Of a stretch of 64,000 bases of DNA, positions 1-64,000 are shown piece after piece (the stretch's first letter is position 1; each line of letters starts with the position of its first letter). The notes under the pieces were generated by a model, which saw only the letters and a program-made list of their open reading frames with translations, ran no database searches and was not told the DNA's origin. A program made the translations under genes and the position numbers. The stretch is taken from the NCBI GenBank assembly GCA_963769425.1, contig CAVYLP010000006.1, positions 640,001 through 704,000 of the forward strand. The letters run 5' to 3'. The DNA comes from Candidatus Bathyarchaeota archaeon (GTDB taxonomy: Archaea; Thermoproteota; Bathyarchaeia; TCS64).

Positions 1-916
1 TGCTCGTGGAGGCGTCGAGCCTGTACTCAGCTGTGGAGCCTACCGTCACGTCGGCATTACCGTTGCTGGTTTGGAAACTGTATGTCCCGCTAATAGTGGA
101 GGGGATCTGGATTGTGAGTGGACCGTTGCTTGTTTCGAGATCGCAGTTCGTGGCGTCTAATGTGCCCGTGATGGGTCCGTTGGATGTGCTGCCCCTAAGG
201 GTGTCCGCCTTCACATTGTCTAGGCGTAGGGCACCGTTGCTCGTATGGATTGTCACACTTCCGCCGTTAACGTTACTGACGGTCACTATTCCATTGCTAG
301 TAGTCAGGTCGAGATCGAGCTTGGCGTTAGCGGGGAGTTTCACCTCTACGTTGATCTGATAGGGATTGTTGATGAGGATAGGTGAGTTGTAGACGAGTGT
401 GAGGCTCTGCTGAGAGGCGGTCTCCACTTTGGCGAGATCCTTGCCGAGGTTGGCAAGGTTATCATCCGCCTCCTTCTGCGTTGTTCCCCGCGCCGTGATT
501 GTTGATACTATGCTATACTCCTGCTTGTCCCAGGTGGTGAGGGTTATCTCACCATTCATCGCACCCAGTCTAAGATATACGGAGTCGGGAGTGGACGCAC
601 CGGTGTAGGTCTTCACGTCGGTTGTAGAATAGGGAAGAAAACCGTTGTTGACCCCTATTACACCTGTGAAGAAACTTATGCCCTGAGTGAGGAAGAGGGC
701 GAAGATGAGACCGCCCGCGAGGCCCCCCACTATCCTGTGTAGGCCCAACCCAGGACTCACGGCTCGGATGACCGCTGATAGAACTATGGCTACGCCTAGG
801 ATGATGAGGACCCAGGCAGCATTGTTTAAGGTCAGATTGAACTCCCTGAACAATAGGTATCCGAGCCCGAGACCGAGCAGGAACCCACCGAAGCCAATCG
901 CTCCTCTATTACTCAT
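1..916 (-). CDS. Membrane-anchored DUF4097/putative adhesin-type beta-repeat protein (3' end beyond window)
   Basis: Manual translation from ATG at 916: MSNRGAIGFGGFLLGLGLGYLL... with three hydrophobic segments, then repeated TSNG motifs (LTTSNGIV, IHTSNGAL, GSTSNGPI, LETSNGPL, FQTSNGNA). Absent from the ORF track because it runs off the edge. Confidence 0.8.
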   Translation of the reverse strand, partial: MSNRGAIGFGGFLLGLGLGYLLFREFNLTLNNAAWVLIILGVAIVLSAVIRAVSPGLGLHRIVGGLAGGLIFALFLTQGISFFTGVIGVNNGFLPYSTTDVKTYTGASTPDSVYLRLGAMNGEITLTTWDKQEYSIVSTITARGTTQKEADDNLANLGKDLAKVETASQQSLTLVYNSPILINNPYQINVEVKLPANAKLDLDLTTSNGIVTVSNVNGGSVTIHTSNGALRLDNVKADTLRGSTSNGPITGTLDATNCDLETSNGPLTIQIPSTISGTYSFQTSNGNADVTVGSTAEYRLDASTS

Positions 917-1376
917 GTTTATTCGCCGCCGTTGAGACTCGCGGCGAGAGATAAAACGATATCTGAATGTGAGCCGGGGGTAAATACACGGGGATTCTTC
1001 GACAATGTGTGTTCTCTGAAAAATTCTTTTACAGAAGCCCTTATCTGGATCTCCTTTGGCTATGTGAACTCACACTTCTATAATAGATGCCGAATGGGCA
1101 TACAGAGCACTTTGACGAGACTTCGACTTGGAGATTCCAATCGTTTTCTCAGTAATCCATCGAGTCATTCCTTATCCTCCCTCCTCTCAACCTTAAAGAT
1201 GCATAACTTCAATTGACTACACCACAGACTATCGGTCAGGGTGTTTCAGGTTCCGTCTCATCCTCACGAAGTCCTTCTGCGTCTCCGAGTCCTCCTTCCC
1301 CCCGCTGAGCCAAGTCTTCAGCCTCCTCCGCTCAATCTCTGTGAAGACGTATTTTCTCAAACGAACACTCTCCGTG

Positions 1377-1520
1377 TATACCCTGCAGCGGCGTTCCGAC
1401 TCCGTGTGGCAGGGTTCCGATTCCTAGTAGCGGTGGGTGCGATTCCTAGTAGGGTGGAGTGGATTCCTAGTAGGGTGGTATAACGTTTTTTCACTGTCTG
1501 TATTCCTAGCAGCGGCGTAA
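1377..1520. repeat. Degenerate ~21-bp-period direct repeat array (core GATTCCTAGTAGSG)
   Basis: GATTCCTAGTAG at 1419, 1441 and 1462. Degenerate units at 1377, 1398 and 1501 (TATTCCTAGCAGCGGCG). Confidence 0.8.
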
Positions 1521-1809
1521 AGATATCGTGCATTCAGAATTTACTCCAGTCAGTCGCTGCGCCAGTAGAGGTACGCCTTGCTCTGCCCGAGATCGAGGTT
1601 CTGCAGGCATTTAGCGAGTCGCTCGGGGGTCTTGCCTTCAGCCAAGGTCTCCATCTCGGCTGTACATGATCTCTGTCCCTCGGTTCCCAGTGAGGAGGAT
1701 ACAGCGATTTTCAACGTTTCCGGAGGCTATTTGTAAGAGTGCGTAAAATAATGGACCTATTTTAGAGGGGGAAGAAGAGGGTTATCCGCTTGGTTCTGGT
1801 CCAGTCACT

Positions 1810-2055
1810 CTATGGGTTTCGAATTGGCTCGCCGTAGGTGATCAACGTGATTGTGCTCTTCACGTTGTCGAGGCGTCGTATCCTGTTGAAGACGACCTCC
1901 TTCACCTTCTCCATTGTCTCGGCCTCAACCTCGACTATGATGTCGTAGATGCCGTAGAGACTATAGATGTTCTTGATCTCCTTGGCGCCCTTCATCGCCT
2001 GGATGACCTCCGGCTCCTTTCCCAGCTCGGTGTTCAAGAGAACGTATGCCTTCAA
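1810..2055 (-). CDS. Lrp/AsnC ligand-binding (RAM) domain protein
   Basis: 81 aa, MKAYVLLNTELG...YGIYDIIVEVE...IRRLDNVKSTITL, the typical stand-alone archaeal RAM domain. Confidence 0.9.
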   Translation of the reverse strand: MKAYVLLNTELGKEPEVIQAMKGAKEIKNIYSLYGIYDIIVEVEAETMEKVKEVVFNRIRRLDNVKSTITLITYGEPIRNP

Positions 2056-2185
2056 GGTCCTTCGATAGGAGCTTATCCTCTGTACTATTTCAATCTCGCC
2101 ATGCCGTTCTGGGTTTTAGAACGACTGTTCGGTTCCCTAGGATTATGCCTGTGGCTTGAGCACAATATTACAGGTGTATAATGTA

Positions 2186-2281
2186 ATGAGAAAGGGTCTC
2201 GCCAAGCTGGTCATCGTGCTGGGAGGAATGTGCCTACCAGCCACCTTGATCTTCGCCTGGCAGATGATGCAGACGCTCTAG
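2186..2281 (+). CDS. Putative small membrane peptide (31 aa)
   Basis: MRKGLAKLVIVLGGMCLPATLIFAWQMMQTL: basic N-terminus plus one hydrophobic helix, with AT-rich sequence upstream. Confidence 0.4.
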   Translation: MRKGLAKLVIVLGGMCLPATLIFAWQMMQTL

Positions 2282-2409
2282 GAAACGTAGCCCAAAAACA
2301 GGGGAGGATGTAACCCATTGGAGCCAAAAAATGAGTCCATTCGTAGAAAGAGACTCATACGGTTCCGTTTGTCTACGATAATATGCAAAAACGTGCACTT
2401 TATGCAACT

Positions 2410-3257
2410 TTAAGTGGCATTTGGTTTCGTGGGGCGACTTTTCAGCTTCTCGTAGACGAGGGATACGTCACTAAGACTGATCCTCGCGACCCTCTCCTCA
2501 AGAATCGCTTCGCTTAGGCTGAGTTCATCGACGACCTCCTTAGCCCCCCTCTTCGTCGACGGGTAACCCATCGACGATGCGGTTATCATCGCCTCCCTCA
2601 GAGCGTTCCCCATCTTCTTGTCGCCCTGGCGGAGCACCGCCCTCATCACAGCCTCGAAAGGCCTCGAGCTCAACCTTGGGTCTGAGAACAATTATTGAGG
2701 TCGCCGTCTTTGGCTCCGGGTGATATGCCTCCGATTTGACCTCCGATACCACCTCGACTTCGTAGAAGAGTCGTGCTTCCAGGCTCAGCTTGGTGTAGCC
2801 CGGTTCATCCCGGTTGGCCATTAATGTCTTCACCAGCGTCGACGGGAGGACCAGTGAGGCCGCCCTGAACTTGAGCCTCTCAAGCCTGTGGATGAGTGCC
2901 TCCGTTATGGCGTATGGGGGGTTCGAGACCAGCACGTCGAAGGCCGGAAGGTAGATCGTTAGCGCATCCCCCAGCACCACCTCGACGTTAGCCACGCCGG
3001 AGAATCTCTCCCTGAGAAGAGGGATAAATTTCTGATTCTTCTCGATGGCGATGACCTTCGAGGCCCGACCCGCTGAGCCCGGTGGTTATGTTGCCGGCCC
3101 CAGGGCCTATCTCCAGAACCGTGTCGGTTGGCTTTATCCCCGACGCCTCGATGAGGGCGTCGATGACCTCGGGATCGATGAGCTGCTGCTCATCGAGGGT
3201 GGCCTCAGCCGTCAACCCGAAGCGATCCAGCAGCCCGAGGGTTTGGTCTCTCAGCAC
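2410..3257 (-). pseudogene. rsmA: 16S rRNA adenine dimethyltransferase KsgA/Dim1-like, split by two frameshifts
   Basis: Three overlapping ORFs (2988-3257, 2540-2995, 2410-2691) carry VLEIGPGAG, VSNPPYAIT and YHPEPKT motifs in order. The breaks may be sequencing errors. Confidence 0.8.
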
Positions 3258-3270
3258 CTATGCGCACCGG

Positions 3271-4015
3271 CTAGAGGAGGTATCGAGGCTCGCCCTTAAT
3301 GCTCTTCACGAGCTCGGCGGCGGCCTCTACGTCCTCGTCCATCCCCTCGATGAGGAGGCGTACGCTCCCCTCCGCGCCGGCGACTCCACCAGCGGCGATG
3401 AGGGTCGTCTGGACGCCGCAGAGGACCTCGAGACGCCTCGATCTCGGTGAAGATGATGCCAGTTAACGGCCAGATCGTCGGTCCCTCGTTGTCGGGGTCC
3501 ATGGTGAGCATGTGTAGCTCGTTCATGTCCTCGTAGACGAGTTTCTCGAGGCCGATGGGAATGAGGAGTGTGATCTTCTTGCCGATGATCGAACCGAGGA
3601 CGGCGCCTACTGTTCCGCCGTCTCCGCCTGCGATGAGTACACCCGCCATCTGACCGACATAGTCGAGGGCGTTGGCGCCCTTGATGTAGACATCGCCCTT
3701 ACCCATCACCTTGACAGCGTTGTAGCGGTCGTACTCTTTGGCGATCTCGCCTTTCTTGAAGACGGCGTCGGGGATGGGCTCGCCCTGCTTCTCGGGAGAC
3801 TTCTCTGGGACTTGCGGAGTTGTGATGCCGCTGCGGTACCTTCTAAGGTCGAACTTCTCGCCCTTGAGCTCCTGTAGGATGTAGGCGTTCGTTGTGCCTG
3901 TTGCGACGACGACCATCCCTGCCTCCATCGCTCCCTGAACCTCGGGCAGGGCAGCGACGCCCTTCGCTATCAGCCTCTTTGACTCAGCCACGGTGAGAAT
4001 AACCTGCTTCTTCAT
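3271..4015 (-). CDS. Conserved hypothetical protein (frameshift near 3430)
   Basis: MKKQVILTVAESKRLIAKGV...KGANALD...PIGLEK. The C-terminus continues in another frame as ...AGAEGSVRLLIEG...KGEPRYLL* ending at 3271. Confidence 0.7.
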
Positions 4016-4093
4016 TGCTTTTCACTAGCACCCTGAGCCCTGTAGATAAAAAGGAATTCCCGTGGGAACCCCTATAACGCCGACGCCGGAGAT

Positions 4094-5239
4094 ATGCCTC
4101 GTCGGGAGATGTTCGAGGACCCAATAGGCAGGATAAACAGGAACCTCGATGCCTGGGAGGCGGGGCTAAAGGACCCAAAGGCAGCGCAGGAGAAGGTGCT
4201 ACATGATCTCCTCGAGGGGTACTCGAAGACCGAGTACGGCAGAAGCCACGGAGTTGCAGAAATATCGACAATCGAAGAATATCGAAGGCGCTTCCCATCC
4301 GTAACCTACGCCGACTTGGAGCCGTGGTTCGAGAGGGTCAGAACCGAGGGCCATGGAGTGTTCCTCGACGAGGAGCCAATTACCTGGGTAATGACGAGAG
4401 GGACGACCGGACAGTCGAAGGTTGTCCCGGTTACCCCGCGCCACCTGCAGGACCTCATCAGGTGCGGCTCAAGGGGGGTCCTCAACTTCGCCATGCGTAA
4501 CGGCGGCATCTCCCTCCTAGCTGGAGGCGTCCTCAACCTCCAGTTCCCGAGCAACATGCGCGTCCTCACCCAGGGGGGCAAGGAGGTCGTCTACGGCTTC
4601 AGCTCCGGGACATACGCGAAACTCAACCCGATGATGGCCGGGCTCGGATTGGTCCCACGACAGGAGGAGATTGACGCCCTACAGACCGACCTCACCCCCG
4701 AGGGCTGGGAGAAGCGCTACGAGTTCATCTACCAGAAGGCGAAGGAGAGGGACTTCGTCAGCATCATCGGCGTAGCCCCCGTTCAGACCGGCTTCGCTAG
4801 ATACGTCAAGAAGAAACACAACATCTACCCACAAGACCTATGGAAACTCAAGGTCATCTACAGCACCAGCGTCGCTAAGATACAGCAGAACTACGCCCCC
4901 AAGCTGAGGGCGATGTACGGCGATGTACCCGTCGTCGAGATGTACACGGCCACGGAGGGGGCCTTCGCCCAGCAGAGGGATGAATTACCATACGTCTGCC
5001 CCAACTACGATGTCTACCTCTTCGAGGTTGAGACGGGCTCGGGCGTCAAGATGCTGCACGAGATGGAGCGAGGGGAGTGGGGGAGGATAATCATCTCGAC
5101 GGCCATGCTCCCCCGATACCGCCAAGGCGACCTGATCGAGGCGATGGGCAAGAACTACTTCCGAGTCTTCGGACGCGACAAGTGGAGCGTGGTGCTCGAG
5201 CATCGTCTATGGAAAATATTTGTCGGCTGGGCAGTCTAG
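4094..5239 (+). CDS. GH3 (auxin-responsive promoter) family acyl-adenylating enzyme
   Basis: Motifs TRGTTGQSKVVP, EMYTATEG and RYRQGDLI, with the N-terminal TEYG..HG pattern. Confidence 0.85.
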   Translation: MPRREMFEDPIGRINRNLDAWEAGLKDPKAAQEKVLHDLLEGYSKTEYGRSHGVAEISTIEEYRRRFPSVTYADLEPWFERVRTEGHGVFLDEEPITWVMTRGTTGQSKVVPVTPRHLQDLIRCGSRGVLNFAMRNGGISLLAGGVLNLQFPSNMRVLTQGGKEVVYGFSSGTYAKLNPMMAGLGLVPRQEEIDALQTDLTPEGWEKRYEFIYQKAKERDFVSIIGVAPVQTGFARYVKKKHNIYPQDLWKLKVIYSTSVAKIQQNYAPKLRAMYGDVPVVEMYTATEGAFAQQRDELPYVCPNYDVYLFEVETGSGVKMLHEMERGEWGRIIISTAMLPRYRQGDLIEAMGKNYFRVFGRDKWSVVLEHRLWKIFVGWAV

Positions 5240-5778
5240 GGTTTCGGGTGCCTACTCCTGCTCATCAACGCGTTGATGACTATCCACGCACCGATGAGGA
5301 TGATGAGGAAAGCCCACCAGTCCTGAAGACCTAGATACGACCCCACACCTATGAGGGCGACGATGGCTCCGCCTATCATCAGGCCGCTAGAGGCGCGCCA
5401 GTTGCTCGTCTGGACGTAGAGCATTAGGCCGCGAAGGATTATTATTACACCTAAGCCGACGAGGAACCAGTTCCACCACTGGTTGTCGCCTATGTAACCG
5501 TACTGGTTGAACAGGAAGGTGACTCCCAGCCACAGGACGATGAGGCCGCCCATGACAGCGCCCCACATGGCGCCTGAGCCCTCGTTCTTCTCGCCCTTCT
5601 CTGCCTTCTCTCCCCTCGAGTCCTTCTCATTCTTCTCGTTCTTCTCACCTTTCTCGTTCTTCTCGTCTCTGGGGCGCCTGTAGACGACCTTGTCCTCAGG
5701 CTTCAGGCTCTGACCGCAGTATGGGCAGAAAACCGCGTCCTCTTTGACCTCTTTACCGCACTTCGGGCAATATGGCAT
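5236..5778 (-). CDS. Zinc-ribbon domain membrane protein
   Basis: N-terminal CPKCG...CPYCG, an EKx low-complexity linker, then four TM helices. Confidence 0.85.
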   Translation of the reverse strand: MPYCPKCGKEVKEDAVFCPYCGQSLKPEDKVVYRRPRDEKNEKGEKNEKNEKDSRGEKAEKGEKNEGSGAMWGAVMGGLIVLWLGVTFLFNQYGYIGDNQWWNWFLVGLGVIIILRGLMLYVQTSNWRASSGLMIGGAIVALIGVGSYLGLQDWWAFLIILIGAWIVINALMSRSRHPKP

Positions 5779-5839
5779 GGCGCTTCACCTACTCGATCTG
5801 TGAGATTTTCACTCCGCTTAAAAGGGTATAGATTCTCCC

Positions 5840-7019
5840 TCAGTTTCGGGTAATTCTTATCAGGGCGATGAGAGCCGTGCCGATTAGCATTAGGGTGCTC
5901 AAGATGAACCAGCCGATGTCGTAGCTAGTCGTGGCGTCCTTCACGACGCCGAGGAGCAGGGGAAGCACCAAGGGCTCCGAGACTCGCGAATGTGTTGTGA
6001 ACCCCCGAAAGGCTACCAGCAGTCTCCGTACCGAAGAGGCGAGGAATAATCGTGAACGCTGGGCTGCGGGTGAAGCTGCTCAACCACCCAAGTATGAACG
6101 TGGCCACGAGGATGAGGCCACCGCTAGGGAGAACCGTGAAGGCGTATACGTTCACGGCGAGAAGGAGGAAGCTCCCGCCGAGGACCCTCTTCTCGCCGAC
6201 GACGTCCGTTAACACACCACCCGCTGGGTTCGACACCATCCCAGCCAAGTTGAACAGACTCATCGCGGTGCCCACGAGCAGGACGTCGAAGCCGAACTCC
6301 TCCTTTAGCATCAATGGCAGCCAGGCTAGGAAGGTGTAGTAGCTGCCGAGGCGGATGAACTGGGCCACGGCGAGCACCCAGAAACTCCTCGTCCTCAGAG
6401 CCGTGAGGACGGCCTGCCGAGGCACTCCACTCGACCTTGCCCCGTCCTTCAGGCATAGGTAGATCAACGCGGCGGAAGCGATTCCTGCAACTCCCTGTAT
6501 GATGATTGATGCCCGCCAACCGTAGACGAGGGCGAGCAAAGGAGAGACCCAGGTAACGATGATCAAGCCTATGCTTCCACCCACATTCAACAAACCGAGG
6601 GCCGTCCCCCTCTCCCTCGACTCGTACCATCCGGCGATCAGCCTAACCGAGGGGACGAAGACCCCCGCCCCCAGCAGCCCGGCGAGGAAACGGGCAAGGG
6701 CGAGGCTCGTGAAGTCGCCGCCGAACCCGAACAGAACGGTCGCCGCGGAGACGCCCGCGATGCTGGCGGCCATAATCCTCCTGCTACCGAAGCGATCAGC
6801 CAGGAGTCCCCAGGGTATCTGACCGATCGTGTAGCCGACGAAGTAGGCCGACATCAGGGCACCGCTCTCCGTGTAACTTAGGCCCAAATCCCCCTTGATC
6901 GACGTGAGGACGTAGCTGTAGGCGGAGTTCATGATGCCCAGCACCGTGAGGGCGAGGAAACCGCCGAGCAGCACCAGGGGGTGCCTGAGCAGGCCCCTCA
7001 GCCTATCCAGAGCGGACAA
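5840..7019 (-). CDS. MFS transporter (frameshift near 5960)
   Basis: GLLADRFGSRR motif A and many TM segments. The last helices (LLGVVKDATTSYDIGWFILSTLMLIG...) continue in another frame to a stop at 5840. Confidence 0.85.
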
Positions 7020-7114
7020 TACGCTGAGACGGGCGCCCTACGCCTGATAAGGTTTAGCAGAAAAAAGGCCACAGTCTCCCGCTGGGCTTGAAAAAATGAA
7101 AAAAGGTGGTAGTC

Positions 7115-8011
7115 TTACAGGACTACCGTCTTCATCTCGTCTGCCTTGAGGAGTCTCTGCCAGTTCGTCGTGACGTTGGTCTGGATCTCGTTGACCTCGA
7201 CCTCTGTCATGTGGCGGAAGCGGCTCTGAGGCTTCAGGTACTCGCTGATGGGCTTCAGCTCCTTCGGTTTGTAGTTGAGCTTGAAGCTGGTGCCGTGCTC
7301 TATCTCGTAGAGCGGCCAGACGCCTGACTGGACACCCGCACGCGCGAGTTCGACCGTCTTTGCTGGGTCGAAGCGCCAACCGACTGGGCACGGGGACTGG
7401 ATCAGGATGAGCCTGAAGCCCTCGATGTCCTTGGCGTACTTCACCTTCTGCATGAGGTCCTCAGGGAAGGCGACTGAGGCCGTGGCGATGTAGGGGACGT
7501 AGTGGGCCGCGAAGATCATCGGGATGTTCTTCTTGGGCTCGTTCTTTCCCCTGCTGTTGGGGCCGACCGGGTTCGTGGTTGTCTCCGCGTACTTCGGGGT
7601 TCCTCCACTCCTCTGGCCGCCCGTGTTCATGTAGGCCTCGTTGTCCTTCGTGATTACGAGGATGTTCTCGTTGCGCTCAGCCGCAGCAGATAGTCCCTGG
7701 AAGCCTATGTCGTAGGTTCCGCCGTCTCCGAAGAAACCGACGGCCTTGACATCCGTCCTCCCCAGCGCCTTAAGGGCACGGGACGACCCGGTTAGGGACG
7801 AGCCGCCGCCCTCGAAGACTGCGCCTGCGCGCGGGTGCTTCGTGACGTGGTCTGGGCAGCACGGGATACCGTGCCTGATGAGGTTGGGACCTAGGACCTT
7901 GAAGGTGAGCCTGGCGGCCATGGCGGCACCGCAACCCTGGCAAGTGCTGCCAGGTGCTAGGATCATCTCTTCCATGGGGACCTGGGCTCTAGTCATTCTT
8001 TGCGTACTCAT
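7115..8011 (-). CDS. porB: 2-oxoacid:ferredoxin oxidoreductase beta subunit
   Basis: CQGCG, GDGGTYDIGFQ TPP-binding motif, DNEAYMNTGGQ, SPCPVGW. Confidence 0.9.
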   Translation of the reverse strand: MSTQRMTRAQVPMEEMILAPGSTCQGCGAAMAARLTFKVLGPNLIRHGIPCCPDHVTKHPRAGAVFEGGGSSLTGSSRALKALGRTDVKAVGFFGDGGTYDIGFQGLSAAAERNENILVITKDNEAYMNTGGQRSGGTPKYAETTTNPVGPNSRGKNEPKKNIPMIFAAHYVPYIATASVAFPEDLMQKVKYAKDIEGFRLILIQSPCPVGWRFDPAKTVELARAGVQSGVWPLYEIEHGTSFKLNYKPKELKPISEYLKPQSRFRHMTEVEVNEIQTNVTTNWQRLLKADEMKTVVL

Positions 8012-8024
8012 TTTTCATTACCTC

Positions 8025-9221
8025 CTAAACCCACTGGATGGGAGCCTCTGGCTTCCCACCCTTCGCTACCTTCAGGGTCTTCTCGCCGATCTTGTACATG
8101 TCGTCGACGCGTACCTCCTTTCCGCTGAGGCCGCCGATGAAGCCGAGGATTGGGGTCCTCTTCGCCTCGTCGTAGAGGGTGCTCCTCATCTGGTGGTAGA
8201 CGGGGCCGTAGAAGCCTGGCTGGCAGCTGCGGTCGAAGACGCCGATGGCGCCGACGTTCTTGGCGATGGCCTGGAAGTCGTTCCTCGGGAAGGGGATGTA
8301 GCTCCTGATCTTCACGAGTCCGACCTTTTTGCCGTCTGCCCAGAGCTTGTCGATCGCCGCCATCGCGGTTCCGGCGATCGTGCCCATCGCAGTGATGACG
8401 CAGTCTGCGCCCTCCACACGGTATGGCTCGATCATGCCGTTGCCGTAGGTGCGGCCGAACTTCTTGCCCCACTCGGCGAATACCTCCTTGATGACCTTCT
8501 CACCGTTGAGGGCCGCCTCGTTGTGCAACTGCCATGGCTTCATCGGGTCACCCTCGCCCCAGCCCGCGCCGTAGCCCTTAGGGTTGGCCTCGAAGTCGCG
8601 CCACTTGTCAGTCGTGTCTGATACGGGGAGTATTCCCGGCATCGGCTTGTAGGGCGGTAGGAAGGCGTCGACGTCCTCTTGGGACGGGATCTCGACTGGC
8701 TCTGCCGTGTAGCTGAGCACGTAGCCGTCGTAGCCCATCGCGACTGGGAGGCGGATCCTCTTGTCCTCGGCGATCTTGTACGCCATCACTGTTGTGTCGA
8801 GTATCTCCTGTGCGTTCTCCACGTAGAGGTGGAGCCAGCCCTGCCACTGCTGCGACATTAGGTCACTGTGGTCAGGCTGCATGCTCTTGACGCCGCGGTG
8901 GACAACCGCCATGACGAGGGGTAGCCTCTTGCTGGCGGTCTCCTGCATCGGGTGGTGCATGTAGAGGAGGCCTGGGCCCGAGGTACATGTGAAGCTGCGC
9001 GCGCCGACGGCCTCCGCCGCCTGGGCGATGACCTGGCTACTCAGCTCACCCTCAGCGTTGATGAACTCGAATCCGGGCAACTCACCCGAGGCGTGGATCT
9101 CCGAGAGATACTCGGTGATCGTCGTCTGCGGTGTGATTGGGAAGACCGCTGCAACCTTTACGCGGGCCAGCTTGCAGCCAGTCGCCGTTGCCTTGTTACC
9201 GACCATAACTTCGTATGACAT
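8025..9221 (-). CDS. porA: 2-oxoacid:ferredoxin oxidoreductase alpha subunit
   Basis: FPITPQT, GARSFTCTSGPG, GKKVGLVKIRSYIPFP, FIGGLSG. Confidence 0.9.
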   Translation of the reverse strand: MSYEVMVGNKATATGCKLARVKVAAVFPITPQTTITEYLSEIHASGELPGFEFINAEGELSSQVIAQAAEAVGARSFTCTSGPGLLYMHHPMQETASKRLPLVMAVVHRGVKSMQPDHSDLMSQQWQGWLHLYVENAQEILDTTVMAYKIAEDKRIRLPVAMGYDGYVLSYTAEPVEIPSQEDVDAFLPPYKPMPGILPVSDTTDKWRDFEANPKGYGAGWGEGDPMKPWQLHNEAALNGEKVIKEVFAEWGKKFGRTYGNGMIEPYRVEGADCVITAMGTIAGTAMAAIDKLWADGKKVGLVKIRSYIPFPRNDFQAIAKNVGAIGVFDRSCQPGFYGPVYHQMRSTLYDEAKRTPILGFIGGLSGKEVRVDDMYKIGEKTLKVAKGGKPEAPIQWV

Positions 9222-9234
9222 TTCATTATCCTCC

Positions 9235-10056
9235 TTAGATCTCCACCCTCTTCATCTCGATGGCCTTGACTGGGCACTCGTTTGCGCAGACACCGCAGCC
9301 CTTGCAGGCGCGGTCGATCATCGCGGGCTTGTTGTTCGCTTTCCACTCGAGGGCGGCTTCTGGGCAGAAGATCCAGCACGTCTTGCAGCCGATGCACTTC
9401 TCCTCGTTCACGACGGGGTAGAAGACGCGCCAGCTGCTGACGTCCTTAAGGGTTCCGTACCCGCCGACTTCGAGGTCGACCTTCATCTTGGGGGCGACCC
9501 TGTTCTTCGCGGGGACCCAGGGGGAGACCTTCTCGTAGCTCTTCCTGACGGCGGCGATGTTCATCTCGCCTAGCCTGCCTGGGAAGTACTTCTTGATGGC
9601 CTTCTCGACGGACTCGAGCTTGACGACGCCTGTGGCCTTGGCGAAGGCACCGAGCAGCGCTGTGTTCGTGATGGGCCTTCCGAGGGTCTCCAGCGCGATG
9701 CTGGTTGCGTCGACAGTGGCGATGTTGATGTCGCCGGCGAGCTCGCTCTTATCGGGTGCGAACGGTACGTTAAGCAGAACCTGGCCGTTTGGCTTCAGGT
9801 CGTTAGCGACAGCCTGCTGTAGGCTGATCAGTGGGTCGAAGCAGAGGCTGATATTCGGATTGTGTACCAGCTCCCTTTCCCTGACACGCACATTGTCGAT
9901 CCTGACATAGGCGGTGAGGGGTGCTCCACGCCTCTCGGTGCCGTACATGGGGATGGCCTGACTATACTTGCCCTCCTCATAGGCTGCCGTGGCGATAATC
10001 CTAGAGGCGGTGACGGCCCCTTGGCCGCCCCTGCCGTGCAACCTTATCTCAATCAC
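9235..10056 (-). CDS. 2-oxoacid:ferredoxin oxidoreductase gamma-delta fusion subunit
   Basis: IRLHGRGGQG and YGTERRGAP (gamma), fused to WRVFYPVVNEEKCIGCKTCWIFCP...CKGCGVCANECP (2x[4Fe-4S] delta). Confidence 0.9.
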   Translation of the reverse strand: MIEIRLHGRGGQGAVTASRIIATAAYEEGKYSQAIPMYGTERRGAPLTAYVRIDNVRVRERELVHNPNISLCFDPLISLQQAVANDLKPNGQVLLNVPFAPDKSELAGDINIATVDATSIALETLGRPITNTALLGAFAKATGVVKLESVEKAIKKYFPGRLGEMNIAAVRKSYEKVSPWVPAKNRVAPKMKVDLEVGGYGTLKDVSSWRVFYPVVNEEKCIGCKTCWIFCPEAALEWKANNKPAMIDRACKGCGVCANECPVKAIEMKRVEI

Positions 10057-10059
10057 GGG

Positions 10060-10450
10060 TCATTTTCCCTCAGTGATTCGTTACCACCTTAACTCTTGAC
10101 TGTTAAAAGAGTAACGATTCCGTAATGAGTCCACAAAGAAGGATTTAAAGCTTGACTACAAAATCTCCATTTGATGAAAAAAATAGTCACTGAACATCAA
10201 AATGTCAAATATGAGTAATAAATTCGGATAAAAAGGTGAAAATGTTCAGAAAAGGGAAGGATATTCAATCAATCAGCTCAAAAGGAGCGGTTAGTATTTA
10301 TTTGAATTTCTTAGAAAATATGATACTTATCACCAATCTATAGATATTGTCTATTTACGATCACAATTTTGCCACAGGAATCAGAGTATGCCTAGGCGTC
10401 TTGCCTTGGTTGAAGATTTAAATTAGGGTTTGTTAATGGTTTGTGGACTA
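10060..10450. promoter_or_regulatory. AT-rich divergent promoter region (oxidoreductase operon / MoxR operon)
   Basis: About 390 bp strongly AT-rich, with TATA-like elements near 10103-10108 (minus) and TTTAAA near 10417 (plus). Confidence 0.6.
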
Positions 10451-10454
10451 AGCT

Positions 10455-11354
10455 ATGGCGGAGAAGGAGCAGGGCTTCCGCAAGATGCTTGAGAAGAGCA
10501 TCGTAGAGAACATACGTATCGAACACCCCGTGGTGCTGAAGGGTCAGTACGAGACAGCTTACAGCCTACTGAAGGATGCCCTCGACACCGGGATAACCCC
10601 ATGCCTCGTCGGACCCCCCGGAGTAGGGAAGAGTCTCCTCGCCCGTAAAGTCGCCGAGGACACCGCCCGTAGCTTCCATGAGGTATTCTTCGACGAGAAC
10701 GTCACACCGAGCCGCCTCATAGGCAGCTTCGACCCCGCACTGGTCGTCCGCAGCGGGAGAAACATAAGCAGCTTCGAGCCAGGCCCACTCATCCGCGCCA
10801 TGGTCGAGGGCGGCCTCTTCGTCGCCCACGAGCTCAACCGCGCGACCGAGTTCTGCCAGAACAGCCTCATCGCCCCTCTCGAGGAGAGGCACTACCACCT
10901 CTTCCCTCTCGGGATGGTGAAGGCCCAGGAGAGCTTCGCCTTCGTTGCCACCCAGAACCCCATCGAGACCTCCGGAACCTACAGGCTCAGCAGGGTCCTC
11001 GTAGACCGCATCGGCTGCTGGATCAGGCTCACCTACCCGACGAAGGAGACGGAGCTAGAGATTCTCAAGGAGAACACGCCAGCCTTCAGCCTACCTGTGA
11101 GCGCCCTCGACAAGATATACGAGATCGTCAAGGCCACGAGAGAGAACCCGGTTCTGGAGATCCCGGCGTCACCCCGCAGCGGCATCTACCTCACCCGGCT
11201 CGTCAACAAGTACCTCGACCGCTTCGAAACTGAGGATGCCGCCATCAGGTTCTTCGCCCCCGCTGTCCTCGCCAAGGAGATGAAGGTCCGCGGGGAGGAG
11301 GGCAAGACGGTGTCGAAGGTCGTCGACGAGATAATAAAGAAGGTTCTGGGCTGA
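10455..11354 (+). CDS. MoxR-family AAA+ ATPase
   Basis: Walker A GPPGVGKS, FEPGPL, variant Walker B VAHELNRA, ATQNPIE, SPR. Confidence 0.9.
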   Translation: MAEKEQGFRKMLEKSIVENIRIEHPVVLKGQYETAYSLLKDALDTGITPCLVGPPGVGKSLLARKVAEDTARSFHEVFFDENVTPSRLIGSFDPALVVRSGRNISSFEPGPLIRAMVEGGLFVAHELNRATEFCQNSLIAPLEERHYHLFPLGMVKAQESFAFVATQNPIETSGTYRLSRVLVDRIGCWIRLTYPTKETELEILKENTPAFSLPVSALDKIYEIVKATRENPVLEIPASPRSGIYLTRLVNKYLDRFETEDAAIRFFAPAVLAKEMKVRGEEGKTVSKVVDEIIKKVLG

Positions 11355-11355
11355 G

Positions 11356-12732
11356 ATGTCCGCCTCCTCTCTGGAGTACCCCTTCCACTACGCGAACTAC
11401 TTCATACCAGAGTTCATAGAGAGGATGCGGAAGAGCAGAGAGGTAATCGAGAAGCCGAGCCCCCGGCAGAGCATAAACATGGGGAAGATCCTTCTCCCCG
11501 GCTTCATGAGGAACGGCTGCCTTACGTTCAGCGACCTGCTCCGGGCCGCCGTCATCACTAGCCAGGTGGATAACCAGAAGATGGCGGAGAAGATCGCCCT
11601 CGACATACTCACGAACATCAACGAGTTCGAGGAGGAACCCGAGGACGACATGGACGCTGACCAACTCCTCAGCCTCCTCAGCAAGAAGAGCCAGGAAGTC
11701 TACGTCACGCCCCACGCCAAGGGGCTGGAGCAGAACATAGTCAACGACAACCCGAGCATAACCGGTCCCGACCAGTTCACCAAGTTCAAGAACAAGCCCG
11801 ACATCGGGGTGGGCCCCGGCGAGGACAGGATAATCAAGTTCGGCGCCAAGACCTTCAAGGAGGAACGTGACGAGAAGATGAGGAAGCTCCTCGCCTACCT
11901 CCTAAAGGAGAAGCTCCTGAAGCTCGGCCGCGAGCTCGAGAGGAAGGACGACTGGAGCAGGATAGCCTCCGTCCGCCCCTTCCAGCCAGGCGAGGACACT
12001 GACTCCATCGACGAGGACCGGAGCCTCGAGAACATCATCGACCTCGGCAGGAAGATCGACGAGGTCAGGCCCGATGACTTCATGATGCTCAAGAGGAAGA
12101 AGAAGAACAGGAGCATCGTATACATCCAAGACATCAGCAACACGATGTTCTACGACTTCGAGGGCATAAACTCGGTCAACTACAGCATACTGAGCCTCAT
12201 CCCTCTCATGTGGGGGTTGCGCAACGACAAGTGGAGCCTCATACTCTACGAAAGTAACAGCCATATAATCAAGGAATTGAGCGACGAGATGGACCTCGAG
12301 CCCATTCTAGAGCAGTTGCTCGACATGATCACGATGACGACGACCCAGATGGAGTTCAGGTTCAGGGGCACTGTCGACGGCTCAACCTGGGGCGGCACAG
12401 TCCCGAACAAGAGCATACAGTGGGCCTACGACCAACTGACTGAAGCCTCTGAGCGAAGCGACCGGATCTGCTTCTACTTCAGCGACTTCGTCCTCACCGA
12501 TCCCACTAAGGACGATGAGGAGAACAGGAAGAATTATGAAGTGATCCGCAACATGCTCAACGACGGTATCAGGGTCTTCGCTGGGATAAGCCCCCTCGCC
12601 CACAAGGAAATATTCAGACCATACACGGCAACGGCTATCGACAAGCTGAGGAAGATGGGAGTACCAATGGCTGACACTTACGTCCCTAGCGAATTTTTAG
12701 AAAAGGCACATGCCTTCCTTGACGAGGTTTAG
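11356..12732 (+). CDS. VWA-domain protein, partner of the MoxR ATPase
   Basis: RPFQPGED...IDEDRSLE pre-VWA motif, MIDAS-like YIQDISNTM, WGGT, YFSDF. Starts 1 bp after the ATPase stop. Confidence 0.8.
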   Translation: MSASSLEYPFHYANYFIPEFIERMRKSREVIEKPSPRQSINMGKILLPGFMRNGCLTFSDLLRAAVITSQVDNQKMAEKIALDILTNINEFEEEPEDDMDADQLLSLLSKKSQEVYVTPHAKGLEQNIVNDNPSITGPDQFTKFKNKPDIGVGPGEDRIIKFGAKTFKEERDEKMRKLLAYLLKEKLLKLGRELERKDDWSRIASVRPFQPGEDTDSIDEDRSLENIIDLGRKIDEVRPDDFMMLKRKKKNRSIVYIQDISNTMFYDFEGINSVNYSILSLIPLMWGLRNDKWSLILYESNSHIIKELSDEMDLEPILEQLLDMITMTTTQMEFRFRGTVDGSTWGGTVPNKSIQWAYDQLTEASERSDRICFYFSDFVLTDPTKDDEENRKNYEVIRNMLNDGIRVFAGISPLAHKEIFRPYTATAIDKLRKMGVPMADTYVPSEFLEKAHAFLDEV

Positions 12733-12882
12733 TATCTAATCCTCGCTTAATCTGAGAACAATTATTTTCATTCGCCGCCCTGTCACCGGCAATGTTGCTC
12801 TCTGTTGATGTAAATAACTATTTCTTTGTTTTTAGTTGTTAGAGGGTTACCCTCGGATTGCAGCGAAATGACATTCTATTTG

Positions 12883-13569
12883 CTAGGGCTTCGAGGATAT
12901 TACGCAGGCGAATCCACCGAGTTGGCTCAGTCTAGGCGACGCAGCGTTAGTTGGTTTCAGAATGGTGACGGAGGCGCCTAGGTTTCTTGAGATCTGCATT
13001 AGGCTCTGGAATCGCCGGTTTCTCCTGTTTCTGAGGTCAAACTCCTCGGTTAAAATAATCGCGATGGGCTTCCTCTCGGCATTTAGAGCGGTGGAGAGTT
13101 CCTCTACGGTGTAGAGCACGTTGTTCTCTTTTAGTGCCCTTTCAAGGAGGTTGAGTAGTTTTTCGCCAGCCTCTTCCGAGGCTTCTTGCACTGTTTCTTG
13201 GATTTTGTTTGTCCTGATGAGTTGTGTCACTTCGCTTGCTGTCCCGGCTTTTCCGGCTAACTGCCTGATCGTGGTTCTATCCTTTAGCCACCTGTGGCGT
13301 TTTGTGATGTGCTCCATGAGCCTGGGGGTGTTCTGGGTTCTATCCTCAGATGCAATGATTACCCCTGTGAATCCCTCGGGTAGCAGGCTCCTGATGGCCT
13401 CTATTATGTTCTCGTGGAACTTGTAGGTGGATTTTTCGTCAACCCCACTTCTCTGGATGACTTTCGAAGACTTCACCGACTCGCTGTAGATGGTCCAGAA
13501 GTGCGCCGCTTCATTATCGAGACCGATGAGTATCGCGGTCGGATATCCGCGTCGGCCTCGCTTCGACAT
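12883..13569 (-). CDS. eRF1/pelota domain 2-3-like protein lacking the N-domain
   Basis: AILIGLD..A.FW.I start, FHENIIEAIR...VIIAS, and C-terminal GASVTIL...RLSQLGGFAC resembling the eRF1_3 end motif. Confidence 0.65.
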   Translation of the reverse strand: MSKRGRRGYPTAILIGLDNEAAHFWTIYSESVKSSKVIQRSGVDEKSTYKFHENIIEAIRSLLPEGFTGVIIASEDRTQNTPRLMEHITKRHRWLKDRTTIRQLAGKAGTASEVTQLIRTNKIQETVQEASEEAGEKLLNLLERALKENNVLYTVEELSTALNAERKPIAIILTEEFDLRNRRNRRFQSLMQISRNLGASVTILKPTNAASPRLSQLGGFACVISSKP

Positions 13570-13571
13570 CT

Positions 13572-14489
13572 CTATTCCCTCGGTTTGTATCCGGTGAGGC
13601 GTTTGTGGTTGCCGCAGAATATCTTCTCAATTCCCTCGTCGTTGACGAGGCCGTCCTTCTTGAGGCTCTTGAGGGCGTTGAACTGCTCCTCGAGGATGTT
13701 ATAGCGGAAGCCTCGAGGGAAGAAAGTGGAGTCGGTGCCGAAGAGTATCTTGTCTGGGCCGCCGGCGCGTAAGGCGTGGCGAAAGACGTCCTTGACGCTG
13801 AGGTCCTCGGGGAGGTACTTGTACCAGATGTTGCTGCCGCTGCTGTCCATGTAGACGTTGTCGGCCTGGTACTGCATGAGGAGGACCTCGCGGAAGAAGC
13901 CGGCACCGAAGTGGGCGATGATGAAGCTCGTATCTGGGAAATCGCGGGCGGGTATCTGTATGTCTATGGGATTGCCACTGCGGAGGTCCGCGTCTCCACC
14001 TATGCTGACGCCGAAGTGGCAGAAGACGACCATTTTCTGTTTCTGCACCTCCTCGTATATTGGGTATAGCTGCTCGCTATAGACGTGGATGTCCCTCCAG
14101 GTTGATGGGTAGAGCTTGATCCCGTAGAAACCGTCCTTAGCCGCTTGCCTTATCTTCTTTGGCGCCTCTGGGTCGTTGGGCTGGACATTGAGGTAGCCTA
14201 GAAAGTAACCCGGGTACCTCTTCCGTGTCTCGAGGAACTCGTCGTACGTCTCGGGGCCGATCATGAAGCCCACGCTGCTGACGCCGTATCGGTCGAGCTC
14301 GTCGTGCCACTTCTGGGCCGCGTCGAAGTTCTCGTCTGGTACCTCGATCGTCTTCATGTCTGTCCGTGTCTGCGTCCTTTTCGTGAAGCTGGCCATGCTG
14401 CGTCCACGCTGGCTCCATGCCTTGACGGATCCCGCCGTCATGAAGTGCGCGTGCGCGTCGATGACCTCTATGCCAAGCCTTGACTTCAA
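13572..14489 (-). CDS. Amidohydrolase-2 family metal-dependent hydrolase
   Basis: IDAHAH, GIKLYP, FIIAHFG, KILFGTDS. Confidence 0.9.
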   Translation of the reverse strand: MKSRLGIEVIDAHAHFMTAGSVKAWSQRGRSMASFTKRTQTRTDMKTIEVPDENFDAAQKWHDELDRYGVSSVGFMIGPETYDEFLETRKRYPGYFLGYLNVQPNDPEAPKKIRQAAKDGFYGIKLYPSTWRDIHVYSEQLYPIYEEVQKQKMVVFCHFGVSIGGDADLRSGNPIDIQIPARDFPDTSFIIAHFGAGFFREVLLMQYQADNVYMDSSGSNIWYKYLPEDLSVKDVFRHALRAGGPDKILFGTDSTFFPRGFRYNILEEQFNALKSLKKDGLVNDEGIEKIFCGNHKRLTGYKPRE

Positions 14490-14595
14490 GCCATCATGCT
14501 CCGATTAGGATGCTTAGTTCTGGTGCGTGGATATCAAGCTTCTCGAATTTCGGGGCGCGGTAAGGTTGAAGAGTCTCTTAGTCGTGGATACCTTC

Positions 14596-15756
14596 ATGGT
14601 CTCCCTAAGTCCAAAGAAGGCGAGTAGGGCCCCGGCGTCGACGATCTACGCGGTCGAGGGCGCCAAGGGGAACGACGGGTCACTAAGCACGTTGCTTGAA
14701 CTGATGGGCAGCGACGGTCTCAAGTTCTACATGTCTAAATCGAAGGGTTTACTGAAGGGCCCATCCGGCCTGATCGCCTCCGACGACATCGTCATCTTGA
14801 AGGTGAATAGTCAGTGGGACGAGTGTGGGATGACGAACACCGACCTCATCAAGGCCCTCGCCGCAGCTGTGCTCGCCCACCCGGACGGGTTCGGGGGCGA
14901 AGTCATCATCGCGGACAACGGGCAGGGGCAGTATGGTAGCTCCGGTTGCGGTGGAAACCTCGACTACGCCGTCAACAACGCCGAGGACAGGGGGCAGTCG
15001 GTGAAGCACGTCGCCGACACTTTCAGGAGCGCGGGGCGGGTCTCGACCTACCTCTGGGACATGATCACCGAGAACGAGGTGGGTGAGTACTCTGAAGGGG
15101 ATGACGATGATGGTTATATTATCACCAAGACCGCGGACCCCCTCACCGGCGTGCTGCCCAGTTACCCAAAATTCAAGACTGCCCATGGCACACGCATTAG
15201 CTTCAAGAAGGGTGTCTGGGACGGGGCGAAGAAAGCCTACGACGAGGCTCGCCTAAAGATCTTGAACACGCCTGTGCTCAAGTCCCACTTCATCTTCGGG
15301 GTCACCGGCGCCGTCAAGCACTACATGGGTGTGCCGAGTGACAAACTGACATCTGCCAAGGGATACAGGACACACCCGACCGTCGGGAAGGGGGGGATGG
15401 GCACGCTTATGGCTGAGACGCGTGTTCCGACACTCAACGTAATCGACGCAATTCATGTGAACTGCAAACCCGGTACAGGTCCTATGACGCCGTTCAAGGG
15501 TGCAACCTACGCTGGTGTAATCGCCGCGAGTACGGACCCAGTCGCTATCGATTACTGGGCCTCGAAGAACATCCTCTGCAAACTGGGTAAAGAGGTCTAT
15601 AAAACGGATGTCTCTTTTTTCGACCCGGACAACAAAACGGCGGGCTGCTTCGGTGACTGGCTAAGGCTCGCTGCGGCGGAGTTGAACGACTCCGGGCACC
15701 CATTCACGTACGACGAGAAGCGGATAGCCGTGAATGTGGCGGGGAAGGCCTTCTAG
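14596..15756 (+). CDS. DUF362 domain protein
   Basis: VILKVN, TNTDLIKAL, PVLKSH..GVTGAVKHYMG, ASTDPVAID. Start set at the first ATG. Confidence 0.85.
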   Translation: MVSLSPKKASRAPASTIYAVEGAKGNDGSLSTLLELMGSDGLKFYMSKSKGLLKGPSGLIASDDIVILKVNSQWDECGMTNTDLIKALAAAVLAHPDGFGGEVIIADNGQGQYGSSGCGGNLDYAVNNAEDRGQSVKHVADTFRSAGRVSTYLWDMITENEVGEYSEGDDDDGYIITKTADPLTGVLPSYPKFKTAHGTRISFKKGVWDGAKKAYDEARLKILNTPVLKSHFIFGVTGAVKHYMGVPSDKLTSAKGYRTHPTVGKGGMGTLMAETRVPTLNVIDAIHVNCKPGTGPMTPFKGATYAGVIAASTDPVAIDYWASKNILCKLGKEVYKTDVSFFDPDNKTAGCFGDWLRLAAAELNDSGHPFTYDEKRIAVNVAGKAF

Positions 15757-16472
15757 AGCCTTTCCGCTATCTCAGGGATCGTCAGTACTTCGCTGAGCCT
15801 CTTTATCGTGTAGTCGGGGGTTACTCCCTCTGCATCGGGCTCCCTGACCCTTACCCACACCGCCTTCATCCCAGCGGCCTTAGCCCCGGCGATGTCCGTC
15901 CTAAGCAGGTCACCGATGTGCATGGCTTCGCCCGCATTGACGCCGAGCCCTTTCAACGCCGAGTCGAATGCCTCTCTCCGCGGTTTGCATATCCCAGTCT
16001 CGTCAGAGAAGATCGTGGTCGTGAAGTACCTCAGAATGCCGTCCTCGTCGAGGAGCTTCTTGATCTTTTCCCCCGAGGTGACTCCAAGTGTCGCTTATTA
16101 TACCCCGCTTGAAGCGTGTAGATAACCTGGCAACAGTTTCCGCTGCGCTGTCTGTGAGGGGTGGCGTCTCATCGAGAATTATATCACCAAACTTTTCCAT
16201 GACAGCCTTCTTGAGGGCCGGGCTCAATGTTGCCCTGACATCCCTTAGGATGCCGTCTATGCGCTCGGTGAGCGGGTAGTGGCAGTACTCTTTGGACCAG
16301 AGCTGGTCGTGTTTCCTCTGGGCGGAGGTATATGCCCTCTCCAAAGTCCTCCTCGTAGACCTGCTGCCCCTCGATGCCGAGTGCCTCGGTGAGGATTGTT
16401 AGCCTTGCCTTGGTGAAGCTCTTCTCGACGAGGAGGGTGTTCCAGAGGTCGAAGGGTTATTGCCCTGATCAT
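15753..16472 (-). pseudogene. HAD-superfamily hydrolase broken by about three frameshifts
   Basis: Pieces join to MIRAIT-FDLWNTLL...GIISDT-GVTSG...FSDETGICKPR...HIGDLLRTDIAGAKAAGM. Confidence 0.8.
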
Positions 16473-16817
16473 TTCGCCCTAGGTGATGCGGGTCTGCCTG
16501 CTAGATAAGCGGATTCCTCAATAGCCGTGTGGGCAGGGTAGGACCTCGTCGTATCCCTGTGGGTAGTTCTTGACAGCGCTGTGGACGGGGCATCTAGAGC
16601 GGTAGTAGGGTAGCTCCCCCCTCCAACCAGGCTGATGAGGAAGCCGAGGAACTCGGCGTCGCTGCGCCTGTGCTTGAGTATCTCGGGGATAGATGGTTAC
16701 TGGAGTATCTCCTTGATGGGTTCTTTCTCCTCGACCCTGCTCAAGATACCACTTATTCGTAATAGTGGTTGAAGGTAAACGGTATTAACGGTGTTTGTCG
16801 CGACTTGGTACAGTTTT

Positions 16818-16892
16818 TGGTGCGACCGCCGGGATTTGAACCCGGGTTACTGGCTTGGAAGGCCAGAATCCTAACCACTAGACTACAGTCGC
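16818..16892 (-). tRNA. tRNA-Gly (anticodon TCC), CCA encoded
   Basis: GCGACTG...CTGGC-CTTCCAA-GCCAG...GGTTCAAATCC...CGGTCGCACCA. Full cloverleaf, with TTTTAA about 25 nt upstream. Confidence 0.97.
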
Positions 16893-16925
16893 CCGGGAAT
16901 TGTGTTATGTGGGTCGTTAAAATGC

Positions 16926-17405
16926 TTAGCCCTCGACGGGGATGAGTATCTCGGTTGTCCAGACTTCCTGGGCGTCCTCGTCGATGAAGCTGCCTTCGCT
17001 GAGACCGAAGGTGTCGGGTTGGTAGACTGCCTCCATGTGGCAGAAGTGGTGTGTAGCGGGCTTTAGGCCGCGCTGCTGCAGGTGTTTCTGGAGTTCCTCG
17101 TAGTAGTACTCGAATGGGTGGTTAGCGCCACTGTAGACTATGAAGCCGGCCCTGAGTTCGGGTAGTTTCTTGGTCTTGAGGCCAGGGACGTCCTTGTCGA
17201 CGGGGACGAGTACATCCCTTCTGCAGCCCTGTTTGTCCTTTGGGTCGTAGTAGATGATCATGGTTGGGTCGCTGACCCTCGCACCCTTCTCGTGGGCCTC
17301 GGCGTTGAGTTTGGCGAAGGCCTCGGCCTCGTTTTCGCCGGGTTTGAGTTCGTGGTAGGCGACGAGCTGGTTGGTGAGGGTTTTGACGCCTATCTTTACT
17401 ATCAT
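16926..17405 (-). CDS. GyrI-like small-molecule-binding domain protein
   Basis: IIYYDP...VLVPV...YSG...YYEELQKHL...GLKP...EAVY...TEILIPV pattern. Confidence 0.7.
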   Translation of the reverse strand: MIVKIGVKTLTNQLVAYHELKPGENEAEAFAKLNAEAHEKGARVSDPTMIIYYDPKDKQGCRRDVLVPVDKDVPGLKTKKLPELRAGFIVYSGANHPFEYYYEELQKHLQQRGLKPATHHFCHMEAVYQPDTFGLSEGSFIDEDAQEVWTTEILIPVEG

Positions 17406-17439
17406 TGTGGGTGGCTACATCCGCGGCGGCTTAAAACCT

Positions 17440-18405
17440 TTAGGCGTAGAGGTTTATCGGCTTCTCCCGTCGGCTCAGGAGGACGATGTTGCTCTCGTAC
17501 TGCTCGTCTATGGCGGAGTAGCCGGTCTCCTCCGAGAGCTTGCCTGCGAATGCCTTGATCTGTTCGAAGTTTGCCATCTCATCGTAGGCGAAGCGTTGGC
17601 GGGCGAATCCGACGCTCATGGCGCCCTTGGGCTCGATGTAGGTTGGCTCGGCTCTGAGGGTGAGTTTGGCGTAGCCGCGTACGTTGTTCATGTTGAGCTT
17701 GGGGACGAGTGTCTGGCGGATGACGGTTGGGCAGCGGAAGCTGTGGAGGAGGTCGAGGGTCTCCATCACCTTTCCCCACGCGTCGGGGACCATGGGGCGA
17801 CACGTGGCAGCGTAGGTCTCCTCGTCGGGGGCGCAGAGGCTGACGTATAATTGGCTGGGCTCGGTGCCGAGGCTTCTTAATGCCTCGGGGTCGGTGCCGT
17901 TTGTGACTATGAAGACGGTGCGGAAGCCGTGATTCTTGAAGCTCTGAACGAGGTCACCGAGGCCATCGTATAGTGTGGGCTCCCCCTCAAGGCTTATGGC
18001 GGCGTGGACGGGGTCGAGCGCCTCCTTTAGGAATTTTTCGGAGACCTTGGGGTTTCCGCCCCAACCGTAGATGAGCTTACGGTGGGCCGCGATGGCTCCC
18101 TCGACGATTTCGTCGGGGTCATCTCCCCCCTTTATGGGCTGGGTCTGCTCCCATCCGACGCCGAGTGTCTCCGGTGTGGCGCGCCAACAGAAAACGCAGC
18201 TCTGCGTGCAGTGGCCGAGGCTCGGCGTCATCTGTAGGCATCGATGTGTGGGGACGCCGTAGAACCTCTGCTTGTAGCAGTGCTCCACCCCGCCTGTGCG
18301 GAGGGCCTTCCCAACCCAGGTGCAGGTCTTCACCGCGCTGTGGTCCCCCACGAGCCTGTAGCGCTGCCTCACGTACCGTGACCGAAGCTCCCCGGGAACG
18401 CTCAC
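17440..18405 (-). CDS. taw1: 4-demethylwyosine synthase (radical SAM)
   Basis: HSAVKTCTW, CYKQRFYG..HRCLQMTPS, CTQSCVFCWR, HAAISLEGEPTLY. Confidence 0.95.
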   Translation of the reverse strand: MSVPGELRSRYVRQRYRLVGDHSAVKTCTWVGKALRTGGVEHCYKQRFYGVPTHRCLQMTPSLGHCTQSCVFCWRATPETLGVGWEQTQPIKGGDDPDEIVEGAIAAHRKLIYGWGGNPKVSEKFLKEALDPVHAAISLEGEPTLYDGLGDLVQSFKNHGFRTVFIVTNGTDPEALRSLGTEPSQLYVSLCAPDEETYAATCRPMVPDAWGKVMETLDLLHSFRCPTVIRQTLVPKLNMNNVRGYAKLTLRAEPTYIEPKGAMSVGFARQRFAYDEMANFEQIKAFAGKLSEETGYSAIDEQYESNIVLLSRREKPINLYA

Positions 18406-18459
18406 AAGCCTAGACTCGGGTGAGGCTGCTTATATCCGAGTCGAAACAGGCTTGAAGCC

Positions 18460-19419
18460 ATGAAATCGAGAGCGAAAGCCTTCAGGAGGCTCCTCGAGGG
18501 GGAGAAACTGTTCATGAGGCCGTGCGCCTACGACGCTTTATCGGCGGTGCTCATAGAGCAGGTGGGCTTCGAGGTCATCGGCACGACGGGGTACGGGATC
18601 GCCGCGTCCCTCGTGGGGCAGCCGGACATCGGCCTAGTCGGCTACGCAGAGATGCTTGAGAGGAGCAGAACGATAGTAAACGCCGTAGGGTTGCCTGTTG
18701 ATGTCGACGTTGACACGGGCTACGGCAACGCGATGAACGTCTACTGGACTGTGCAAAACTTCTCACGGGTCGGCGCTGCCGGTGTGAGGGTCGAGGATCA
18801 GGAGTGGCCTAAGCGTTGCGGCCACATGGCTGGGAAGAGTATAGTCTCCGGCGACGAGATGCGGGGGAAGATCAGGGCAGCCGTGAAGGCGCGCGACGAG
18901 GAGGACTCGGACATGGTCATAGGGGCGAGGACTGACGCCCGATCCATCGCCAGCTTCGAGGAGACGGTGAAGCGGGCCGAGTCATACGCTGAGGCGGGGG
19001 CTGACTACGTCTACGTCGAGGCTCCGCAGAGCCTAGACGAGGTTGAAAAGCTGGTGAAGAGGATACCGGCGCCTCTCGCTTTCAACATCATCCCCGGTGG
19101 CAAAACGCCACCGTTCAAGATCGAGGAACTTGAGGCACGTGGAGTGAGGTACCTAAGTATACCCATGACCTGCCTCTACCCCGCTGCAAAGGCGATGCAG
19201 GCGGCCCTAAAGGAGCTGAGGACGACTCATGACCTCGAGAAGATCGCGTCCATGGGCGTTAGCTGGGCTGAGTTCAACGAGATAGTCGGCCACACGCGGT
19301 GGAGGAGGCTGGAGCTGGAGAACCTCAGCGAGGCGGAGCTTAAGATAAAGTACGGATCCTCAGACCTCGAAGAAATAACGCGGAAGGAGACCGAGGCCGC
19401 GAAGAAGTGGAAGAAGTAG
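18460..19419 (+). CDS. Isocitrate lyase/PEP mutase family enzyme (2-methylisocitrate lyase-like)
   Basis: YDALSA, DVDTGYGN, EDQEWPKRCGH, ARTDA. Confidence 0.9.
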   Translation: MKSRAKAFRRLLEGEKLFMRPCAYDALSAVLIEQVGFEVIGTTGYGIAASLVGQPDIGLVGYAEMLERSRTIVNAVGLPVDVDVDTGYGNAMNVYWTVQNFSRVGAAGVRVEDQEWPKRCGHMAGKSIVSGDEMRGKIRAAVKARDEEDSDMVIGARTDARSIASFEETVKRAESYAEAGADYVYVEAPQSLDEVEKLVKRIPAPLAFNIIPGGKTPPFKIEELEARGVRYLSIPMTCLYPAAKAMQAALKELRTTHDLEKIASMGVSWAEFNEIVGHTRWRRLELENLSEAELKIKYGSSDLEEITRKETEAAKKWKK

Positions 19420-19420
19420 A

Positions 19421-20596
19421 CTACTTAGCCTTCACCAGCAGGGCGGAGCCGAGGCATAGGGCGGCGAACAGCGCCATCGAGAGGATGCTCAACGAGTAGG
19501 AGCCCGTCGAGTCGAGAATCACACCGGCGAGGGGCTGCGTCGCGGCTATCCCTATGTTCCCGCATATACCGAGTACGGCGAAGCCTATGCCCGCCTTGCT
19601 CGGCCCGAGTATCTCCGATGGCAATGTCTGAATGTTCCCGGGCATCATCGCGGAGACTAGACCGATGGCAACTATGCCCCCGATCAAAATGATTCCAGAT
19701 GAGTACGCGGCGGCCACCTCGGTGAGGCAGAGGAGGGCGGCCCCCGCCACAATGAACACCTTCCTCTTACCGATCCTATCCGACAACGTCCCGTAGATCG
19801 GGACGGCGAAGAGGGATATCCAGCTCAGCAGGCTGGCGTAGAAGCTCGCCTCCACCGGTGTGAAGCCCTTGTAGGTGGTCAGCAGCGTTGGGGCCCATGT
19901 GTTAAAGGAGAGAATGGCCCCATTGAAGAATAGCCAGATTATCCCCACCTTCCACACCTCGGCGTTCTTAAATGAGGATAAGCCGCTGAATCCGCCTCCT
20001 CGGGTCGACATCGGGCCATCCCTGACTATAAGTACGTAGACGGCTGTGGCGACGACCCCGATGGCGAGGCTCACGTAGAACGCGGAGCGCCACCCGTAGG
20101 TCACTGCGAGTGTCCCCGCCGTCGGGAAGGCGACTATTGTAGCGATCGGCATACTGACGGTGAAGACCCCCATTGCCTTGCCGAGCTCCGCCCTGTTGAA
20201 CCACTGGGGCACGATTGCAGGCGTCACTATGAGTATCAGGGAGCCGCCGATTCCGAGGATGAGCCTTGCAATTAGTAGCGCAGTGAAGGAGTCCGCCGTA
20301 GCCGTAAGCAGGGAGCTTATCACCACGCAGACGAGGGCGACGCCGCCCGTGACCCGGGCTCCGTACCTCTCCATGGCGATGCTTACGGGGATACTGAGGA
20401 TGATCCCCGGGAGGAGGACGAACGACATCAAGAGCCCCGCCTCCGCGTTGCTGACGCTGAACTCTTGCACGATCGAAGTCATCAGCGGCGGCACCACCTG
20501 GAGCCCGAAGGCGTAGGCCACGTAGGCGAGGAGAGAAGCTAGGAGCATTGCCCACTTGAGGCGCTGGGATACCGCGCCGGCGGCACCATCGACCAT
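19421..20596 (-). CDS. MFS transporter
   Basis: About 12 hydrophobic segments and GTLSDRIGKRK motif. Confidence 0.9.
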   Translation of the reverse strand: MVDGAAGAVSQRLKWAMLLASLLAYVAYAFGLQVVPPLMTSIVQEFSVSNAEAGLLMSFVLLPGIILSIPVSIAMERYGARVTGGVALVCVVISSLLTATADSFTALLIARLILGIGGSLILIVTPAIVPQWFNRAELGKAMGVFTVSMPIATIVAFPTAGTLAVTYGWRSAFYVSLAIGVVATAVYVLIVRDGPMSTRGGGFSGLSSFKNAEVWKVGIIWLFFNGAILSFNTWAPTLLTTYKGFTPVEASFYASLLSWISLFAVPIYGTLSDRIGKRKVFIVAGAALLCLTEVAAAYSSGIILIGGIVAIGLVSAMMPGNIQTLPSEILGPSKAGIGFAVLGICGNIGIAATQPLAGVILDSTGSYSLSILSMALFAALCLGSALLVKAK

Positions 20597-20647
20597 GACC
20601 CTACCAAATGCGCGTCAAAAATTAGAACCCTTCTAAGGGGGGTGGGG

Positions 20648-22183
20648 TCAAAAGCCGTAGATTTTCCCGTACTTCTTGGCGAGGTAGGCGATGAAGGGCT
20701 TCACGGTGAGGTTCTCGCCGGTGACCTCCTTGACGAGGTCGGCTGGGTCGTAGAGGTTGCCTTTCTGGTGGACGTTCTCCACGAGCCACCCCTTTACGGG
20801 CTGAAAGTTACCCTTCCTCAGCTCCTTCTTCCAAGGGGGGACGTCCCTCCTGAGCTTCTTCAGGAACATTCCGCCGTAGATGTTACCGAGGGCGTAGCTG
20901 GGGAAGTAGCCATAGAGGCCGCTCGCCCAGTGGGTGTCCTGCATCACGCCCTCTGAGTCGTTCTCGATCTCTACGCCAAGGTACTTGTCGTACTTCTCGT
21001 TCCACGCGCGGGGTAGCTCATTGACCTTAAGCTTGCCCGAGAAGATGTCCCTTTCCATCTCGAAGCGTATGATTATATGGAGCCCATAGGTGACCTCGTC
21101 GGCCTCGATCCTGATCTTGCTCGACTCGACCGTGTTCACGGCGGCGACGAAGTCGGCGAGCTTGACCCCCGTGAGGGGCTTCCCGACGATCTTCTTGAGC
21201 CGTGGGAGCATGTAGCTGAGGAACTCTGGGCTGTGGCCCACCATGTTCTCCACGAATCTGCTCTGGCTCTCATGTATGCCGAAGCTGGAGGCTCCGCCTA
21301 CGGGCTGGTACATCCACGCCTGTGGGAGGTTCTGCTCGTAGAGGGCATGTCCTCCCTCATGCATCACGCTGTAGAGACTCGAAGGCCACCTGTCCTCGTA
21401 GTAGTGGGTGGTTATGCGGACATCATCGTAGTAGCCGGTTGTGAATGGGTGCTCCGTCTCGTCGAGGCGTCCTCCCGCGTTGGGGCCCTTCGTGTCGTAG
21501 CCAATGAACTCCATCGCGGCGTCGCTAATCTTCTTCTGCACCTCTATCGGGACGGGGCGGCTCAGTATCGAGGTATCTGGCTTGTAGCCGGACTTCTCCA
21601 CCTTCTTCATGACATCGATGAGGCCCAACCGCATACCGTCGAAGGTCTTAGTGATCTTGTCGGCGGTCATCTTCGACTCGAAGGAGTCGAGGAGGGCGTC
21701 GTAGGGGGTCTTCGTCCCCTTGACCTCCATGAGTATATCCGCGGCCTTCTGGCGGAGCTCGATCATCTTCTTCAGATCGGGCCGGAACATCTTGTAGTCC
21801 TTCGCGACCTTCGCCTTCTTCCAGACCCCGACGGCTATCGTCTGCTGCTTCGCCGTCTCGAAGACCAGCTCCTCGGGGAGCTTCGTCGCCTCGTCATACG
21901 CCTTGCGGGCGAGGTAGACGTTGCGCCTCTGGACCTGGTCCACGTCGACGTAACCGGGGTCCTTCTCGATGGACTCAATGGTCTTCCCGACTCGCGGGTC
22001 GGTGAGCATCTTGTGGCCCGTGAGCTCGAGTTGGGCTACCTGCTGACTTCGGAGGTTCAATGCCTTGGGGGGCATCTTAGTCTCCATGTCCCAGCTGACG
22101 AGAGCCGTGGTCGAGTTTAGGATGGCGAGTTCCTTCGACTCGGAGAGGAGCTCGTCGTAAGCCTTTTGCAGGTTCGTATTCAT
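20648..22183 (-). CDS. Carboxypeptidase M32 (Taq-like)
   Basis: HPFTTG, DVRITT, HEGGHALYEQ, IHESQS, IRIEADEVTYGLH, QDTHW, GYFPSYALG. Confidence 0.95.
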   Translation of the reverse strand: MNTNLQKAYDELLSESKELAILNSTTALVSWDMETKMPPKALNLRSQQVAQLELTGHKMLTDPRVGKTIESIEKDPGYVDVDQVQRRNVYLARKAYDEATKLPEELVFETAKQQTIAVGVWKKAKVAKDYKMFRPDLKKMIELRQKAADILMEVKGTKTPYDALLDSFESKMTADKITKTFDGMRLGLIDVMKKVEKSGYKPDTSILSRPVPIEVQKKISDAAMEFIGYDTKGPNAGGRLDETEHPFTTGYYDDVRITTHYYEDRWPSSLYSVMHEGGHALYEQNLPQAWMYQPVGGASSFGIHESQSRFVENMVGHSPEFLSYMLPRLKKIVGKPLTGVKLADFVAAVNTVESSKIRIEADEVTYGLHIIIRFEMERDIFSGKLKVNELPRAWNEKYDKYLGVEIENDSEGVMQDTHWASGLYGYFPSYALGNIYGGMFLKKLRRDVPPWKKELRKGNFQPVKGWLVENVHQKGNLYDPADLVKEVTGENLTVKPFIAYLAKKYGKIYGF

Positions 22184-22231
22184 AATGTGATATTTCTTGC
22201 CTGAGGCTTTATCCTTTTTCAAAAAAAGGTG

Positions 22232-23362
22232 CTACTTGATGAGGTAGTCGTCGAGGTGGTCCTTGGCTTTCTCCCTCTTCTCCTGGAAGTCGACGAGGAA
22301 AATTTTCACCATCTTGGCGAGGCGCGCCTTGCAGTCGCCACAGACGAGGGCGCCGGCGCGGCACTCCGTCTCTATCTCCGCCAGCTTCTTGTCCTCCTCC
22401 TCGAATAGGTAGTAGTAGTAGGCGTAGATGTTGCAGGCCTCTGGGCGTCCTCCGCGCTCCCTCTGGAGCTTTATCGTCTCCCTGCCCCCCGTGTAGGCGG
22501 CCATGACCTTCTTCGCCGCGGCCTCGGGCTTATCCGTGGTGAAGATAGCCGACTCCGGCTGGCTGGCGCTCATCTTGCCTCCCTGAGTGAGAGGCGGGAG
22601 GAACTTGTTGTGTATCTGCGTCGGCTTAGTGTAGCCCATCTTCTCCGCGATGTCGCGGGTCATGCGCCAGTATGGGTCCTGGTCGATGGCCGCCGGGATC
22701 AGGCACGCCACGTTGCGCCCCTCGCGGTAGCTCTGCAGGAAGCACGTCATCGCCTGAAGGGCTGGGTACCAAGTGAGGCCGATGTTGTCGGAGTCGGTGA
22801 AACCAAAGACAGCCTTCACCGTGCTCATGGTTATCCTCTTCGACACCTGGAGGCCCAGCTTGTAGATGTGCCCGATGTGGTCGGTGTCGCTGAAGATGTG
22901 TGTCAGCTCAGGCTGCACACCGCAGGCGATGACATCCAAGGCATTCTCGTAGGAGTAGGCGATGGTCTCGTCGAGTGTCAGGTCCTCCCTGTGCAGGAAC
23001 TTCTCGTCGTCGGTCATCTGGAAGTAGAGTTTGGCGTTGTACGCCTTCTGGAGGTAGGCGCAGAAGAACCATGGCAGCAGGTGGCCTAGGTGGACGCCGC
23101 CTGAGGGGCCGCGGCCCGTGTAAAGGCCGACTGGGCGCCCCGCGTCGTGCTCGTTCAGCCACCAGTCTAGGTCCCTGTGGCTGAAGTATACGTCTCGGCG
23201 GAGCTGCATGTGCATGAAGCCCGCTTGTTTGGCGATCCGCTCCTTTAGCTCCTCCGTGAGTGGCTGGGTGCCGAAGCGCTCGATGAGCTTGTTGTAGTCT
23301 ATGTCACCCTTGACCTCCCACGGGGTCACGACCATGTTGCCGTTCTTGTTGTCTGCGCTCAA
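22232..23362 (-). CDS. trpS: Tryptophan--tRNA ligase
   Basis: VTPWEV, YTGRGPS..HLGH, IDQDPYWR, KMSAS. Confidence 0.97.
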   Translation of the reverse strand: MSADNKNGNMVVTPWEVKGDIDYNKLIERFGTQPLTEELKERIAKQAGFMHMQLRRDVYFSHRDLDWWLNEHDAGRPVGLYTGRGPSGGVHLGHLLPWFFCAYLQKAYNAKLYFQMTDDEKFLHREDLTLDETIAYSYENALDVIACGVQPELTHIFSDTDHIGHIYKLGLQVSKRITMSTVKAVFGFTDSDNIGLTWYPALQAMTCFLQSYREGRNVACLIPAAIDQDPYWRMTRDIAEKMGYTKPTQIHNKFLPPLTQGGKMSASQPESAIFTTDKPEAAAKKVMAAYTGGRETIKLQRERGGRPEACNIYAYYYYLFEEEDKKLAEIETECRAGALVCGDCKARLAKMVKIFLVDFQEKREKAKDHLDDYLIK

Positions 23363-23390
23363 TTTCTCTGCCTCCTGCCGGTGGCGGCGT

Positions 23391-23508
23391 ATGGGCTATC
23401 CCTGCAGCTCGCCCGGTTTAGAAGCTTTCTAGGAGCTAAGGGTTGTGTGACCTCGGCTAGGCTGAAACCCAGTCCAGTTGATACACGACCATCTCAGTCC
23501 CAGCCCAC
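23391..23508 (-). ncRNA. Candidate structured small RNA / leader upstream of trpS
   Basis: Long imperfect hairpin at 23431-23501 with G-U pairs favouring the minus strand, an outer stem (23391-98 with 23501-08), and TTTTTAT about 24 nt upstream. Confidence 0.4.
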
Positions 23509-23540
23509 TAATGGTTTAGATTGGATAAAAAGGTTGTTGA

Positions 23541-24089
23541 CTAGGCTATCCTCTTCGTCATGATGAGGGCGTCTATGTAGGAACCCTCGTACTTTATGGC
23601 ATCGGGGATTTTTCCCGTGATATCGTAGCCGAGCTTCTCGTAGGTGTGTATGGCGCGTGCGTTGTTCTCGAAGACCTCCAGATCGACAACCTCGACGCCG
23701 AGGCGGCTAACCTGCCTCTCGGCCTCGAGCATCATCTCCTGCCCTATGCCCTGGTCCCTGTAGCCGTCGAGGAGGCTTATGCCGAGGGTGCCGAGGTGGC
23801 TTGAGTAGCCCCTCTTCGGCGTTATCTCGCAACTCCCCACCATCCGCCGATCGACCTCGGCGACGACGGCGACCATCTTATCCTTCTCAACGTTGCCGAG
23901 GAGGTTGCCGATCCAGGTGATCTCTGAGTCGCGTGTCTGCATCTCGTTCATCAGGATCATGGCCTTCTCCTCGACGAGGCTGTTGATGAAGTGAAGCATG
24001 TCGTCGAGGTCGGCCCACTTGGGGGCGCGAAGGGTAACTTTTCTGCCGTCGCGCGCCTTGAAGCTCCGGTAGACGGTCCCTTCCTTCAT
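23541..24089 (-). CDS. GNAT N-acetyltransferase
   Basis: YRDQGIGQEM, LEVFENNARAIHTYEKLGY. Confidence 0.9.
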   Translation of the reverse strand: MKEGTVYRSFKARDGRKVTLRAPKWADLDDMLHFINSLVEEKAMILMNEMQTRDSEITWIGNLLGNVEKDKMVAVVAEVDRRMVGSCEITPKRGYSSHLGTLGISLLDGYRDQGIGQEMMLEAERQVSRLGVEVVDLEVFENNARAIHTYEKLGYDITGKIPDAIKYEGSYIDALIMTKRIA

Positions 24090-24128
24090 GGCTTACCAGC
24101 TCTGATTATGTTCGGAGTTGATTAAAAA

Positions 24129-24590
24129 TTACTTGATTATGTCGAGGAGGGCCTGCTCGAGTGTCTTGCCCGGCGGCGGGTTCTCGATGATCTCCCCGAC
24201 TCTTTCCCCCTTCTTGTCTACGACTACGATGTGTGGTATCTTTACGACTCCGAACTCCTCCACCTCAGGCGCACACGGTGGGATCGCCCACCTCCGGGTG
24301 TTACTCTTCGCGTCCCTCATCATATGACCGAAGACCCTCACGCTGAGCCCCGTCGCCTCGGCGAGCATGTCGAGGACTGGGACGTTTCTCATGCAGTCTG
24401 GGCACCACTCCGCGCTGAAGGCGACAAGGGTGTAGTCCTTCGCCTTCTTCTTCAGCTCCTTCACGACTGCTGTGTCGAGCTTGTACTCGGCGCGCCTCTT
24501 ATCGAAGCCGTCCTTCGCCTTGCTAGGAGCGGAGACGTAGTCGTGGACGGCCTCCGAGTTCTTTCTGATTTTTGATAAGTCGCAATTCAA
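24129..24590 (-). CDS. Thioredoxin-family protein
   Basis: AFSAEWCPDC active site and KIPHIVV cis-Pro loop. Confidence 0.85.
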   Translation of the reverse strand: MNCDLSKIRKNSEAVHDYVSAPSKAKDGFDKRRAEYKLDTAVVKELKKKAKDYTLVAFSAEWCPDCMRNVPVLDMLAEATGLSVRVFGHMMRDAKSNTRRWAIPPCAPEVEEFGVVKIPHIVVVDKKGERVGEIIENPPPGKTLEQALLDIIK

Positions 24591-24639
24591 CTGGATTCAG
24601 GGGATGGGTTGTTTCTGTGGTTTAAAGAGGTTTAGCGGT

Positions 24640-25551
24640 CTACGCGGCAAGTTGCGGCATCATCAGCACGCCCTCGTCCTCGTGCCCTTTGACCCTAAGG
24701 TCCTCGAGCGGCACGCCAGCCCTTTTCCTGCTCCTGAAGACGCTTACTTCGCTGAAGCCTGACTTCTCTAGTAGGTCGAGCGCCTCGGGGATGTTGAAGC
24801 CGAGTGTCTTCGGTATATGTGTGTCGCTCCCGACGGTTATCGTCCTGACGCCCGCCTTGCGCGCCTCCCTGACGAAGTCGTTGACTGGGAAGAATGTGCC
24901 CGAGCCGTGGCGCGTGCTGCTCGTGTTTATCTCGAACCCTATGTTGTAGCTGGCGAGCCTGTCGAAGGAGTTGTAGATCGTCGGAGTGAAGTCCTCAAAG
25001 GTTAGGATCGGGTAGCCCAGCGATGGCAGGTACTTCTTGAAGTAGTCCGGGTGAGCCATCACGTCGAAGAGGCCGCTCTCGATCGCTTGGTTCCACACTC
25101 CGAGGTACTCGTTTATCGACTCCCGCAGCGGCCTCCCGCTGAAGAACTGCATCGCCTCTCCCCTGCTTGCTATGCTGAGCCCGTGTACGTGGTGGACGCT
25201 CCCGAGTATAAAGTCGAAGGGGTACTCCGTCAGAACTCTCTCGATGTTGCGCTCCTCCTCGGGGAAGTAGTCAACCTCGAGGCCTGCCCTCAGGGTCACG
25301 TCGGTGCCCTCCTGGGCGTCGAGTATCTCGTTGAGGTACTCGGGTATCTCTTCTGGCTGTATGCCGAAGCCGTGATCTATCCCACCCGTTATCATGTGGG
25401 TTGTGAACGTGACCTCGTCTATTCTCCTCGCCTCGGCGGTCTTTACAACTTCCCTTATGGACATCGCAGCTGCGTCTGAACTATGTCTCTCATGGACGTG
25501 GTAATCAAATGCTCTCTTATATTCGCTCATCTTCTTTTCTTGATACGACAC
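24640..25551 (-). CDS. PHP-family phosphatase (histidinol-phosphatase HisJ-like)
   Basis: DYHVH, GLEVDY, FDFILGSVH, AHPDY, EINTS, GSDTH. Confidence 0.9.
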   Translation of the reverse strand: MSYQEKKMSEYKRAFDYHVHERHSSDAAAMSIREVVKTAEARRIDEVTFTTHMITGGIDHGFGIQPEEIPEYLNEILDAQEGTDVTLRAGLEVDYFPEEERNIERVLTEYPFDFILGSVHHVHGLSIASRGEAMQFFSGRPLRESINEYLGVWNQAIESGLFDVMAHPDYFKKYLPSLGYPILTFEDFTPTIYNSFDRLASYNIGFEINTSSTRHGSGTFFPVNDFVREARKAGVRTITVGSDTHIPKTLGFNIPEALDLLEKSGFSEVSVFRSRKRAGVPLEDLRVKGHEDEGVLMMPQLAA

Positions 25552-25565
25552 TCACCGCCCTAAGC

Positions 25566-25613
25566 TATATTGTAATCTTATTTATTATATAGATGAATCG
25601 TATATTATATAGA
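25566..25613. promoter_or_regulatory. 20-bp-phased TATAT boxes upstream of the PHP phosphatase gene
   Basis: TATAT at 25566, 25586 and 25606. Exact 11-bp repeat TATTATATAGA at 25583 and 25603. Confidence 0.55.
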
Positions 25614-25617
25614 GAGT

Positions 25618-25914
25618 TTATCGAAGGACGAGCCGCTTTCCCGTCGAGGCATAGGTCAGAGACTCGCGATGTAGCTGGCGTGGTCCGCGACTCTCTCGAG
25701 GTACCTTACGGTGAGGGTGTATTCTATCATAGTCTTCAGGTCCGCCTGTGCCTTCTGTAAGTCCGCGGAGTCATCTTTTGTGCATTAGCAAGCTGCTTTG
25801 TGAGATTATCTATCTGCGCGTTGTAGCTTATGGGCCAGCTGCGAAGTAACCGACCGCGGCACTGACCACTAATCCGATTAGGATAAAGGCTGTGAACCTT
25901 GAACTATTATTCAT
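25618..25914 (-). pseudogene. Chimeric remnant: N-terminus of a membrane-anchored solute-binding protein joined to a PhoU C-terminus
   Basis: With frameshifts it reads MNNSSRFTAFILIGLVVSAAVGYFAAG/SYNAQIDNLTKQLANAQK/DSADLQKAQADLKT-MIEYTLTVRYLERVADHASYIA/SLTYASTGKRLVLR*. The ERVADHA motif is diagnostic of PhoU. Confidence 0.7.
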
Positions 25915-25950
25915 TTTCCTTATTCTCCTCGGCCTAATCCACTCATGGAG

Positions 25951-25982
25951 CGAATTATATAGCTTATCTACGAAATATATAG
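25951..25982. promoter_or_regulatory. 20-bp-phased boxes in the divergent promoter of the PhoU regulator
   Basis: CGAATTATATAG at 25951 and CGAAATATATAG at 25971. Confidence 0.55.
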
Positions 25983-26051
25983 ACAAATCATAGAAATATT
26001 TTTATTATTGTTTCTATAATGATTAATATAAAAAGAGAGTGACCCTATATC

Positions 26052-27137
26052 GTGTCAAGCAAAAAAACCGGAGGAAAGAAGCGCTTGTCCGGTAACGATC
26101 AGATGGAAGAGCTAAGAAAGATACAGGTGACGGGCGGTTCTACCTACATAATCTCCCTCCCGAAGAACTGGGTTGACCAGATGGGCCTCAAGAGAGGCAG
26201 CGTCGTAAGCATGAGCCAACGCGAAGACAGATCGCTGACCATTCAGCCTAAAGGCCTTGTCTCACCCGAGAGGGTCAAGAAGGTCATAATCACAATCAAC
26301 CAAGGGGATAAACCGGAGAGCGTAGTCCGCCGCCTCGTCTCATCCTACCTAGTCGGCTACAACATCATAGAGATCCGCTCCACTGAGAAGAGGATAGACC
26401 TTGAGACCCGCTTCGAGATCAAGGACTTCGTTCGCAAGAAGCTTGTCGGCACCGAGATACTTAGCGACTTACCCAATGAGTTAACACTCCAGATACTCCT
26501 CAGCTACGCTGAACTATCAGTGAAGGATGCTCTCCGCCGTATGGCTATAATCGCCGCGTCCATGCATAGGGACGCCGTTCAGACTCTCAGCACCGACAAC
26601 CCTCGCATAGCAAAAGAAGTAGTGAATATGGACGACGAGGTTGATCGCTTCAGCTTCTACGTGATAAGGCTTCTGAATGTGGCAATAATGGACGCCCATG
26701 TTCTGAAGGACAGCGGGATAGCCACTCCCCGGCAGTGCCTGAGTTATCGTCTCATCACGAAGTCGGTTGAGCGCATGGCGGACCACGCGACGAACATCGC
26801 GGAGAACCGCCTTGCCCTGCACCTCGTGCCAATAAACGACGACATCCTCAAAGAGCTGAACCGGATCAGCCAATCCGCCCTCAAAGTGTTCGAGGACGCG
26901 ATGGAGGCCCTCTTCGATGAGGAGTACGCGGAGGCGGATGGAGTTATGGAGGCCGCGGAGGAGACCCGAGGCATGGAGGACGAGGTCATACACAAGATCG
27001 TGAAGCTTGCCCCCGTCGAGGATGTTCCACAGCTCAGGCTCATCGTGGAGAGCATCGTGAGGACTGCGGAGTATGGTGCCGACATAGCCGAGACCGTCCT
27101 GAACATGGCGGTGAGCGCCGCGGTAACCGAAGCCTAA
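26052..27137 (+). CDS. phoU: Phosphate uptake regulator (AbrB/MazE DNA-binding domain + two PhoU domains)
   Basis: RKIQVTGGSTYIISLPKNWV (AbrB-like), DDEVDRF, VERMADHATNIAE, RTAEYGADIAE. Confidence 0.92.
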   Translation: MSSKKTGGKKRLSGNDQMEELRKIQVTGGSTYIISLPKNWVDQMGLKRGSVVSMSQREDRSLTIQPKGLVSPERVKKVIITINQGDKPESVVRRLVSSYLVGYNIIEIRSTEKRIDLETRFEIKDFVRKKLVGTEILSDLPNELTLQILLSYAELSVKDALRRMAIIAASMHRDAVQTLSTDNPRIAKEVVNMDDEVDRFSFYVIRLLNVAIMDAHVLKDSGIATPRQCLSYRLITKSVERMADHATNIAENRLALHLVPINDDILKELNRISQSALKVFEDAMEALFDEEYAEADGVMEAAEETRGMEDEVIHKIVKLAPVEDVPQLRLIVESIVRTAEYGADIAETVLNMAVSAAVTEA

Positions 27138-27222
27138 CCAATATATTTTCTTATTTCAATATATATTACATCAATCAGATATATAGCATGCTAACTTTTC
27201 CCACTATAGCGAGGGAAAAGAG

Positions 27223-27360
27223 ATGAGCATTATCGAGATAATGTGGTACAGGGAAGCAGTGGCGAGTCGCGAAACCATCGACGAGAAGGACCTCCAGCAG
27301 GCCGAGAAGGAAAAGCGGCTAAAGGAGTCCCGAAAGGAGAAGGGAACCGCTCCCAAGTGA
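27223..27360 (+). CDS. Putative small charged protein (45 aa)
   Basis: MSIIEIMWYREAVASRETIDEKDLQQAEKEKRLKESRKEKGTAPK. Codon usage resembles the genome, and it is preceded by TATAT boxes. Confidence 0.5.
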   Translation: MSIIEIMWYREAVASRETIDEKDLQQAEKEKRLKESRKEKGTAPK

Positions 27361-27449
27361 GTCATTCCATGCCATTTTTTTACATCCTATCAACCTACTT
27401 CGTCCTACCCACATCGTTTTTAAGCACAGCCGCCACCCGCGTATTACGC

Positions 27450-27527
27450 GGGATCGTGGTCTAGCTTGGCTAGGATACGTGGTTCGGGACCACGTGATCC
27501 CCGGTTCAAATCCGGGCGGTCCCACCA
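27450..27527 (+). tRNA. tRNA-Pro (anticodon CGG), CCA encoded
   Basis: GGGATCG...ACGTGG-TTCGGGA-CCACGT...GGTTCAAATCC...CGGTCCCACCA, with TTTTTAAG at 27417-27424. Confidence 0.97.
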
Positions 27528-27541
27528 TCTCCCAATCGGGC

Positions 27542-27901
27542 TCAATTATAATGAGCCATAGACCTGATCACATGGCCGTCGTGGTCAAAAATGAAGACCT
27601 CCGCCGCTTTCTTGTCCCGGGTCACGTTATGGTAATAAATGACGAGACTATCGGCGCCGATCAACACCTCAATTAACTCGAATCTTAGATCAGGTGACTG
27701 GGTAAGCGACTTCTCCCAGTACCTACGGATGTTATTTTTACCTTTCAACATCCCAGAGGGCTCATTCATCATCTGGACGATTCTGGGGCTGGACATCTCG
27801 AAGTCGTTGGAGTAGTGGGAGAGAATCCGGTTGAGATCATGGGCGTTCCAGGAATCGATCCACTCCTTAGCAAATTCCATCGCTCTATCCTTTGTAATCA
27901 T
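27542..27901 (-). CDS. SnoaL-like / NTF2-family protein
   Basis: FAKEWIDSWNAHDLNRILSHYSNDFEMSSP...PDLRFEL. Confidence 0.88.
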   Translation of the reverse strand: MITKDRAMEFAKEWIDSWNAHDLNRILSHYSNDFEMSSPRIVQMMNEPSGMLKGKNNIRRYWEKSLTQSPDLRFELIEVLIGADSLVIYYHNVTRDKKAAEVFIFDHDGHVIRSMAHYN

Positions 27902-28025
27902 TGGGTCCCCATGAGCTCTGGTCTCATCGAAAATCAAACTATCGATATATTCTGGATGATCCCGAAACTATTCCTTGGGCTCGTAAGTGTTATACCCGCC
28001 CTACCCAGCCACATAACCGATAATT

Positions 28026-29819
28026 ATGATTCTCCTACCCGAAGAGGACAAGAAGCTACTCAGGAAAATGGAGGCGGAGGTCTCCAAGGAGACCCTAGGC
28101 GCCAACTTCGACGAGCTCATGCAGTACCCGCCACTCCACTCGGGGAGCCCCGAGGAGGAGAAGGCGATACAGGTCCTACGCAGGAAGCTTGAGGAGTACG
28201 GGCTCGAGCCCAAGGTGCTCCGCTACGAGGCCTACGTCACAGACCCGAAGACGGCGAAGTTGACGGTGACGGCACCGCAGGTCATGGAGGTCCAGACGAC
28301 GCCCTACAGGCAGGCTGGCTCAACCTCGCCGGAGGGTTTCGAGGCAGATGTCATCTACGTGCCCCCGGACATGATCGGGTTCCAGGAGTGCCGGGGTAAA
28401 ATCGTGCTCTGCGAGCAGAAGACGAGCGGCGACTGGATGGGGCTGCAGGGCAAGCTGCTCCTCACACTGCAGGATATGGGCGTCGCCGGGCTCATAGTCA
28501 TCGAGCAGGACGACTACATGCCGAGCGTCTGCCACCAGAGGGCAGACTTCTCCGTCTCGGGCAACCCGACCCCCGACAATTTCCACCTCATACCCACGAT
28601 TCCCGCCATACTCCACGTCTCGAACAGGGACGGGGCAAAGCTGCGCAAGATGGCGCAGGGAGGCGGCATGAGGGCGCACATCGTTAGCTTCGCTGAGACC
28701 CGTTGGAAGAAGCTTCCCCTCCTCGTAACCGAGATCAAGGGCGGGAAGGAGCCGGACAGGTTCGTGCTCGTCAACGGTCACGTCGACACGCCCCCATACT
28801 GTATGGGCGCAACCGACAACATAAGCGGCGACACCGCCATTCTCGAGGTCGCCCGAATCCTCAACAAGCACAAGGAGAAGCTCCGCAGGAGCGTCAGGAT
28901 CGCCTACTGGACGGGGCACGAGATCGGTAAGTACGCGGGGTCGACTTACTACAACGACGCCTTCTGGCACGACCTTCGCTACAACTGTGTGGCGAGCTAC
29001 AACATCGACTCCCCCGGTTGTCAGGGGGCGACGACGGTGCGCGAGGCGCCTTATAGTGAGGTTCTCGAGGCCGTGCTAGAGAGCATCAAGGACGCCACCG
29101 GGATAATCGTGGAGCACTATAGGTGGCCCACGAGAGCCGGTGACGGCAGCTTCTGGAGCACCGGGCTCCCACACTTCGGCGTGACCACGAGCCGCCCTAA
29201 GGAGACCTACGACCCGCACGTCAACTACTCGGGCGGCGGCTGGTGGTGGCACACCCCCTTCGAGACATACGACAAGATGGACCTCGACATACTCGTAACA
29301 GACGTCAAGATAGAGCTCAACCTCATCTGGCGCCTCGCCAACTGCCCCGTCATCCCCTTCGACTACACCACATACGCGAAGAGGATGGTCGAGATACTCG
29401 AGGACATGCAGAAGAAGTCGGACAAGATAGTGGACTTCTACAACCTCCACCACCTCATCGCCGAGGCGAAGGAGCTCGTCGAGCTCTCGGAGAGGCTCGA
29501 GGAGGCGTCGAAGAAGGTGGCGAAGGGCGGCAGCCAGGCGAAGGTCGAGGAGCTGAACAGGTGCCTCATGTGGGTGGGGCGCCATGTCAACCCCGTCAGC
29601 CACAGCGACGCCGACATCGCAAACCAGGTGAGCATGGAGACCTTCGGGGCGCAGCCCTTCCCGAGGATAAGCCAGATCACGGACCTCGCCTCCATGACCC
29701 TCCACCAGTCCCCCGAGTTCAAGTTCCTCTACACGAAGCTCGTGAGGGAGAGGAACCTCGTGGAGGACGGCTTCTACCAAGCGAACGAGCTGATCAAGGC
29801 GACGCTTGGGAAGCTCTAG
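28026..29819 (+). CDS. M28-family peptidase with PA domain
   Basis: GHVD, GATDNISG, WTGHE, YNIDSPG, WWWHT..ET.DK. Confidence 0.85.
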   Translation: MILLPEEDKKLLRKMEAEVSKETLGANFDELMQYPPLHSGSPEEEKAIQVLRRKLEEYGLEPKVLRYEAYVTDPKTAKLTVTAPQVMEVQTTPYRQAGSTSPEGFEADVIYVPPDMIGFQECRGKIVLCEQKTSGDWMGLQGKLLLTLQDMGVAGLIVIEQDDYMPSVCHQRADFSVSGNPTPDNFHLIPTIPAILHVSNRDGAKLRKMAQGGGMRAHIVSFAETRWKKLPLLVTEIKGGKEPDRFVLVNGHVDTPPYCMGATDNISGDTAILEVARILNKHKEKLRRSVRIAYWTGHEIGKYAGSTYYNDAFWHDLRYNCVASYNIDSPGCQGATTVREAPYSEVLEAVLESIKDATGIIVEHYRWPTRAGDGSFWSTGLPHFGVTTSRPKETYDPHVNYSGGGWWWHTPFETYDKMDLDILVTDVKIELNLIWRLANCPVIPFDYTTYAKRMVEILEDMQKKSDKIVDFYNLHHLIAEAKELVELSERLEEASKKVAKGGSQAKVEELNRCLMWVGRHVNPVSHSDADIANQVSMETFGAQPFPRISQITDLASMTLHQSPEFKFLYTKLVRERNLVEDGFYQANELIKATLGKL

Positions 29820-29822
29820 CCG

Positions 29823-30743
29823 GTGTTCCGAGTGGTCCCTTCCCCGTTCCGAGTAGGGCTGATGGTAACCGAGCAGTGTGACGCCGAGTGCGCCCATTGC
29901 TGGTTCGAATGCTCACCTGGCAGGGGGGCGACGATGTCTCGCTACGACGCGGAGGACTATATAGACAGGGCGGCACAGACAGGCTCGGTCGAGTGGGTGA
30001 GCCTCACGGGGGGCGAGCCGATGCTTCACCCGAGCCTCGTCGAGGGCCTCATCGCATACGCCTCGGGGAGGGGATTGAGGACCGAGCTTGTCACAAACTG
30101 CTCGTGGGCCACGTCGCAAGAGAAGGCCGCTGGGACTCTGAAGCGGCTCAGGGACGCCGGCCTAGATGTGCTGAACATGAGCGCCGACGACTTCCACCTG
30201 CCCGAGATCCCCTTCGAGAGGGTCCGCAACTGCTACGAGGCCGCGAAGCGGCTTGGGATCAAGATGGTCATCATGACGGCTCTGAAGAGGTCGAGCCGCA
30301 TCGATCTCGCAGAGGTTTCGCAGCTGCTCGGGGAGGAAGTGGAGAGGCCCGGCCCTGAGCCTCCTCGGGGCTCGGTGATCGGTTTGGAGTCGGGCTTCAT
30401 CCCCGTGGGCAGGGGGGCGAGTATCCCCTGTACGGAGTGGCACCTCGACGGGTCGCTCCTCACGGGTGGCTGCGAGGCCGTCCTCAGGGACATCGGGGTG
30501 AGACCGAATGGCGAGGTGATGCCCTGCTGCTCGGCGTCCGCCACGCTCACCGGCTTCGGCATAGGCAACCTTTCCGAGTGGGAACTCGGTGAATTGCTTG
30601 AGGAGGCTTGGAAGAGCGAGGTCTTCAAGGTTCTAAGCGAGAAGGGGCCGATTGGCCTCACTGATACGCGACCAGACGGGATCTATGTGAATAAGTGCCA
30701 CCTGTGCAGCGAGGTCCTGAAACCGATTCTCGCCCCACTGTAG
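29823..30743 (+). CDS. Radical SAM protein with SPASM/twitch-like C-terminus
   Basis: CDAECAHC, LTGGEP, LVTN, and C-terminal C...G.VMPCC...KCHLC. Confidence 0.9.
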   Translation: MFRVVPSPFRVGLMVTEQCDAECAHCWFECSPGRGATMSRYDAEDYIDRAAQTGSVEWVSLTGGEPMLHPSLVEGLIAYASGRGLRTELVTNCSWATSQEKAAGTLKRLRDAGLDVLNMSADDFHLPEIPFERVRNCYEAAKRLGIKMVIMTALKRSSRIDLAEVSQLLGEEVERPGPEPPRGSVIGLESGFIPVGRGASIPCTEWHLDGSLLTGGCEAVLRDIGVRPNGEVMPCCSASATLTGFGIGNLSEWELGELLEEAWKSEVFKVLSEKGPIGLTDTRPDGIYVNKCHLCSEVLKPILAPL

Positions 30744-30964
30744 TGGATCAGTTTGCCTCTGGCTTCCTCAACCCCTCGATTGCTTCGTAGAAATGAGCGG
30801 AAGCGCACATCTCCTCTATTTCCCACACTTCGATAGTGGGTGGTTCGATATCATAAGCCTTCGAGAGTTCATGATGCCTGGTTTCTGGGTCGTTAAAAGC
30901 CTGGGTAGCCTTTTGCCCCATGTTTCTACTTTCGGAAGCCCGCTATGTATACCTAACCGAATCC

Positions 30965-31801
30965 TCAGGCGTTCAGTTCCCTGAGGAACCCGACCTTGCC
31001 GAGGTAGGTGCCGTCTAGTAGGTAGACCTCGAAGTCGTCCGTCTTTATAGCGTTCCTCCTCAGCATGGGGCCGAGCAGGCTCTGGGGGGCCTCGCCGTTG
31101 ACGGGTAGGCCGCCGAGGAGATCGTTGAAGGTGGGCATGAGGATCATCTCGGGGGAGCCCATCTCGGCGTCGTATTGCTCGTTGAAGGCGGCGACAGGGT
31201 CTCCCTCGAACTTCACGGCGTCCTGCTCTAGGAACGCCTTCGCGAGCCTCACCGGGTCGGCGACCCCCTTCACCCAGGCTCGCTGAACCATCCTGATGCC
31301 CAGCGGTGTGCGGAGCAGCACGGTGGGGTGGTTATGCCCCGCGATGAGGCAGTCTGCCTCTAGCGCCTTCGCCTTGGGCCATGCATGGCCGTGGAAGATG
31401 GCGATCTTGTAGTCCTCCCCAAGGATTATGCCCTTACTACTGTGTATTTCGACACCTTTCGTGGCGAGGTCCTGTATGTTGCCGTCGTGGTTGCCCCTCG
31501 TCACGTCGATCCGGGGCACCTCGGTGAGCAGGACCTCGAACAAGGTTGGAAGTTCCCTCTTCTCCTGGAAGCTTGTCACCGGGACACCGTGCTTAACGTC
31601 TCCAGCGATCACGAGCCTGTCGGGCTTGTACTTCTTGCAGAGTGCTAGTAGTTCCCCCTGTATTCTCTCCGTCTGGTAGGGAATGTTCACACCCGCCTTG
31701 CTCAGCTCGTACTCCAGCCCGATGTGGAGGTCGGCTACTATGAGTATCCTCTCGCCGATGTCTGCCAGCAGAGCGGGCCATGGGGCGAGCAGTCGAATCA
31801 A
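30965..31801 (-). CDS. Metallophosphoesterase (calcineurin-like)
   Basis: ADLHIG, AGDVKH, RGNHD, FHGH, AGHNHP, MPTFN. Confidence 0.9.
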   Translation of the reverse strand: MIRLLAPWPALLADIGERILIVADLHIGLEYELSKAGVNIPYQTERIQGELLALCKKYKPDRLVIAGDVKHGVPVTSFQEKRELPTLFEVLLTEVPRIDVTRGNHDGNIQDLATKGVEIHSSKGIILGEDYKIAIFHGHAWPKAKALEADCLIAGHNHPTVLLRTPLGIRMVQRAWVKGVADPVRLAKAFLEQDAVKFEGDPVAAFNEQYDAEMGSPEMILMPTFNDLLGGLPVNGEAPQSLLGPMLRRNAIKTDDFEVYLLDGTYLGKVGFLRELNA

Positions 31802-31892
31802 GGTTCCCTGAAACCCCCTCCGCCGCCGGATTTAAACCGGTTCCTCTCCGCAACGGTCAAAACATGAGGCGCATAGTACACTCTGAACCTGC

Positions 31893-32312
31893 TTGGTCAC
31901 AGAGGAACGGCTCATACTGGAGCGCGTGCTTGACGAGGTGCGCACGGAGAAGCAGCTGAGCCGCTCCAACTGGGAGAGGCTCCGGGGGACCTTCGGCTAC
32001 CGCTTCGACAGGGCTTGGAGGCTCGTGCAGGAGAAACGAGTTAAGAGGTACACGTTCCATCCATCGGGGAGGGTCGTCTGGGTCGTAGTCGGGCAGGGTG
32101 GTGAATATCAAATATACCCCAATGCGGGGTACTGCGGCTGCGACGACTTCTACTTCCGCGTCGTCGACGGGGAGGCGGGTCTATGCTACCACCTCCTAGG
32201 CCAGAGGCTCGCCGAGGCCTTGGGGAGTTTCGACCTCATTGAGGAGGAGGACGAGGCGTACCGCCTCCTCACCGGGGAGTGGAGGGCGCAGATACGTTCC
32301 GAGGAAGACTAA
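31893..32312 (+). CDS. SWIM zinc-finger protein
   Basis: WVVVG...YCGCDDFYFR...LCYH (CxC...CxH). Confidence 0.85.
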   Translation: MVTEERLILERVLDEVRTEKQLSRSNWERLRGTFGYRFDRAWRLVQEKRVKRYTFHPSGRVVWVVVGQGGEYQIYPNAGYCGCDDFYFRVVDGEAGLCYHLLGQRLAEALGSFDLIEEEDEAYRLLTGEWRAQIRSEED

Positions 32313-32346
32313 ACCTAAATACTCTCGTCAATTACTCTTAGGCGAT

Positions 32347-32460
32347 ATGGACATCAGTACGTTCTACTCGTTGTTAACTGACCTGTCGTGGATACTGGCG
32401 CTGGCGGCCGCCGGCCTCGGCTTCCTCTACGTCTTCCTCAAGCCTGAGGAGAAGCAGTAA
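32347..32460 (+). CDS. Putative small single-TM protein (37 aa)
   Basis: MDISTFYSLLTDLSWILALAAAGLGFLYVFLKPEEKQ, GC3-rich codons. Confidence 0.6.
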   Translation: MDISTFYSLLTDLSWILALAAAGLGFLYVFLKPEEKQ

Positions 32461-32503
32461 ATCACTTTTATAGCGCTTACCTTAATGGTAGGACGTTAGA
32501 GAC

Positions 32504-34024
32504 ATGTCCGCCACCGAGGATGTCATAAAGCGAATCCTTGCCGTCAAGCCGAATCTCACGAGGGAGGCAGTTGAGCGCCTGATTCAGGAGGAGAAGGCGA
32601 AGGCCGCCGGCCTGCTCACGGATGAGGCCGCGGCACATCTTGTTGCGTCTAACCTCGGCATGGACGGAGCGGGTGAGCGGATCGAAGCGAAGCTCAAGAT
32701 CGGGGCCCTCACCTCGGGGCTCAACGATGTAAGCCTAACGGGGAGGGTGCTTCACCTCTTCCCGTCGAGGACGTTCCAGCGGGCCGACGGGCGCCAAGGC
32801 AAGGTCCTCAGGATGCTTATCGGGGACGCCACTGGTATCGTCGCTGTCGTCTTCTGGGACGACAAGGCGGACCACATTGTGGCGAGCAAGGTGACCCGGG
32901 GGAAGATTATACGGGTCCTCCACGGCTACAGCCGTGAGAGGCAGGGCACCGGCGAGGTCGAGGTCAACGTGGGTAACCGCGGCACCGTCTACATGGAGCC
33001 ACTCGACGCGGTAGACTCCGAGTTCCCCCAGATGGACTCCTTCTTCAAGACACCTGGGCAGATCAGTGCAACAGGCACCGTCAACGTCGAGGGCGTCATA
33101 ATGAGTCGGTCCCCCACGTCAACATTCACCCGCAAGGACGGCACCGAGGGCAAGGTCGCCCGCCTCAGCATCGAAGAGGGGGGCAGACAGATCACAGCGG
33201 TCCTCTGGGACGAGAAGGTCGATGAGGCCGCGAAGTGGGGCGACGGCACCCGGGTACACATCATAGGCGCAAACTCCAAGGTCCGCCAGGGTGGCGGCTT
33301 CGAGGTCCACCTCAACAGGAGCAGCGAGGTAGAGGTCCTCGAGGAGGGAGTACTACCCCGCGAGCCACTCAGCCAGTGGTCTAAGATCGGTGAGCTGAGG
33401 GACGGGATGCGCAGCGTGAGCACCGCCGGCAGGGTCACGAGCGTCGGTGAACCTCGCGAGTTCACCCGCAAGGACGGGACAAAGGGTCGGGTAGCCTCGG
33501 TGGTCCTCGAGGACGAGACCGGCATCATAAGGCTCAGCCTCTGGGACGACGACGTTAACGCCCTCAACGACATGCCCGTTGGCACTGTCGTCGCCGTGGA
33601 GAACGGTTACACCCGGGCGGGCTTCGGCAACACTATCGACCTCAACGTGGGCCGCCTCGGCACCATGAAGGTCAACCCCGCCGACATCCACGTCGAGGTC
33701 ATCGACGCCGCCGAGCGCGTCACCCAGATCAAGGACCTCCAGGAGGGGCAGAAGAACGTCACAGTGGAGGGACAGCTCCTCGATGACCCGATAAGCAGGG
33801 AGGTCAACACGATGAGGGGCCCCACGAACGTGGTTAGCTTCCGCGTGGACGACGGCACCGGGGAGGCGAGGATAAGCCTCTGGAGGGAGCACGGCAAAGC
33901 CGTCGAGGGATTAACAGCCGGCGCCCGCATAAGGCTGGAGAACTGCAACATCCGCGAGCCCTTCGACGGCCTCATGCAGGTGACGAGCACCCAGTTCACG
34001 AGGATCACGGTCCTGAAGAAGTAA
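32504..34024 (+). CDS. rpa: Replication protein A (multi-OB-fold ssDNA-binding protein)
   Basis: N-terminal GLLTDEAAAHLVA domain, then four OB repeats (F.R.DG..GKV...D.TG...WD). Confidence 0.9.
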   Translation: MSATEDVIKRILAVKPNLTREAVERLIQEEKAKAAGLLTDEAAAHLVASNLGMDGAGERIEAKLKIGALTSGLNDVSLTGRVLHLFPSRTFQRADGRQGKVLRMLIGDATGIVAVVFWDDKADHIVASKVTRGKIIRVLHGYSRERQGTGEVEVNVGNRGTVYMEPLDAVDSEFPQMDSFFKTPGQISATGTVNVEGVIMSRSPTSTFTRKDGTEGKVARLSIEEGGRQITAVLWDEKVDEAAKWGDGTRVHIIGANSKVRQGGGFEVHLNRSSEVEVLEEGVLPREPLSQWSKIGELRDGMRSVSTAGRVTSVGEPREFTRKDGTKGRVASVVLEDETGIIRLSLWDDDVNALNDMPVGTVVAVENGYTRAGFGNTIDLNVGRLGTMKVNPADIHVEVIDAAERVTQIKDLQEGQKNVTVEGQLLDDPISREVNTMRGPTNVVSFRVDDGTGEARISLWREHGKAVEGLTAGARIRLENCNIREPFDGLMQVTSTQFTRITVLKK

Positions 34025-34086
34025 CAGTGAAGACCCCTTACATTCTTCGGTAATTTGTATATTCAGCTTCAGAATACTGTAAGCCA

Positions 34087-34305
34087 ATGGACCAAATCGG
34101 CACCGTCGAGGTCATCCTAATATTTAGTCTGATCATCATTCTGCCCCTGATTTACATTCGAGTCATGCGGGGCAAGGATAGCAGCCGTCAGTATCAGGAG
34201 CGACCGAGCCAGGACTGGAAGGACACCGTAGAGTATCGGCAAGGGGAAGAGTACCTCAAGGTCATGCGCCACGACAAGGAACCCGAGGAAGACGAAAAGA
34301 AATGA
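34087..34305 (+). CDS. Small membrane protein
   Basis: N-terminal TM (IGTVEVILIFSLIIILPLIYI) and a charged tail. Confidence 0.65.
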   Translation: MDQIGTVEVILIFSLIIILPLIYIRVMRGKDSSRQYQERPSQDWKDTVEYRQGEEYLKVMRHDKEPEEDEKK

Positions 34306-34415
34306 AATAGGCACACGTAGAGTGTGTTTTTGGGATCCTTTTCTTAATGTGGTGGCTAAGTTTTTTTCCAGCTTTCTCTGAGGTGTATCGGGCTGTGGCA
34401 GCACAAGTCACCCGG

Positions 34416-35789
34416 CTATTTCCGGGCCTTCTCCATAGTTCCGATACTCGCATCGAGGACGTCAAGGCTCTTGTCCACGAGGTCCCTCGTGATTATGAGC
34501 GGGGGCATAAGGCGTATGACGCTCTTGCCGCAGTTGACAACCGCAATCCCCTTCCGGAAGCAGTCCATCATCACGTCCTCCGTCTCCTGAGCGGCGGGGA
34601 TCTTGCTCCTCTTGTCCTTCACGAGCTCCAGCCCACACATGAGGCCGAGGCCGCGGACATCACCGACCATCGGGTGGCTCTCCTTCATCTCCTCCAGCCT
34701 CTTCATGATGTGTGCGCCCTGCTTCTGGGCGTTCTCGAGCATCTTCTCCTCCTTCATCGCCTTGATGACAGCGGAAGCAGCTGCGCAGGCGACGGGGTTT
34801 GCTCCGAAGGTGGAGGCGTGGCTACCCGGCGTCCAGTCCTGGAGATCGGCGCGGCTCGCCATAATTCCCAGCGGCAAGCCCGCGGCGATCGCCTTCGCGA
34901 TTGTGACGATGTCGGGGACCACATCGAAGTGCTCTATGGCGAACCACTTGCCGGTTCTACCCATACCCGACTGGACCTCGTCAACCGCTAGGAGGATGCC
35001 ATAGGTGTCGAGGAGCTTCTTGAGCTTCTTGAAGTAGCCCTTGGGGGGCACGACGTACCCACCCTCCCCTTGGACGGCCTCGACGATGAGCATAGCGACC
35101 TCCTCTGGGGGCACGAATTTGCTGAAGAGGTACTCCTCGATGTAGTCGACGCAGTAGTAGTCGCAACTGGGGCACTCGAGGTGGAACGGGCAGCGGTAGC
35201 AGTATGGGTAGAATAGGTGCTCGACGCCGGGGACGAGGGGCGCGAAGTATCTACGCTGCGCCGGCCTCGAAGCCGTCAGGCTAACAGCACCCATCGTCCT
35301 GCCGTGGAAGCTGCTTATGTAGGCGAGGATGTACTGGCGCTTCGTGTGCCAGCGGGCGAGCTTGATAGCCGCCTCATTCGCCTCAGCGCCGCTGTTCCCG
35401 TAGAAGAACTTCTTCTCGAACGTCCCAGGGACGATGGCGTGTAGCTGCTCTCCAAGGTCGATGTAGTTCTCGTAGAAGAAGTCGGTGTAGCTGTAGCTGA
35501 GGAACTTGTCCACCTGCTCGTGAATGGCCTTAAGCACCTTCGGGTGGCTGTGCCCCACGCCCGTGACGGCTAAACCCGCGTTCATGTCGATGAACTCGTT
35601 TCCATCAACGTCCGTGACTATGCAGCCCTTCGCCTCCTTCACGACGAGCGGATATGCCCTGCCGAAGGAGGGGGATATGTACCTCTCGTCCCTGGCGACG
35701 GCCTTCCTCGCCTTGGGACCGGGAGGCGTGACTACAATCTTCGGGTAACTCAAACCTTTACACCCTCTTCGGGCTACAGTCTGTCCCAC
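34416..35789 (-). CDS. Class III PLP aminotransferase (acetylornithine/4-aminobutyrate type)
   Basis: NSGAEANEAAIK, FHGRT, EAVQGEGG, DEVQSGMGRTG, AKAIAAG, HASTFG. Confidence 0.93.
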   Translation of the reverse strand: MGQTVARRGCKGLSYPKIVVTPPGPKARKAVARDERYISPSFGRAYPLVVKEAKGCIVTDVDGNEFIDMNAGLAVTGVGHSHPKVLKAIHEQVDKFLSYSYTDFFYENYIDLGEQLHAIVPGTFEKKFFYGNSGAEANEAAIKLARWHTKRQYILAYISSFHGRTMGAVSLTASRPAQRRYFAPLVPGVEHLFYPYCYRCPFHLECPSCDYYCVDYIEEYLFSKFVPPEEVAMLIVEAVQGEGGYVVPPKGYFKKLKKLLDTYGILLAVDEVQSGMGRTGKWFAIEHFDVVPDIVTIAKAIAAGLPLGIMASRADLQDWTPGSHASTFGANPVACAAASAVIKAMKEEKMLENAQKQGAHIMKRLEEMKESHPMVGDVRGLGLMCGLELVKDKRSKIPAAQETEDVMMDCFRKGIAVVNCGKSVIRLMPPLIITRDLVDKSLDVLDASIGTMEKARK

Positions 35790-35816
35790 CTAGGATAAAA
35801 GGAATGACAGCTTGCC

Positions 35817-36095
35817 CTACCTGGGAGTAATTGCTATCTCTATCGTTGATACGTTTCCCTCTGGCTCCACCCTCGCGTCGGTGCCTATGTTTATGGACTC
35901 GATGCGGGCGTCGCGGACGAAGACCCTCCGCAGCATCTCCGCGGTGTCAACGGCGTTGGCTATGTTCCTCCCCCTCGCCCTGAGCACCACTCCGGGAACC
36001 CCCTCATTGAACAGCGTGAGGCAGGCGACGACGTAGTTCATCGTCGGCTTCGCACCGACTATGACGTAGTTGCCGCGCTCGGTGTCACCCATCAA
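35817..36095 (-). CDS. albA: DNA/RNA-binding protein Alba
   Basis: VIVGAKPTMNYV, LRARGRNIANAVDTAE, VSTIEI. Confidence 0.92.
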   Translation of the reverse strand: MMGDTERGNYVIVGAKPTMNYVVACLTLFNEGVPGVVLRARGRNIANAVDTAEMLRRVFVRDARIESINIGTDARVEPEGNVSTIEIAITPR

Positions 36096-36137
36096 GGAGG
36101 TATCCGCGTAGGGACGCGGGTGGGGATTTAAAGGTAG

Positions 36138-37914
36138 TCAGAGGAGGAGGGCCGCGGCAACCGCTGCCACGAAGCTGAGGGGAAGGGCGGTGACAGCCGT
36201 TCTGATGAAGACTCGGAAGCTCTTCTTGACCAAGTCCCTCAGGACACCGATGCCCTTCAAGCCAATGATAGATACCTCATCCAAGGCTATTCTATCGTGC
36301 GAAACCTCCGCGGGTGTAAGCACAGCACTCGTTCAATGCCTCCCCAACGTACTGCAGCACCTTATCGTGCTCCATCGCTTCCCCGGCGGGGTGGTAACCT
36401 CTATCCGTAGCACCGATGGCGTTCACGATGTGGGTGTCGGAGGACATGACCTCGGCCTCAACAAACCCGAGGGAGGCTACGTGGGTCAGGGCCTCCTCGC
36501 GGAACCCCTGTATGATGTTGTTGCTGTCGAAGACGACGTAGGCGTTCCTCCCCGCGGGTGTCTCCACGACGAGAGCGCCTATCCCGCAGGGGCCCATCCC
36601 CTCGTCGGGGCCCCAATCAGACGGCTTGACTCGTGAGAAGCCAACTTTGAACGGGCCAGCGCTCGACACTTGAGCCTTCCTCATCGCCTCCCCGGCGGCG
36701 GCGACGAGGTTTTCTGCGTCTGCGTCGCTCAGGAAGTCATCGTTGTCCAGGCAGTTGTGGGCATCCGCTATCACCGCCGTCAGTCCCAGCTTCTGAGCCG
36801 CGTCCCTGATTCTGTCCTTGACCGTGTCAGGGATGTCGTCGTGGCTCTTCGGGGCCAGTGTCAGTGTTAGGAACGCCGCCGAACCGAATATCTGGCAGGA
36901 TGCCTTCGCCCCGGAGACCTCCGCCCTCACCATGGGGGTGCAAAACCCCGACTTGGCCGGGTCAGTGGCCCAGTTTAGGGCTGAGACGACCCTCTCCATG
37001 TCCCGGCTCCTAGTCATGTCACTCTCGTGGCTCGATATGCCGTGGACGACCAGCGTCTCGCAAGGCACGCCCTCCGTTATTGCCGTGCTGAGGCAGCTGC
37101 TGCCGACGTTTCTGAAGGGGCCCGGGTGGATGTAGGGCGCCACCAGGTTCCCGATGCACCTCTCCTCCGAGTAGAATGATAACTCGTCAACCTCTAGGGT
37201 CACGGACTCTGAGATGGTTGCGAGTTGGTCCTCCAGCTGCTCGTTTTGCTGCTCCGCCCACGCGTAGACGAAGCCTCGAAACATCGGGATAATCCTGATC
37301 TGTCCTAAGCTCCACGTGCTCAGCCTGATGAGAAGTATCGCCGGGCCGACGAGAATCAAGGCGAGGACGACTAGTAGGGTCGCTGGGGGGATCTGCCAGA
37401 CCTGCGGCAGGAGCAGGTACGTCCCAACCATCATCAGGAGTGGCTGGATCCCTATCGCGACAACAGTCTTCGCGAACCCACGCGTCGAGAAAACGGAGAA
37501 GATGAGGACCCTGATGCTCACGGATGAGTAGACCGTCAGCAGGACCCCACGTAGGAGAATGTCCGGCTTGCCCGAGAATCCTGAGAATATACCAAGCAAC
37601 GTGAGGAGCATCCCACCCGCGAGGCACCAGACGAAGGAGACGATGCTTACCCTTCGCGAGTTCAGGAGGGGGTCTCCCCTGTAGAGGGTATCAGTAAGGA
37701 GATCGGACGCGATCACCGGCAGGGCGATCGCGATTACGCCGAATATTAGCCCTTGCAACAGCCCCGCGGGGCCGTACGCCAAGCCAAATGACAGTGTCCC
37801 CGCCAGCCCCATAGTGACGATGATAAAGGAGACCATCCTGAAGCGGGATGGGAACGTGAACAGGTAGGAATAGTAATCGATTATGTTCCCTATTGCTTCC
37901 CTGCTCGACGACAG
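36138..37914 (-). CDS. DUF2070 family membrane protein (frameshift near 36325)
   Basis: N-terminal TMs, IHPGPFRNVGSS, DAHNC, DSNN, SSDTHIVN. The C-terminal TM is in ORF 36138-36323. The frame is open upstream to a CTG at 37914. Confidence 0.8.
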
Positions 37915-37975
37915 AGTTGACCCAGCCTAATTGATGGGACGTATGCTAGTTGTGGTTAAAAGTCTTTAATAGTGC

Positions 37976-38161
37976 CTAGAAGGCGAGTCCAGCGAAGAAT
38001 ATCCTCGCCACGAGGACTACGGCAATCAACACGAAGGCGCCGCCGACGACGAACTCGGGCCTAACCTTGGGGCCATTCGTCTCGTCCTGGAAGAACCTCA
38101 TAAGACCGGCGCTGCTCTGCGGCATCCCCGGTGCCTGGTCCTTCTTCTTCTTTCCACTCAT
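37976..38161 (-). CDS. secG: Preprotein translocase subunit Sec61beta
   Basis: PQSSAGLMRFFQDE..GPKVRPEFVV followed by a TM helix. Confidence 0.92.
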   Translation of the reverse strand: MSGKKKKDQAPGMPQSSAGLMRFFQDETNGPKVRPEFVVGGAFVLIAVVLVARIFFAGLAF

Positions 38162-38201
38162 AGATGATCCACCCAGATACTGGTAATTCCCCCTAAAAGG
38201 G

Positions 38202-41200
38202 TTACTGTGCAGCCTTTCTCTCCGCCCCGCCCCGCATGAAGTCGGTTAGGCTGAACTGCTTCGACAGCTCCTCTGGGACAGCCTCTTCGACGAAGATCTG
38301 GCTGAGTTCGAGCTGGACGAGTTCGAGGCGGTCCACGTAGTATTCGTCCAAGCCGTACTTCTTCACCATGTCGAGGGCGGGTTTCAGGTACTTCTCGATG
38401 CCCCCCCTGTGGACCGTCATCTGTATGGGGCCTCCGCAGCGCTGGCACTTCCCCGCAAGCGGTGGGCGTCTGTATTTCCTGTTGCACTTTGTGCAGCGGA
38501 AGGTCTGGCTCGTGAAGGCGCGGAGGTTTCCGACTATGTCCTTCATGAAGTGGCTGTTCAGGATCTTCAGCGCGACCTGCTTCGCGTCTACCGCGCGGAG
38601 TTTCTGGGCGAGCTCAAGCTGGCTGTCGAGCTTGTCTACCATCGTGGTGAGTGTGTTGTATGCGCCGTGGAAGCTGCCCATGTTTATGTCGCTGCACTCC
38701 TCCGTGTAGCTGAAGCCCTGGAACTGCCCCTCGGTGCCCAATCTGGCCCCGATAGTGTCCACGAGGGCACCGTATTGGCCGCTCCCCGCCCCCTCGGCGC
38801 ACAGCTTGTAGAACTCTGGCGGATAGCTCTCGTTCACGTCAACGTTATGTGCCTCCTTGTCGACCTCGCTGGGGTTGAGGAGGGGGATGACGAAGAGAGG
38901 CGCATCCATCTGGCCGCCGCTCTGCTGTGGGAGGTATGTCTTGCTGAAGTTGAGGAGTGGGTCGAGGGCGAGTAGCACCGCATCCTCGTCGCCGTCGCAG
39001 TTCCTGCGCTTCGCTGCGTGCCAGAGCGGGTGGGCGTACTGGTTTCTGACCCGGGTGAAGCCAACGAGCCTCCCCGAGATCGCCGCGGAGGTATGCGGTG
39101 CGAGCCCCAGCAATAGACATCCTACGAGGTCGCCTCGGCCCTTAGCGTTGTAGAAAGGCTCCATACCGTAGAAGTCGCGGAGCTGATCGTCTAGGAACTT
39201 CGATACCTTGAGGAGGTAGTCGCCGCAGTCCTCAGGGAGGATGACATCCTGCACCTTGAGTTCGAGCATCTGTCCCGAGTCTACGAGGGGTTCCCCGTGG
39301 GTGTCCTTGGTATAACCCAGACTCTTCAGCTTCTCGATGGAGACGCCGACCTCGTCTGGCCTGAAGTGGGTGAGGGGGATGTCGGTTAGGTCGAACCTGA
39401 GGGTGCCGTCCTTGAAGACGCTGAGGTCGTACCGGGCCCTGAGGATGCCCTTGGCGATGTGCTCCGGGGTCCTGGTCTGGTTCATCAGCCTCTTCACGCA
39501 CTTGATGCGTGCCGGGAGCTGGCCGCCGATCATCTTGCGGGCGCTCTCGAGTTCATCCTTGAGGTCTACCTCGACTGAGGCGTATGATACTATCTCGGAG
39601 TGGCACTGCGGGCAGCGCTCCCCCTCGAACCTGAGGCCGCAGCGGCTGCACCTGCGTATCTCCTTCGTCTCGCCGCCGCAGTTCACGCAGACGGCTGCGG
39701 GCCCGATCTCGCCGCAGTCGAGGCACTGGCGCTGGCTGAGCTCGACCCTGATGGTCTTCCCCTTCTCCGCCTTGAGTATATCGCGCTGTGGCCCCCCCGC
39801 CTCGCCGACGGGGTAGAGGCTGTGGACGTACGGGGCCATCCTGCGCTCCTTCGCCTTCTCCGGGCGGCCCATGCGGGCCCCGACGAAGGCCCCCGCCTTC
39901 TCCCTGACGGGGAAGCCTGCGAGGTAGTTCACGACCTCCAGCGGCTTCTCTCCCTTGATCTCGGTGTACCGCTGGTCGAGGCCGAGGGTTTTGGCTAGTA
40001 CGCGGGCGTCCTCACCGAGGTCTAGGCGGCCACCCCTGACCTTGTGGGGGAGTAGTAGATTCTCGAGAGCTACCTTCAACTCGGGTATGTTTGGGTACTC
40101 GGTGGAGTCGGGGCTGTACTCGGTGGCAAGGATGTTCCTGAGGTTTATGACCTCGTCGCGGGTGAGGCTTGACCAGTGGTAGTTCCATCGTGGGTGGATG
40201 GGTACGTCGATTGCGGTTAGAGCGAGAGCCTCGTCAACCGTCGGTCTGTGGAGGGGGCTCGCCTTCAGGTACTCGATCCTCTCGGGGAGGAGCCCCGTGA
40301 GGTTGGCCGACGCGTCGTCCCCGATGCGACGGAGGGCCGCCCTGAGGTCCTGCACGTACTGGTTCTCATCGTACCCAGTGGGGAGGAGGGCCTTGTTGTT
40401 CTGTATGAAGTCCCCCGCGTTGCTGAGGTAGTCGCCGAGGAAGATTATCCTCTCGACGCTTGGGAGGAGGCGGTCAGCCTCGGACTCGGTCTCGACACGC
40501 TGGACGGAGCCGTCCCTTAGCCTTACCACCGGTGGCTCTATCGAGTCGACGGGGCATGTGGCAGCGGATTTACCAGGCAGCTCGGTGCGCATCTGGACAC
40601 CGGTTACGAGGAACTTGTTGAGTATGATCATGGCGGCGGGATGGACGCCGCTTGCGGCGAGGCCCGTGTTCCTCGCTCGCCCGTAGCGAAGGCGGAACCC
40701 GCCGACGGCTCCGGGAAAGCTGAAGACGGGGCGCCCAACGATTATCTCTTCCATGAAAGCGGCGGTGGGCTCCTTCGCCTCCCCCTCTCCCTTCTTCTTC
40801 CTACCCATCTTGAGGAGCCACTCCCAGCCGGTGACCCCAAGCTTGTCGCAGGCGCCGTGAAGCTTCCGGGCGCGGCCAACTACCCCGTCCACGACGACGA
40901 TTAGTGCTCCTCCGCGGAGCCTGTTAGTCTCTATCCCGGCGACGTCTCGGTAGTTACTCACCTCGAACTGGTCTGTTGCGACACCTGTAGCCTCGACGGG
41001 TATCTGGCGTATGGCCGCCTCGAGATCCTCGTCGGTGACGTGGTACTGAAAGCGGCGGACGGTGCGCTCGTAGAGTCGGACCTCTTCGACGAAGCGCTGG
41101 ACCTGGTTCTCGCTTGGCTGATATTTCTCTAGGCCGAGCTTCTTCCTGACATGATCAGCAACAACGAGTGTCATTGCCTGGGCGGTGCCGCCCGCGGGGC

Positions 41201-41639
41201 GGATGGGGCCAGCGAAGTAGAGGCTGAGGTACTGGGTGCGATCCGGGTTGACTTTGATTACTATTTTAGGCAGGCCCTCGATTGGGGCTACGGTGACGCC
41301 CTCAGTCATGATGGCGAGGGCTGTGCGGATCGCCTGGTCGGCCGCTTGCTGTTTCTCGAAGGCTCCGAATCGGCCGAGGGTGATCTCCTCTGCTATCTTG
41401 AAGGCCATTTCTCTGCGGTCCATGCCCTCGAGTTCCCTCATGCGGGCGGTGAGGCCGGGGGGGCCAAGCATCTTCTCAACGCGCTCCGCGATGTCGTGTG
41501 TGATCTGCGCCTCGACCTCCCTGCTCGCGTCGAAACCCTTCGCCCGGGCGGCGCCGGCGACCTCGTAGAGCTTTGCCAGTTTCGCCTCTAGCTCGTCGAA
41601 GTATGCCCTGTTTTCCGGCGTCATGCGGAGCTGGCTCAA
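38202..41639 (-). CDS. polC: DNA polymerase D large subunit DP2
   Basis: 1145 aa. TEGVTVAPIEG, FAGPIRPAGGT, GGFRLRYGR, ARMGRPEKAKER, catalytic KRRNCDGDED, C-terminal Zn finger. No intein. Confidence 0.98.
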   Translation of the reverse strand: MSQLRMTPENRAYFDELEAKLAKLYEVAGAARAKGFDASREVEAQITHDIAERVEKMLGPPGLTARMRELEGMDRREMAFKIAEEITLGRFGAFEKQQAADQAIRTALAIMTEGVTVAPIEGLPKIVIKVNPDRTQYLSLYFAGPIRPAGGTAQAMTLVVADHVRKKLGLEKYQPSENQVQRFVEEVRLYERTVRRFQYHVTDEDLEAAIRQIPVEATGVATDQFEVSNYRDVAGIETNRLRGGALIVVVDGVVGRARKLHGACDKLGVTGWEWLLKMGRKKKGEGEAKEPTAAFMEEIIVGRPVFSFPGAVGGFRLRYGRARNTGLAASGVHPAAMIILNKFLVTGVQMRTELPGKSAATCPVDSIEPPVVRLRDGSVQRVETESEADRLLPSVERIIFLGDYLSNAGDFIQNNKALLPTGYDENQYVQDLRAALRRIGDDASANLTGLLPERIEYLKASPLHRPTVDEALALTAIDVPIHPRWNYHWSSLTRDEVINLRNILATEYSPDSTEYPNIPELKVALENLLLPHKVRGGRLDLGEDARVLAKTLGLDQRYTEIKGEKPLEVVNYLAGFPVREKAGAFVGARMGRPEKAKERRMAPYVHSLYPVGEAGGPQRDILKAEKGKTIRVELSQRQCLDCGEIGPAAVCVNCGGETKEIRRCSRCGLRFEGERCPQCHSEIVSYASVEVDLKDELESARKMIGGQLPARIKCVKRLMNQTRTPEHIAKGILRARYDLSVFKDGTLRFDLTDIPLTHFRPDEVGVSIEKLKSLGYTKDTHGEPLVDSGQMLELKVQDVILPEDCGDYLLKVSKFLDDQLRDFYGMEPFYNAKGRGDLVGCLLLGLAPHTSAAISGRLVGFTRVRNQYAHPLWHAAKRRNCDGDEDAVLLALDPLLNFSKTYLPQQSGGQMDAPLFVIPLLNPSEVDKEAHNVDVNESYPPEFYKLCAEGAGSGQYGALVDTIGARLGTEGQFQGFSYTEECSDINMGSFHGAYNTLTTMVDKLDSQLELAQKLRAVDAKQVALKILNSHFMKDIVGNLRAFTSQTFRCTKCNRKYRRPPLAGKCQRCGGPIQMTVHRGGIEKYLKPALDMVKKYGLDEYYVDRLELVQLELSQIFVEEAVPEELSKQFSLTDFMRGGAERKAAQ

Positions 41640-41669
41640 ATCAAAAGGGTATGGTGCGGAGGTGGATAA

Positions 41670-42422
41670 TTAGGCTTGGGCCCGGAGTGCGGAGGTTATC
41701 TCGCGTATGCGCTCCGTGACCTTCATCTCCTCCTCGACGAGGGTTCCGGTGACGATTATCTGGGCGCCCGCCATCTTCGCGGCGACTGCTGCCCTCGCGT
41801 CCCTGATCCCACCGCCGACGATTAGGGTGCCCTTGCAGTACTTGCGTACCGCGCCGATCATCTGTGGGTACACGGGCTGGGGCGCGCCGGAGCCCGCCTC
41901 AAGGTAGATGTAACGCATGCCGAGTAGTTCGGCAGCGGACGCGTAGGCGACGGCCAGTTCGGGGCGGTCGTATGGGACGACGCGTGCCTGTCCGACGTAG
42001 CCCGCTGCTCCGCCGTAGCCGACGATAATATAGCCCATTGGCATCGTCTCTAGCCCGAGCTTCTTCACCATAGGGGCTCCGATGGCCTGGCTGTCTATGA
42101 GGTAGTAGGTGTTGGAGCTGTTGAGTAGGCTCATGAACCAGATGGCGTCGGCAGCGCCGGTAATGCTGGCGATGTTGTTGGGGAAGATGATGACTGGGAG
42201 CTTGACGGCTGCCTTGATCCTCTTGACGGTGTCCTCCATTTCGACTCCCGAGGCCACGGTGCTCCCGCCCACCATTATGGCGGCGGTTCCGCCTGCCTCC
42301 GCGTCCTTGGCGATGGCGGCGCAGTTATAACCCGACTTCTTCTCGGGGTCGAGGAGGGTCATATGTATGCAGCCCTCCGCCTTGATGCGGTCCTGGATCA
42401 GCTGCTCTACGCAGTTAGGCAA
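41670..42422 (-). CDS. pcrB: Geranylgeranylglyceryl phosphate synthase
   Basis: HMTLLDPEK, IMVGGST, MSLLNS, YLEAGSGA, VGGGIR, IVTGT. Confidence 0.93.
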   Translation of the reverse strand: MPNCVEQLIQDRIKAEGCIHMTLLDPEKKSGYNCAAIAKDAEAGGTAAIMVGGSTVASGVEMEDTVKRIKAAVKLPVIIFPNNIASITGAADAIWFMSLLNSSNTYYLIDSQAIGAPMVKKLGLETMPMGYIIVGYGGAAGYVGQARVVPYDRPELAVAYASAAELLGMRYIYLEAGSGAPQPVYPQMIGAVRKYCKGTLIVGGGIRDARAAVAAKMAGAQIIVTGTLVEEEMKVTERIREITSALRAQA

Positions 42423-42666
42423 CCTTCTGCGTCGCCCCCTCCTCGTAGTACTTGTCGACGAACGTGCTGTATGCGTCGACGGGGGCCGTGTTGGGCTCTA
42501 TGGTTATGCGTCCATGTAGGCCGCAGGCGCTGCAGCGTATGCCGGCGAGGTTGTTCTTGGGGTCGATTGTGACTTTTATGGAGTTCTTGGCGCAGTTGGG
42601 GCAGAGGAACAGCTCGGGCAGAGTCTTCCTTATGATTTTTTCTTCCTTCTTCCTTCTTCTTCCCAT
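42415..42666 (-). CDS. elf1: Transcription elongation factor Elf1-like
   Basis: MGRRRKK...LP..F.CPNC...CSACG...PVDAYSTFVD. Confidence 0.9.
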   Translation of the reverse strand: MGRRRKKEEKIIRKTLPELFLCPNCAKNSIKVTIDPKNNLAGIRCSACGLHGRITIEPNTAPVDAYSTFVDKYYEEGATQKVA

Positions 42667-42699
42667 GGACGTGTCTCCTTTAAGCGTTAACGTAGGGGC

Positions 42700-43494
42700 T
42701 CAGCTTAGTCTTAAGATTGCCGGAAGTGTGCGTTTGTGCTCATTGGCGGCTATCCTCGCTATGATCCCCTCGACGCTCCGTTGATCGACGCACGTCTCCG
42801 AGGCTATACGAGCCGGTGCCCAGCCCTTGAGGTGTGTGTGGACTATGAGGTCTATGCTATCGTAGGGAAGCCCGAGGTCCTTCTCCGTATCCTGCCCAAG
42901 CCAGAGGCGCGCCGATGCGGGCTTCTCCGTTATGCTCGTGGGGACGCCGAGGTACCTGCCTAGGGCGCGGATCTGGCACTTGTAGAGATCCGCGAAGGGC
43001 ATGATATCCACTCCCCCGTCCCCGTACTTCGTGTAATAGCCAAGGTAGAGCTCGGTTTTGTTCGACGTGCCCATCACCATGGCTCTCCGGGTGTTGGCGA
43101 AGTAGTAGGTTAGCAACATCCTGAGGCGGGCTTTCATGTTGCCGTAAGCGATCCTGTCAGATGGGTCGAATCCGGGGATGTTTTCACGCATCACGTGTAA
43201 CATCGGCGTGATTTCGACGTGCTCACACGTGACTCCGACTGTCTCACAGAGGCGTATCACATCGTCGACGTCTGCGTTTGGTGTGATATCACGCTCAGGG
43301 AGGGTCAGCGCGGTGACATTTTCAGGCCCAAAAGCCTTCACTGAGGCGGCTAGTGCTGTAGCCGAGTCTATTCCGCCACTTACAGCAACCACGATGCCTC
43401 TTAATCCCGCCGACTTGATCGTGTTTTGAATAAATTCTGAGATTTTTTCGCTGGTTTTTTGCGGGTCGATATTTAGCTGCTCGATGCCGATCAT
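42700..43494 (-). CDS. nadE: NH3-dependent NAD+ synthetase
   Basis: VSGGIDSA, GNMKARLRM, GTSNKTE, YYTKYGDGG, NEHKR. Confidence 0.96.
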   Translation of the reverse strand: MIGIEQLNIDPQKTSEKISEFIQNTIKSAGLRGIVVAVSGGIDSATALAASVKAFGPENVTALTLPERDITPNADVDDVIRLCETVGVTCEHVEITPMLHVMRENIPGFDPSDRIAYGNMKARLRMLLTYYFANTRRAMVMGTSNKTELYLGYYTKYGDGGVDIMPFADLYKCQIRALGRYLGVPTSITEKPASARLWLGQDTEKDLGLPYDSIDLIVHTHLKGWAPARIASETCVDQRSVEGIIARIAANEHKRTLPAILRLS

Positions 43495-45216
43495 TGGGTT
43501 TCATGTGACGTGGAAGGATTAAATCGTTTCTTTATGTGATTTTTATGATAATTTTAGCTATTTATGCCTTGTTTTTTGCTGATTTGGGAGAATATCAGAT
43601 GTTTGAGCACATGTTACACTAGGAATGGCCTGTTTAGAGGCTGAATCAAAAGATTGATATGGCATACAGTTCTGTATACAATGGTATCATTATGTGATAC
43701 CAATAGATATGGGGCGTGAATGAGTGGAGTCCACTAAAGAGACCCAAAATATGATTCAGAAAGCATTTCAGGACCCAATAACAGACCTGTTACTAAATAA
43801 CAGCAATTTAACGAGGACTCAGTTTGAAACACTCATGATTGACCTATTAATTGACGTAATGTCCGATGAAAAGGTTCCGTTTAAAGATAAGACCTTATTT
43901 AGAACCCATAAGGTTAGTCGAGGTTCATTTAGCCGCACATTAGGGCAAGCTAGGCATAGAGTGATATCTTCAATCTTCACTATAGTCCTCCTTAGCTATG
44001 TAGGAGTCTATGACGCTAAGCCCTTTGAGGAATATCAAAATCTCTCAGAAAAATTGAGAGAATACCTCTCCGAGATCGAGAAGTCTGGTACCAAGTCACC
44101 AGCCCTACTTAGACGAATAGAGGAGGAATTGACTATGGGAATAGAGTCTCTGTCACACCCGACGAAGCTGAAGGTGGTGTGATATCACACTAAATCACAG
44201 ATGTTAGGGCAATACAGGATTGGCCTAAGGAGGATCCCCCGTCGCCTAACGGCGTTTTGGTGTTCGTCAACACATCTAATCCTGTTTTTTCGACGTTTTT
44301 GATGATTCTCTGCGAAATGTTTCTGTTGACTAGCACACCACCCGAGATCGCTATTATATTGATGTCCTCTGCTCTGGCTACATCTATAGCCATCTCTGAA
44401 ATACCATCGGCTAAATATTTCTGTACAAAAGCCGCAATATCTTCTTTTTTAAGGGTATTTTTGTTATCTATTAGATATTTAAGCATATTTGCAGTTTTTA
44501 ACTCATAAATACGGTTATTATTCTCTATTTGAGGCTCATATTTTACCGTCTCTGGGCTACCTTTTTCCGCTAAGGATTCTAGTCTCATAGCTGGCTCACC
44601 TTCGTAAGTTCTGTAATAAGTTAAACCTAGTAAAGAGGCGACCGAGTCAAGTAATCTGCCCGAGCTAGAGGTTTTTAGGACGTTTTTAACCCTCGACTGC
44701 TTGATAATCAAGTCGCGTTCATCTAAACCGTTAGGTAACGCTTCTTCTATGTGATTTTCTGTGATATCACGCAACTCATTATCGCTTAGTACGGTGGAAA
44801 GGGCTGCGATAAGCATTCTATAGGGGTACATCGCACATAGGTCTCCTCCCGGCATGGGTAGATACTCAAGCTGACCGGTCCGTTTATAGTCTGAATAGGT
44901 CGAAATTAGCACTTCTCCACCCCAGATCGCTCCATCTGGCCCATATCCCGCACCATCTAGGGCTATCCCGACGACGTTCTCATCCGGCTTTACGCCATTC
45001 TCAGCGCACACGGAGACTATATGGGCGTGATGATGCTGTGACCTTGTGATTTCCACGCCCATCTCTTGTGATATCACTCCCGCCAACTGTGATGTCATGT
45101 AACCGGGATGCTGGTCACAGGCTATCACATCGGGGTTACGTGTGATTCTGAGGATGTCACGCAAGGCGTGGATGGCGCTTTTCTCGTATTCCAAGGTCTC
45201 TAGGTTGGTTATGTCA
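43283..45216. repeat. Dispersed cluster of GTGATATCAC palindromes
   Basis: Perfect copies at 43283, 44179 (within the 14-bp GTGTGATATCACAC at 44177-44190), 44761 and 45068. Near copies at 43961, 45089 and ~45208, plus many TGTGAT/ATCACA half-sites. Confidence 0.85.
43724..44182 (+). CDS. Uncharacterised helical protein, possible HTH-type DNA-binding protein
   Basis: 152 aa. LLLNNSNLTRTQFETL followed by KVSRGSFSRTLGQARHRV resembles a sigma-R4/LuxR-like HTH arrangement. Confidence 0.75.
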   Translation: MESTKETQNMIQKAFQDPITDLLLNNSNLTRTQFETLMIDLLIDVMSDEKVPFKDKTLFRTHKVSRGSFSRTLGQARHRVISSIFTIVLLSYVGVYDAKPFEEYQNLSEKLREYLSEIEKSGTKSPALLRRIEEELTMGIESLSHPTKLKVV

Positions 45217-46514
45217 CCAAGGTATTGGGTCTGGTAGCATTTCCCGTCTAGCGTGACCGAGGCTGCGTTACTTTGCTCCGTACCAACTGCGAAAGATATG
45301 CCCTTTTTAATGGGTATTTCAACAGGATCGGGCACATAACCACGCGATCTCCTCACAAAGGCCACACGCCCATCGTTGACGCGCATGAGGGAGTCGTCGC
45401 ACCTGTTCACTATCTCCCTGTTGTGGACGAGGAAATAGTCGGCAACGCCCCTAAGGTCACTGAGGGCGTCCTTGTTCGTTATAGCCATGGGCAACCCAGA
45501 CCTGTTACCGCTCGTCATGACGAGGGCCAGACCGTCAAGCCTCTTGAAGAGCATCACCTGTATCCCAGTGTAGGGGAGCATCACGCCGACACGACTCAAC
45601 CCCGGCGCGACGAGATCGGAGATCTCTCCGCTCCGCCTCTTTACGAGGACTATCGGCTTCTGCCAGGAGACCAGCGCCCTCAACTCGTAGATGTCGGGGG
45701 AGGCGAAGCTCTTCACGGCCGCGAGGTCAGGAGCCATGAGGGCGAAGGGCTGGTACGGTCTGTTCTTACGGGCCCTCAACTTCTCGACTGGGCCATCCTC
45801 GGTGGCGAAGGCAGCGAGGTGGAATCCACCGATCCCCTTGACAGCAACAATGCTCCCTTCCCTCAGCAGCTTCGCCACCTCCGCGAAGACGTCGCTGACT
45901 TTTATCTCCACCCCAGAGGCGTCCAGCAGGCTCATCTTGGGGCCGCAGATGCTGCAGGTTATTCCCTGCGCGTCGAATCGCCTGTCGAGTGGGTTCCTGT
46001 AGTCGCTCTGACAGTGCCTGCACATGGGGAAGGCGTCCATATGTGTCCTCTCCCTGTCGTAGGGTAGGGACCTGACCCCGGTGAACCGTGGGCCGCACCA
46101 GGCGCAGGCCGTGAAGGGGTACTCGAACCACCGTCCCCCCTTGTCCTCCATGTCCCTGAGGCAATCGGGGCAGATCCCGATGTCGGGCGGGAAGATGCCC
46201 GAAGCGGCGTCCCTGCCGCTCCTGCTACGGTCAATGACGAACTCTGTGAACCTACCCCTGTAGGGTCTGTAAGAAGAGTGTATCCCAGTGATCTCGGATA
46301 CGGGCGGCGCCTCCGCTTGTATCGACTTGATGAATGCCTCCACGTTCTCGGTTGGGCCCTCGACGACGGCTTCGACCCCCGCGTCCCCGAGGTTTATGAC
46401 GTATCCCCTGAGCCCGTGGCGGACCGCCAGACGGTAGATGAAAGGGCGGAAGCCCACGCCCTGCACCCTGCCGGTCACGTGGACCTCGGCCTCGACGCTG
46501 CCCGGGGAGCCCAA
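44190..46514 (-). CDS. hypF: [NiFe]-hydrogenase maturation carbamoyltransferase
   Basis: GRVQGVGFRPF, two CxxC-x18-CxxC fingers, KGIGGFHL, DQHPGY, QHHHAH, DGAGYG, GDGGSSLGQ. Confidence 0.97.
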   Translation of the reverse strand: MGSPGSVEAEVHVTGRVQGVGFRPFIYRLAVRHGLRGYVINLGDAGVEAVVEGPTENVEAFIKSIQAEAPPVSEITGIHSSYRPYRGRFTEFVIDRSRSGRDAASGIFPPDIGICPDCLRDMEDKGGRWFEYPFTACAWCGPRFTGVRSLPYDRERTHMDAFPMCRHCQSDYRNPLDRRFDAQGITCSICGPKMSLLDASGVEIKVSDVFAEVAKLLREGSIVAVKGIGGFHLAAFATEDGPVEKLRARKNRPYQPFALMAPDLAAVKSFASPDIYELRALVSWQKPIVLVKRRSGEISDLVAPGLSRVGVMLPYTGIQVMLFKRLDGLALVMTSGNRSGLPMAITNKDALSDLRGVADYFLVHNREIVNRCDDSLMRVNDGRVAFVRRSRGYVPDPVEIPIKKGISFAVGTEQSNAASVTLDGKCYQTQYLGDITNLETLEYEKSAIHALRDILRITRNPDVIACDQHPGYMTSQLAGVISQEMGVEITRSQHHHAHIVSVCAENGVKPDENVVGIALDGAGYGPDGAIWGGEVLISTYSDYKRTGQLEYLPMPGGDLCAMYPYRMLIAALSTVLSDNELRDITENHIEEALPNGLDERDLIIKQSRVKNVLKTSSSGRLLDSVASLLGLTYYRTYEGEPAMRLESLAEKGSPETVKYEPQIENNNRIYELKTANMLKYLIDNKNTLKKEDIAAFVQKYLADGISEMAIDVARAEDINIIAISGGVLVNRNISQRIIKNVEKTGLDVLTNTKTPLGDGGSSLGQSCIALTSVI

Positions 46515-46644
46515 ACCGATTCACAGCTATGAGGCGACTCGATTATTAAACGATGAGTCCCAGACTCCCTCACGCAGTGAGAGCAACCAAAGGATAAAAA
46601 AGCCAGACCGGTGACATTCACATGAGAGCATAGTCGGCGATACC

Positions 46645-47313
46645 TTGGATCTCACGATAACCGCGGCCGCCCTATTACTAGTCACCGTAGTCGCCTCCAT
46701 CATCTTTTACCGCAGGATAAAGGAGGCGACATCCGAGTACAACGGCGCTAAGGAGTTCGTCCACAACTTAACCTTCGGCTTCACCCGCCAGGTCAACCAC
46801 CTTCAGCAGGACGTAGCTAAGGCCGAGAATGAGGCGACGACGGCCAAGATCGTTGCGTCTGAAGCCCTGAGGAACAGTGGCGAGGCGAAGGAGGCGACCC
46901 TCAAGGGCCTCGAGGCCGTGAAGACCATCCAGAGCCGTGTAGACTCCACCGAGTCTGAGGTCGATTCCATTAGGAGGGAGGTCCAGAAGCTCGCCGCCGC
47001 CCCGAAGCAGCGCGTGGTCGTACGCCAGGACATAGCAGCCCCAATCCCCGTACAGCAGGGCAATATACTAGCGCAGCTGACGGAGACCGAGCTGAGCGCT
47101 CTCAAGAAGATTGCTGAGCTCGGCGAGGGGGCTGTCCCTGAGATCAAGGAGCACCTCGGCACCACCCGTGAGCACACAGCGCGTACACTCAAGAAGCTCT
47201 ACGAGTCCGGCTTCGTTGACCGCAGCACCAACGCCATGCCCTACCGCTACAGCGTCCGTAAGGAGATACGCGACCTCATCCAGCAACAGCCGGAGCAGAA
47301 GCCGACGCTGTAG
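46645..47313 (+). CDS. Membrane-anchored coiled-coil protein with C-terminal winged-helix (MarR-like) domain
   Basis: N-terminal TM (ITAAALLLVTVVASIIFY), heptad-rich middle, LTETELSALKKI...TREHTARTLKKLYESGFVDR...PYRYSV. Confidence 0.85.
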   Translation: MDLTITAAALLLVTVVASIIFYRRIKEATSEYNGAKEFVHNLTFGFTRQVNHLQQDVAKAENEATTAKIVASEALRNSGEAKEATLKGLEAVKTIQSRVDSTESEVDSIRREVQKLAAAPKQRVVVRQDIAAPIPVQQGNILAQLTETELSALKKIAELGEGAVPEIKEHLGTTREHTARTLKKLYESGFVDRSTNAMPYRYSVRKEIRDLIQQQPEQKPTL

Positions 47314-47600
47314 AACCCCCTGCCCTAAAAGAGGGGAGGGGGTCAAAAACCAAGCCCAAAATCAGCCTTTTTCAGCCGGGTGAACCCGAAAAACACGCTG
47401 ATTGTTTCTGATTATGTACCAAAACGTGCATTTAAGTCATACATTCAGCGAATGATTTACGCTGATCCTCCGTCGCCAAAGAAAACCAAAAAAAGGTCCC
47501 AAACGCGAAAAACCGAGAAATTAGGAGGAAACGCGACGGCGGCGAAGGTACCCCCTTCCCCAACGTTCACGCACGTGGAGACACACCCACACAGCCGAGC
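47314..47600. other. oriC-like intergenic region (inward-facing G-strings flanking an A/T-tract-rich core)
   Basis: GGGGAGGGGGT at 47333-47343 and ACCCCCTTCCCC at 47550-47561, upstream of the DP1 operon. ORB dyads are degenerate. Confidence 0.4.
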
Positions 47601-47635
47601 AGCCTTTATACCCCCAAACCCACCACAGATACGAA

Positions 47636-47977
47636 ATGAAGACCAACAGTGTAGACAAGGCACCACGAATGAGCCCCGCAAAGGGAGTAGAGATCATAAT
47701 CCTTGGCAGTAGCGACAAAGTCATGCTCACACACATCATCGCCCAACCTGGCGCAATAGTCCCCGACCACAAGCATCCACACGACCAGATAGGCACATGC
47801 ATCAAGGGCGAAGGCGTCCTCACATCCGGGGGCAAGAAGTTCAAGACCGTCCCCGGCGCCAGCTGGTACATCCCCGGAGGAGAGAGCCACGATTGGGTCA
47901 ACACCAGCAAGGGCGAGACTATCCTCATAGAGACCTTCGCCCCCCCACGCGAGGATTACTTATCCAAGGCCAAGTAA
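47636..47977 (+). CDS. Cupin domain protein
   Basis: PDHKHPHDQI, YIPGGESH, ETFAPPREDY. Confidence 0.9.
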   Translation: MKTNSVDKAPRMSPAKGVEIIILGSSDKVMLTHIIAQPGAIVPDHKHPHDQIGTCIKGEGVLTSGGKKFKTVPGASWYIPGGESHDWVNTSKGETILIETFAPPREDYLSKAK

Positions 47978-47996
47978 CGAGAGTGAAGCACCCCCC

Positions 47997-49475
47997 TTGA
48001 GCGAGCAGACCCCCCAGTTCCTGCAGCGCATAATCGAGGCAGGCTACCAGCTAAGCCCGGACGCCTACGCCTACCTCATGGGGCTACCCGCCGAGACAGC
48101 AGACACCCTATCACAAAAGGCCGTTTTGAAGGCAGACTCTTCCTCCCCTCCTCTCTTCGTGCTCGATAAGGGCTACCTGCTAGTACTCGTCGAGACTCCC
48201 CGACCGGAGCCCCTCCCTCAGAAGAACCGTCCAATACCCGCTAGGGACAAGGGCACGTCTCTCAAGGTTCTCGATGAGGAACCCGCACAACCAGCCAGCG
48301 ACGCCGAGGGCTTCCTCCAGTACTTCCAGAGCCGATACGACCGCCTCGAGGCTATACTCAAGCGCCGCGTCGACGTGAAGGACGCCATACCGATCGAGCA
48401 GGCGCTCAAGCTCCCCCTCAAGACAAAGCTCAAGACAACCGGCATCGTCTCCGAGAAACGAACCAGAGGCAACAAGTTATTCATCGAGCTCGAGGACCGC
48501 CGCTCCACAATCAGCGTCATGGCCACAGACGAGGACGTCATGCACCGCGGCTTGGAGCTGCAGGAGGATCAGGTCATCGCCGTCGACGCAGTCAAATACA
48601 CAGACGACCTGCTGATCGCAAACGACTGGATCTGGCCCGACGTCCCAAATAACACCCCTAGACGAAGCCCTGACCCACTATATGCGGCCCTGCTCGCGGA
48701 TGTCCACGTCGGCTCCAAATACTACAGGGGCGACCTCTTCGACAAGTTCATCGACTGGATGAACCTCGAACTCGGTCCGCCACAGAGCAGGGACGCAGCT
48801 GCGCGCGTCAAGTACGTCGTCATAGCTGGTGACCTCGTCGACGGCGTCGGTATATACCCCGAGCAGCTGGACGAACTCACCATATCCGACATACGAGAGC
48901 AGTACAGGGCGGCCGCGGAGCTCCTCAAGCAACTACCCGACTACGTGGAGATCGTCGTGACCCCTGGCAACCACGACGCGACCCGCCACAGCATGCCTCA
49001 GCCCCCCATACCCAAGGAGTACGCTAAGGAGCTGCACGAGGACCCGCGCGTCAAGATGCTATCCAGTCCCTGCAGGCTTAACCTAAACGGAGTCGAGATC
49101 CTCGTCGAGCATGGCAAGGGGATGGACGACATACTCAGCAGCACGCCCGGCTACGAGTTCCAACACCCACTGAAGGCGATGGAGCTCCTCTTTAGATGCC
49201 GCCACCTTGCCCCCCGCTACGGACAGAGCACTCCGATCGCCCCCGAGCGCACTGACCGGCTCGTCATTGGTAGCGTTCCCGACGTCATGCTCATGGGGCA
49301 CATCCACATCAACGAGACCAAGCGCTACAAGGGCGTCACACTGGTCTCCGCGGGTTCGTGGCAAGATCAGACCCCCTTTCAGAAGCGTATGCAGATAGAA
49401 CCCACGACGGGTGTTGCCACAATATTCGACTTGCAGACCCACCAGACTCTTGACCTCGACTTCAAGCGCTTCTAG
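47997..49475 (+). CDS. polB: DNA polymerase D small subunit DP1 (3'-5' exonuclease)
   Basis: YFQSRY, OB fold, ADVHVGS, AGDLVDGVGIYP, PGNHDA, HG, RHLAPRYG, GHIH, WQDQTPFQ. Confidence 0.97.
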   Translation: MSEQTPQFLQRIIEAGYQLSPDAYAYLMGLPAETADTLSQKAVLKADSSSPPLFVLDKGYLLVLVETPRPEPLPQKNRPIPARDKGTSLKVLDEEPAQPASDAEGFLQYFQSRYDRLEAILKRRVDVKDAIPIEQALKLPLKTKLKTTGIVSEKRTRGNKLFIELEDRRSTISVMATDEDVMHRGLELQEDQVIAVDAVKYTDDLLIANDWIWPDVPNNTPRRSPDPLYAALLADVHVGSKYYRGDLFDKFIDWMNLELGPPQSRDAAARVKYVVIAGDLVDGVGIYPEQLDELTISDIREQYRAAAELLKQLPDYVEIVVTPGNHDATRHSMPQPPIPKEYAKELHEDPRVKMLSSPCRLNLNGVEILVEHGKGMDDILSSTPGYEFQHPLKAMELLFRCRHLAPRYGQSTPIAPERTDRLVIGSVPDVMLMGHIHINETKRYKGVTLVSAGSWQDQTPFQKRMQIEPTTGVATIFDLQTHQTLDLDFKRF

Positions 49476-50016
49476 TCAGACCACGCGCTACGATCCCAGC
49501 GACCCTCACCGGCTCCGGCGCCCTCGTCAACGACGCCGAGGACCTCAGAACCTCCTCACACCAATCCCTCGACTCACCAACCACCTCGAAGAACACAGGA
49601 GGATAACCCTCTCTCGTCACGAGGCTGTAAACATCCCCCAGCTGCGCTATCGGGGCCCACCTCTCACCCCAATCGGTGAAGTGGGCCTTCAAAGCTGCGA
49701 GTACCGAGGCACTATCTGGCTTCTCCCCTGAATAAACGATCACTGGGACGCCAAGTTCGTCATGCACTCTGGTTCCGTCGATTATATTGAACCCAGCGAA
49801 GGAGACGCCTCCGAGTATCACAGCGTCGCAGCGGATGTTTACAAGCATACCGAGCAACACGTCGGTAGCGTCCCGCCCGTCGACGGTGACCTTGCCTAAT
49901 CTAATCGCCTCTACCCTGTCTCCTATCATTAAGACTGCACAGAGTAAGGTCAACTGCCCCGACTGGAATGCTCTGAAGCCGCCGTCCTCCACCCCCACGA
50001 GGCTGAGGGAACTCAA
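49462..50016 (-). CDS. DUF99 family (endonuclease V-like fold) protein
   Basis: VGVEDGGF, VTVDGRDAT, GVSFAGFNIID, PEPVRVA. Confidence 0.88.
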   Translation of the reverse strand: MSSLSLVGVEDGGFRAFQSGQLTLLCAVLMIGDRVEAIRLGKVTVDGRDATDVLLGMLVNIRCDAVILGGVSFAGFNIIDGTRVHDELGVPVIVYSGEKPDSASVLAALKAHFTDWGERWAPIAQLGDVYSLVTREGYPPVFFEVVGESRDWCEEVLRSSASLTRAPEPVRVAGIVARGLTRSA

Positions 50017-50459
50017 TACTTCTCGAGCTTACCCTTGATCTGGCACTTAATAAGGAACTGCGGATAGGTTTTCTTCGGCACCTTAACCTCGCCGCTGAGG
50101 ATCACGATCTTCTCGATTCCCCTTAACGCCTCTGAGTCGACGTCCTTCTCGAAGACTAGGGTTCCGCTGCTCTCGATCTTGAACGGCCCCATGTCCCTGC
50201 TGATATCTAGGACATCATTCTTCGATAAAGTCACTTCACCCTCATCCTCGACTGTGAGGACAAAACTACCTCCCGCCTGAACTATCCCTTCACCATTCGC
50301 AGATGCAACCACATTCTCAGAGATGTCACCGTCGATGTACGCCTTCAGAGCGGAGTTCACCAGGTCGCTGACGCGTTTACCATCCTTCTTCGCCATGGAG
50401 AATACTTCGTTGTAAAGCCCCGTGTCGAGGCCCCGGATGGCGACTGTCTTGCGAGTCAT
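50013..50459 (-). CDS. Ribbon-helix-helix domain protein
   Basis: N-terminal KTVAIRGLDTGLYNEVFSMAKKDGKRVSDLVNSALKAYI has beta-alpha-alpha RHH spacing. The C-terminal domain is unknown. Confidence 0.75.
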   Translation of the reverse strand: MTRKTVAIRGLDTGLYNEVFSMAKKDGKRVSDLVNSALKAYIDGDISENVVASANGEGIVQAGGSFVLTVEDEGEVTLSKNDVLDISRDMGPFKIESSGTLVFEKDVDSEALRGIEKIVILSGEVKVPKKTYPQFLIKCQIKGKLEKY

Positions 50460-50475
50460 GTTTACGGTGCGACCT

Positions 50476-50513
50476 GATTACTTGTTTACATGTTTACTTG
50501 TTAACAAGTAATC
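50476..50513. promoter_or_regulatory. Octamer-repeat operator (3 direct + 1 inverted TACWTGTT)
   Basis: TACTTGTT 50479, TACATGTT 50487, TACTTGTT 50495, AACAAGTA 50503. Outer 11-bp perfect inverted repeat. Confidence 0.7.
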
Positions 50514-50575
50514 TTATAAGCTTATCGCGGCTGTTTTCTTTTCGCCGACGACAGGCGGGTTATGGAGACGACATT

Positions 50576-51235
50576 ATGGCTCGAGTGGTGCCCCTGAGAG
50601 ATGCGTTAAACACCGATAAAAGTCGATCGGTAAACAGGATCACACCGAAAGAGACAAATTTCGTCAAATATACGCAGATCTTCCGCCAACTCCTCTTGCT
50701 CAATGAGAAGAACGATCTGGCCACGACTCTGAAGAACATACAGGAATTACTAAATTTTAGCGAGAACATATTCAGCTCACCCGCGGTGGCTGAGGCTTTT
50801 CTCTACTTCTGTTTACACGGTGCTGGGACGGCTTGGGTGCTTCAGACTGAGCTCAATCAGCCAGAGGCTACGGTCTACCGTACGCTGAAGAGGCTCAGGG
50901 CAGTAGGCTTAATCGGACCGGCTCTCAAGGTTTCAAAGGTCCAGTCGAGCAAGGGTGGTCCACGCCCGACCATCTGGGCGCTAGAGAGTGCTAGCGGAGA
51001 CGAGATCGCCGCGGCTCTAAAGCATCACTATAGGACACTCAGCCCGAAGTACCGCGTTGCAGAGGAGGTCGCTCAGACCATCCTCGACCAGTACGTCAAG
51101 AGGGGGCGCGAAGAAATCACATACAGGGACCTACTTGAGCAGATTAAGGAGATGCGCATACCCTTCAAGGCGCCCGACATCGCTGATCTCGCGGCCCAGT
51201 ACCTTGTTGAGAAGGGCGTAAAGGTCTGGCGTTAA
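50576..51235 (+). CDS. Winged-helix DNA-binding protein
   Basis: FLYFCLHGAGTAWVLQTELNQPEATVYRTLKRLRAVGLI...GGPRPTIW. Confidence 0.8.
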   Translation: MARVVPLRDALNTDKSRSVNRITPKETNFVKYTQIFRQLLLLNEKNDLATTLKNIQELLNFSENIFSSPAVAEAFLYFCLHGAGTAWVLQTELNQPEATVYRTLKRLRAVGLIGPALKVSKVQSSKGGPRPTIWALESASGDEIAAALKHHYRTLSPKYRVAEEVAQTILDQYVKRGREEITYRDLLEQIKEMRIPFKAPDIADLAAQYLVEKGVKVWR

Positions 51236-52212
51236 GCCAGTCTGTAGCGTAGTATACCGTTTTCGTTTGATTCGACGATCTCGCCTTTGTTTCTTAAGTA
51301 GATGATGTGGGCATAGGTCTCAGTTGCCGCCATCCTCTTTGTCCAGAAGTCCATTACTAGCCATGGGCGACTGTCCCAGTGGATTGCACCGGCGACGTCA
51401 AATACCGAGCTCTTCCCGTTCCTCAGCGCTTCCTTAACCTCGAGTAAACGGGCTTCATGATGTTTAAAGAGCTGCGCGACGCGGCCTCGGAGGTCCGTGA
51501 AGTTCGTCTCGTGGCCGGGTAGGATGAGATCAACTGGCAAGTCTTTGACTTTGTTCAGGCTGTTGAGGTAGTCTCCGAGTGGGTCTCTCTTTTCCCAGGT
51601 GTGGAGGCTTACGTGGCTGGTGATCTTCGGTAGGACGTGGTCGCCGCTGAAGAGTATTCGCCTATCCGCGTCGTGGAGGCAGATGTGCTCGGCTGCGTGG
51701 CCGGGTGTCCAAATCACCTTTAGCTTCTCGCCTGGAAGGTCTAGTATGTCGCCGTCCTCGAGGAGTTTGTCGAGCCTCAGAGGTTCGGGGTCTTCTCTGA
51801 AGGCGTGTTCGAAGCGGCTTAGGAACTGTTGGAATGAGTCTCCACCCATGAGCTGGAGTTCCTCGGAGGTGTTCCTGTACATCTCCTTGTAGACCCTGAT
51901 CTGCTCCTGCTGTCGCTCCTCGGCGATGCGGTGGGCGAGGGTCTCAACGTCCACGCTCTGCCTGATGTATTCTATGAGTCCAACGTGGTCGTTGTGCATG
52001 TGGGTGATTATGATCCTCTTCAGGTCCTTGAGGTGTGTACCCTGTTCGCCGAGCTGTTTCTCGAGTGAGTTGAGTGAGCCCCAGTCCGGTATGCCTGCGT
52101 CAATCAGGGTCTTGGATTCCTTGAGGAAGTATGAGTATGTGTAGCCTAGGGGGTTATGTATCATCGGGACTTTGAACTGGTGGACGCCTTCGGCGACCTG
52201 CATTTGAGCCAC
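51232..52212 (-). CDS. MBL-fold metallo-hydrolase with C-terminal winged helix
   Basis: THMHNDHVG, TPGHAAEH, FSGDHVL, LPGHE. Confidence 0.9.
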   Translation of the reverse strand: MAQMQVAEGVHQFKVPMIHNPLGYTYSYFLKESKTLIDAGIPDWGSLNSLEKQLGEQGTHLKDLKRIIITHMHNDHVGLIEYIRQSVDVETLAHRIAEERQQEQIRVYKEMYRNTSEELQLMGGDSFQQFLSRFEHAFREDPEPLRLDKLLEDGDILDLPGEKLKVIWTPGHAAEHICLHDADRRILFSGDHVLPKITSHVSLHTWEKRDPLGDYLNSLNKVKDLPVDLILPGHETNFTDLRGRVAQLFKHHEARLLEVKEALRNGKSSVFDVAGAIHWDSRPWLVMDFWTKRMAATETYAHIIYLRNKGEIVESNENGILRYRLA

Positions 52213-52258
52213 TCCTGCAGGTGTCGCGAAACCGGCTTTTAAATGAATGGTGGTCTGG

Positions 52259-53473
52259 TTATCCCAGTTTCTTCTTGCTTCTGTAAGCGTAGAAGAGTAG
52301 GAAGAGCGCAACTATCCCCGCTGCGCCCATTGTCGTCCAGACAACGTTGAAGTTGTATCGGTCTATTAGGAATCCGAGGAGCGTAGACCATAGGGCGCTG
52401 ACCCCCGCGCCGACGGCGAAGAAGAGGCCGGTGAGTATTTCACGCTCGTTTGGACCGGCTATGCTCATCAGGTGTGCTTGCATGAGGGAAGTCAGGGAGA
52501 ACGTTGTCAGGGAGAGTAGGAACAAGTTAGGGATAATTAGCAGGCTGAAGGTCGTGTAGAAGCTCAGGGATAAGATCATCAGGGTAGTGATAGTGAGTGA
52601 GATTATCGCTATCTTGAGGTAGCCCCTCTTCTCGGCGACCCTACCGAGATAGATCGTACCGATGACGCCCCCAATTGTACCGAGGGCACTGACGATGCCG
52701 GCTGCGAGTATCGGCTGATCCAGCCCCTTCGGGCTCCTGAGGAAAAGCGGTACCCATGTGTTGAGGACGCCAAGCCCAGTCCCACCGGAGACGAAGCCAT
52801 AGGCAAGTAGAATCGCTATCGCGCCAGGGACCTTCAAAGAAGCCTTCATATCTTGACCCAGGTTACGATCTTTTCGCTCAATCTGAATGACTCTGGCCGC
52901 TGGCTCTTTCCTTAACACAACAAGGATCAGGATGCCTGTGCATATGGGTATCAGGCCGAGGACGAAGAAGGCGGATTGGTAACCGTAGAGGAAAGCCACG
53001 CTCGAAAGGAGAAGCGGGCTAATAATGTTCCCAACGTAGCCGAGGCCGAAGAAGACGGATAGGGCTGAGCCTATCCCCTTCTTCTGGTACTTCTCCGCTA
53101 TTATCGATGAGCTCATAGGGTGTTGCCCCGCCTGGCCTATGCCCGAGGCGGATTGGCCGCCCAGAACTAGCGCGAATCTATCGGCTGCTCCTGTAATGAC
53201 GCACCCGAGGCCCATCAGGATGTTGGAGCCGCCGAGCAGTACACGCCGCGAGATCCTGCGACTAAGTATGCTGTAGAGAATGGGGAGAATGCCGAGTACA
53301 TTAAGGAGCCCCGTCATCACCCCGATCTGCGTATAGTCGAGTTTCAGGGTGTCAATCATGCTCTGGTTGAGGATACCGGCGCCTTGGAAGAAGTGTTGGG
53401 AGGTGTGGGAGATAGTGATCGCTCCCAGCACTTGCTTATCCGATAAGCCTTGGTTCTCTTTGTCTTCTCCCAT
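52259..53473 (-). CDS. MFS transporter
   Basis: About 12 TM segments, GRVAEKRG and GFLIDRY motifs. Confidence 0.88.
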   Translation of the reverse strand: MGEDKENQGLSDKQVLGAITISHTSQHFFQGAGILNQSMIDTLKLDYTQIGVMTGLLNVLGILPILYSILSRRISRRVLLGGSNILMGLGCVITGAADRFALVLGGQSASGIGQAGQHPMSSSIIAEKYQKKGIGSALSVFFGLGYVGNIISPLLLSSVAFLYGYQSAFFVLGLIPICTGILILVVLRKEPAARVIQIERKDRNLGQDMKASLKVPGAIAILLAYGFVSGGTGLGVLNTWVPLFLRSPKGLDQPILAAGIVSALGTIGGVIGTIYLGRVAEKRGYLKIAIISLTITTLMILSLSFYTTFSLLIIPNLFLLSLTTFSLTSLMQAHLMSIAGPNEREILTGLFFAVGAGVSALWSTLLGFLIDRYNFNVVWTTMGAAGIVALFLLFYAYRSKKKLG

Positions 53474-53559
53474 GGGTTTGAGTCGCCTAATCAGATTCAG
53501 GGCGGGGTAGCTTGCGTTTAAAGCTACTCTTTATACTTGAGCTACTGAGTCCTCAGTTT

Positions 53560-55164
53560 CTAAGCCTTGCCACGGCTGTAGACCACCTTACCTCCGACGA
53601 TGGTCGTCTCGACGCTTATTTTAAGGAGCCCGCTCTCACCGACCTTGTACGGATCCGCCGAGAGTACGGTGAAGTCGGCTAGTTTTCCCTCCTCAATGGT
53701 CCCCTTACGCCCCTCATTGAATCCGACGTAAGCAGCATTGACGGTGTACATGCGGATAGCCTGGTCGATGGTCACACGTTCTCCTGCTGTGATGATCTTG
53801 TTGGTGTTCTCGGATTGGCGTGTCACAGCCGACCAGATGCCCTTCAGGGGGTTGCAGTAGGTTAGTGGGCAGTCTGAGCTCCCGCTCACGACTATGCCCT
53901 CCTCGAGCATCGACTTGATGGGGTAAGTGTACGCCATCCTCTTCTCGCCGAGGGAGGTTTCGAAGCCGTCACCGTTCCGCGTGACTAGTTCAGGCTGGGT
54001 GGAGACGACGACGCCGAGTCTCTTCGCCTTATCCCTCAGCGCCTTCGGGACTATGCTTCCGTGTTCGATACGGTGTCTGTGGTCAACACGGGGTGTGTCC
54101 TTCAGGGCGGCTTCGTATGCGTTTAGTACCGCCTCGATGGCGCGGTCACCAACCGCATGTGTTGCTATCTGCATCCCCGCCCTGTTCGCCTCGATGATTT
54201 GCTTCGAGAAGACCTTCTCATCGTTCAAGATGCCCATATTATCGGGTTCACCCTCGAAGTGTTCCTTCATCGCAGCCGTCTTCGCGATGAGGGAGCCGTC
54301 GCTGAATATCTTGATCGCCCCGATCCTGAGCATGTCGTCGCCGAGCCCCGAGCTGATCCCTACCTGCAGGATGTTGGGGAGTAGCTCCACCTTCGGCATG
54401 AGGGTCACACGCAGGGGCAGCTTTCCCTCAGTTGCGAGTTCCTGGGTGACCTTGATCTCATCGTGATCGGCGGATGGGACGTGGATGGCTGTTAGGCCGT
54501 ATTCCACTGCTCTTCCGACGCCGATCAGTATCGCTTCCCTGAGGGTGGCGAGGTCGGGTCGTGGGCGGACCCCGTTAAGGCCCACTGGGGCCATGAATCT
54601 GGCGTTGGACCGCAGGAACCCAGTTGGTTCCCCCTTTGCGTCGACGTCTATCCATCCACCCGCGGGGGGCTTCGTGTTTCTATTGATTCCCGCTGCTTGG
54701 AGGCCTCTTGAGTTGAGGAGCGTCGCGTGGCAGGAGAAGTGGTGAAGGTAGACTGGGTTATCGGGGGAGACGTCGTCGATGTCCCAGCGTGTTAGGAGGC
54801 GCCTCTCCTTTAGGAGGCTCTCGTTCCATCCCCGACCCATCACCCACTCTCCTTTGTGAGTTCCTTTCACTCGTTCCTTGAGCAGGCTCCTGACCTCCTC
54901 CACCGACTTCGCCTCCTCTAGATTCAGGGTCCTCAGGGTCAATCCGAAGTCGTCGAGGTGAACGTGGGTGTCGATGAATCCGGGCAGAACGGTCTTCCCG
55001 CTGAGGTCTATGACCTTCGTCTCTTTCCCTGTCCCCTTTTCCACCTCCTTACTCGAGCCCAGCTGGGCTATCACACCATATTTCACAGCGACCGCCTCTA
55101 CGCGAGGCGTCTTCTCATTCAATGTCAGAACATTACCGTTCGTCAGTACAAGGTCAGGATACAT
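53560..55164 (-). CDS. Amidohydrolase-3 family (YtcJ-like)
   Basis: PGFIDTHVH, KIFSDGS, HAVGDRA, HRIEH, SSDCP, GKLADFTVL. Confidence 0.92.
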   Translation of the reverse strand: MYPDLVLTNGNVLTLNEKTPRVEAVAVKYGVIAQLGSSKEVEKGTGKETKVIDLSGKTVLPGFIDTHVHLDDFGLTLRTLNLEEAKSVEEVRSLLKERVKGTHKGEWVMGRGWNESLLKERRLLTRWDIDDVSPDNPVYLHHFSCHATLLNSRGLQAAGINRNTKPPAGGWIDVDAKGEPTGFLRSNARFMAPVGLNGVRPRPDLATLREAILIGVGRAVEYGLTAIHVPSADHDEIKVTQELATEGKLPLRVTLMPKVELLPNILQVGISSGLGDDMLRIGAIKIFSDGSLIAKTAAMKEHFEGEPDNMGILNDEKVFSKQIIEANRAGMQIATHAVGDRAIEAVLNAYEAALKDTPRVDHRHRIEHGSIVPKALRDKAKRLGVVVSTQPELVTRNGDGFETSLGEKRMAYTYPIKSMLEEGIVVSGSSDCPLTYCNPLKGIWSAVTRQSENTNKIITAGERVTIDQAIRMYTVNAAYVGFNEGRKGTIEEGKLADFTVLSADPYKVGESGLLKISVETTIVGGKVVYSRGKA

Positions 55165-55545
55165 ACGACCCACTCGGTAACAGTGCAACGCCACACGCTA
55201 TTAATAGTGACTCAAATGTGGCAACTTGGTCAGCCCGCACTGTCTGGGATAACGGAATCTCCTTTTTTAGACAAAACCGCTTTTATTTGAGCAATTGCTT
55301 AAAAATATGGGTATTCCGAGTATTTTATCCCAAATAGAAGCCTTTTTTTAAGCTTGAGACTTCTGGGAAGCTTTATTACGATGCGCTCCCGACCATTGCA
55401 GAATAATCGCAGGCCTTAATCTTGACGTTGGAGAGAGGAGTTCCCGGATACGCTGAACGTCTAGCAACGGTTACGTACCCGACGCAGTCTCGACTTGCAG
55501 ACGCCGCTTTCTGGCCTACGTAATCAGTTCAGAAGATGAAGTCAC

Positions 55546-57378
55546 GTGAGTGTTGCTAAACCCATCCTTGAGTGGATTAGAACCCTAAAAGTACAGCTCG
55601 ATATGCAGAGGTCGATAAAGGCCTTCAAGATAGTTGCGAAGTACAACAAGCCCTACTTCCCGTTTCTAGGACTGATTGTTCTTCTCTCAGTCGCCCGCTC
55701 CTACCTATTCACCCTCGAGCCCCTATACACCGCCCAGATCATTGACAACGTGATCGTCGCCAACGACTACAATCTTCTAATGGGGTTGCTTGTCAGGATA
55801 TTCCTGGCGGTCGCCGGCTTCGGAATACTGAACTTCGTGATCATTTTCCTCAACGGCTACACATCCAAGAACATTATCAGAGATATTCGCGCTGATTACT
55901 ACCGGTCGCTTCAGGAAAAATCGTTCGATTTCCACGACGCGTCCGCCGTCGGGGACCTGATTTCGAGGGCAACGATGGACCTTCAACCCCTCGACATGTT
56001 CCTCGGCCAGTCGGTGGGTGTCGTCTGCGACGCCGTCTTCACCGCCATCGCGGTATTCCTGGTCATGTTTTCCATCAACCAGACGATGAGCCTCATCGCG
56101 GTCGTGCCCATAGTCATCGTCTTCTACCTCAACGTCGGCCTCTTCACGAAGACTATGCCCCTCTTCAGGAGGATGCAGATGATCCTCGGCCGGCTGGGCG
56201 CTTACATCCAGCAGGACATCATCGGAATGAAGAATGTCCGCATCTTCCAGAGGGAGGAGGAGATGGAGGACGGCTTCAAGCAGGTCGAGGAAAAGTATGT
56301 ACAGACCGCGATTAGCGCCGGAAGGATAGCCTCCATATACACGCCAGCGGCTGAGGCGGGACTATCGATCGGCGTGACCCTCATCTACATCTACGGGGCC
56401 AACCTCATAGTCGCCCCTCTTGCGATTCTCACGATCGGTGACCTCATACTCTTCACCCGGTACATGCGCAGGCTCACGATGCCTCTGAAGAACCTCAGCA
56501 TGGTCATCGGGCAGTGGGTCAACGCCTCCGCAGGCTTCGAGCGCGTAAACGACATGATGGAGGCCCCGATCGCGGTGAAGGACCTACCCGATGCTGAGGA
56601 CCACAAGATAGAGCGTGGTGAGATCGTCTTCAAGGACGTGTGCTTCGGGTACGTTCCTAACACCCCTGCCCTCAAGAACGTGAACGTTGACGTGAAACCA
56701 GGTGAGAAGATCGCGATACTAGGCGCAACAGGATCGGGGAAGACGACTCTGATCTACCTAGTTCCGAGGTTCTACGACATAAACTCGGGAAGCCTCACTA
56801 TCGATGGGCAGGACATCAAGAGCTTCAAGCTTGCTTCTCTTCGGAAGCAGATCGGACTAGTTCTACAGGATGTATTCCTCTTCTCCGGCACAATCAGGGA
56901 TAACATTGCGTTCGGTAACCCCGCCGCCTCGAATGACGACGTTATCAAGGCGGCGAAGCTGGCCCAGATCCACGACTTCATCGAGAGCCTACCGGAGAGG
57001 TATGACACAATAATCGGTGAGCGTGGCGTTACCCTTTCGGGGGGGCAGAAGCAGAGGGTAACTATCGCCCGCGCCCTGCTCACGGACCCTAAGATACTGA
57101 TACTCGACGACTCGCTCTCTTTCGTCGACGCTAAGACTGAACATGAGATCCAGCAGGCCATAGACGAGGCGATGAGGGGGAGGACTACCCTCATGATTGC
57201 CCAGCGGCTGTCAACGATCAAGAACGCGGATAGGATCATCGTCCTCGACAATGGTGAGATCGTGGAGCTTGGCAGTCACAACGAACTGATGGCGATGAAC
57301 GGGATCTACAAGAGGATCTACGAGACCCAGTTCCTGGAGAAGGCTCCCGAGGAGATCCTCGCAGGGAGGGTGAAGTAA
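55546..57378 (+). CDS. ABC exporter subunit (TMD+NBD), degenerate-site half
   Basis: GATGSGKT, LSGGQKQR, Walker B ILDDS (Asp for catalytic Glu), switch AQR (Gln for His). Confidence 0.93.
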   Translation: MSVAKPILEWIRTLKVQLDMQRSIKAFKIVAKYNKPYFPFLGLIVLLSVARSYLFTLEPLYTAQIIDNVIVANDYNLLMGLLVRIFLAVAGFGILNFVIIFLNGYTSKNIIRDIRADYYRSLQEKSFDFHDASAVGDLISRATMDLQPLDMFLGQSVGVVCDAVFTAIAVFLVMFSINQTMSLIAVVPIVIVFYLNVGLFTKTMPLFRRMQMILGRLGAYIQQDIIGMKNVRIFQREEEMEDGFKQVEEKYVQTAISAGRIASIYTPAAEAGLSIGVTLIYIYGANLIVAPLAILTIGDLILFTRYMRRLTMPLKNLSMVIGQWVNASAGFERVNDMMEAPIAVKDLPDAEDHKIERGEIVFKDVCFGYVPNTPALKNVNVDVKPGEKIAILGATGSGKTTLIYLVPRFYDINSGSLTIDGQDIKSFKLASLRKQIGLVLQDVFLFSGTIRDNIAFGNPAASNDDVIKAAKLAQIHDFIESLPERYDTIIGERGVTLSGGQKQRVTIARALLTDPKILILDDSLSFVDAKTEHEIQQAIDEAMRGRTTLMIAQRLSTIKNADRIIVLDNGEIVELGSHNELMAMNGIYKRIYETQFLEKAPEEILAGRVK

Positions 57379-59217
57379 ATGTCACGTGAATTCAGCGATT
57401 TCTCGACGAAGACGGAGGAGGCTCGGAAGAGGACCATATCTGACTCCGACCTAATCAGGAGGCTCTACAGGTACGCCGAGGGATTCCGGAGGAACTTCTT
57501 AATCGGCATGGCGACGATCGTCCTGACCGCGGTCACATCGCTCACGATACCTTACCTACACCTAGTCGTAATAGACGATATCATCACCCCCAAGAACCTT
57601 GCCGGATTCATGTGGTGGATCCCCATCTTCCTCTTCGTCACGGTCGCCCACTACCTTGTGCAGTACACCCAGATCTTCCAGATGAGGGTAGTCGGGGAGA
57701 ACGTCGTCGCTAAGATGCGCGACCAGATGATCAGGAAGCTCCAGCAGATCTCCCTCAGGTACTTCTCTGAGGGGGAGCTGGGGAGGATCTTGTCAAGGCC
57801 GGTGAACGACGCTAACCTCGTTCGAATATTCGTCAGGCAGGGGCTCGCGCAGATCGTTCTCGACGTGTCATCGATAGTTGGCTCACTCGTTATAATTTTC
57901 TTCATCAACGCCAAGCTTGCGCTGATCGCTATATCTATTGTCCCGTTTGCCGTTATAGTCGCCTGGAGCCTCGGGAAGATATCGAGGAAGTACTATCGCA
58001 GGGTCCTCATGTACACCTCCGGCATGGTCGCCAAGATACAGGAGAACCTATCGGGTATCAAGGTCATCAAAGCGTTCACGCAGGAGGATAGGACGACCGA
58101 GGGCTTCCTGGAGGCTCAGGACAAGGTCTACCATACGCAGGTGCGGACGGTCGCTATCTCAAGCTCGTATCAGCCTATCCTGCTGATTATGAGGATCATC
58201 GGTACGATACTGATCCTCTACTTCGGCGCGGTGATGGCTATGTCTGGCGAGATTACGATAGGTATACTCGTCGCATTCACGGAGTACCAGTTCCAGTACT
58301 TCCAGCCATTACTGGACCTCATCACCCAGTGGGATCAGTACCAGTCCTCGATGTCCGCTATCGAGAGAATGTTTGACCTCATCGACACGACGGTTGAGAT
58401 ACAGGAACCGTCTGAGGCAACGGCGGTCAAGATCGAGCACATTGATGAGGTAAAGTTCGACGACGTTACCTTCGGTTACGACAGGAACATCCCGGTGCTC
58501 AAGAACATCGACTTCACTCTCTCGAAGGGGAAGAAGATGGCCTTCGTGGGTCCCACGGGGGCGGGAAAGAGCACGATCATAAACCTGATCTCAAAGTTCT
58601 ATATGCCCCTCAGTGGCGAGGTGCTCATCAACGGGCACGATATGAAGGACGTCACGACCGAGTCTCTACGCGCCCACATGAGTATAGTGTTGCAGGACTC
58701 GTTCCTCTTCCCGATGAGCGTCAGGGACAACATCCGCTTCGGTAAGCCGGAGGCGAGCGACGACGACGTCGTGTCAGCCGCGAAGTCCGTTGGGGCACAC
58801 GACTTCATCATGAAGCTGCCCGGCGGCTACGACTACATCCTGAAGGAGGGTTCGAGCAACATCTCCATCGGGCAGAGGCAGCTCATCAGCTTCGCTAGGA
58901 CCCTGCTGATGAACCCGGACCTCCTCATACTCGACGAGGCTACGTCGAGCATCGACCCGTATACTGAGTTGGTCATCCAGAACGCGTTGAAGGCCCTCCT
59001 CGAGAACCGCATGGCGATAATCATCGCCCACAGGCTGTCGACGATTAGGCTCTGTGATGAGATTCTTGTCATCGATCACGGGGTGGTCGTGGAACGTGGC
59101 TCGCACTTCGCCTTGATGTCGAGCGGCGGTTTGTACGCGTCGTTCTACAAGATGCAGTTCAAGGAGGAGAGTGGACTAATAGGAGCCTCGACGGAGGCTC
59201 ATATCAGTACAACTTAG
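57379..59217 (+). CDS. ABC exporter subunit (TMD+NBD), partner half of heterodimer
   Basis: GPTGAGKS, non-canonical signature ISIGQRQ, ILDEATS, AHR. TM287/288-like arrangement. Confidence 0.93.
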   Translation: MSREFSDFSTKTEEARKRTISDSDLIRRLYRYAEGFRRNFLIGMATIVLTAVTSLTIPYLHLVVIDDIITPKNLAGFMWWIPIFLFVTVAHYLVQYTQIFQMRVVGENVVAKMRDQMIRKLQQISLRYFSEGELGRILSRPVNDANLVRIFVRQGLAQIVLDVSSIVGSLVIIFFINAKLALIAISIVPFAVIVAWSLGKISRKYYRRVLMYTSGMVAKIQENLSGIKVIKAFTQEDRTTEGFLEAQDKVYHTQVRTVAISSSYQPILLIMRIIGTILILYFGAVMAMSGEITIGILVAFTEYQFQYFQPLLDLITQWDQYQSSMSAIERMFDLIDTTVEIQEPSEATAVKIEHIDEVKFDDVTFGYDRNIPVLKNIDFTLSKGKKMAFVGPTGAGKSTIINLISKFYMPLSGEVLINGHDMKDVTTESLRAHMSIVLQDSFLFPMSVRDNIRFGKPEASDDDVVSAAKSVGAHDFIMKLPGGYDYILKEGSSNISIGQRQLISFARTLLMNPDLLILDEATSSIDPYTELVIQNALKALLENRMAIIIAHRLSTIRLCDEILVIDHGVVVERGSHFALMSSGGLYASFYKMQFKEESGLIGASTEAHISTT

Positions 59218-59228
59218 CCCCTTTTTTC

Positions 59229-60065
59229 TTAGCGATACTGGAGTGAGAGGAGGCGCTCCTTCTCGTCGAATCCCTCTATCTCCGAGCCGTCCGCTCGTTT
59301 CTGCCCAATACGACGCGCCGCCTCAGCATAACCCTTCGAGAGCTTGTACTCGGGCGCCATCGTGAACCGGGTGGGGAGGTTGCTTGTCCCCCTCTGCTCA
59401 AGGCCGTGGGCTAGCTCCTCGATCTTGCTCTTCGGCGCGGTGAAGATCATCTCGTCGTCCTGGGCACCAGCGTATCCCCTGTCCCCCCTGCATGGTACCG
59501 ATACCTGGCACTCGTCCTTGAGGAGGCTCGGTACGACGGAGTAGACGCAGGCGGAGTGTCCCCCGAGGACGGTCGTGATGTCCCGCCCATCCCTGTAGGC
59601 GATACCGAGTAGTAGTTTGAGTAGTTGGGCGGAGTTACAGTAGATCACGGCGGCGTCGGGTTCGAATGTCGCGGTCTTCAACGGCGCTGAGACTACACCA
59701 ACGTATTCTCCTGTTTTGAGCCTCGGTACTTCTCGCGCCCAGTTTGCTCCGGCTTCTAGCGAGGCGACCCCGTCTGGGTATCGTGTCTCGCCCGCTAGGA
59801 AGTTGCTCGGGGGCTCGGCGAGGCCGAAGCCTATGACGGGTTCGGGGCACCACATGTCTTCGAATAGCTGGGCGACTGTTTTGCCGAATTTTCTGGAGAG
59901 GGAGAAGCACTGGCATGTTGACATGCAGGCTCCGTAGTCGCGCTTCGGCCTCTCGGCCTCCTCCGGTACCTCTTCGGGGTTCCTCAGCATCTTTATCGCG
60001 AGGGGGTAGCTGGCGGGGCGTATCTGCTCCTCTATGCGTTTACCGTATTCGTTGTAGGGATTCAA
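59229..60065 (-). CDS. DUF169 domain protein
   Basis: PLAIK, TCQ, CPEPVIG, APL..ATFEPD, SAC, VPCRGDR, DDEMIF. Confidence 0.88.
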   Translation of the reverse strand: MNPYNEYGKRIEEQIRPASYPLAIKMLRNPEEVPEEAERPKRDYGACMSTCQCFSLSRKFGKTVAQLFEDMWCPEPVIGFGLAEPPSNFLAGETRYPDGVASLEAGANWAREVPRLKTGEYVGVVSAPLKTATFEPDAAVIYCNSAQLLKLLLGIAYRDGRDITTVLGGHSACVYSVVPSLLKDECQVSVPCRGDRGYAGAQDDEMIFTAPKSKIEELAHGLEQRGTSNLPTRFTMAPEYKLSKGYAEAARRIGQKRADGSEIEGFDEKERLLSLQYR

Positions 60066-60116
60066 TTAGGACACTGGAGGGTGCTCTGGGTTCGTCCGGT
60101 AAAATCTTTGTCATGG

Positions 60117-61574
60117 TCAGCTGGGTGGGAGTATCCACCACTCCGACCCGGGGCGGTCAACCCACTCTGGCCACCGCAGCCCCACTGGTGGCTTGAGGCC
60201 GGCTGGCATCAGGGGCTTTTCCCAGTGCTCGGAGCGCCTTTTATCGAATTCGGCCTTAGCTGTTTTAAGCGCTTCAGGATTCTTTACGAGGTCGATCGCA
60301 CTAGCGGCTAGGACGGTCGCTGCGGTTTCACCCATTCGATGAGTTGCCCCCATACTGCAGAGGGCTGATTCGACCCATCGGGGGTATCTGAATCCCGGTA
60401 TCATCGCCTTGCTGACGTATAGGCGGGCCGTCGGGGAATGCCAAGTGAACTCGTTGACGTCGTCGGCGGGGTGGAAGGCCCCGTACGCCTTCTCAGGAGG
60501 AACTATGGTGACGTCGTATGGTTGCTCGGTCTCCTTCTGGCCGAGGTTTCTCTGGATCTCGCGGGCGAAGGCCTTGTCCTCCTCCGTGTACCTGTTGGGG
60601 CCGTGGGCCTTGAGGTTGGCCATGACGAGGTTCGTCATCGTCGTGTTGGGTAGGCCGGTCCTGACGGCGGTTATGATCCGGGGTTCGACCTTGCAGTCGG
60701 CTGCGATGGCGGCTCCTTTGGCGCAGCGCTCGATAACCTTCCTGATAGCGTCTTGGTCGGGGAGGTTTTCCGTCCTCCATGCGTAGACGAGTTGGCTGAA
60801 CTCGGGTGTGCTCACGGTGCACTGGCCGCCTGTCATGACGAATTCGTTGATGCTTCCGCCGCGGCGCATCAGGGCGGGCATGTGCTCCTTCATGGTGTTG
60901 ACGTTGTTGTACATGATGACGGCGGCGTCGAGTGCGCCGGGGTAGCTGACGTCCCCGCTCTGGCCACCGGAGGCGGACTCGACCTTGAACTCGAAGACCA
61001 TGCTCATGTAGGTGAGGGGCCAGACGTCTCCGAGGACGCTGGTTGGGCCGCCGGGGTGCCAAGCTAGGAGGGCGTCCATTCCTTCGAAGAGGCCGTCGCG
61101 GGCCATGAAGGGTTTGCCGACGCAGAGTTTCTCTGCGGGTGTCCCTAGTAGTCTTATCTTGACGGGTAGCTTGTGGCGCTCGGCTGTCTCCTTCAGGGCG
61201 ACGGCGGCGAAGCATGATGCGACGCCTAGCATGTTGTGGGCGTCGGTGAATCCGGCGCCGTAGGGTACTGCGGGTTCGTCCCATGGGACGGGTTTCTGGC
61301 TGTGTCCTGGCGTTGCGTCGTATTCGGAGAAGAAGCCTATGACTGGGCCCTTATCGCCCCACTCTGATTTGAAGGCCGTCGGCATGTCTGAGACTCCGGT
61401 CTCGACGTTGAAGCCGTTCTTCCTGAGGTATTCTACAAGGAGTTTCGACGACTTGTACTCGCGGAGCCCAGGTTCGGCGTATGAGAAGATCTTGTTACTC
61501 ATCTCGGCCATTTCGGCCGAGTTGTCATCGACCCACTTCTCGGCGGTGGCCTTTTCTCCACTCCAGATGCTCAA
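60117..61574 (-). CDS. M20 family amidohydrolase (AbgB-like)
   Basis: EPGLREYKSS, MPTAF, EYDA, HN.LG, GTPAEK, WHP, ALDA. Confidence 0.85.
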   Translation of the reverse strand: MSIWSGEKATAEKWVDDNSAEMAEMSNKIFSYAEPGLREYKSSKLLVEYLRKNGFNVETGVSDMPTAFKSEWGDKGPVIGFFSEYDATPGHSQKPVPWDEPAVPYGAGFTDAHNMLGVASCFAAVALKETAERHKLPVKIRLLGTPAEKLCVGKPFMARDGLFEGMDALLAWHPGGPTSVLGDVWPLTYMSMVFEFKVESASGGQSGDVSYPGALDAAVIMYNNVNTMKEHMPALMRRGGSINEFVMTGGQCTVSTPEFSQLVYAWRTENLPDQDAIRKVIERCAKGAAIAADCKVEPRIITAVRTGLPNTTMTNLVMANLKAHGPNRYTEEDKAFAREIQRNLGQKETEQPYDVTIVPPEKAYGAFHPADDVNEFTWHSPTARLYVSKAMIPGFRYPRWVESALCSMGATHRMGETAATVLAASAIDLVKNPEALKTAKAEFDKRRSEHWEKPLMPAGLKPPVGLRWPEWVDRPGSEWWILPPS

Positions 61575-61727
61575 TGTGATGCCCCGAACCGAATCGGGGT
61601 CTCGGCGATTAAAATCCTTGGATTAGGGATCGACTCTTGTAAGCGACGGATGGTCGAGGTTTAGCAGGTCTGTTTTACGGATTGTGATATATTCGAACTT
61701 GAAGTTCAGTGTCTTTTCTCCGGATAT

Positions 61728-63071
61728 TCAGCTCCTCAATCCTTTGGCTACTTTGGAGAGGTAGTGGCCGCTGTCTTTGATGGTTCTCTTCTGGGTTTCG
61801 TAGTCGACGTGTATCACGCCGAAGCGTTTGCTGTAACCGTAGGCCCATTCGAAGTTGTCTAGTGTGCTCCATGCGAAGTATCCGCGCAGGGGTACCCCCT
61901 CCTTCATCGCTCTGTGAGCCTGCAGGATGTGTTCTTTTAGGTATGAGACGCGTTTCTCGTCGTGGACTTTTCCGTCGGGTGTTATCGTGTCAGGGAATGC
62001 TGCGCCGTTCTCTGTGACGTATATTCGAGAGACTGGGTAGTTGGCGTGGGTCCACTTTAGTATCTTGTAGATTCCCTCGGGGTGGACTTCCCAACCCATA
62101 TCCGTGTACACCCCCGGGGGGTTCACCCTCTTCATGTTGACTGGGGGCATGTCGGAGCCGGCGGCGACGACGCTTCTCCTGTAGTTGTTTATCCCTAGGA
62201 AGTCGATTTGCTCTTGGATCTGCTCCATGTCGCCCGGAAGGACCTCAGGCGCATCGCAGCCGTATAGCTTCGTCATCTCGGGTGGGTATCCTTCGCGGTA
62301 GAGGGCGTCCATGTACCACTTGTTCTGGCATAGTTCCCACCTATGCGCTGCTGCGATGTCTTCCGGTTTTCCGCTGGCGGGTTCGACCATGTTGAGGTGT
62401 AGGACTATACCGATCTCGGCGTCGTTTGTGTTGTCTCTGAGGGTCCTTACGGCGGCTCCGTGGGCCAGGAGGGCGTTGTGGCTAGCCTTCAGGGCGGCTT
62501 CGTTGCTGAGTCTTAGGCCGGGGGCGTCCTCGCCGGTGACGTAGCCTTGCCAGGCCATTTCCCAGGGCTCGTTGAGGGTGGCCCAGTGCTTGACTCTGTT
62601 GCCTAGTTCCACGCTCACGGCGTCTACGTATTCCTCGAAGTCGTCTACGATTCCTCGCCTAAGCCATCCACCCTCGTCTTGGAGGACCTGTGGTAGGTCG
62701 AAGTGGTAGAGGGTGACGAATGGGGTGATCTTCGCGTCGAGCAGTGAGTCGACGAGGTTGCTGTAGAACTGGAGCCCCTTGTTGTTTATCTTCCCCCTAC
62801 CCCTCGGGAGGACCCTCGACCAGGAGATGCTGAACCTGTAGGCGTTGACGCCTAGCCGCTTCATGAGTTCGACGTCCTCTTCGTAGTGGTGGTAGTGGTC
62901 GCAGGCCTTGTCGCCGTTGGTCCCGTCCTCGATCTTTCCGGGTGTGTGGCTGTAGGTGTCCCAGATGCTTGGGCCTCTACCGTCCTCGGCGACGGCGCCT
63001 TCTATCTGGTATGAGGCGCTCGCTGTACCGAGTAGGAATCCACGCGGGAAGGATAGTTTGGGGGTCTCCAT
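61728..63071 (-). CDS. GH1 beta-glucosidase
   Basis: ASYQIEGA, YRFSISWSR, TLNEP (acid/base), VTENG (nucleophile), WSTLDNFEWA. Confidence 0.96.
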   Translation of the reverse strand: METPKLSFPRGFLLGTASASYQIEGAVAEDGRGPSIWDTYSHTPGKIEDGTNGDKACDHYHHYEEDVELMKRLGVNAYRFSISWSRVLPRGRGKINNKGLQFYSNLVDSLLDAKITPFVTLYHFDLPQVLQDEGGWLRRGIVDDFEEYVDAVSVELGNRVKHWATLNEPWEMAWQGYVTGEDAPGLRLSNEAALKASHNALLAHGAAVRTLRDNTNDAEIGIVLHLNMVEPASGKPEDIAAAHRWELCQNKWYMDALYREGYPPEMTKLYGCDAPEVLPGDMEQIQEQIDFLGINNYRRSVVAAGSDMPPVNMKRVNPPGVYTDMGWEVHPEGIYKILKWTHANYPVSRIYVTENGAAFPDTITPDGKVHDEKRVSYLKEHILQAHRAMKEGVPLRGYFAWSTLDNFEWAYGYSKRFGVIHVDYETQKRTIKDSGHYLSKVAKGLRS

Positions 63072-63176
63072 GGTTAGTTCTCGGATCGGCGCTTTATTGC
63101 AGTTGCCCTCGGGGAGGGGTGCTGATTAACCTCTCTGATTAATAAATTACCCGCGCTTTGATCTATTCGTGATTTT

Positions 63177-64000
63177 ATGGTAGAAGAGAAGCGCATTGAG
63201 GAGACCCTAGACCCTAAGGATTGGGACGAGCTGAAGGTCCTCGGCCACAAGATGGTGGACGACATGATCGACCACCTCGCCACGGTTAGGCAGAGGCCCC
63301 CTGCGATACTCGTGAACGAGCAGATAGCCTCGGCTTTCATGAAGCCGATTCCGTTGGAGCCCGAGGGGATCGATAAGGCCTACGCGGACTTCAAGAAGGA
63401 TGTCTTGGACACTCATGGGGGGCTCAACACTCACCCCCGATTCTGGGGATGGGTCGTTGGTACGGGTACCGCTCAGGGGGCGCTAGCAGAGATGCTGGCG
63501 ACGGGCATTAACTTCAATATGCCTGGCGGCCCGTTTGCCCCCGTCCTTATGGAGACTCAGGTCCTTGAGTGGTTCAAGGGGATCTTCGGCTTCCCCAAGG
63601 GGGCGAGTGGATTACTGGTGGGTGGTGGGTCCGAGGCTAACCTCCTAGGCTTGGCAGTTGCACGTAACACGAAGGCTGGTTTTGACGTCAGGAAGCTAGG
63701 TCAGGGAGGCGCGAAAAAGAGGATGGTCCTTTACGGCTCCACTGAGACTCATGTCTGCATCGATAAGGGTGTTCAGTTGCTTGGCCTCGGTGAGGAGAGC
63801 TTCAGGAGGATACCCGTGGATGACGATTACCGCGTCAGAGTGGATCTACTGGAAGAGCAGATTAGGAAGGATAGGGCAGAGGGGCTTCAGCCATTCTGCA
63901 TCATTGGTAATGCTGGGACGACTAATACTGGGTCATTCGACGACTTGGAGGCGCTGGCGGACATCTGTAAGAAGGAGGACCTTTGGTTCCATATTGACGG
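63177..64000 (+). CDS. Group II PLP-dependent amino-acid decarboxylase (3' end beyond window)
   Basis: Manual translation: ETLDPKDW...HPRFWGWV...GGSEANL...H.CIDK...AGTTNTGSFDDL...LWFHIDG. Confidence 0.9.
   Translation, partial: MVEEKRIEETLDPKDWDELKVLGHKMVDDMIDHLATVRQRPPAILVNEQIASAFMKPIPLEPEGIDKAYADFKKDVLDTHGGLNTHPRFWGWVVGTGTAQGALAEMLATGINFNMPGGPFAPVLMETQVLEWFKGIFGFPKGASGLLVGGGSEANLLGLAVARNTKAGFDVRKLGQGGAKKRMVLYGSTETHVCIDKGVQLLGLGEESFRRIPVDDDYRVRVDLLEEQIRKDRAEGLQPFCIIGNAGTTNTGSFDDLEALADICKKEDLWFHID

What the first reader, a model, noticed from the sequence alone, without database searches (positions are those of the whole stretch)
43180..47600. Candidate centromere-like / origin-tethering system: GTGATATCAC palindrome cluster + HTH-like gene + membrane-anchored wHTH next to an oriC-like site
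Seen: four perfect 10-bp palindromes within 1.8 kb (43283, 44179, 44761, 45068), with flanks approaching GYGTGATATCACRC, plus near-matches and many half-sites. I noticed no other perfect copy in the window, and a given 10-mer is expected about 0.06 times per 64 kb at uniform composition. Three copies lie inside nadE and hypF coding sequence and one spans convergent stop codons, so they are not promoter operators. Established: bacterial parS sites are palindromes clustered near oriC, often intragenic, and archaeal segregation is poorly understood beyond SegAB/AspA. Inference: the 43724-44182 protein and/or the TM-coiled-coil-wHTH protein (46645-47313) bind this array to organise or anchor the origin region. 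No ParA/ParB gene is visible in this window.
Basis: partly seen in the sequence, partly recalled or inferred. Interest (0 to 1): 0.85.

Follow-up and report, generated by a model that had tools for sequence, protein, structure and literature searches.

The report
Conserved palindrome array beside ancestral archaeal origin
A cluster of identical short DNA palindromes, kept unchanged even inside protein-coding genes, always travels with a membrane-anchored DNA-binding protein next to the replication origin in a large group of archaea, which makes it a testable candidate for a chromosome-to-membrane anchor.

Summary
GTGATATCAC occurs 4 times in 1.8 kb and only 5 times in the 2.55-Mb genome.

The array is conserved. 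All 19 genus- and family-level orthologous loci carry 1-4 copies at matching positions. In 61 relatives, 131 of 137 strand-hits of TGTGATATCAC lie at this locus. Synonymous sites inside the motif are among the most conserved in hypF and nadE.

The motif is YGTGAYRTCACR, with extra TGTGAT half-sites. It tracks the TM-coiled-coil-wHTH gene (46645-47313) more closely than ORF152 (43724-44182), on two discriminating lineages.

In other Bathyarchaeia families, and in a second class of the phylum, the same module sits 0.02-4 kb from a canonical oriC: an inverted ORB pair plus Orc1/Cdc6, between the PolD genes.

G000's own order lacks the local Cdc6 and ORBs but keeps the array.

Best reading (about 0.4): this is the cognate site array of a membrane-anchored wHTH dimer that marks or tethers the origin-flanking region. 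Binding, tethering and present-day origin activity in G000 are not shown. ORF152's supposed HTH is unsupported.

The parts
43256..43293 (.). Site cluster A, inside nadE coding sequence. It holds half-site ATCACA (43256-43261) and the palindrome TGTGATATCACG (43282-43293; 10-mer core 43283-43292).
   Evidence: The 10-mer is identical in 9 of 19 aligned loci and the half-site in 14 of 19, against a background hexamer mean of 0.154. Its third-codon-position window ranks 9 of 261 in nadE.
44177..44199 (.). Site cluster B. It holds the 14-bp perfect palindrome GTGTGATATCACAC (44177-44190), which overlaps the ORF152 stop codon, followed by half-site ATCACA (44194-44199) inside the 3' end of hypF.
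   Evidence: The 10-mer is identical in 19 of 19 aligned loci and the half-site in 18 of 19. The same composite, a palindrome plus a half-site 3-4 bp further on, is seen in G050. A palindrome at the 3' end of ORF152 recurs in several families.
44750..44771 (.). Site cluster C, inside hypF coding sequence. It holds TGTGAT (44750-44755) and the palindrome TGTGATATCACG (44760-44771).
   Evidence: The 10-mer is identical in 14 of 19 loci and the half-site in 14 of 18. Codons R-D-I-T use the majority codon in 1.0, 0.86, 1.0 and 0.86 of sequences, against a background of 0.547. Its third-position window ranks 2 of 491. A site at the same distance from the hypF stop, about 585 nt, is present in class-level G048.
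45045..45146 (.). Site cluster D, inside hypF coding sequence. It holds TGTGAT 45045, the palindrome TGTGATATCACT 45067-45078, TGTGATGTCA 45088-45097, ATCACA 45124-45129 and TGTGAT 45141-45146.
   Evidence: Identity across aligned loci: 10-mer 14 of 19; 45067 hexamer 17 of 19; 45088 hexamer 16 of 19; 45124 hexamer 19 of 19; 45141 hexamer 15 of 19. Motif codons use the majority codon in 1.0, 1.0 and 0.95 of sequences, and the window ranks 16 of 491.
46645..47313 (+). Gene for a 222-aa protein with an N-terminal transmembrane helix (residues 3-21), a long coiled-coil helix, a disordered linker and a C-terminal winged helix-turn-helix. This is the best candidate binder of the array.
   Evidence: Pfam MarR 32.4 bits and TrmB 27.3 bits, both over their cut-offs. 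The AF2 model has a helix at 2-118, a low-confidence stretch at 123-138 and a wHTH at 147-213. Foldseek matches MarR, ArsR, AspA and MecI wHTH domains at E about 5e-4. The best 19-residue Kyte-Doolittle window scores 2.55 and is followed by RRIK. The protein was found in 46 of 61 relatives, and its presence tracks the motif.
43724..44182 (+). ORF152, a conserved all-alpha protein of no known family. It sits in the middle of the array and its stop codon lies within the best-conserved palindrome.
   Evidence: Found in 45 of 61 relatives. 396 homologues and 376 cluster representatives. AF2 pLDDT is 85 with 7 helices. No Pfam, NCBIfam, PDB-sequence or Foldseek match.
43662..43681 (.). A separate conserved inverted repeat, GCATACAGTTCTGTATAC, 43-62 nt upstream of the ORF152 start.
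   Evidence: Conserved as TATACA-N4-5-TGTAT upstream of ORF152 across the class, including the two genomes that lack the TGTGAT motif and the wHTH.
42700..43494 (-). nadE (NAD synthase). It hosts cluster A in its 5' part.
   Evidence: Pfam NAD_synthase at 5.6e-68. GC3 is 0.52-0.60 at the 5' end against 0.72-0.82 in the 3' part.
44190..46514 (-). hypF (carbamoyltransferase for hydrogenase maturation). It hosts clusters C and D, and part of B, in its 3' third.
   Evidence: All HypF domains are present. GC3 falls from 0.81-0.87 at the 5' end to 0.35 at the 3' end. The gene is present at this locus in some lineages and absent in others.
43400..44800 (.). An AT-rich valley (GC 0.34-0.46 against about 0.6 in the flanks) that crosses gene boundaries and is centred on the array.
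   Evidence: A comparable GC3 decline in hypF toward the array is seen in 4 of 5 lineages examined.
46611..46621 (.). GTGACATTCAC, a near-site with a 3-bp spacer, 24-34 nt upstream of the wHTH start codon. It is the only site-like element in the hypF-wHTH divergent promoter region.
   Evidence: Other hypF-containing relatives have no TGTGAT-type site in this promoter region.
38202..41639 (-). PolD large subunit DP2. It forms the left border of the conserved block DP2-PcrB-Elf1-nadE-ORF152-(hypF)-wHTH-(cupin)-DP1.
   Evidence: Pfam; synteny.
47997..49475 (+). PolD small subunit DP1, the right border of the conserved block. It is followed by an endonuclease-dU gene on the minus strand (about 49462-50016).
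   Evidence: Pfam; tblastn; synteny.

Best explanation
The four palindromes, together with at least six conserved TGTGAT half-sites, form one cis-acting array with the motif YGTGAYRTCACR. The array is held by selection at the DNA level.

Its most likely reader is the neighbouring 222-aa protein. This protein has an N-terminal transmembrane helix, a cytoplasmic coiled coil about 95 residues long, a flexible linker and a MarR/TrmB-type winged helix. A coiled-coil dimer would place two winged helices on the two halves of each palindrome. Ten or more sites within 1.9 kb would then gather many membrane-anchored dimers, pinning this stretch of chromosome to the cytoplasmic membrane.

The module is old. 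In other Bathyarchaeia families, and in a second class of the phylum, it lies directly beside the canonical origin (an inverted ORB pair plus Orc1/Cdc6) between the two PolD genes. The likely role is therefore to position, anchor or organise the origin-flanking region without a ParA-type motor. Where the array lies upstream of the wHTH gene it probably also autoregulates it.

Shown: the existence, rarity and conservation of the array; synonymous-site constraint; the protein architecture; co-occurrence; and adjacency to oriC in relatives.

Inferred: which protein binds, dimerisation, membrane tethering, and the cellular role.
For: 1. Non-random and locus-confined. There are 4 copies in 1.8 kb and 5 in the genome, and this is the only rare 10-mer clustered in this way. 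In 61 relatives there are 137 strand-hits of the 11-mer, 131 of them at this locus, against 14 hits for the reversed control pattern. The 6 off-locus hits are single and lie in unrelated ORFs or sequence.

2. DNA-level selection.
- All 19 orthologous loci keep 1-4 copies while their locus GC ranges from 0.29 to 0.56.
- The palindromes rank among the best-conserved 10-mers of the locus alignment.
- Motif codons are fixed or nearly so, against a background of 0.547.
- Third-position windows rank 2 and 16 of 491, and 9 of 261.
- Variants keep the dyad: GTGACGTCAC and GTGATGTCAC.

3. The motif tracks the wHTH.
- 40 of 46 wHTH-positive genomes have the exact 11-mer. Three of the six exceptions have the gene at a contig end, and three carry variant sites.
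- 3 of 15 wHTH-negative genomes have it: two are single background hits and one is a truncated locus.
- G046 and G053 (98-100% complete) have ORF152 but no wHTH and no motif.
- G047 has the wHTH and sites but no ORF152 hit.
- The HTH_3-CBS gene found near the array in some lineages does not track the motif.

4. TrmB-family winged helices are known to read GTGATA half-sites. The Thermococcales glycolytic motif (TGM) is TATCAC-N5-GTGATA (PMC4158304, passages read).

5. The membrane anchor is conserved. 15 of 16 orthologues and 4 of 4 second-class homologues have an N-terminal 19-residue window of hydropathy at least 1.94, mostly followed within a few residues by basic residues.

6. Origin adjacency.
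- Inverted ORB pairs and the locus-linked Cdc6 lie 0.02-4 kb from the wHTH gene in G049, G059, G054, G048, G050 and G051.
- In family f20 the wHTH gene is 2.1-2.2 kb from Cdc6 in 6 of 6 genomes tested. There, 8-11 TGTGAT hexamers lie within about 0.7 kb upstream of and across the start of the wHTH gene, where 0.3-0.7 per kb are expected.

7. Not ordinary operators in G000. The sites lie 1.4-3.4 kb from the wHTH promoter, inside coding sequence or at convergent gene ends.

8. G050 has amplified the site-bearing unit five-fold over about 5 kb of ORF-poor DNA.
Against: - No binding data exist, and the protein that reads the sites is inferred from co-occurrence resting on only two discriminating lineages (the genus of G046 and G053, and G047).
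- A palindrome at the 3' end of ORF152 is kept even where ORF152 and the wHTH gene are divergent (L104). This would also fit a link to ORF152.
- In hypF-less Bathyarchaeia and in family f20 the half-site arrays lie directly upstream of the wHTH gene. Plain autoregulation would explain those cases.
- G000's order has lost the locus-linked Cdc6, the ORBs and orf138. In G000 itself the array may no longer be near an active origin.
- The strand-bias signal in G000 is weak. The cumulative ORF-strand minimum is at about 702 kb against the locus at 683-687 kb, with 95+/104- ORFs on the left and 121+/81- on the right. It may also be a relic.
- G021 shows no clear ORF-strand minimum at the locus.
Confidence: 0.4

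Rival explanations
1. This is an ordinary transcription-factor system. The membrane-anchored wHTH is a signal-released or locally acting regulator, and the palindromes and half-sites are operators controlling its own gene and neighbours (ORF152, the cupin-DP1 unit, nadE, hypF). Nearness to the origin is only inherited gene order.
For: - In hypF-less relatives and in family f20 the half-site arrays sit immediately upstream of the wHTH start.
- The DNA-binding domain belongs to the MarR/TrmB class of regulators.
- Databases name the protein a MarR family regulator.
Against: - In G000 and four other hypF-containing genomes there is no TGTGAT array in the wHTH promoter.
- The conserved sites lie inside coding sequence or at convergent 3' ends.
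- Sites extend over 5-7 kb at roughly 1-kb spacing in G050.
- The protein has no sensor or ligand domain.
Confidence: 0.25
2. ORF152, alone or together with the wHTH protein, or some factor encoded elsewhere, is the protein that reads the palindromes. The wHTH gene is only a conserved neighbour.
For: - The best-conserved palindrome always abuts the ORF152 stop codon. It is identical in 19 of 19 aligned loci and is also present in f4, f9, f10, f19 and f38.
- ORF152 lies at the centre of the G000 array.
- ORF152 and the motif co-occur in 39 of 45 ORF152-positive genomes.
Against: - G046 and G053 keep ORF152 next to oriC with no motif at all.
- G047 has sites without an ORF152 hit.
- ORF152 has no detectable DNA-binding fold.
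- ORF152 has its own, different, conserved upstream inverted repeat.
Confidence: 0.15
3. The array is part of the replication machinery itself: binding sites for a replication regulator or alternative initiator. In G000's order it may have replaced the lost ORB/Orc1-1 pair as the replicator.
For: - The array flanks canonical oriC in relatives.
- The AT-rich valley and the long AT-rich spacers (GC 0.22-0.38) resemble unwinding regions.
- No canonical ORB cluster was found anywhere in G000.
- No AT-rich ORB pair was seen next to the remaining Cdc6 gene.
- The cumulative ORF-strand minimum on contig C6 lies within about 20 kb of the locus.
Against: - Where ORBs exist, the array is a separate element 0.7-4 kb away, not inside the origin.
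- The genus with ORBs and Cdc6 but no wHTH has no array, so the array is not needed for that origin.
- The skew signals are weak and could be historical.
Confidence: 0.1
4. The cluster is an accident of coding constraint, shared ancestry or a recent transfer of a low-GC segment, with no function of its own.
For: - Two sites encode the same peptide, R-D-I-T.
- The segment has lower GC than its flanks.
- Related genomes are not independent samples.
Against: - Synonymous positions are specifically conserved against the background of the same genes.
- The motif persists in non-coding spacers where hypF is absent.
- In G047 it lies at a position in nadE that, by a hand comparison of the coordinates, appears to be a different codon (not checked by alignment).
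- It persists in a second class of the phylum.
- It is almost absent elsewhere in 61 genomes.
Confidence: 0.02

Closest known systems
RicO/ricS of Staphylococcus aureus (bioRxiv 10.64898/2026.03.06.710092; abstract and section 8 read)
   Same: A sequence-specific DNA-binding domain, a coiled coil and a membrane-binding element in one protein. There is a small set of cognate sites near the origin, and no dedicated motor. The proposed role is anchoring origins at the membrane.
   Different: RicO has an N-terminal DNA-binding domain and a C-terminal amphipathic helix. Here the order is reversed, and the anchor is a true N-terminal transmembrane helix. The nine ricS sites are spread over about 700 kb, whereas here ten or more sites lie within 2 kb. 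No homology was tested, because the RicO sequence was not at hand. The organisms belong to different domains of life. The function is shown for RicO and only inferred here.
Archaeal centromere-binding proteins AspA (pNOB8) and SegB (SegAB)
   Same: Small dimeric DNA-binding proteins reading palindromic sites placed next to their own gene. The AspA winged helix is among the Foldseek matches of the wHTH domain (5k5q, E 7.7e-4).
   Different: No ParA/SegA-type ATPase or ParB partner gene is at the locus. AspA and SegB have no membrane anchor or long coiled coil. The similarity to AspA is that of a generic winged helix, since MarR, ArsR and MecI score the same. The properties of SegB are recalled, not checked in a call.
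Bacterial ParB/parS, RacA/ram and Noc/NBS systems (recalled from general knowledge)
   Same: Palindromic sites clustered in origin-proximal DNA, often inside genes. They are bound by a dedicated protein that organises or tethers the chromosome.
   Different: No ParB_N domain is present in the genome. The DNA-binding fold is different. The array is far more compact. Membrane attachment is by an integral helix rather than through a partner protein or an amphipathic helix.
TrmB-family regulators and the Thermococcales glycolytic motif TATCAC-N5-GTGATA (PMC4158304, passages read)
   Same: A TrmB-type winged helix (Pfam TrmB 27.3 bits) and the same GTGATA half-site.
   Different: The half-sites here face inward and overlap (GTGATATCAC) rather than facing outward with a 5-bp spacer. 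There is no sugar-binding effector domain. The protein is membrane-anchored. The sites are mostly not at promoters in G000.

Membership tests
ParABS partition system | A ParB protein with the ParB_N (CTPase) domain | tested here: not met
   PF02195 was not found in the G000 genome (91% complete). The control search detected it in 10 of 14 reference genomes.
ParABS / SegAB partition systems | A Walker-type ParA/SegA ATPase gene adjacent to the centromere-binding protein gene | tested here: not met
   The 5 CbiA-family hits in the genome lie at C6:839 kb, C6:472 kb, C1:311 kb, C4:316 kb and C4:272 kb, none in the window. The genes from 38 to 50 kb are DP2, PcrB, Elf1, nadE, ORF152, hypF, wHTH, cupin and DP1.
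ParABS / centromere-like arrays in general | Clustered palindromic sites, rare elsewhere in the genome and conserved in relatives | tested here: met
MarR/TrmB winged-helix regulators | A winged helix-turn-helix domain matching the family models | tested here: met
   MarR scores 32.4 bits (cut-off 24.6) and TrmB 27.3 bits (cut-off 25.6). The AF2 model shows a wHTH at 147-213. Foldseek gives MarR and ArsR hits at E about 5e-4.
MarR/TrmB winged-helix regulators | The canonical architecture: a soluble protein with dimerisation helices flanking the wHTH (MarR), or a C-terminal effector domain (TrmB) | tested here: not met
   The wHTH is C-terminal. It is preceded by a transmembrane helix, a single 117-residue helix and a disordered linker, and there is no effector domain.
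Canonical archaeal oriC (ORB elements plus adjacent Orc1/Cdc6) | Inverted ORB elements flanking an AT-rich stretch next to an orc1/cdc6 gene, in G000 itself | tested here: not met
   No clustered ORB-pattern match was found in the G000 genome. The only Cdc6_C hit is at C1:24396-24674, and it is the paralogue not linked to this locus.
Canonical archaeal oriC (ORB elements plus adjacent Orc1/Cdc6) | The same features at the orthologous locus in relatives | tested here: met
   ORB pairs and Cdc6 are present at the locus in G049, G059, G054, G053, G046, G050 and G051. G048 has the locus-linked Cdc6 and two pattern matches in opposite orientation about 330 bp apart. In G115 (family f20) ORB-like elements between orf138 and cdc6 were read by eye.
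RicO-like origin-membrane tether | One polypeptide holding a specific DNA-binding domain, a coiled coil and a membrane-binding element | tested here: met
   This is predicted architecture only. The domain order and the type of anchor differ from RicO.
RicO-like origin-membrane tether | Demonstrated binding to origin-proximal sites, membrane localisation and a segregation defect on loss | not testable with these tools
   This needs EMSA or ChIP, localisation and genetics.

The most novel reading that the evidence does not exclude
The TM-coiled-coil-wHTH protein and its TGTGA(YR)TCACA array are an ancient, motor-less chromosome anchor. The system predates the split of at least two classes of Thermoproteota and was born next to oriC. 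It would be a physical counterpart of the membrane attachment site postulated in the replicon model.

G000's order kept the array, and sharpened it into perfect palindromes inside genes, after losing the local Orc1/Cdc6 and ORBs. This would mean the array acts as a centromere-like landmark independent of replication initiation.
Probability: 0.3. Interest if true: 0.9.

Novelty: new variant of a known kind. Interest (0 to 1): 0.8.

Why it matters
How most archaea position and separate their chromosomes is unknown. SegAB and AspA-type systems cover only some lineages, and no archaeal link between chromosome and membrane has been described. My searches found none.

This locus offers a concrete protein and a 12-bp site that can be tested directly by EMSA, ChIP and localisation. 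The pair is conserved across abundant sediment archaea and across a second class whose complete genomes keep it beside Cdc6.

The work also maps a canonical oriC architecture for several Bathyarchaeia families. It further shows that one order has apparently lost the origin-linked initiator while keeping the array.

Tried and rejected
- Homodimer prediction for the cytoplasmic part of the wHTH protein: no verdict, score 0.21 against a mark of 0.42. It is not used as evidence either way.
- Search for sequencing runs: no RNA holder was listed, only small-share DNA holders.
- ORF152 fold and family searches gave nothing usable. These were Pfam on the protein, on 25 family members and on 10 distant members; NCBIfam; a PDB sequence profile; Foldseek against PDB; and the ESM Atlas, which gave only a 0.83 lead to Sigma70_r4.
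- Restriction-site avoidance or enrichment is rejected: GATATC occurs 491 times against 501 expected.
- A longer repeat or mobile element is rejected: the copies share only about 12-17 nt.
- No Rfam family matches at the locus.
- Other windows rich in TGTGAT hexamers (C2:193 kb and C3:24 kb) hold scattered single hexamers.
- HTH_3-CBS protein as the binder is rejected by its distribution.
- Cdc6 type B as the binder is unlikely. Family f20 has arrays with a single Cdc6 that is closer to the locus-linked type. G052 and G057 have a second Cdc6 but no array.
- GC skew as an origin marker has opposite sign in G051 and G000, because it follows the gene strand. It was therefore set aside in favour of ORF-strand bias, which is itself weak.
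- A repeat search around the G000 and G021 Cdc6 genes found only a shared GGTGAGTGAAAG element in the promoter and no ORB pair.
- Earlier-findings look-ups returned nothing.
- Supplementary files of papers were not consulted.

Full report
**Observation.** GTGATATCAC occurs at 43283, 44179, 44761 and 45068, and nowhere else in the window. None of 100 dinucleotide-preserving shuffles contained a copy. The window is C6:640001-704000 of a 2.55-Mb, six-contig genome.

Genome-wide there are five copies, against about 1.9 expected from base composition. The sub-motifs GATATC and TGATATCA occur at their expected frequencies. Among 491,041 canonical 10-mers, 128 reach four spaced copies within 2 kb, at 17 places. 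Only the two overlapping 10-mers of this locus are rare genome-wide, and GTGATATCAC is the only palindrome among them. The copies share about 12-17 nt, so they are not part of a longer repeat.

The hexamer half-sites TGTGAT/ATCACA are also concentrated here. There are 12 in one 2-kb window, against a genome mean of 0.67, and the five densest windows of the genome all overlap the locus.

**Gene context.**
- PolD DP2, 38202-41639, minus strand
- PcrB, 41670-42422, minus strand
- Elf1, 42415-42666, minus strand
- nadE, 42700-43494, minus strand
- A 152-aa ORF with no family ('ORF152'), 43724-44182, plus strand
- hypF, 44190-46514, minus strand
- A 222-aa protein with MarR/TrmB winged-helix hits, 46645-47313, plus strand
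- A 113-aa ORF (47636-47977, plus strand) that I read as a cupin by eye; it was not scanned against Pfam, though tblastn finds its homologue at the same position in relatives
- PolD DP1, 47997-49475, plus strand
- An endonuclease-dU gene on the minus strand

One site lies in nadE and two lie in hypF. One contains the ORF152 stop codon and ends one base before the hypF stop.

An AT-rich valley (43400-44800) crosses gene boundaries. In hypF, GC3 falls from 0.81-0.87 at the 5' end to 0.35 at the 3' end.

**Conservation.** ORF152 is a single-copy gene found in 45 of 61 relatives. All 19 genus- and family-level orthologous loci fetched (about 1.5 kb on each side) carry the 10-mer: 8 loci have four copies, 7 have three, 3 have two and 1 has one. 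The relative positions match, although locus GC ranges from 0.29 to 0.56.

A genome-wide scan of 61 genomes for TGTGATATCAC found it in 43. Of 137 strand-hits, 131 lie at this locus. The reversed control pattern gave 14 hits. The six off-locus hits are single and lie in unrelated sequence.

In a 20-locus alignment the palindromes are among the most conserved 10-mers, at 1.00, 0.955, 0.949 and 0.945 against a mean of 0.73. The 44179 site is identical in 19 of 19 loci, 44761 and 45068 in 14 of 19, and 43283 in 9 of 19. Six neighbouring half-sites are identical in 14-19 of 18-19 loci. Background hexamers average 0.154, with a 99th percentile of 0.79.

Codon analysis shows that the constraint acts on DNA. 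In hypF, codons for conserved residues use the majority codon in 0.547 of sequences on average, and 3.5% of them are fixed. The motif codons score 1.0, 1.0 and 0.95 at one site and 1.0, 0.86, 1.0 and 0.86 at the other. Four-codon windows of third positions rank 2 and 16 of 491 in hypF, and 9 of 261 in nadE.

A logo built from 125 sites gives YGTGAYRTCACR with uninformative flanks. Variant lineages keep the dyad, as GTGACGTCAC or GTGATGTCAC.

**Which protein?**

ORF152 gives a confident all-alpha model (pLDDT 85). It has no match in Pfam, NCBIfam, PDB sequences or Foldseek. The Atlas offers only a weak lead to Sigma70_r4, at 0.83.

The 222-aa protein is modelled as one helix spanning residues 2-118, a low-confidence linker at 123-138, and a winged helix at 147-213. 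The winged helix matches MarR, ArsR, AspA and MecI domains at E about 5e-4. Residues 3-21 form a hydrophobic segment (Kyte-Doolittle 2.55) followed by RRIK. Fifteen of 16 orthologues have an equivalent segment; the exception has a truncated start call.

Presence and absence across the 61 genomes:
- The wHTH is present in 46. Forty of these have the exact 11-mer. Three of the exceptions have the gene at a contig end, and three carry variant sites.
- Of the 15 genomes without the wHTH, three have a hit. Two are single background hits, and one is a locus cut by a contig end.
- The discriminating cases favour the wHTH. G046 and G053 (one genus, 98-100% complete) have ORF152 but no wHTH and no motif. 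G047 has the wHTH and sites but no ORF152 hit.
- An HTH_3-CBS gene lies between the array and the wHTH in some lineages, but its distribution does not follow the motif.

ORF152 carries its own conserved upstream inverted repeat, TATACA-N4-5-TGTAT. It is present even in the motif-less genus.

TrmB-family winged helices are documented to read GTGATA half-sites (PMC4158304, passages read).

Against the wHTH: a palindrome stays at the ORF152 3' end even where the two genes are divergent.

**The origin connection.** G000's only Cdc6_C match is on contig C1. No clustered ORB-pattern match was found in G000.

In other families of the class, however, the same syntenic block contains a canonical origin.
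- In G053 and G046 the order is ORF152, orf138, an inverted ORB pair around an AT-rich stretch of about 165-200 nt, Cdc6, endonuclease dU, and DP1.
- In G049, G059 and G054 the order is ORF152, two palindromes, the wHTH gene, an ORB pair (ACCCCTnnATTTCCACTGGAA, starting 17 bp after the wHTH stop in G049), a small ORF, and Cdc6.
- G048, G050, G051 and G215 show the same order, with orf138 between the origin region and the wHTH gene. ORB pattern matches were found in G048, G050 and G051; in G215 only the gene order was checked.

A profile of the wHTH family finds it in 95 of 201 genomes sampled across the phylum. In family f20, which belongs to another class and has complete genomes of 1.6-1.8 Mb, the homologue lies 2.1-2.2 kb from Cdc6 in 6 of 6 genomes tested.

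In the f20 locus of G115 the order is DP2, PcrB, an ORF152-like gene, the wHTH homologue, orf138, ORB-like elements, Cdc6 and DP1. The wHTH homologue there also has a transmembrane helix, a coiled coil and a wHTH. Across the four f20 loci, eight to eleven TGTGAT hexamers lie within about 0.7 kb, where 0.3-0.7 per kb are expected. They lie upstream of the wHTH homologue and across its start.

The module is therefore old and was born next to oriC.

**What happened in G000's order.** Class-level genomes mostly carry two Cdc6 paralogues, one at this locus and one elsewhere. G000's Cdc6 is 40-47% identical to the off-locus paralogue and 28-32% identical to the locus-linked one.

In 44 of 45 genomes of families f1-f4 the best Cdc6_C score is at most 77 bits. 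The locus-linked copies elsewhere score 87-106 bits. G027 is the exception, with a locus-type copy on a 3.7-kb contig. orf138 was not found in G000.

So this order appears to have lost the origin-linked initiator, the ORBs and orf138, while keeping the array, ORF152 and the wHTH.

Whether the locus still fires is open.
- On contig C6 the cumulative ORF-strand curve has its minimum near 680-702 kb, against the locus at 683-687 kb. The polarity is that of an origin, as at the canonical oriC of G051. The bias is weak, with 95+/104- ORFs on the left and 121+/81- on the right.
- GC skew has opposite sign in the two genomes because it follows the gene strand.
- G021 gives no clear ORF-strand minimum at the locus.

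**Operators or structure?** In hypF-less relatives and in f20 the half-site arrays lie just upstream of the wHTH gene, so autoregulation is likely there.

In G000 and four other hypF-containing genomes the wHTH promoter has no array; G000 has one GTGAcatTCAC. In these genomes the conserved sites sit 1.4-3.4 kb away, inside genes and at convergent ends.

G050, a 1.2-Mb genome, has expanded a site-bearing unit of about 1 kb five-fold across ORF-poor DNA. Each copy carries the composite TGTGAYRTCACA-tta-TATCACA, which G000 also has at 44178-44199.

GC3 of hypF declines toward the array in 4 of 5 lineages.

These features fit a multivalent nucleoprotein landmark better than a simple operator. Centromere sites that also serve as operators are well known (recalled).

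**Comparison with known systems.**
- This is not ParABS or SegAB. There is no ParB_N domain in the genome and no ParA-like gene in the window.
- The closest functional analogue I found is RicO/ricS of S. aureus. It has a DNA-binding domain, a coiled coil and a membrane-binding helix, with nine origin-proximal sites (preprint; abstract and one section read). Its domain order, anchor type and site spacing all differ.
- UBP/ucm of Sulfolobus is a different kind of origin element (abstract and passages read).
- No paper on a Bathyarchaeia origin or segregation system, and none containing the 12-mer, was found.

The mechanism remains inference, namely membrane-anchored wHTH dimers on a site array that pins or organises origin-flanking DNA. 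I put it at about 0.4, ahead of plain transcriptional regulation (0.25), ORF152 or another binder (0.15) and a direct role in replication (0.1).

Noticed in passing
window 43662-43681; also upstream of ORF152 orthologues in L022-L041: A second conserved inverted repeat, different from the array motif (TATACA-N4-5-TGTAT; GCATACAGTTCTGTATAC in G000), lies 20-65 nt upstream of ORF152 across the class. It is present even in the genus that lacks the TGTGAT motif and the wHTH. It may be the ORF152 promoter or an operator of its own.
   Followed up: partly
window 43400-44800; hypF 44190-46514: Synonymous-site GC falls steadily along hypF toward the array (GC3 from 0.81-0.87 down to 0.35), and the 5' end of nadE is also depressed. 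A similar decline is seen in 4 of 5 lineages with hypF at the locus. The cause, whether mutational or selective, is unexplained.
   Followed up: partly
G000 C1:24363-25535, compared with loci L022-L028, L043, L045, L046 and L105-L110: G000 and nearly all genomes of its order carry only the Cdc6 paralogue that is not linked to this locus. The locus-linked paralogue, the ORB pair and orf138 are missing. No AT-rich ORB pair was seen next to the remaining Cdc6, only a shared GGTGAGTGAAAG element in its promoter in G000 and G021. Where these genomes start replication is open.
   Followed up: partly
L026 593-3917 and 4413-5684 (G050:C15): About 4.5 kb around ORF152 has no ORF of 82 aa or more in a 1.2-Mb genome. 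The region is built of roughly 1-kb segmental duplications, including copies of the hypF 3' end, and each carries the composite palindrome plus half-site.
   Followed up: partly
L027 3533-3949; L097 4764-5150; L043 4575-4949, and others: A conserved ORF of about 125-140 aa with no family ('orf138') lies between the ORB pair and the wHTH gene, or next to ORF152, in many lineages of both classes. It was not found in G000.
   Followed up: partly
L103 196-807; L102 3174-3782; L043 about 5900-6500: An HTH_3 plus tandem-CBS protein gene sits between the half-site array and the wHTH gene in some lineages, with GTCACATGTGAT-type sites at its start. Its homologues elsewhere do not follow the motif's distribution.
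   Followed up: yes
window 47314-47635: A 320-bp intergenic stretch after the wHTH gene has lower GC and a CCCCCT...AGGGGG inverted repeat. It has no ORB-pattern match. Four family-level relatives checked have only about 50-85 bp between the wHTH and cupin matches.
   Followed up: partly
G000 contig C6, about 700-750 kb (outside the window): There is a sharp local excursion of cumulative GC skew (4214 at 700 kb, 5488 at 725 kb, 4218 at 750 kb), with the contig-wide maximum at 728.5 kb. It was not examined.
   Followed up: no
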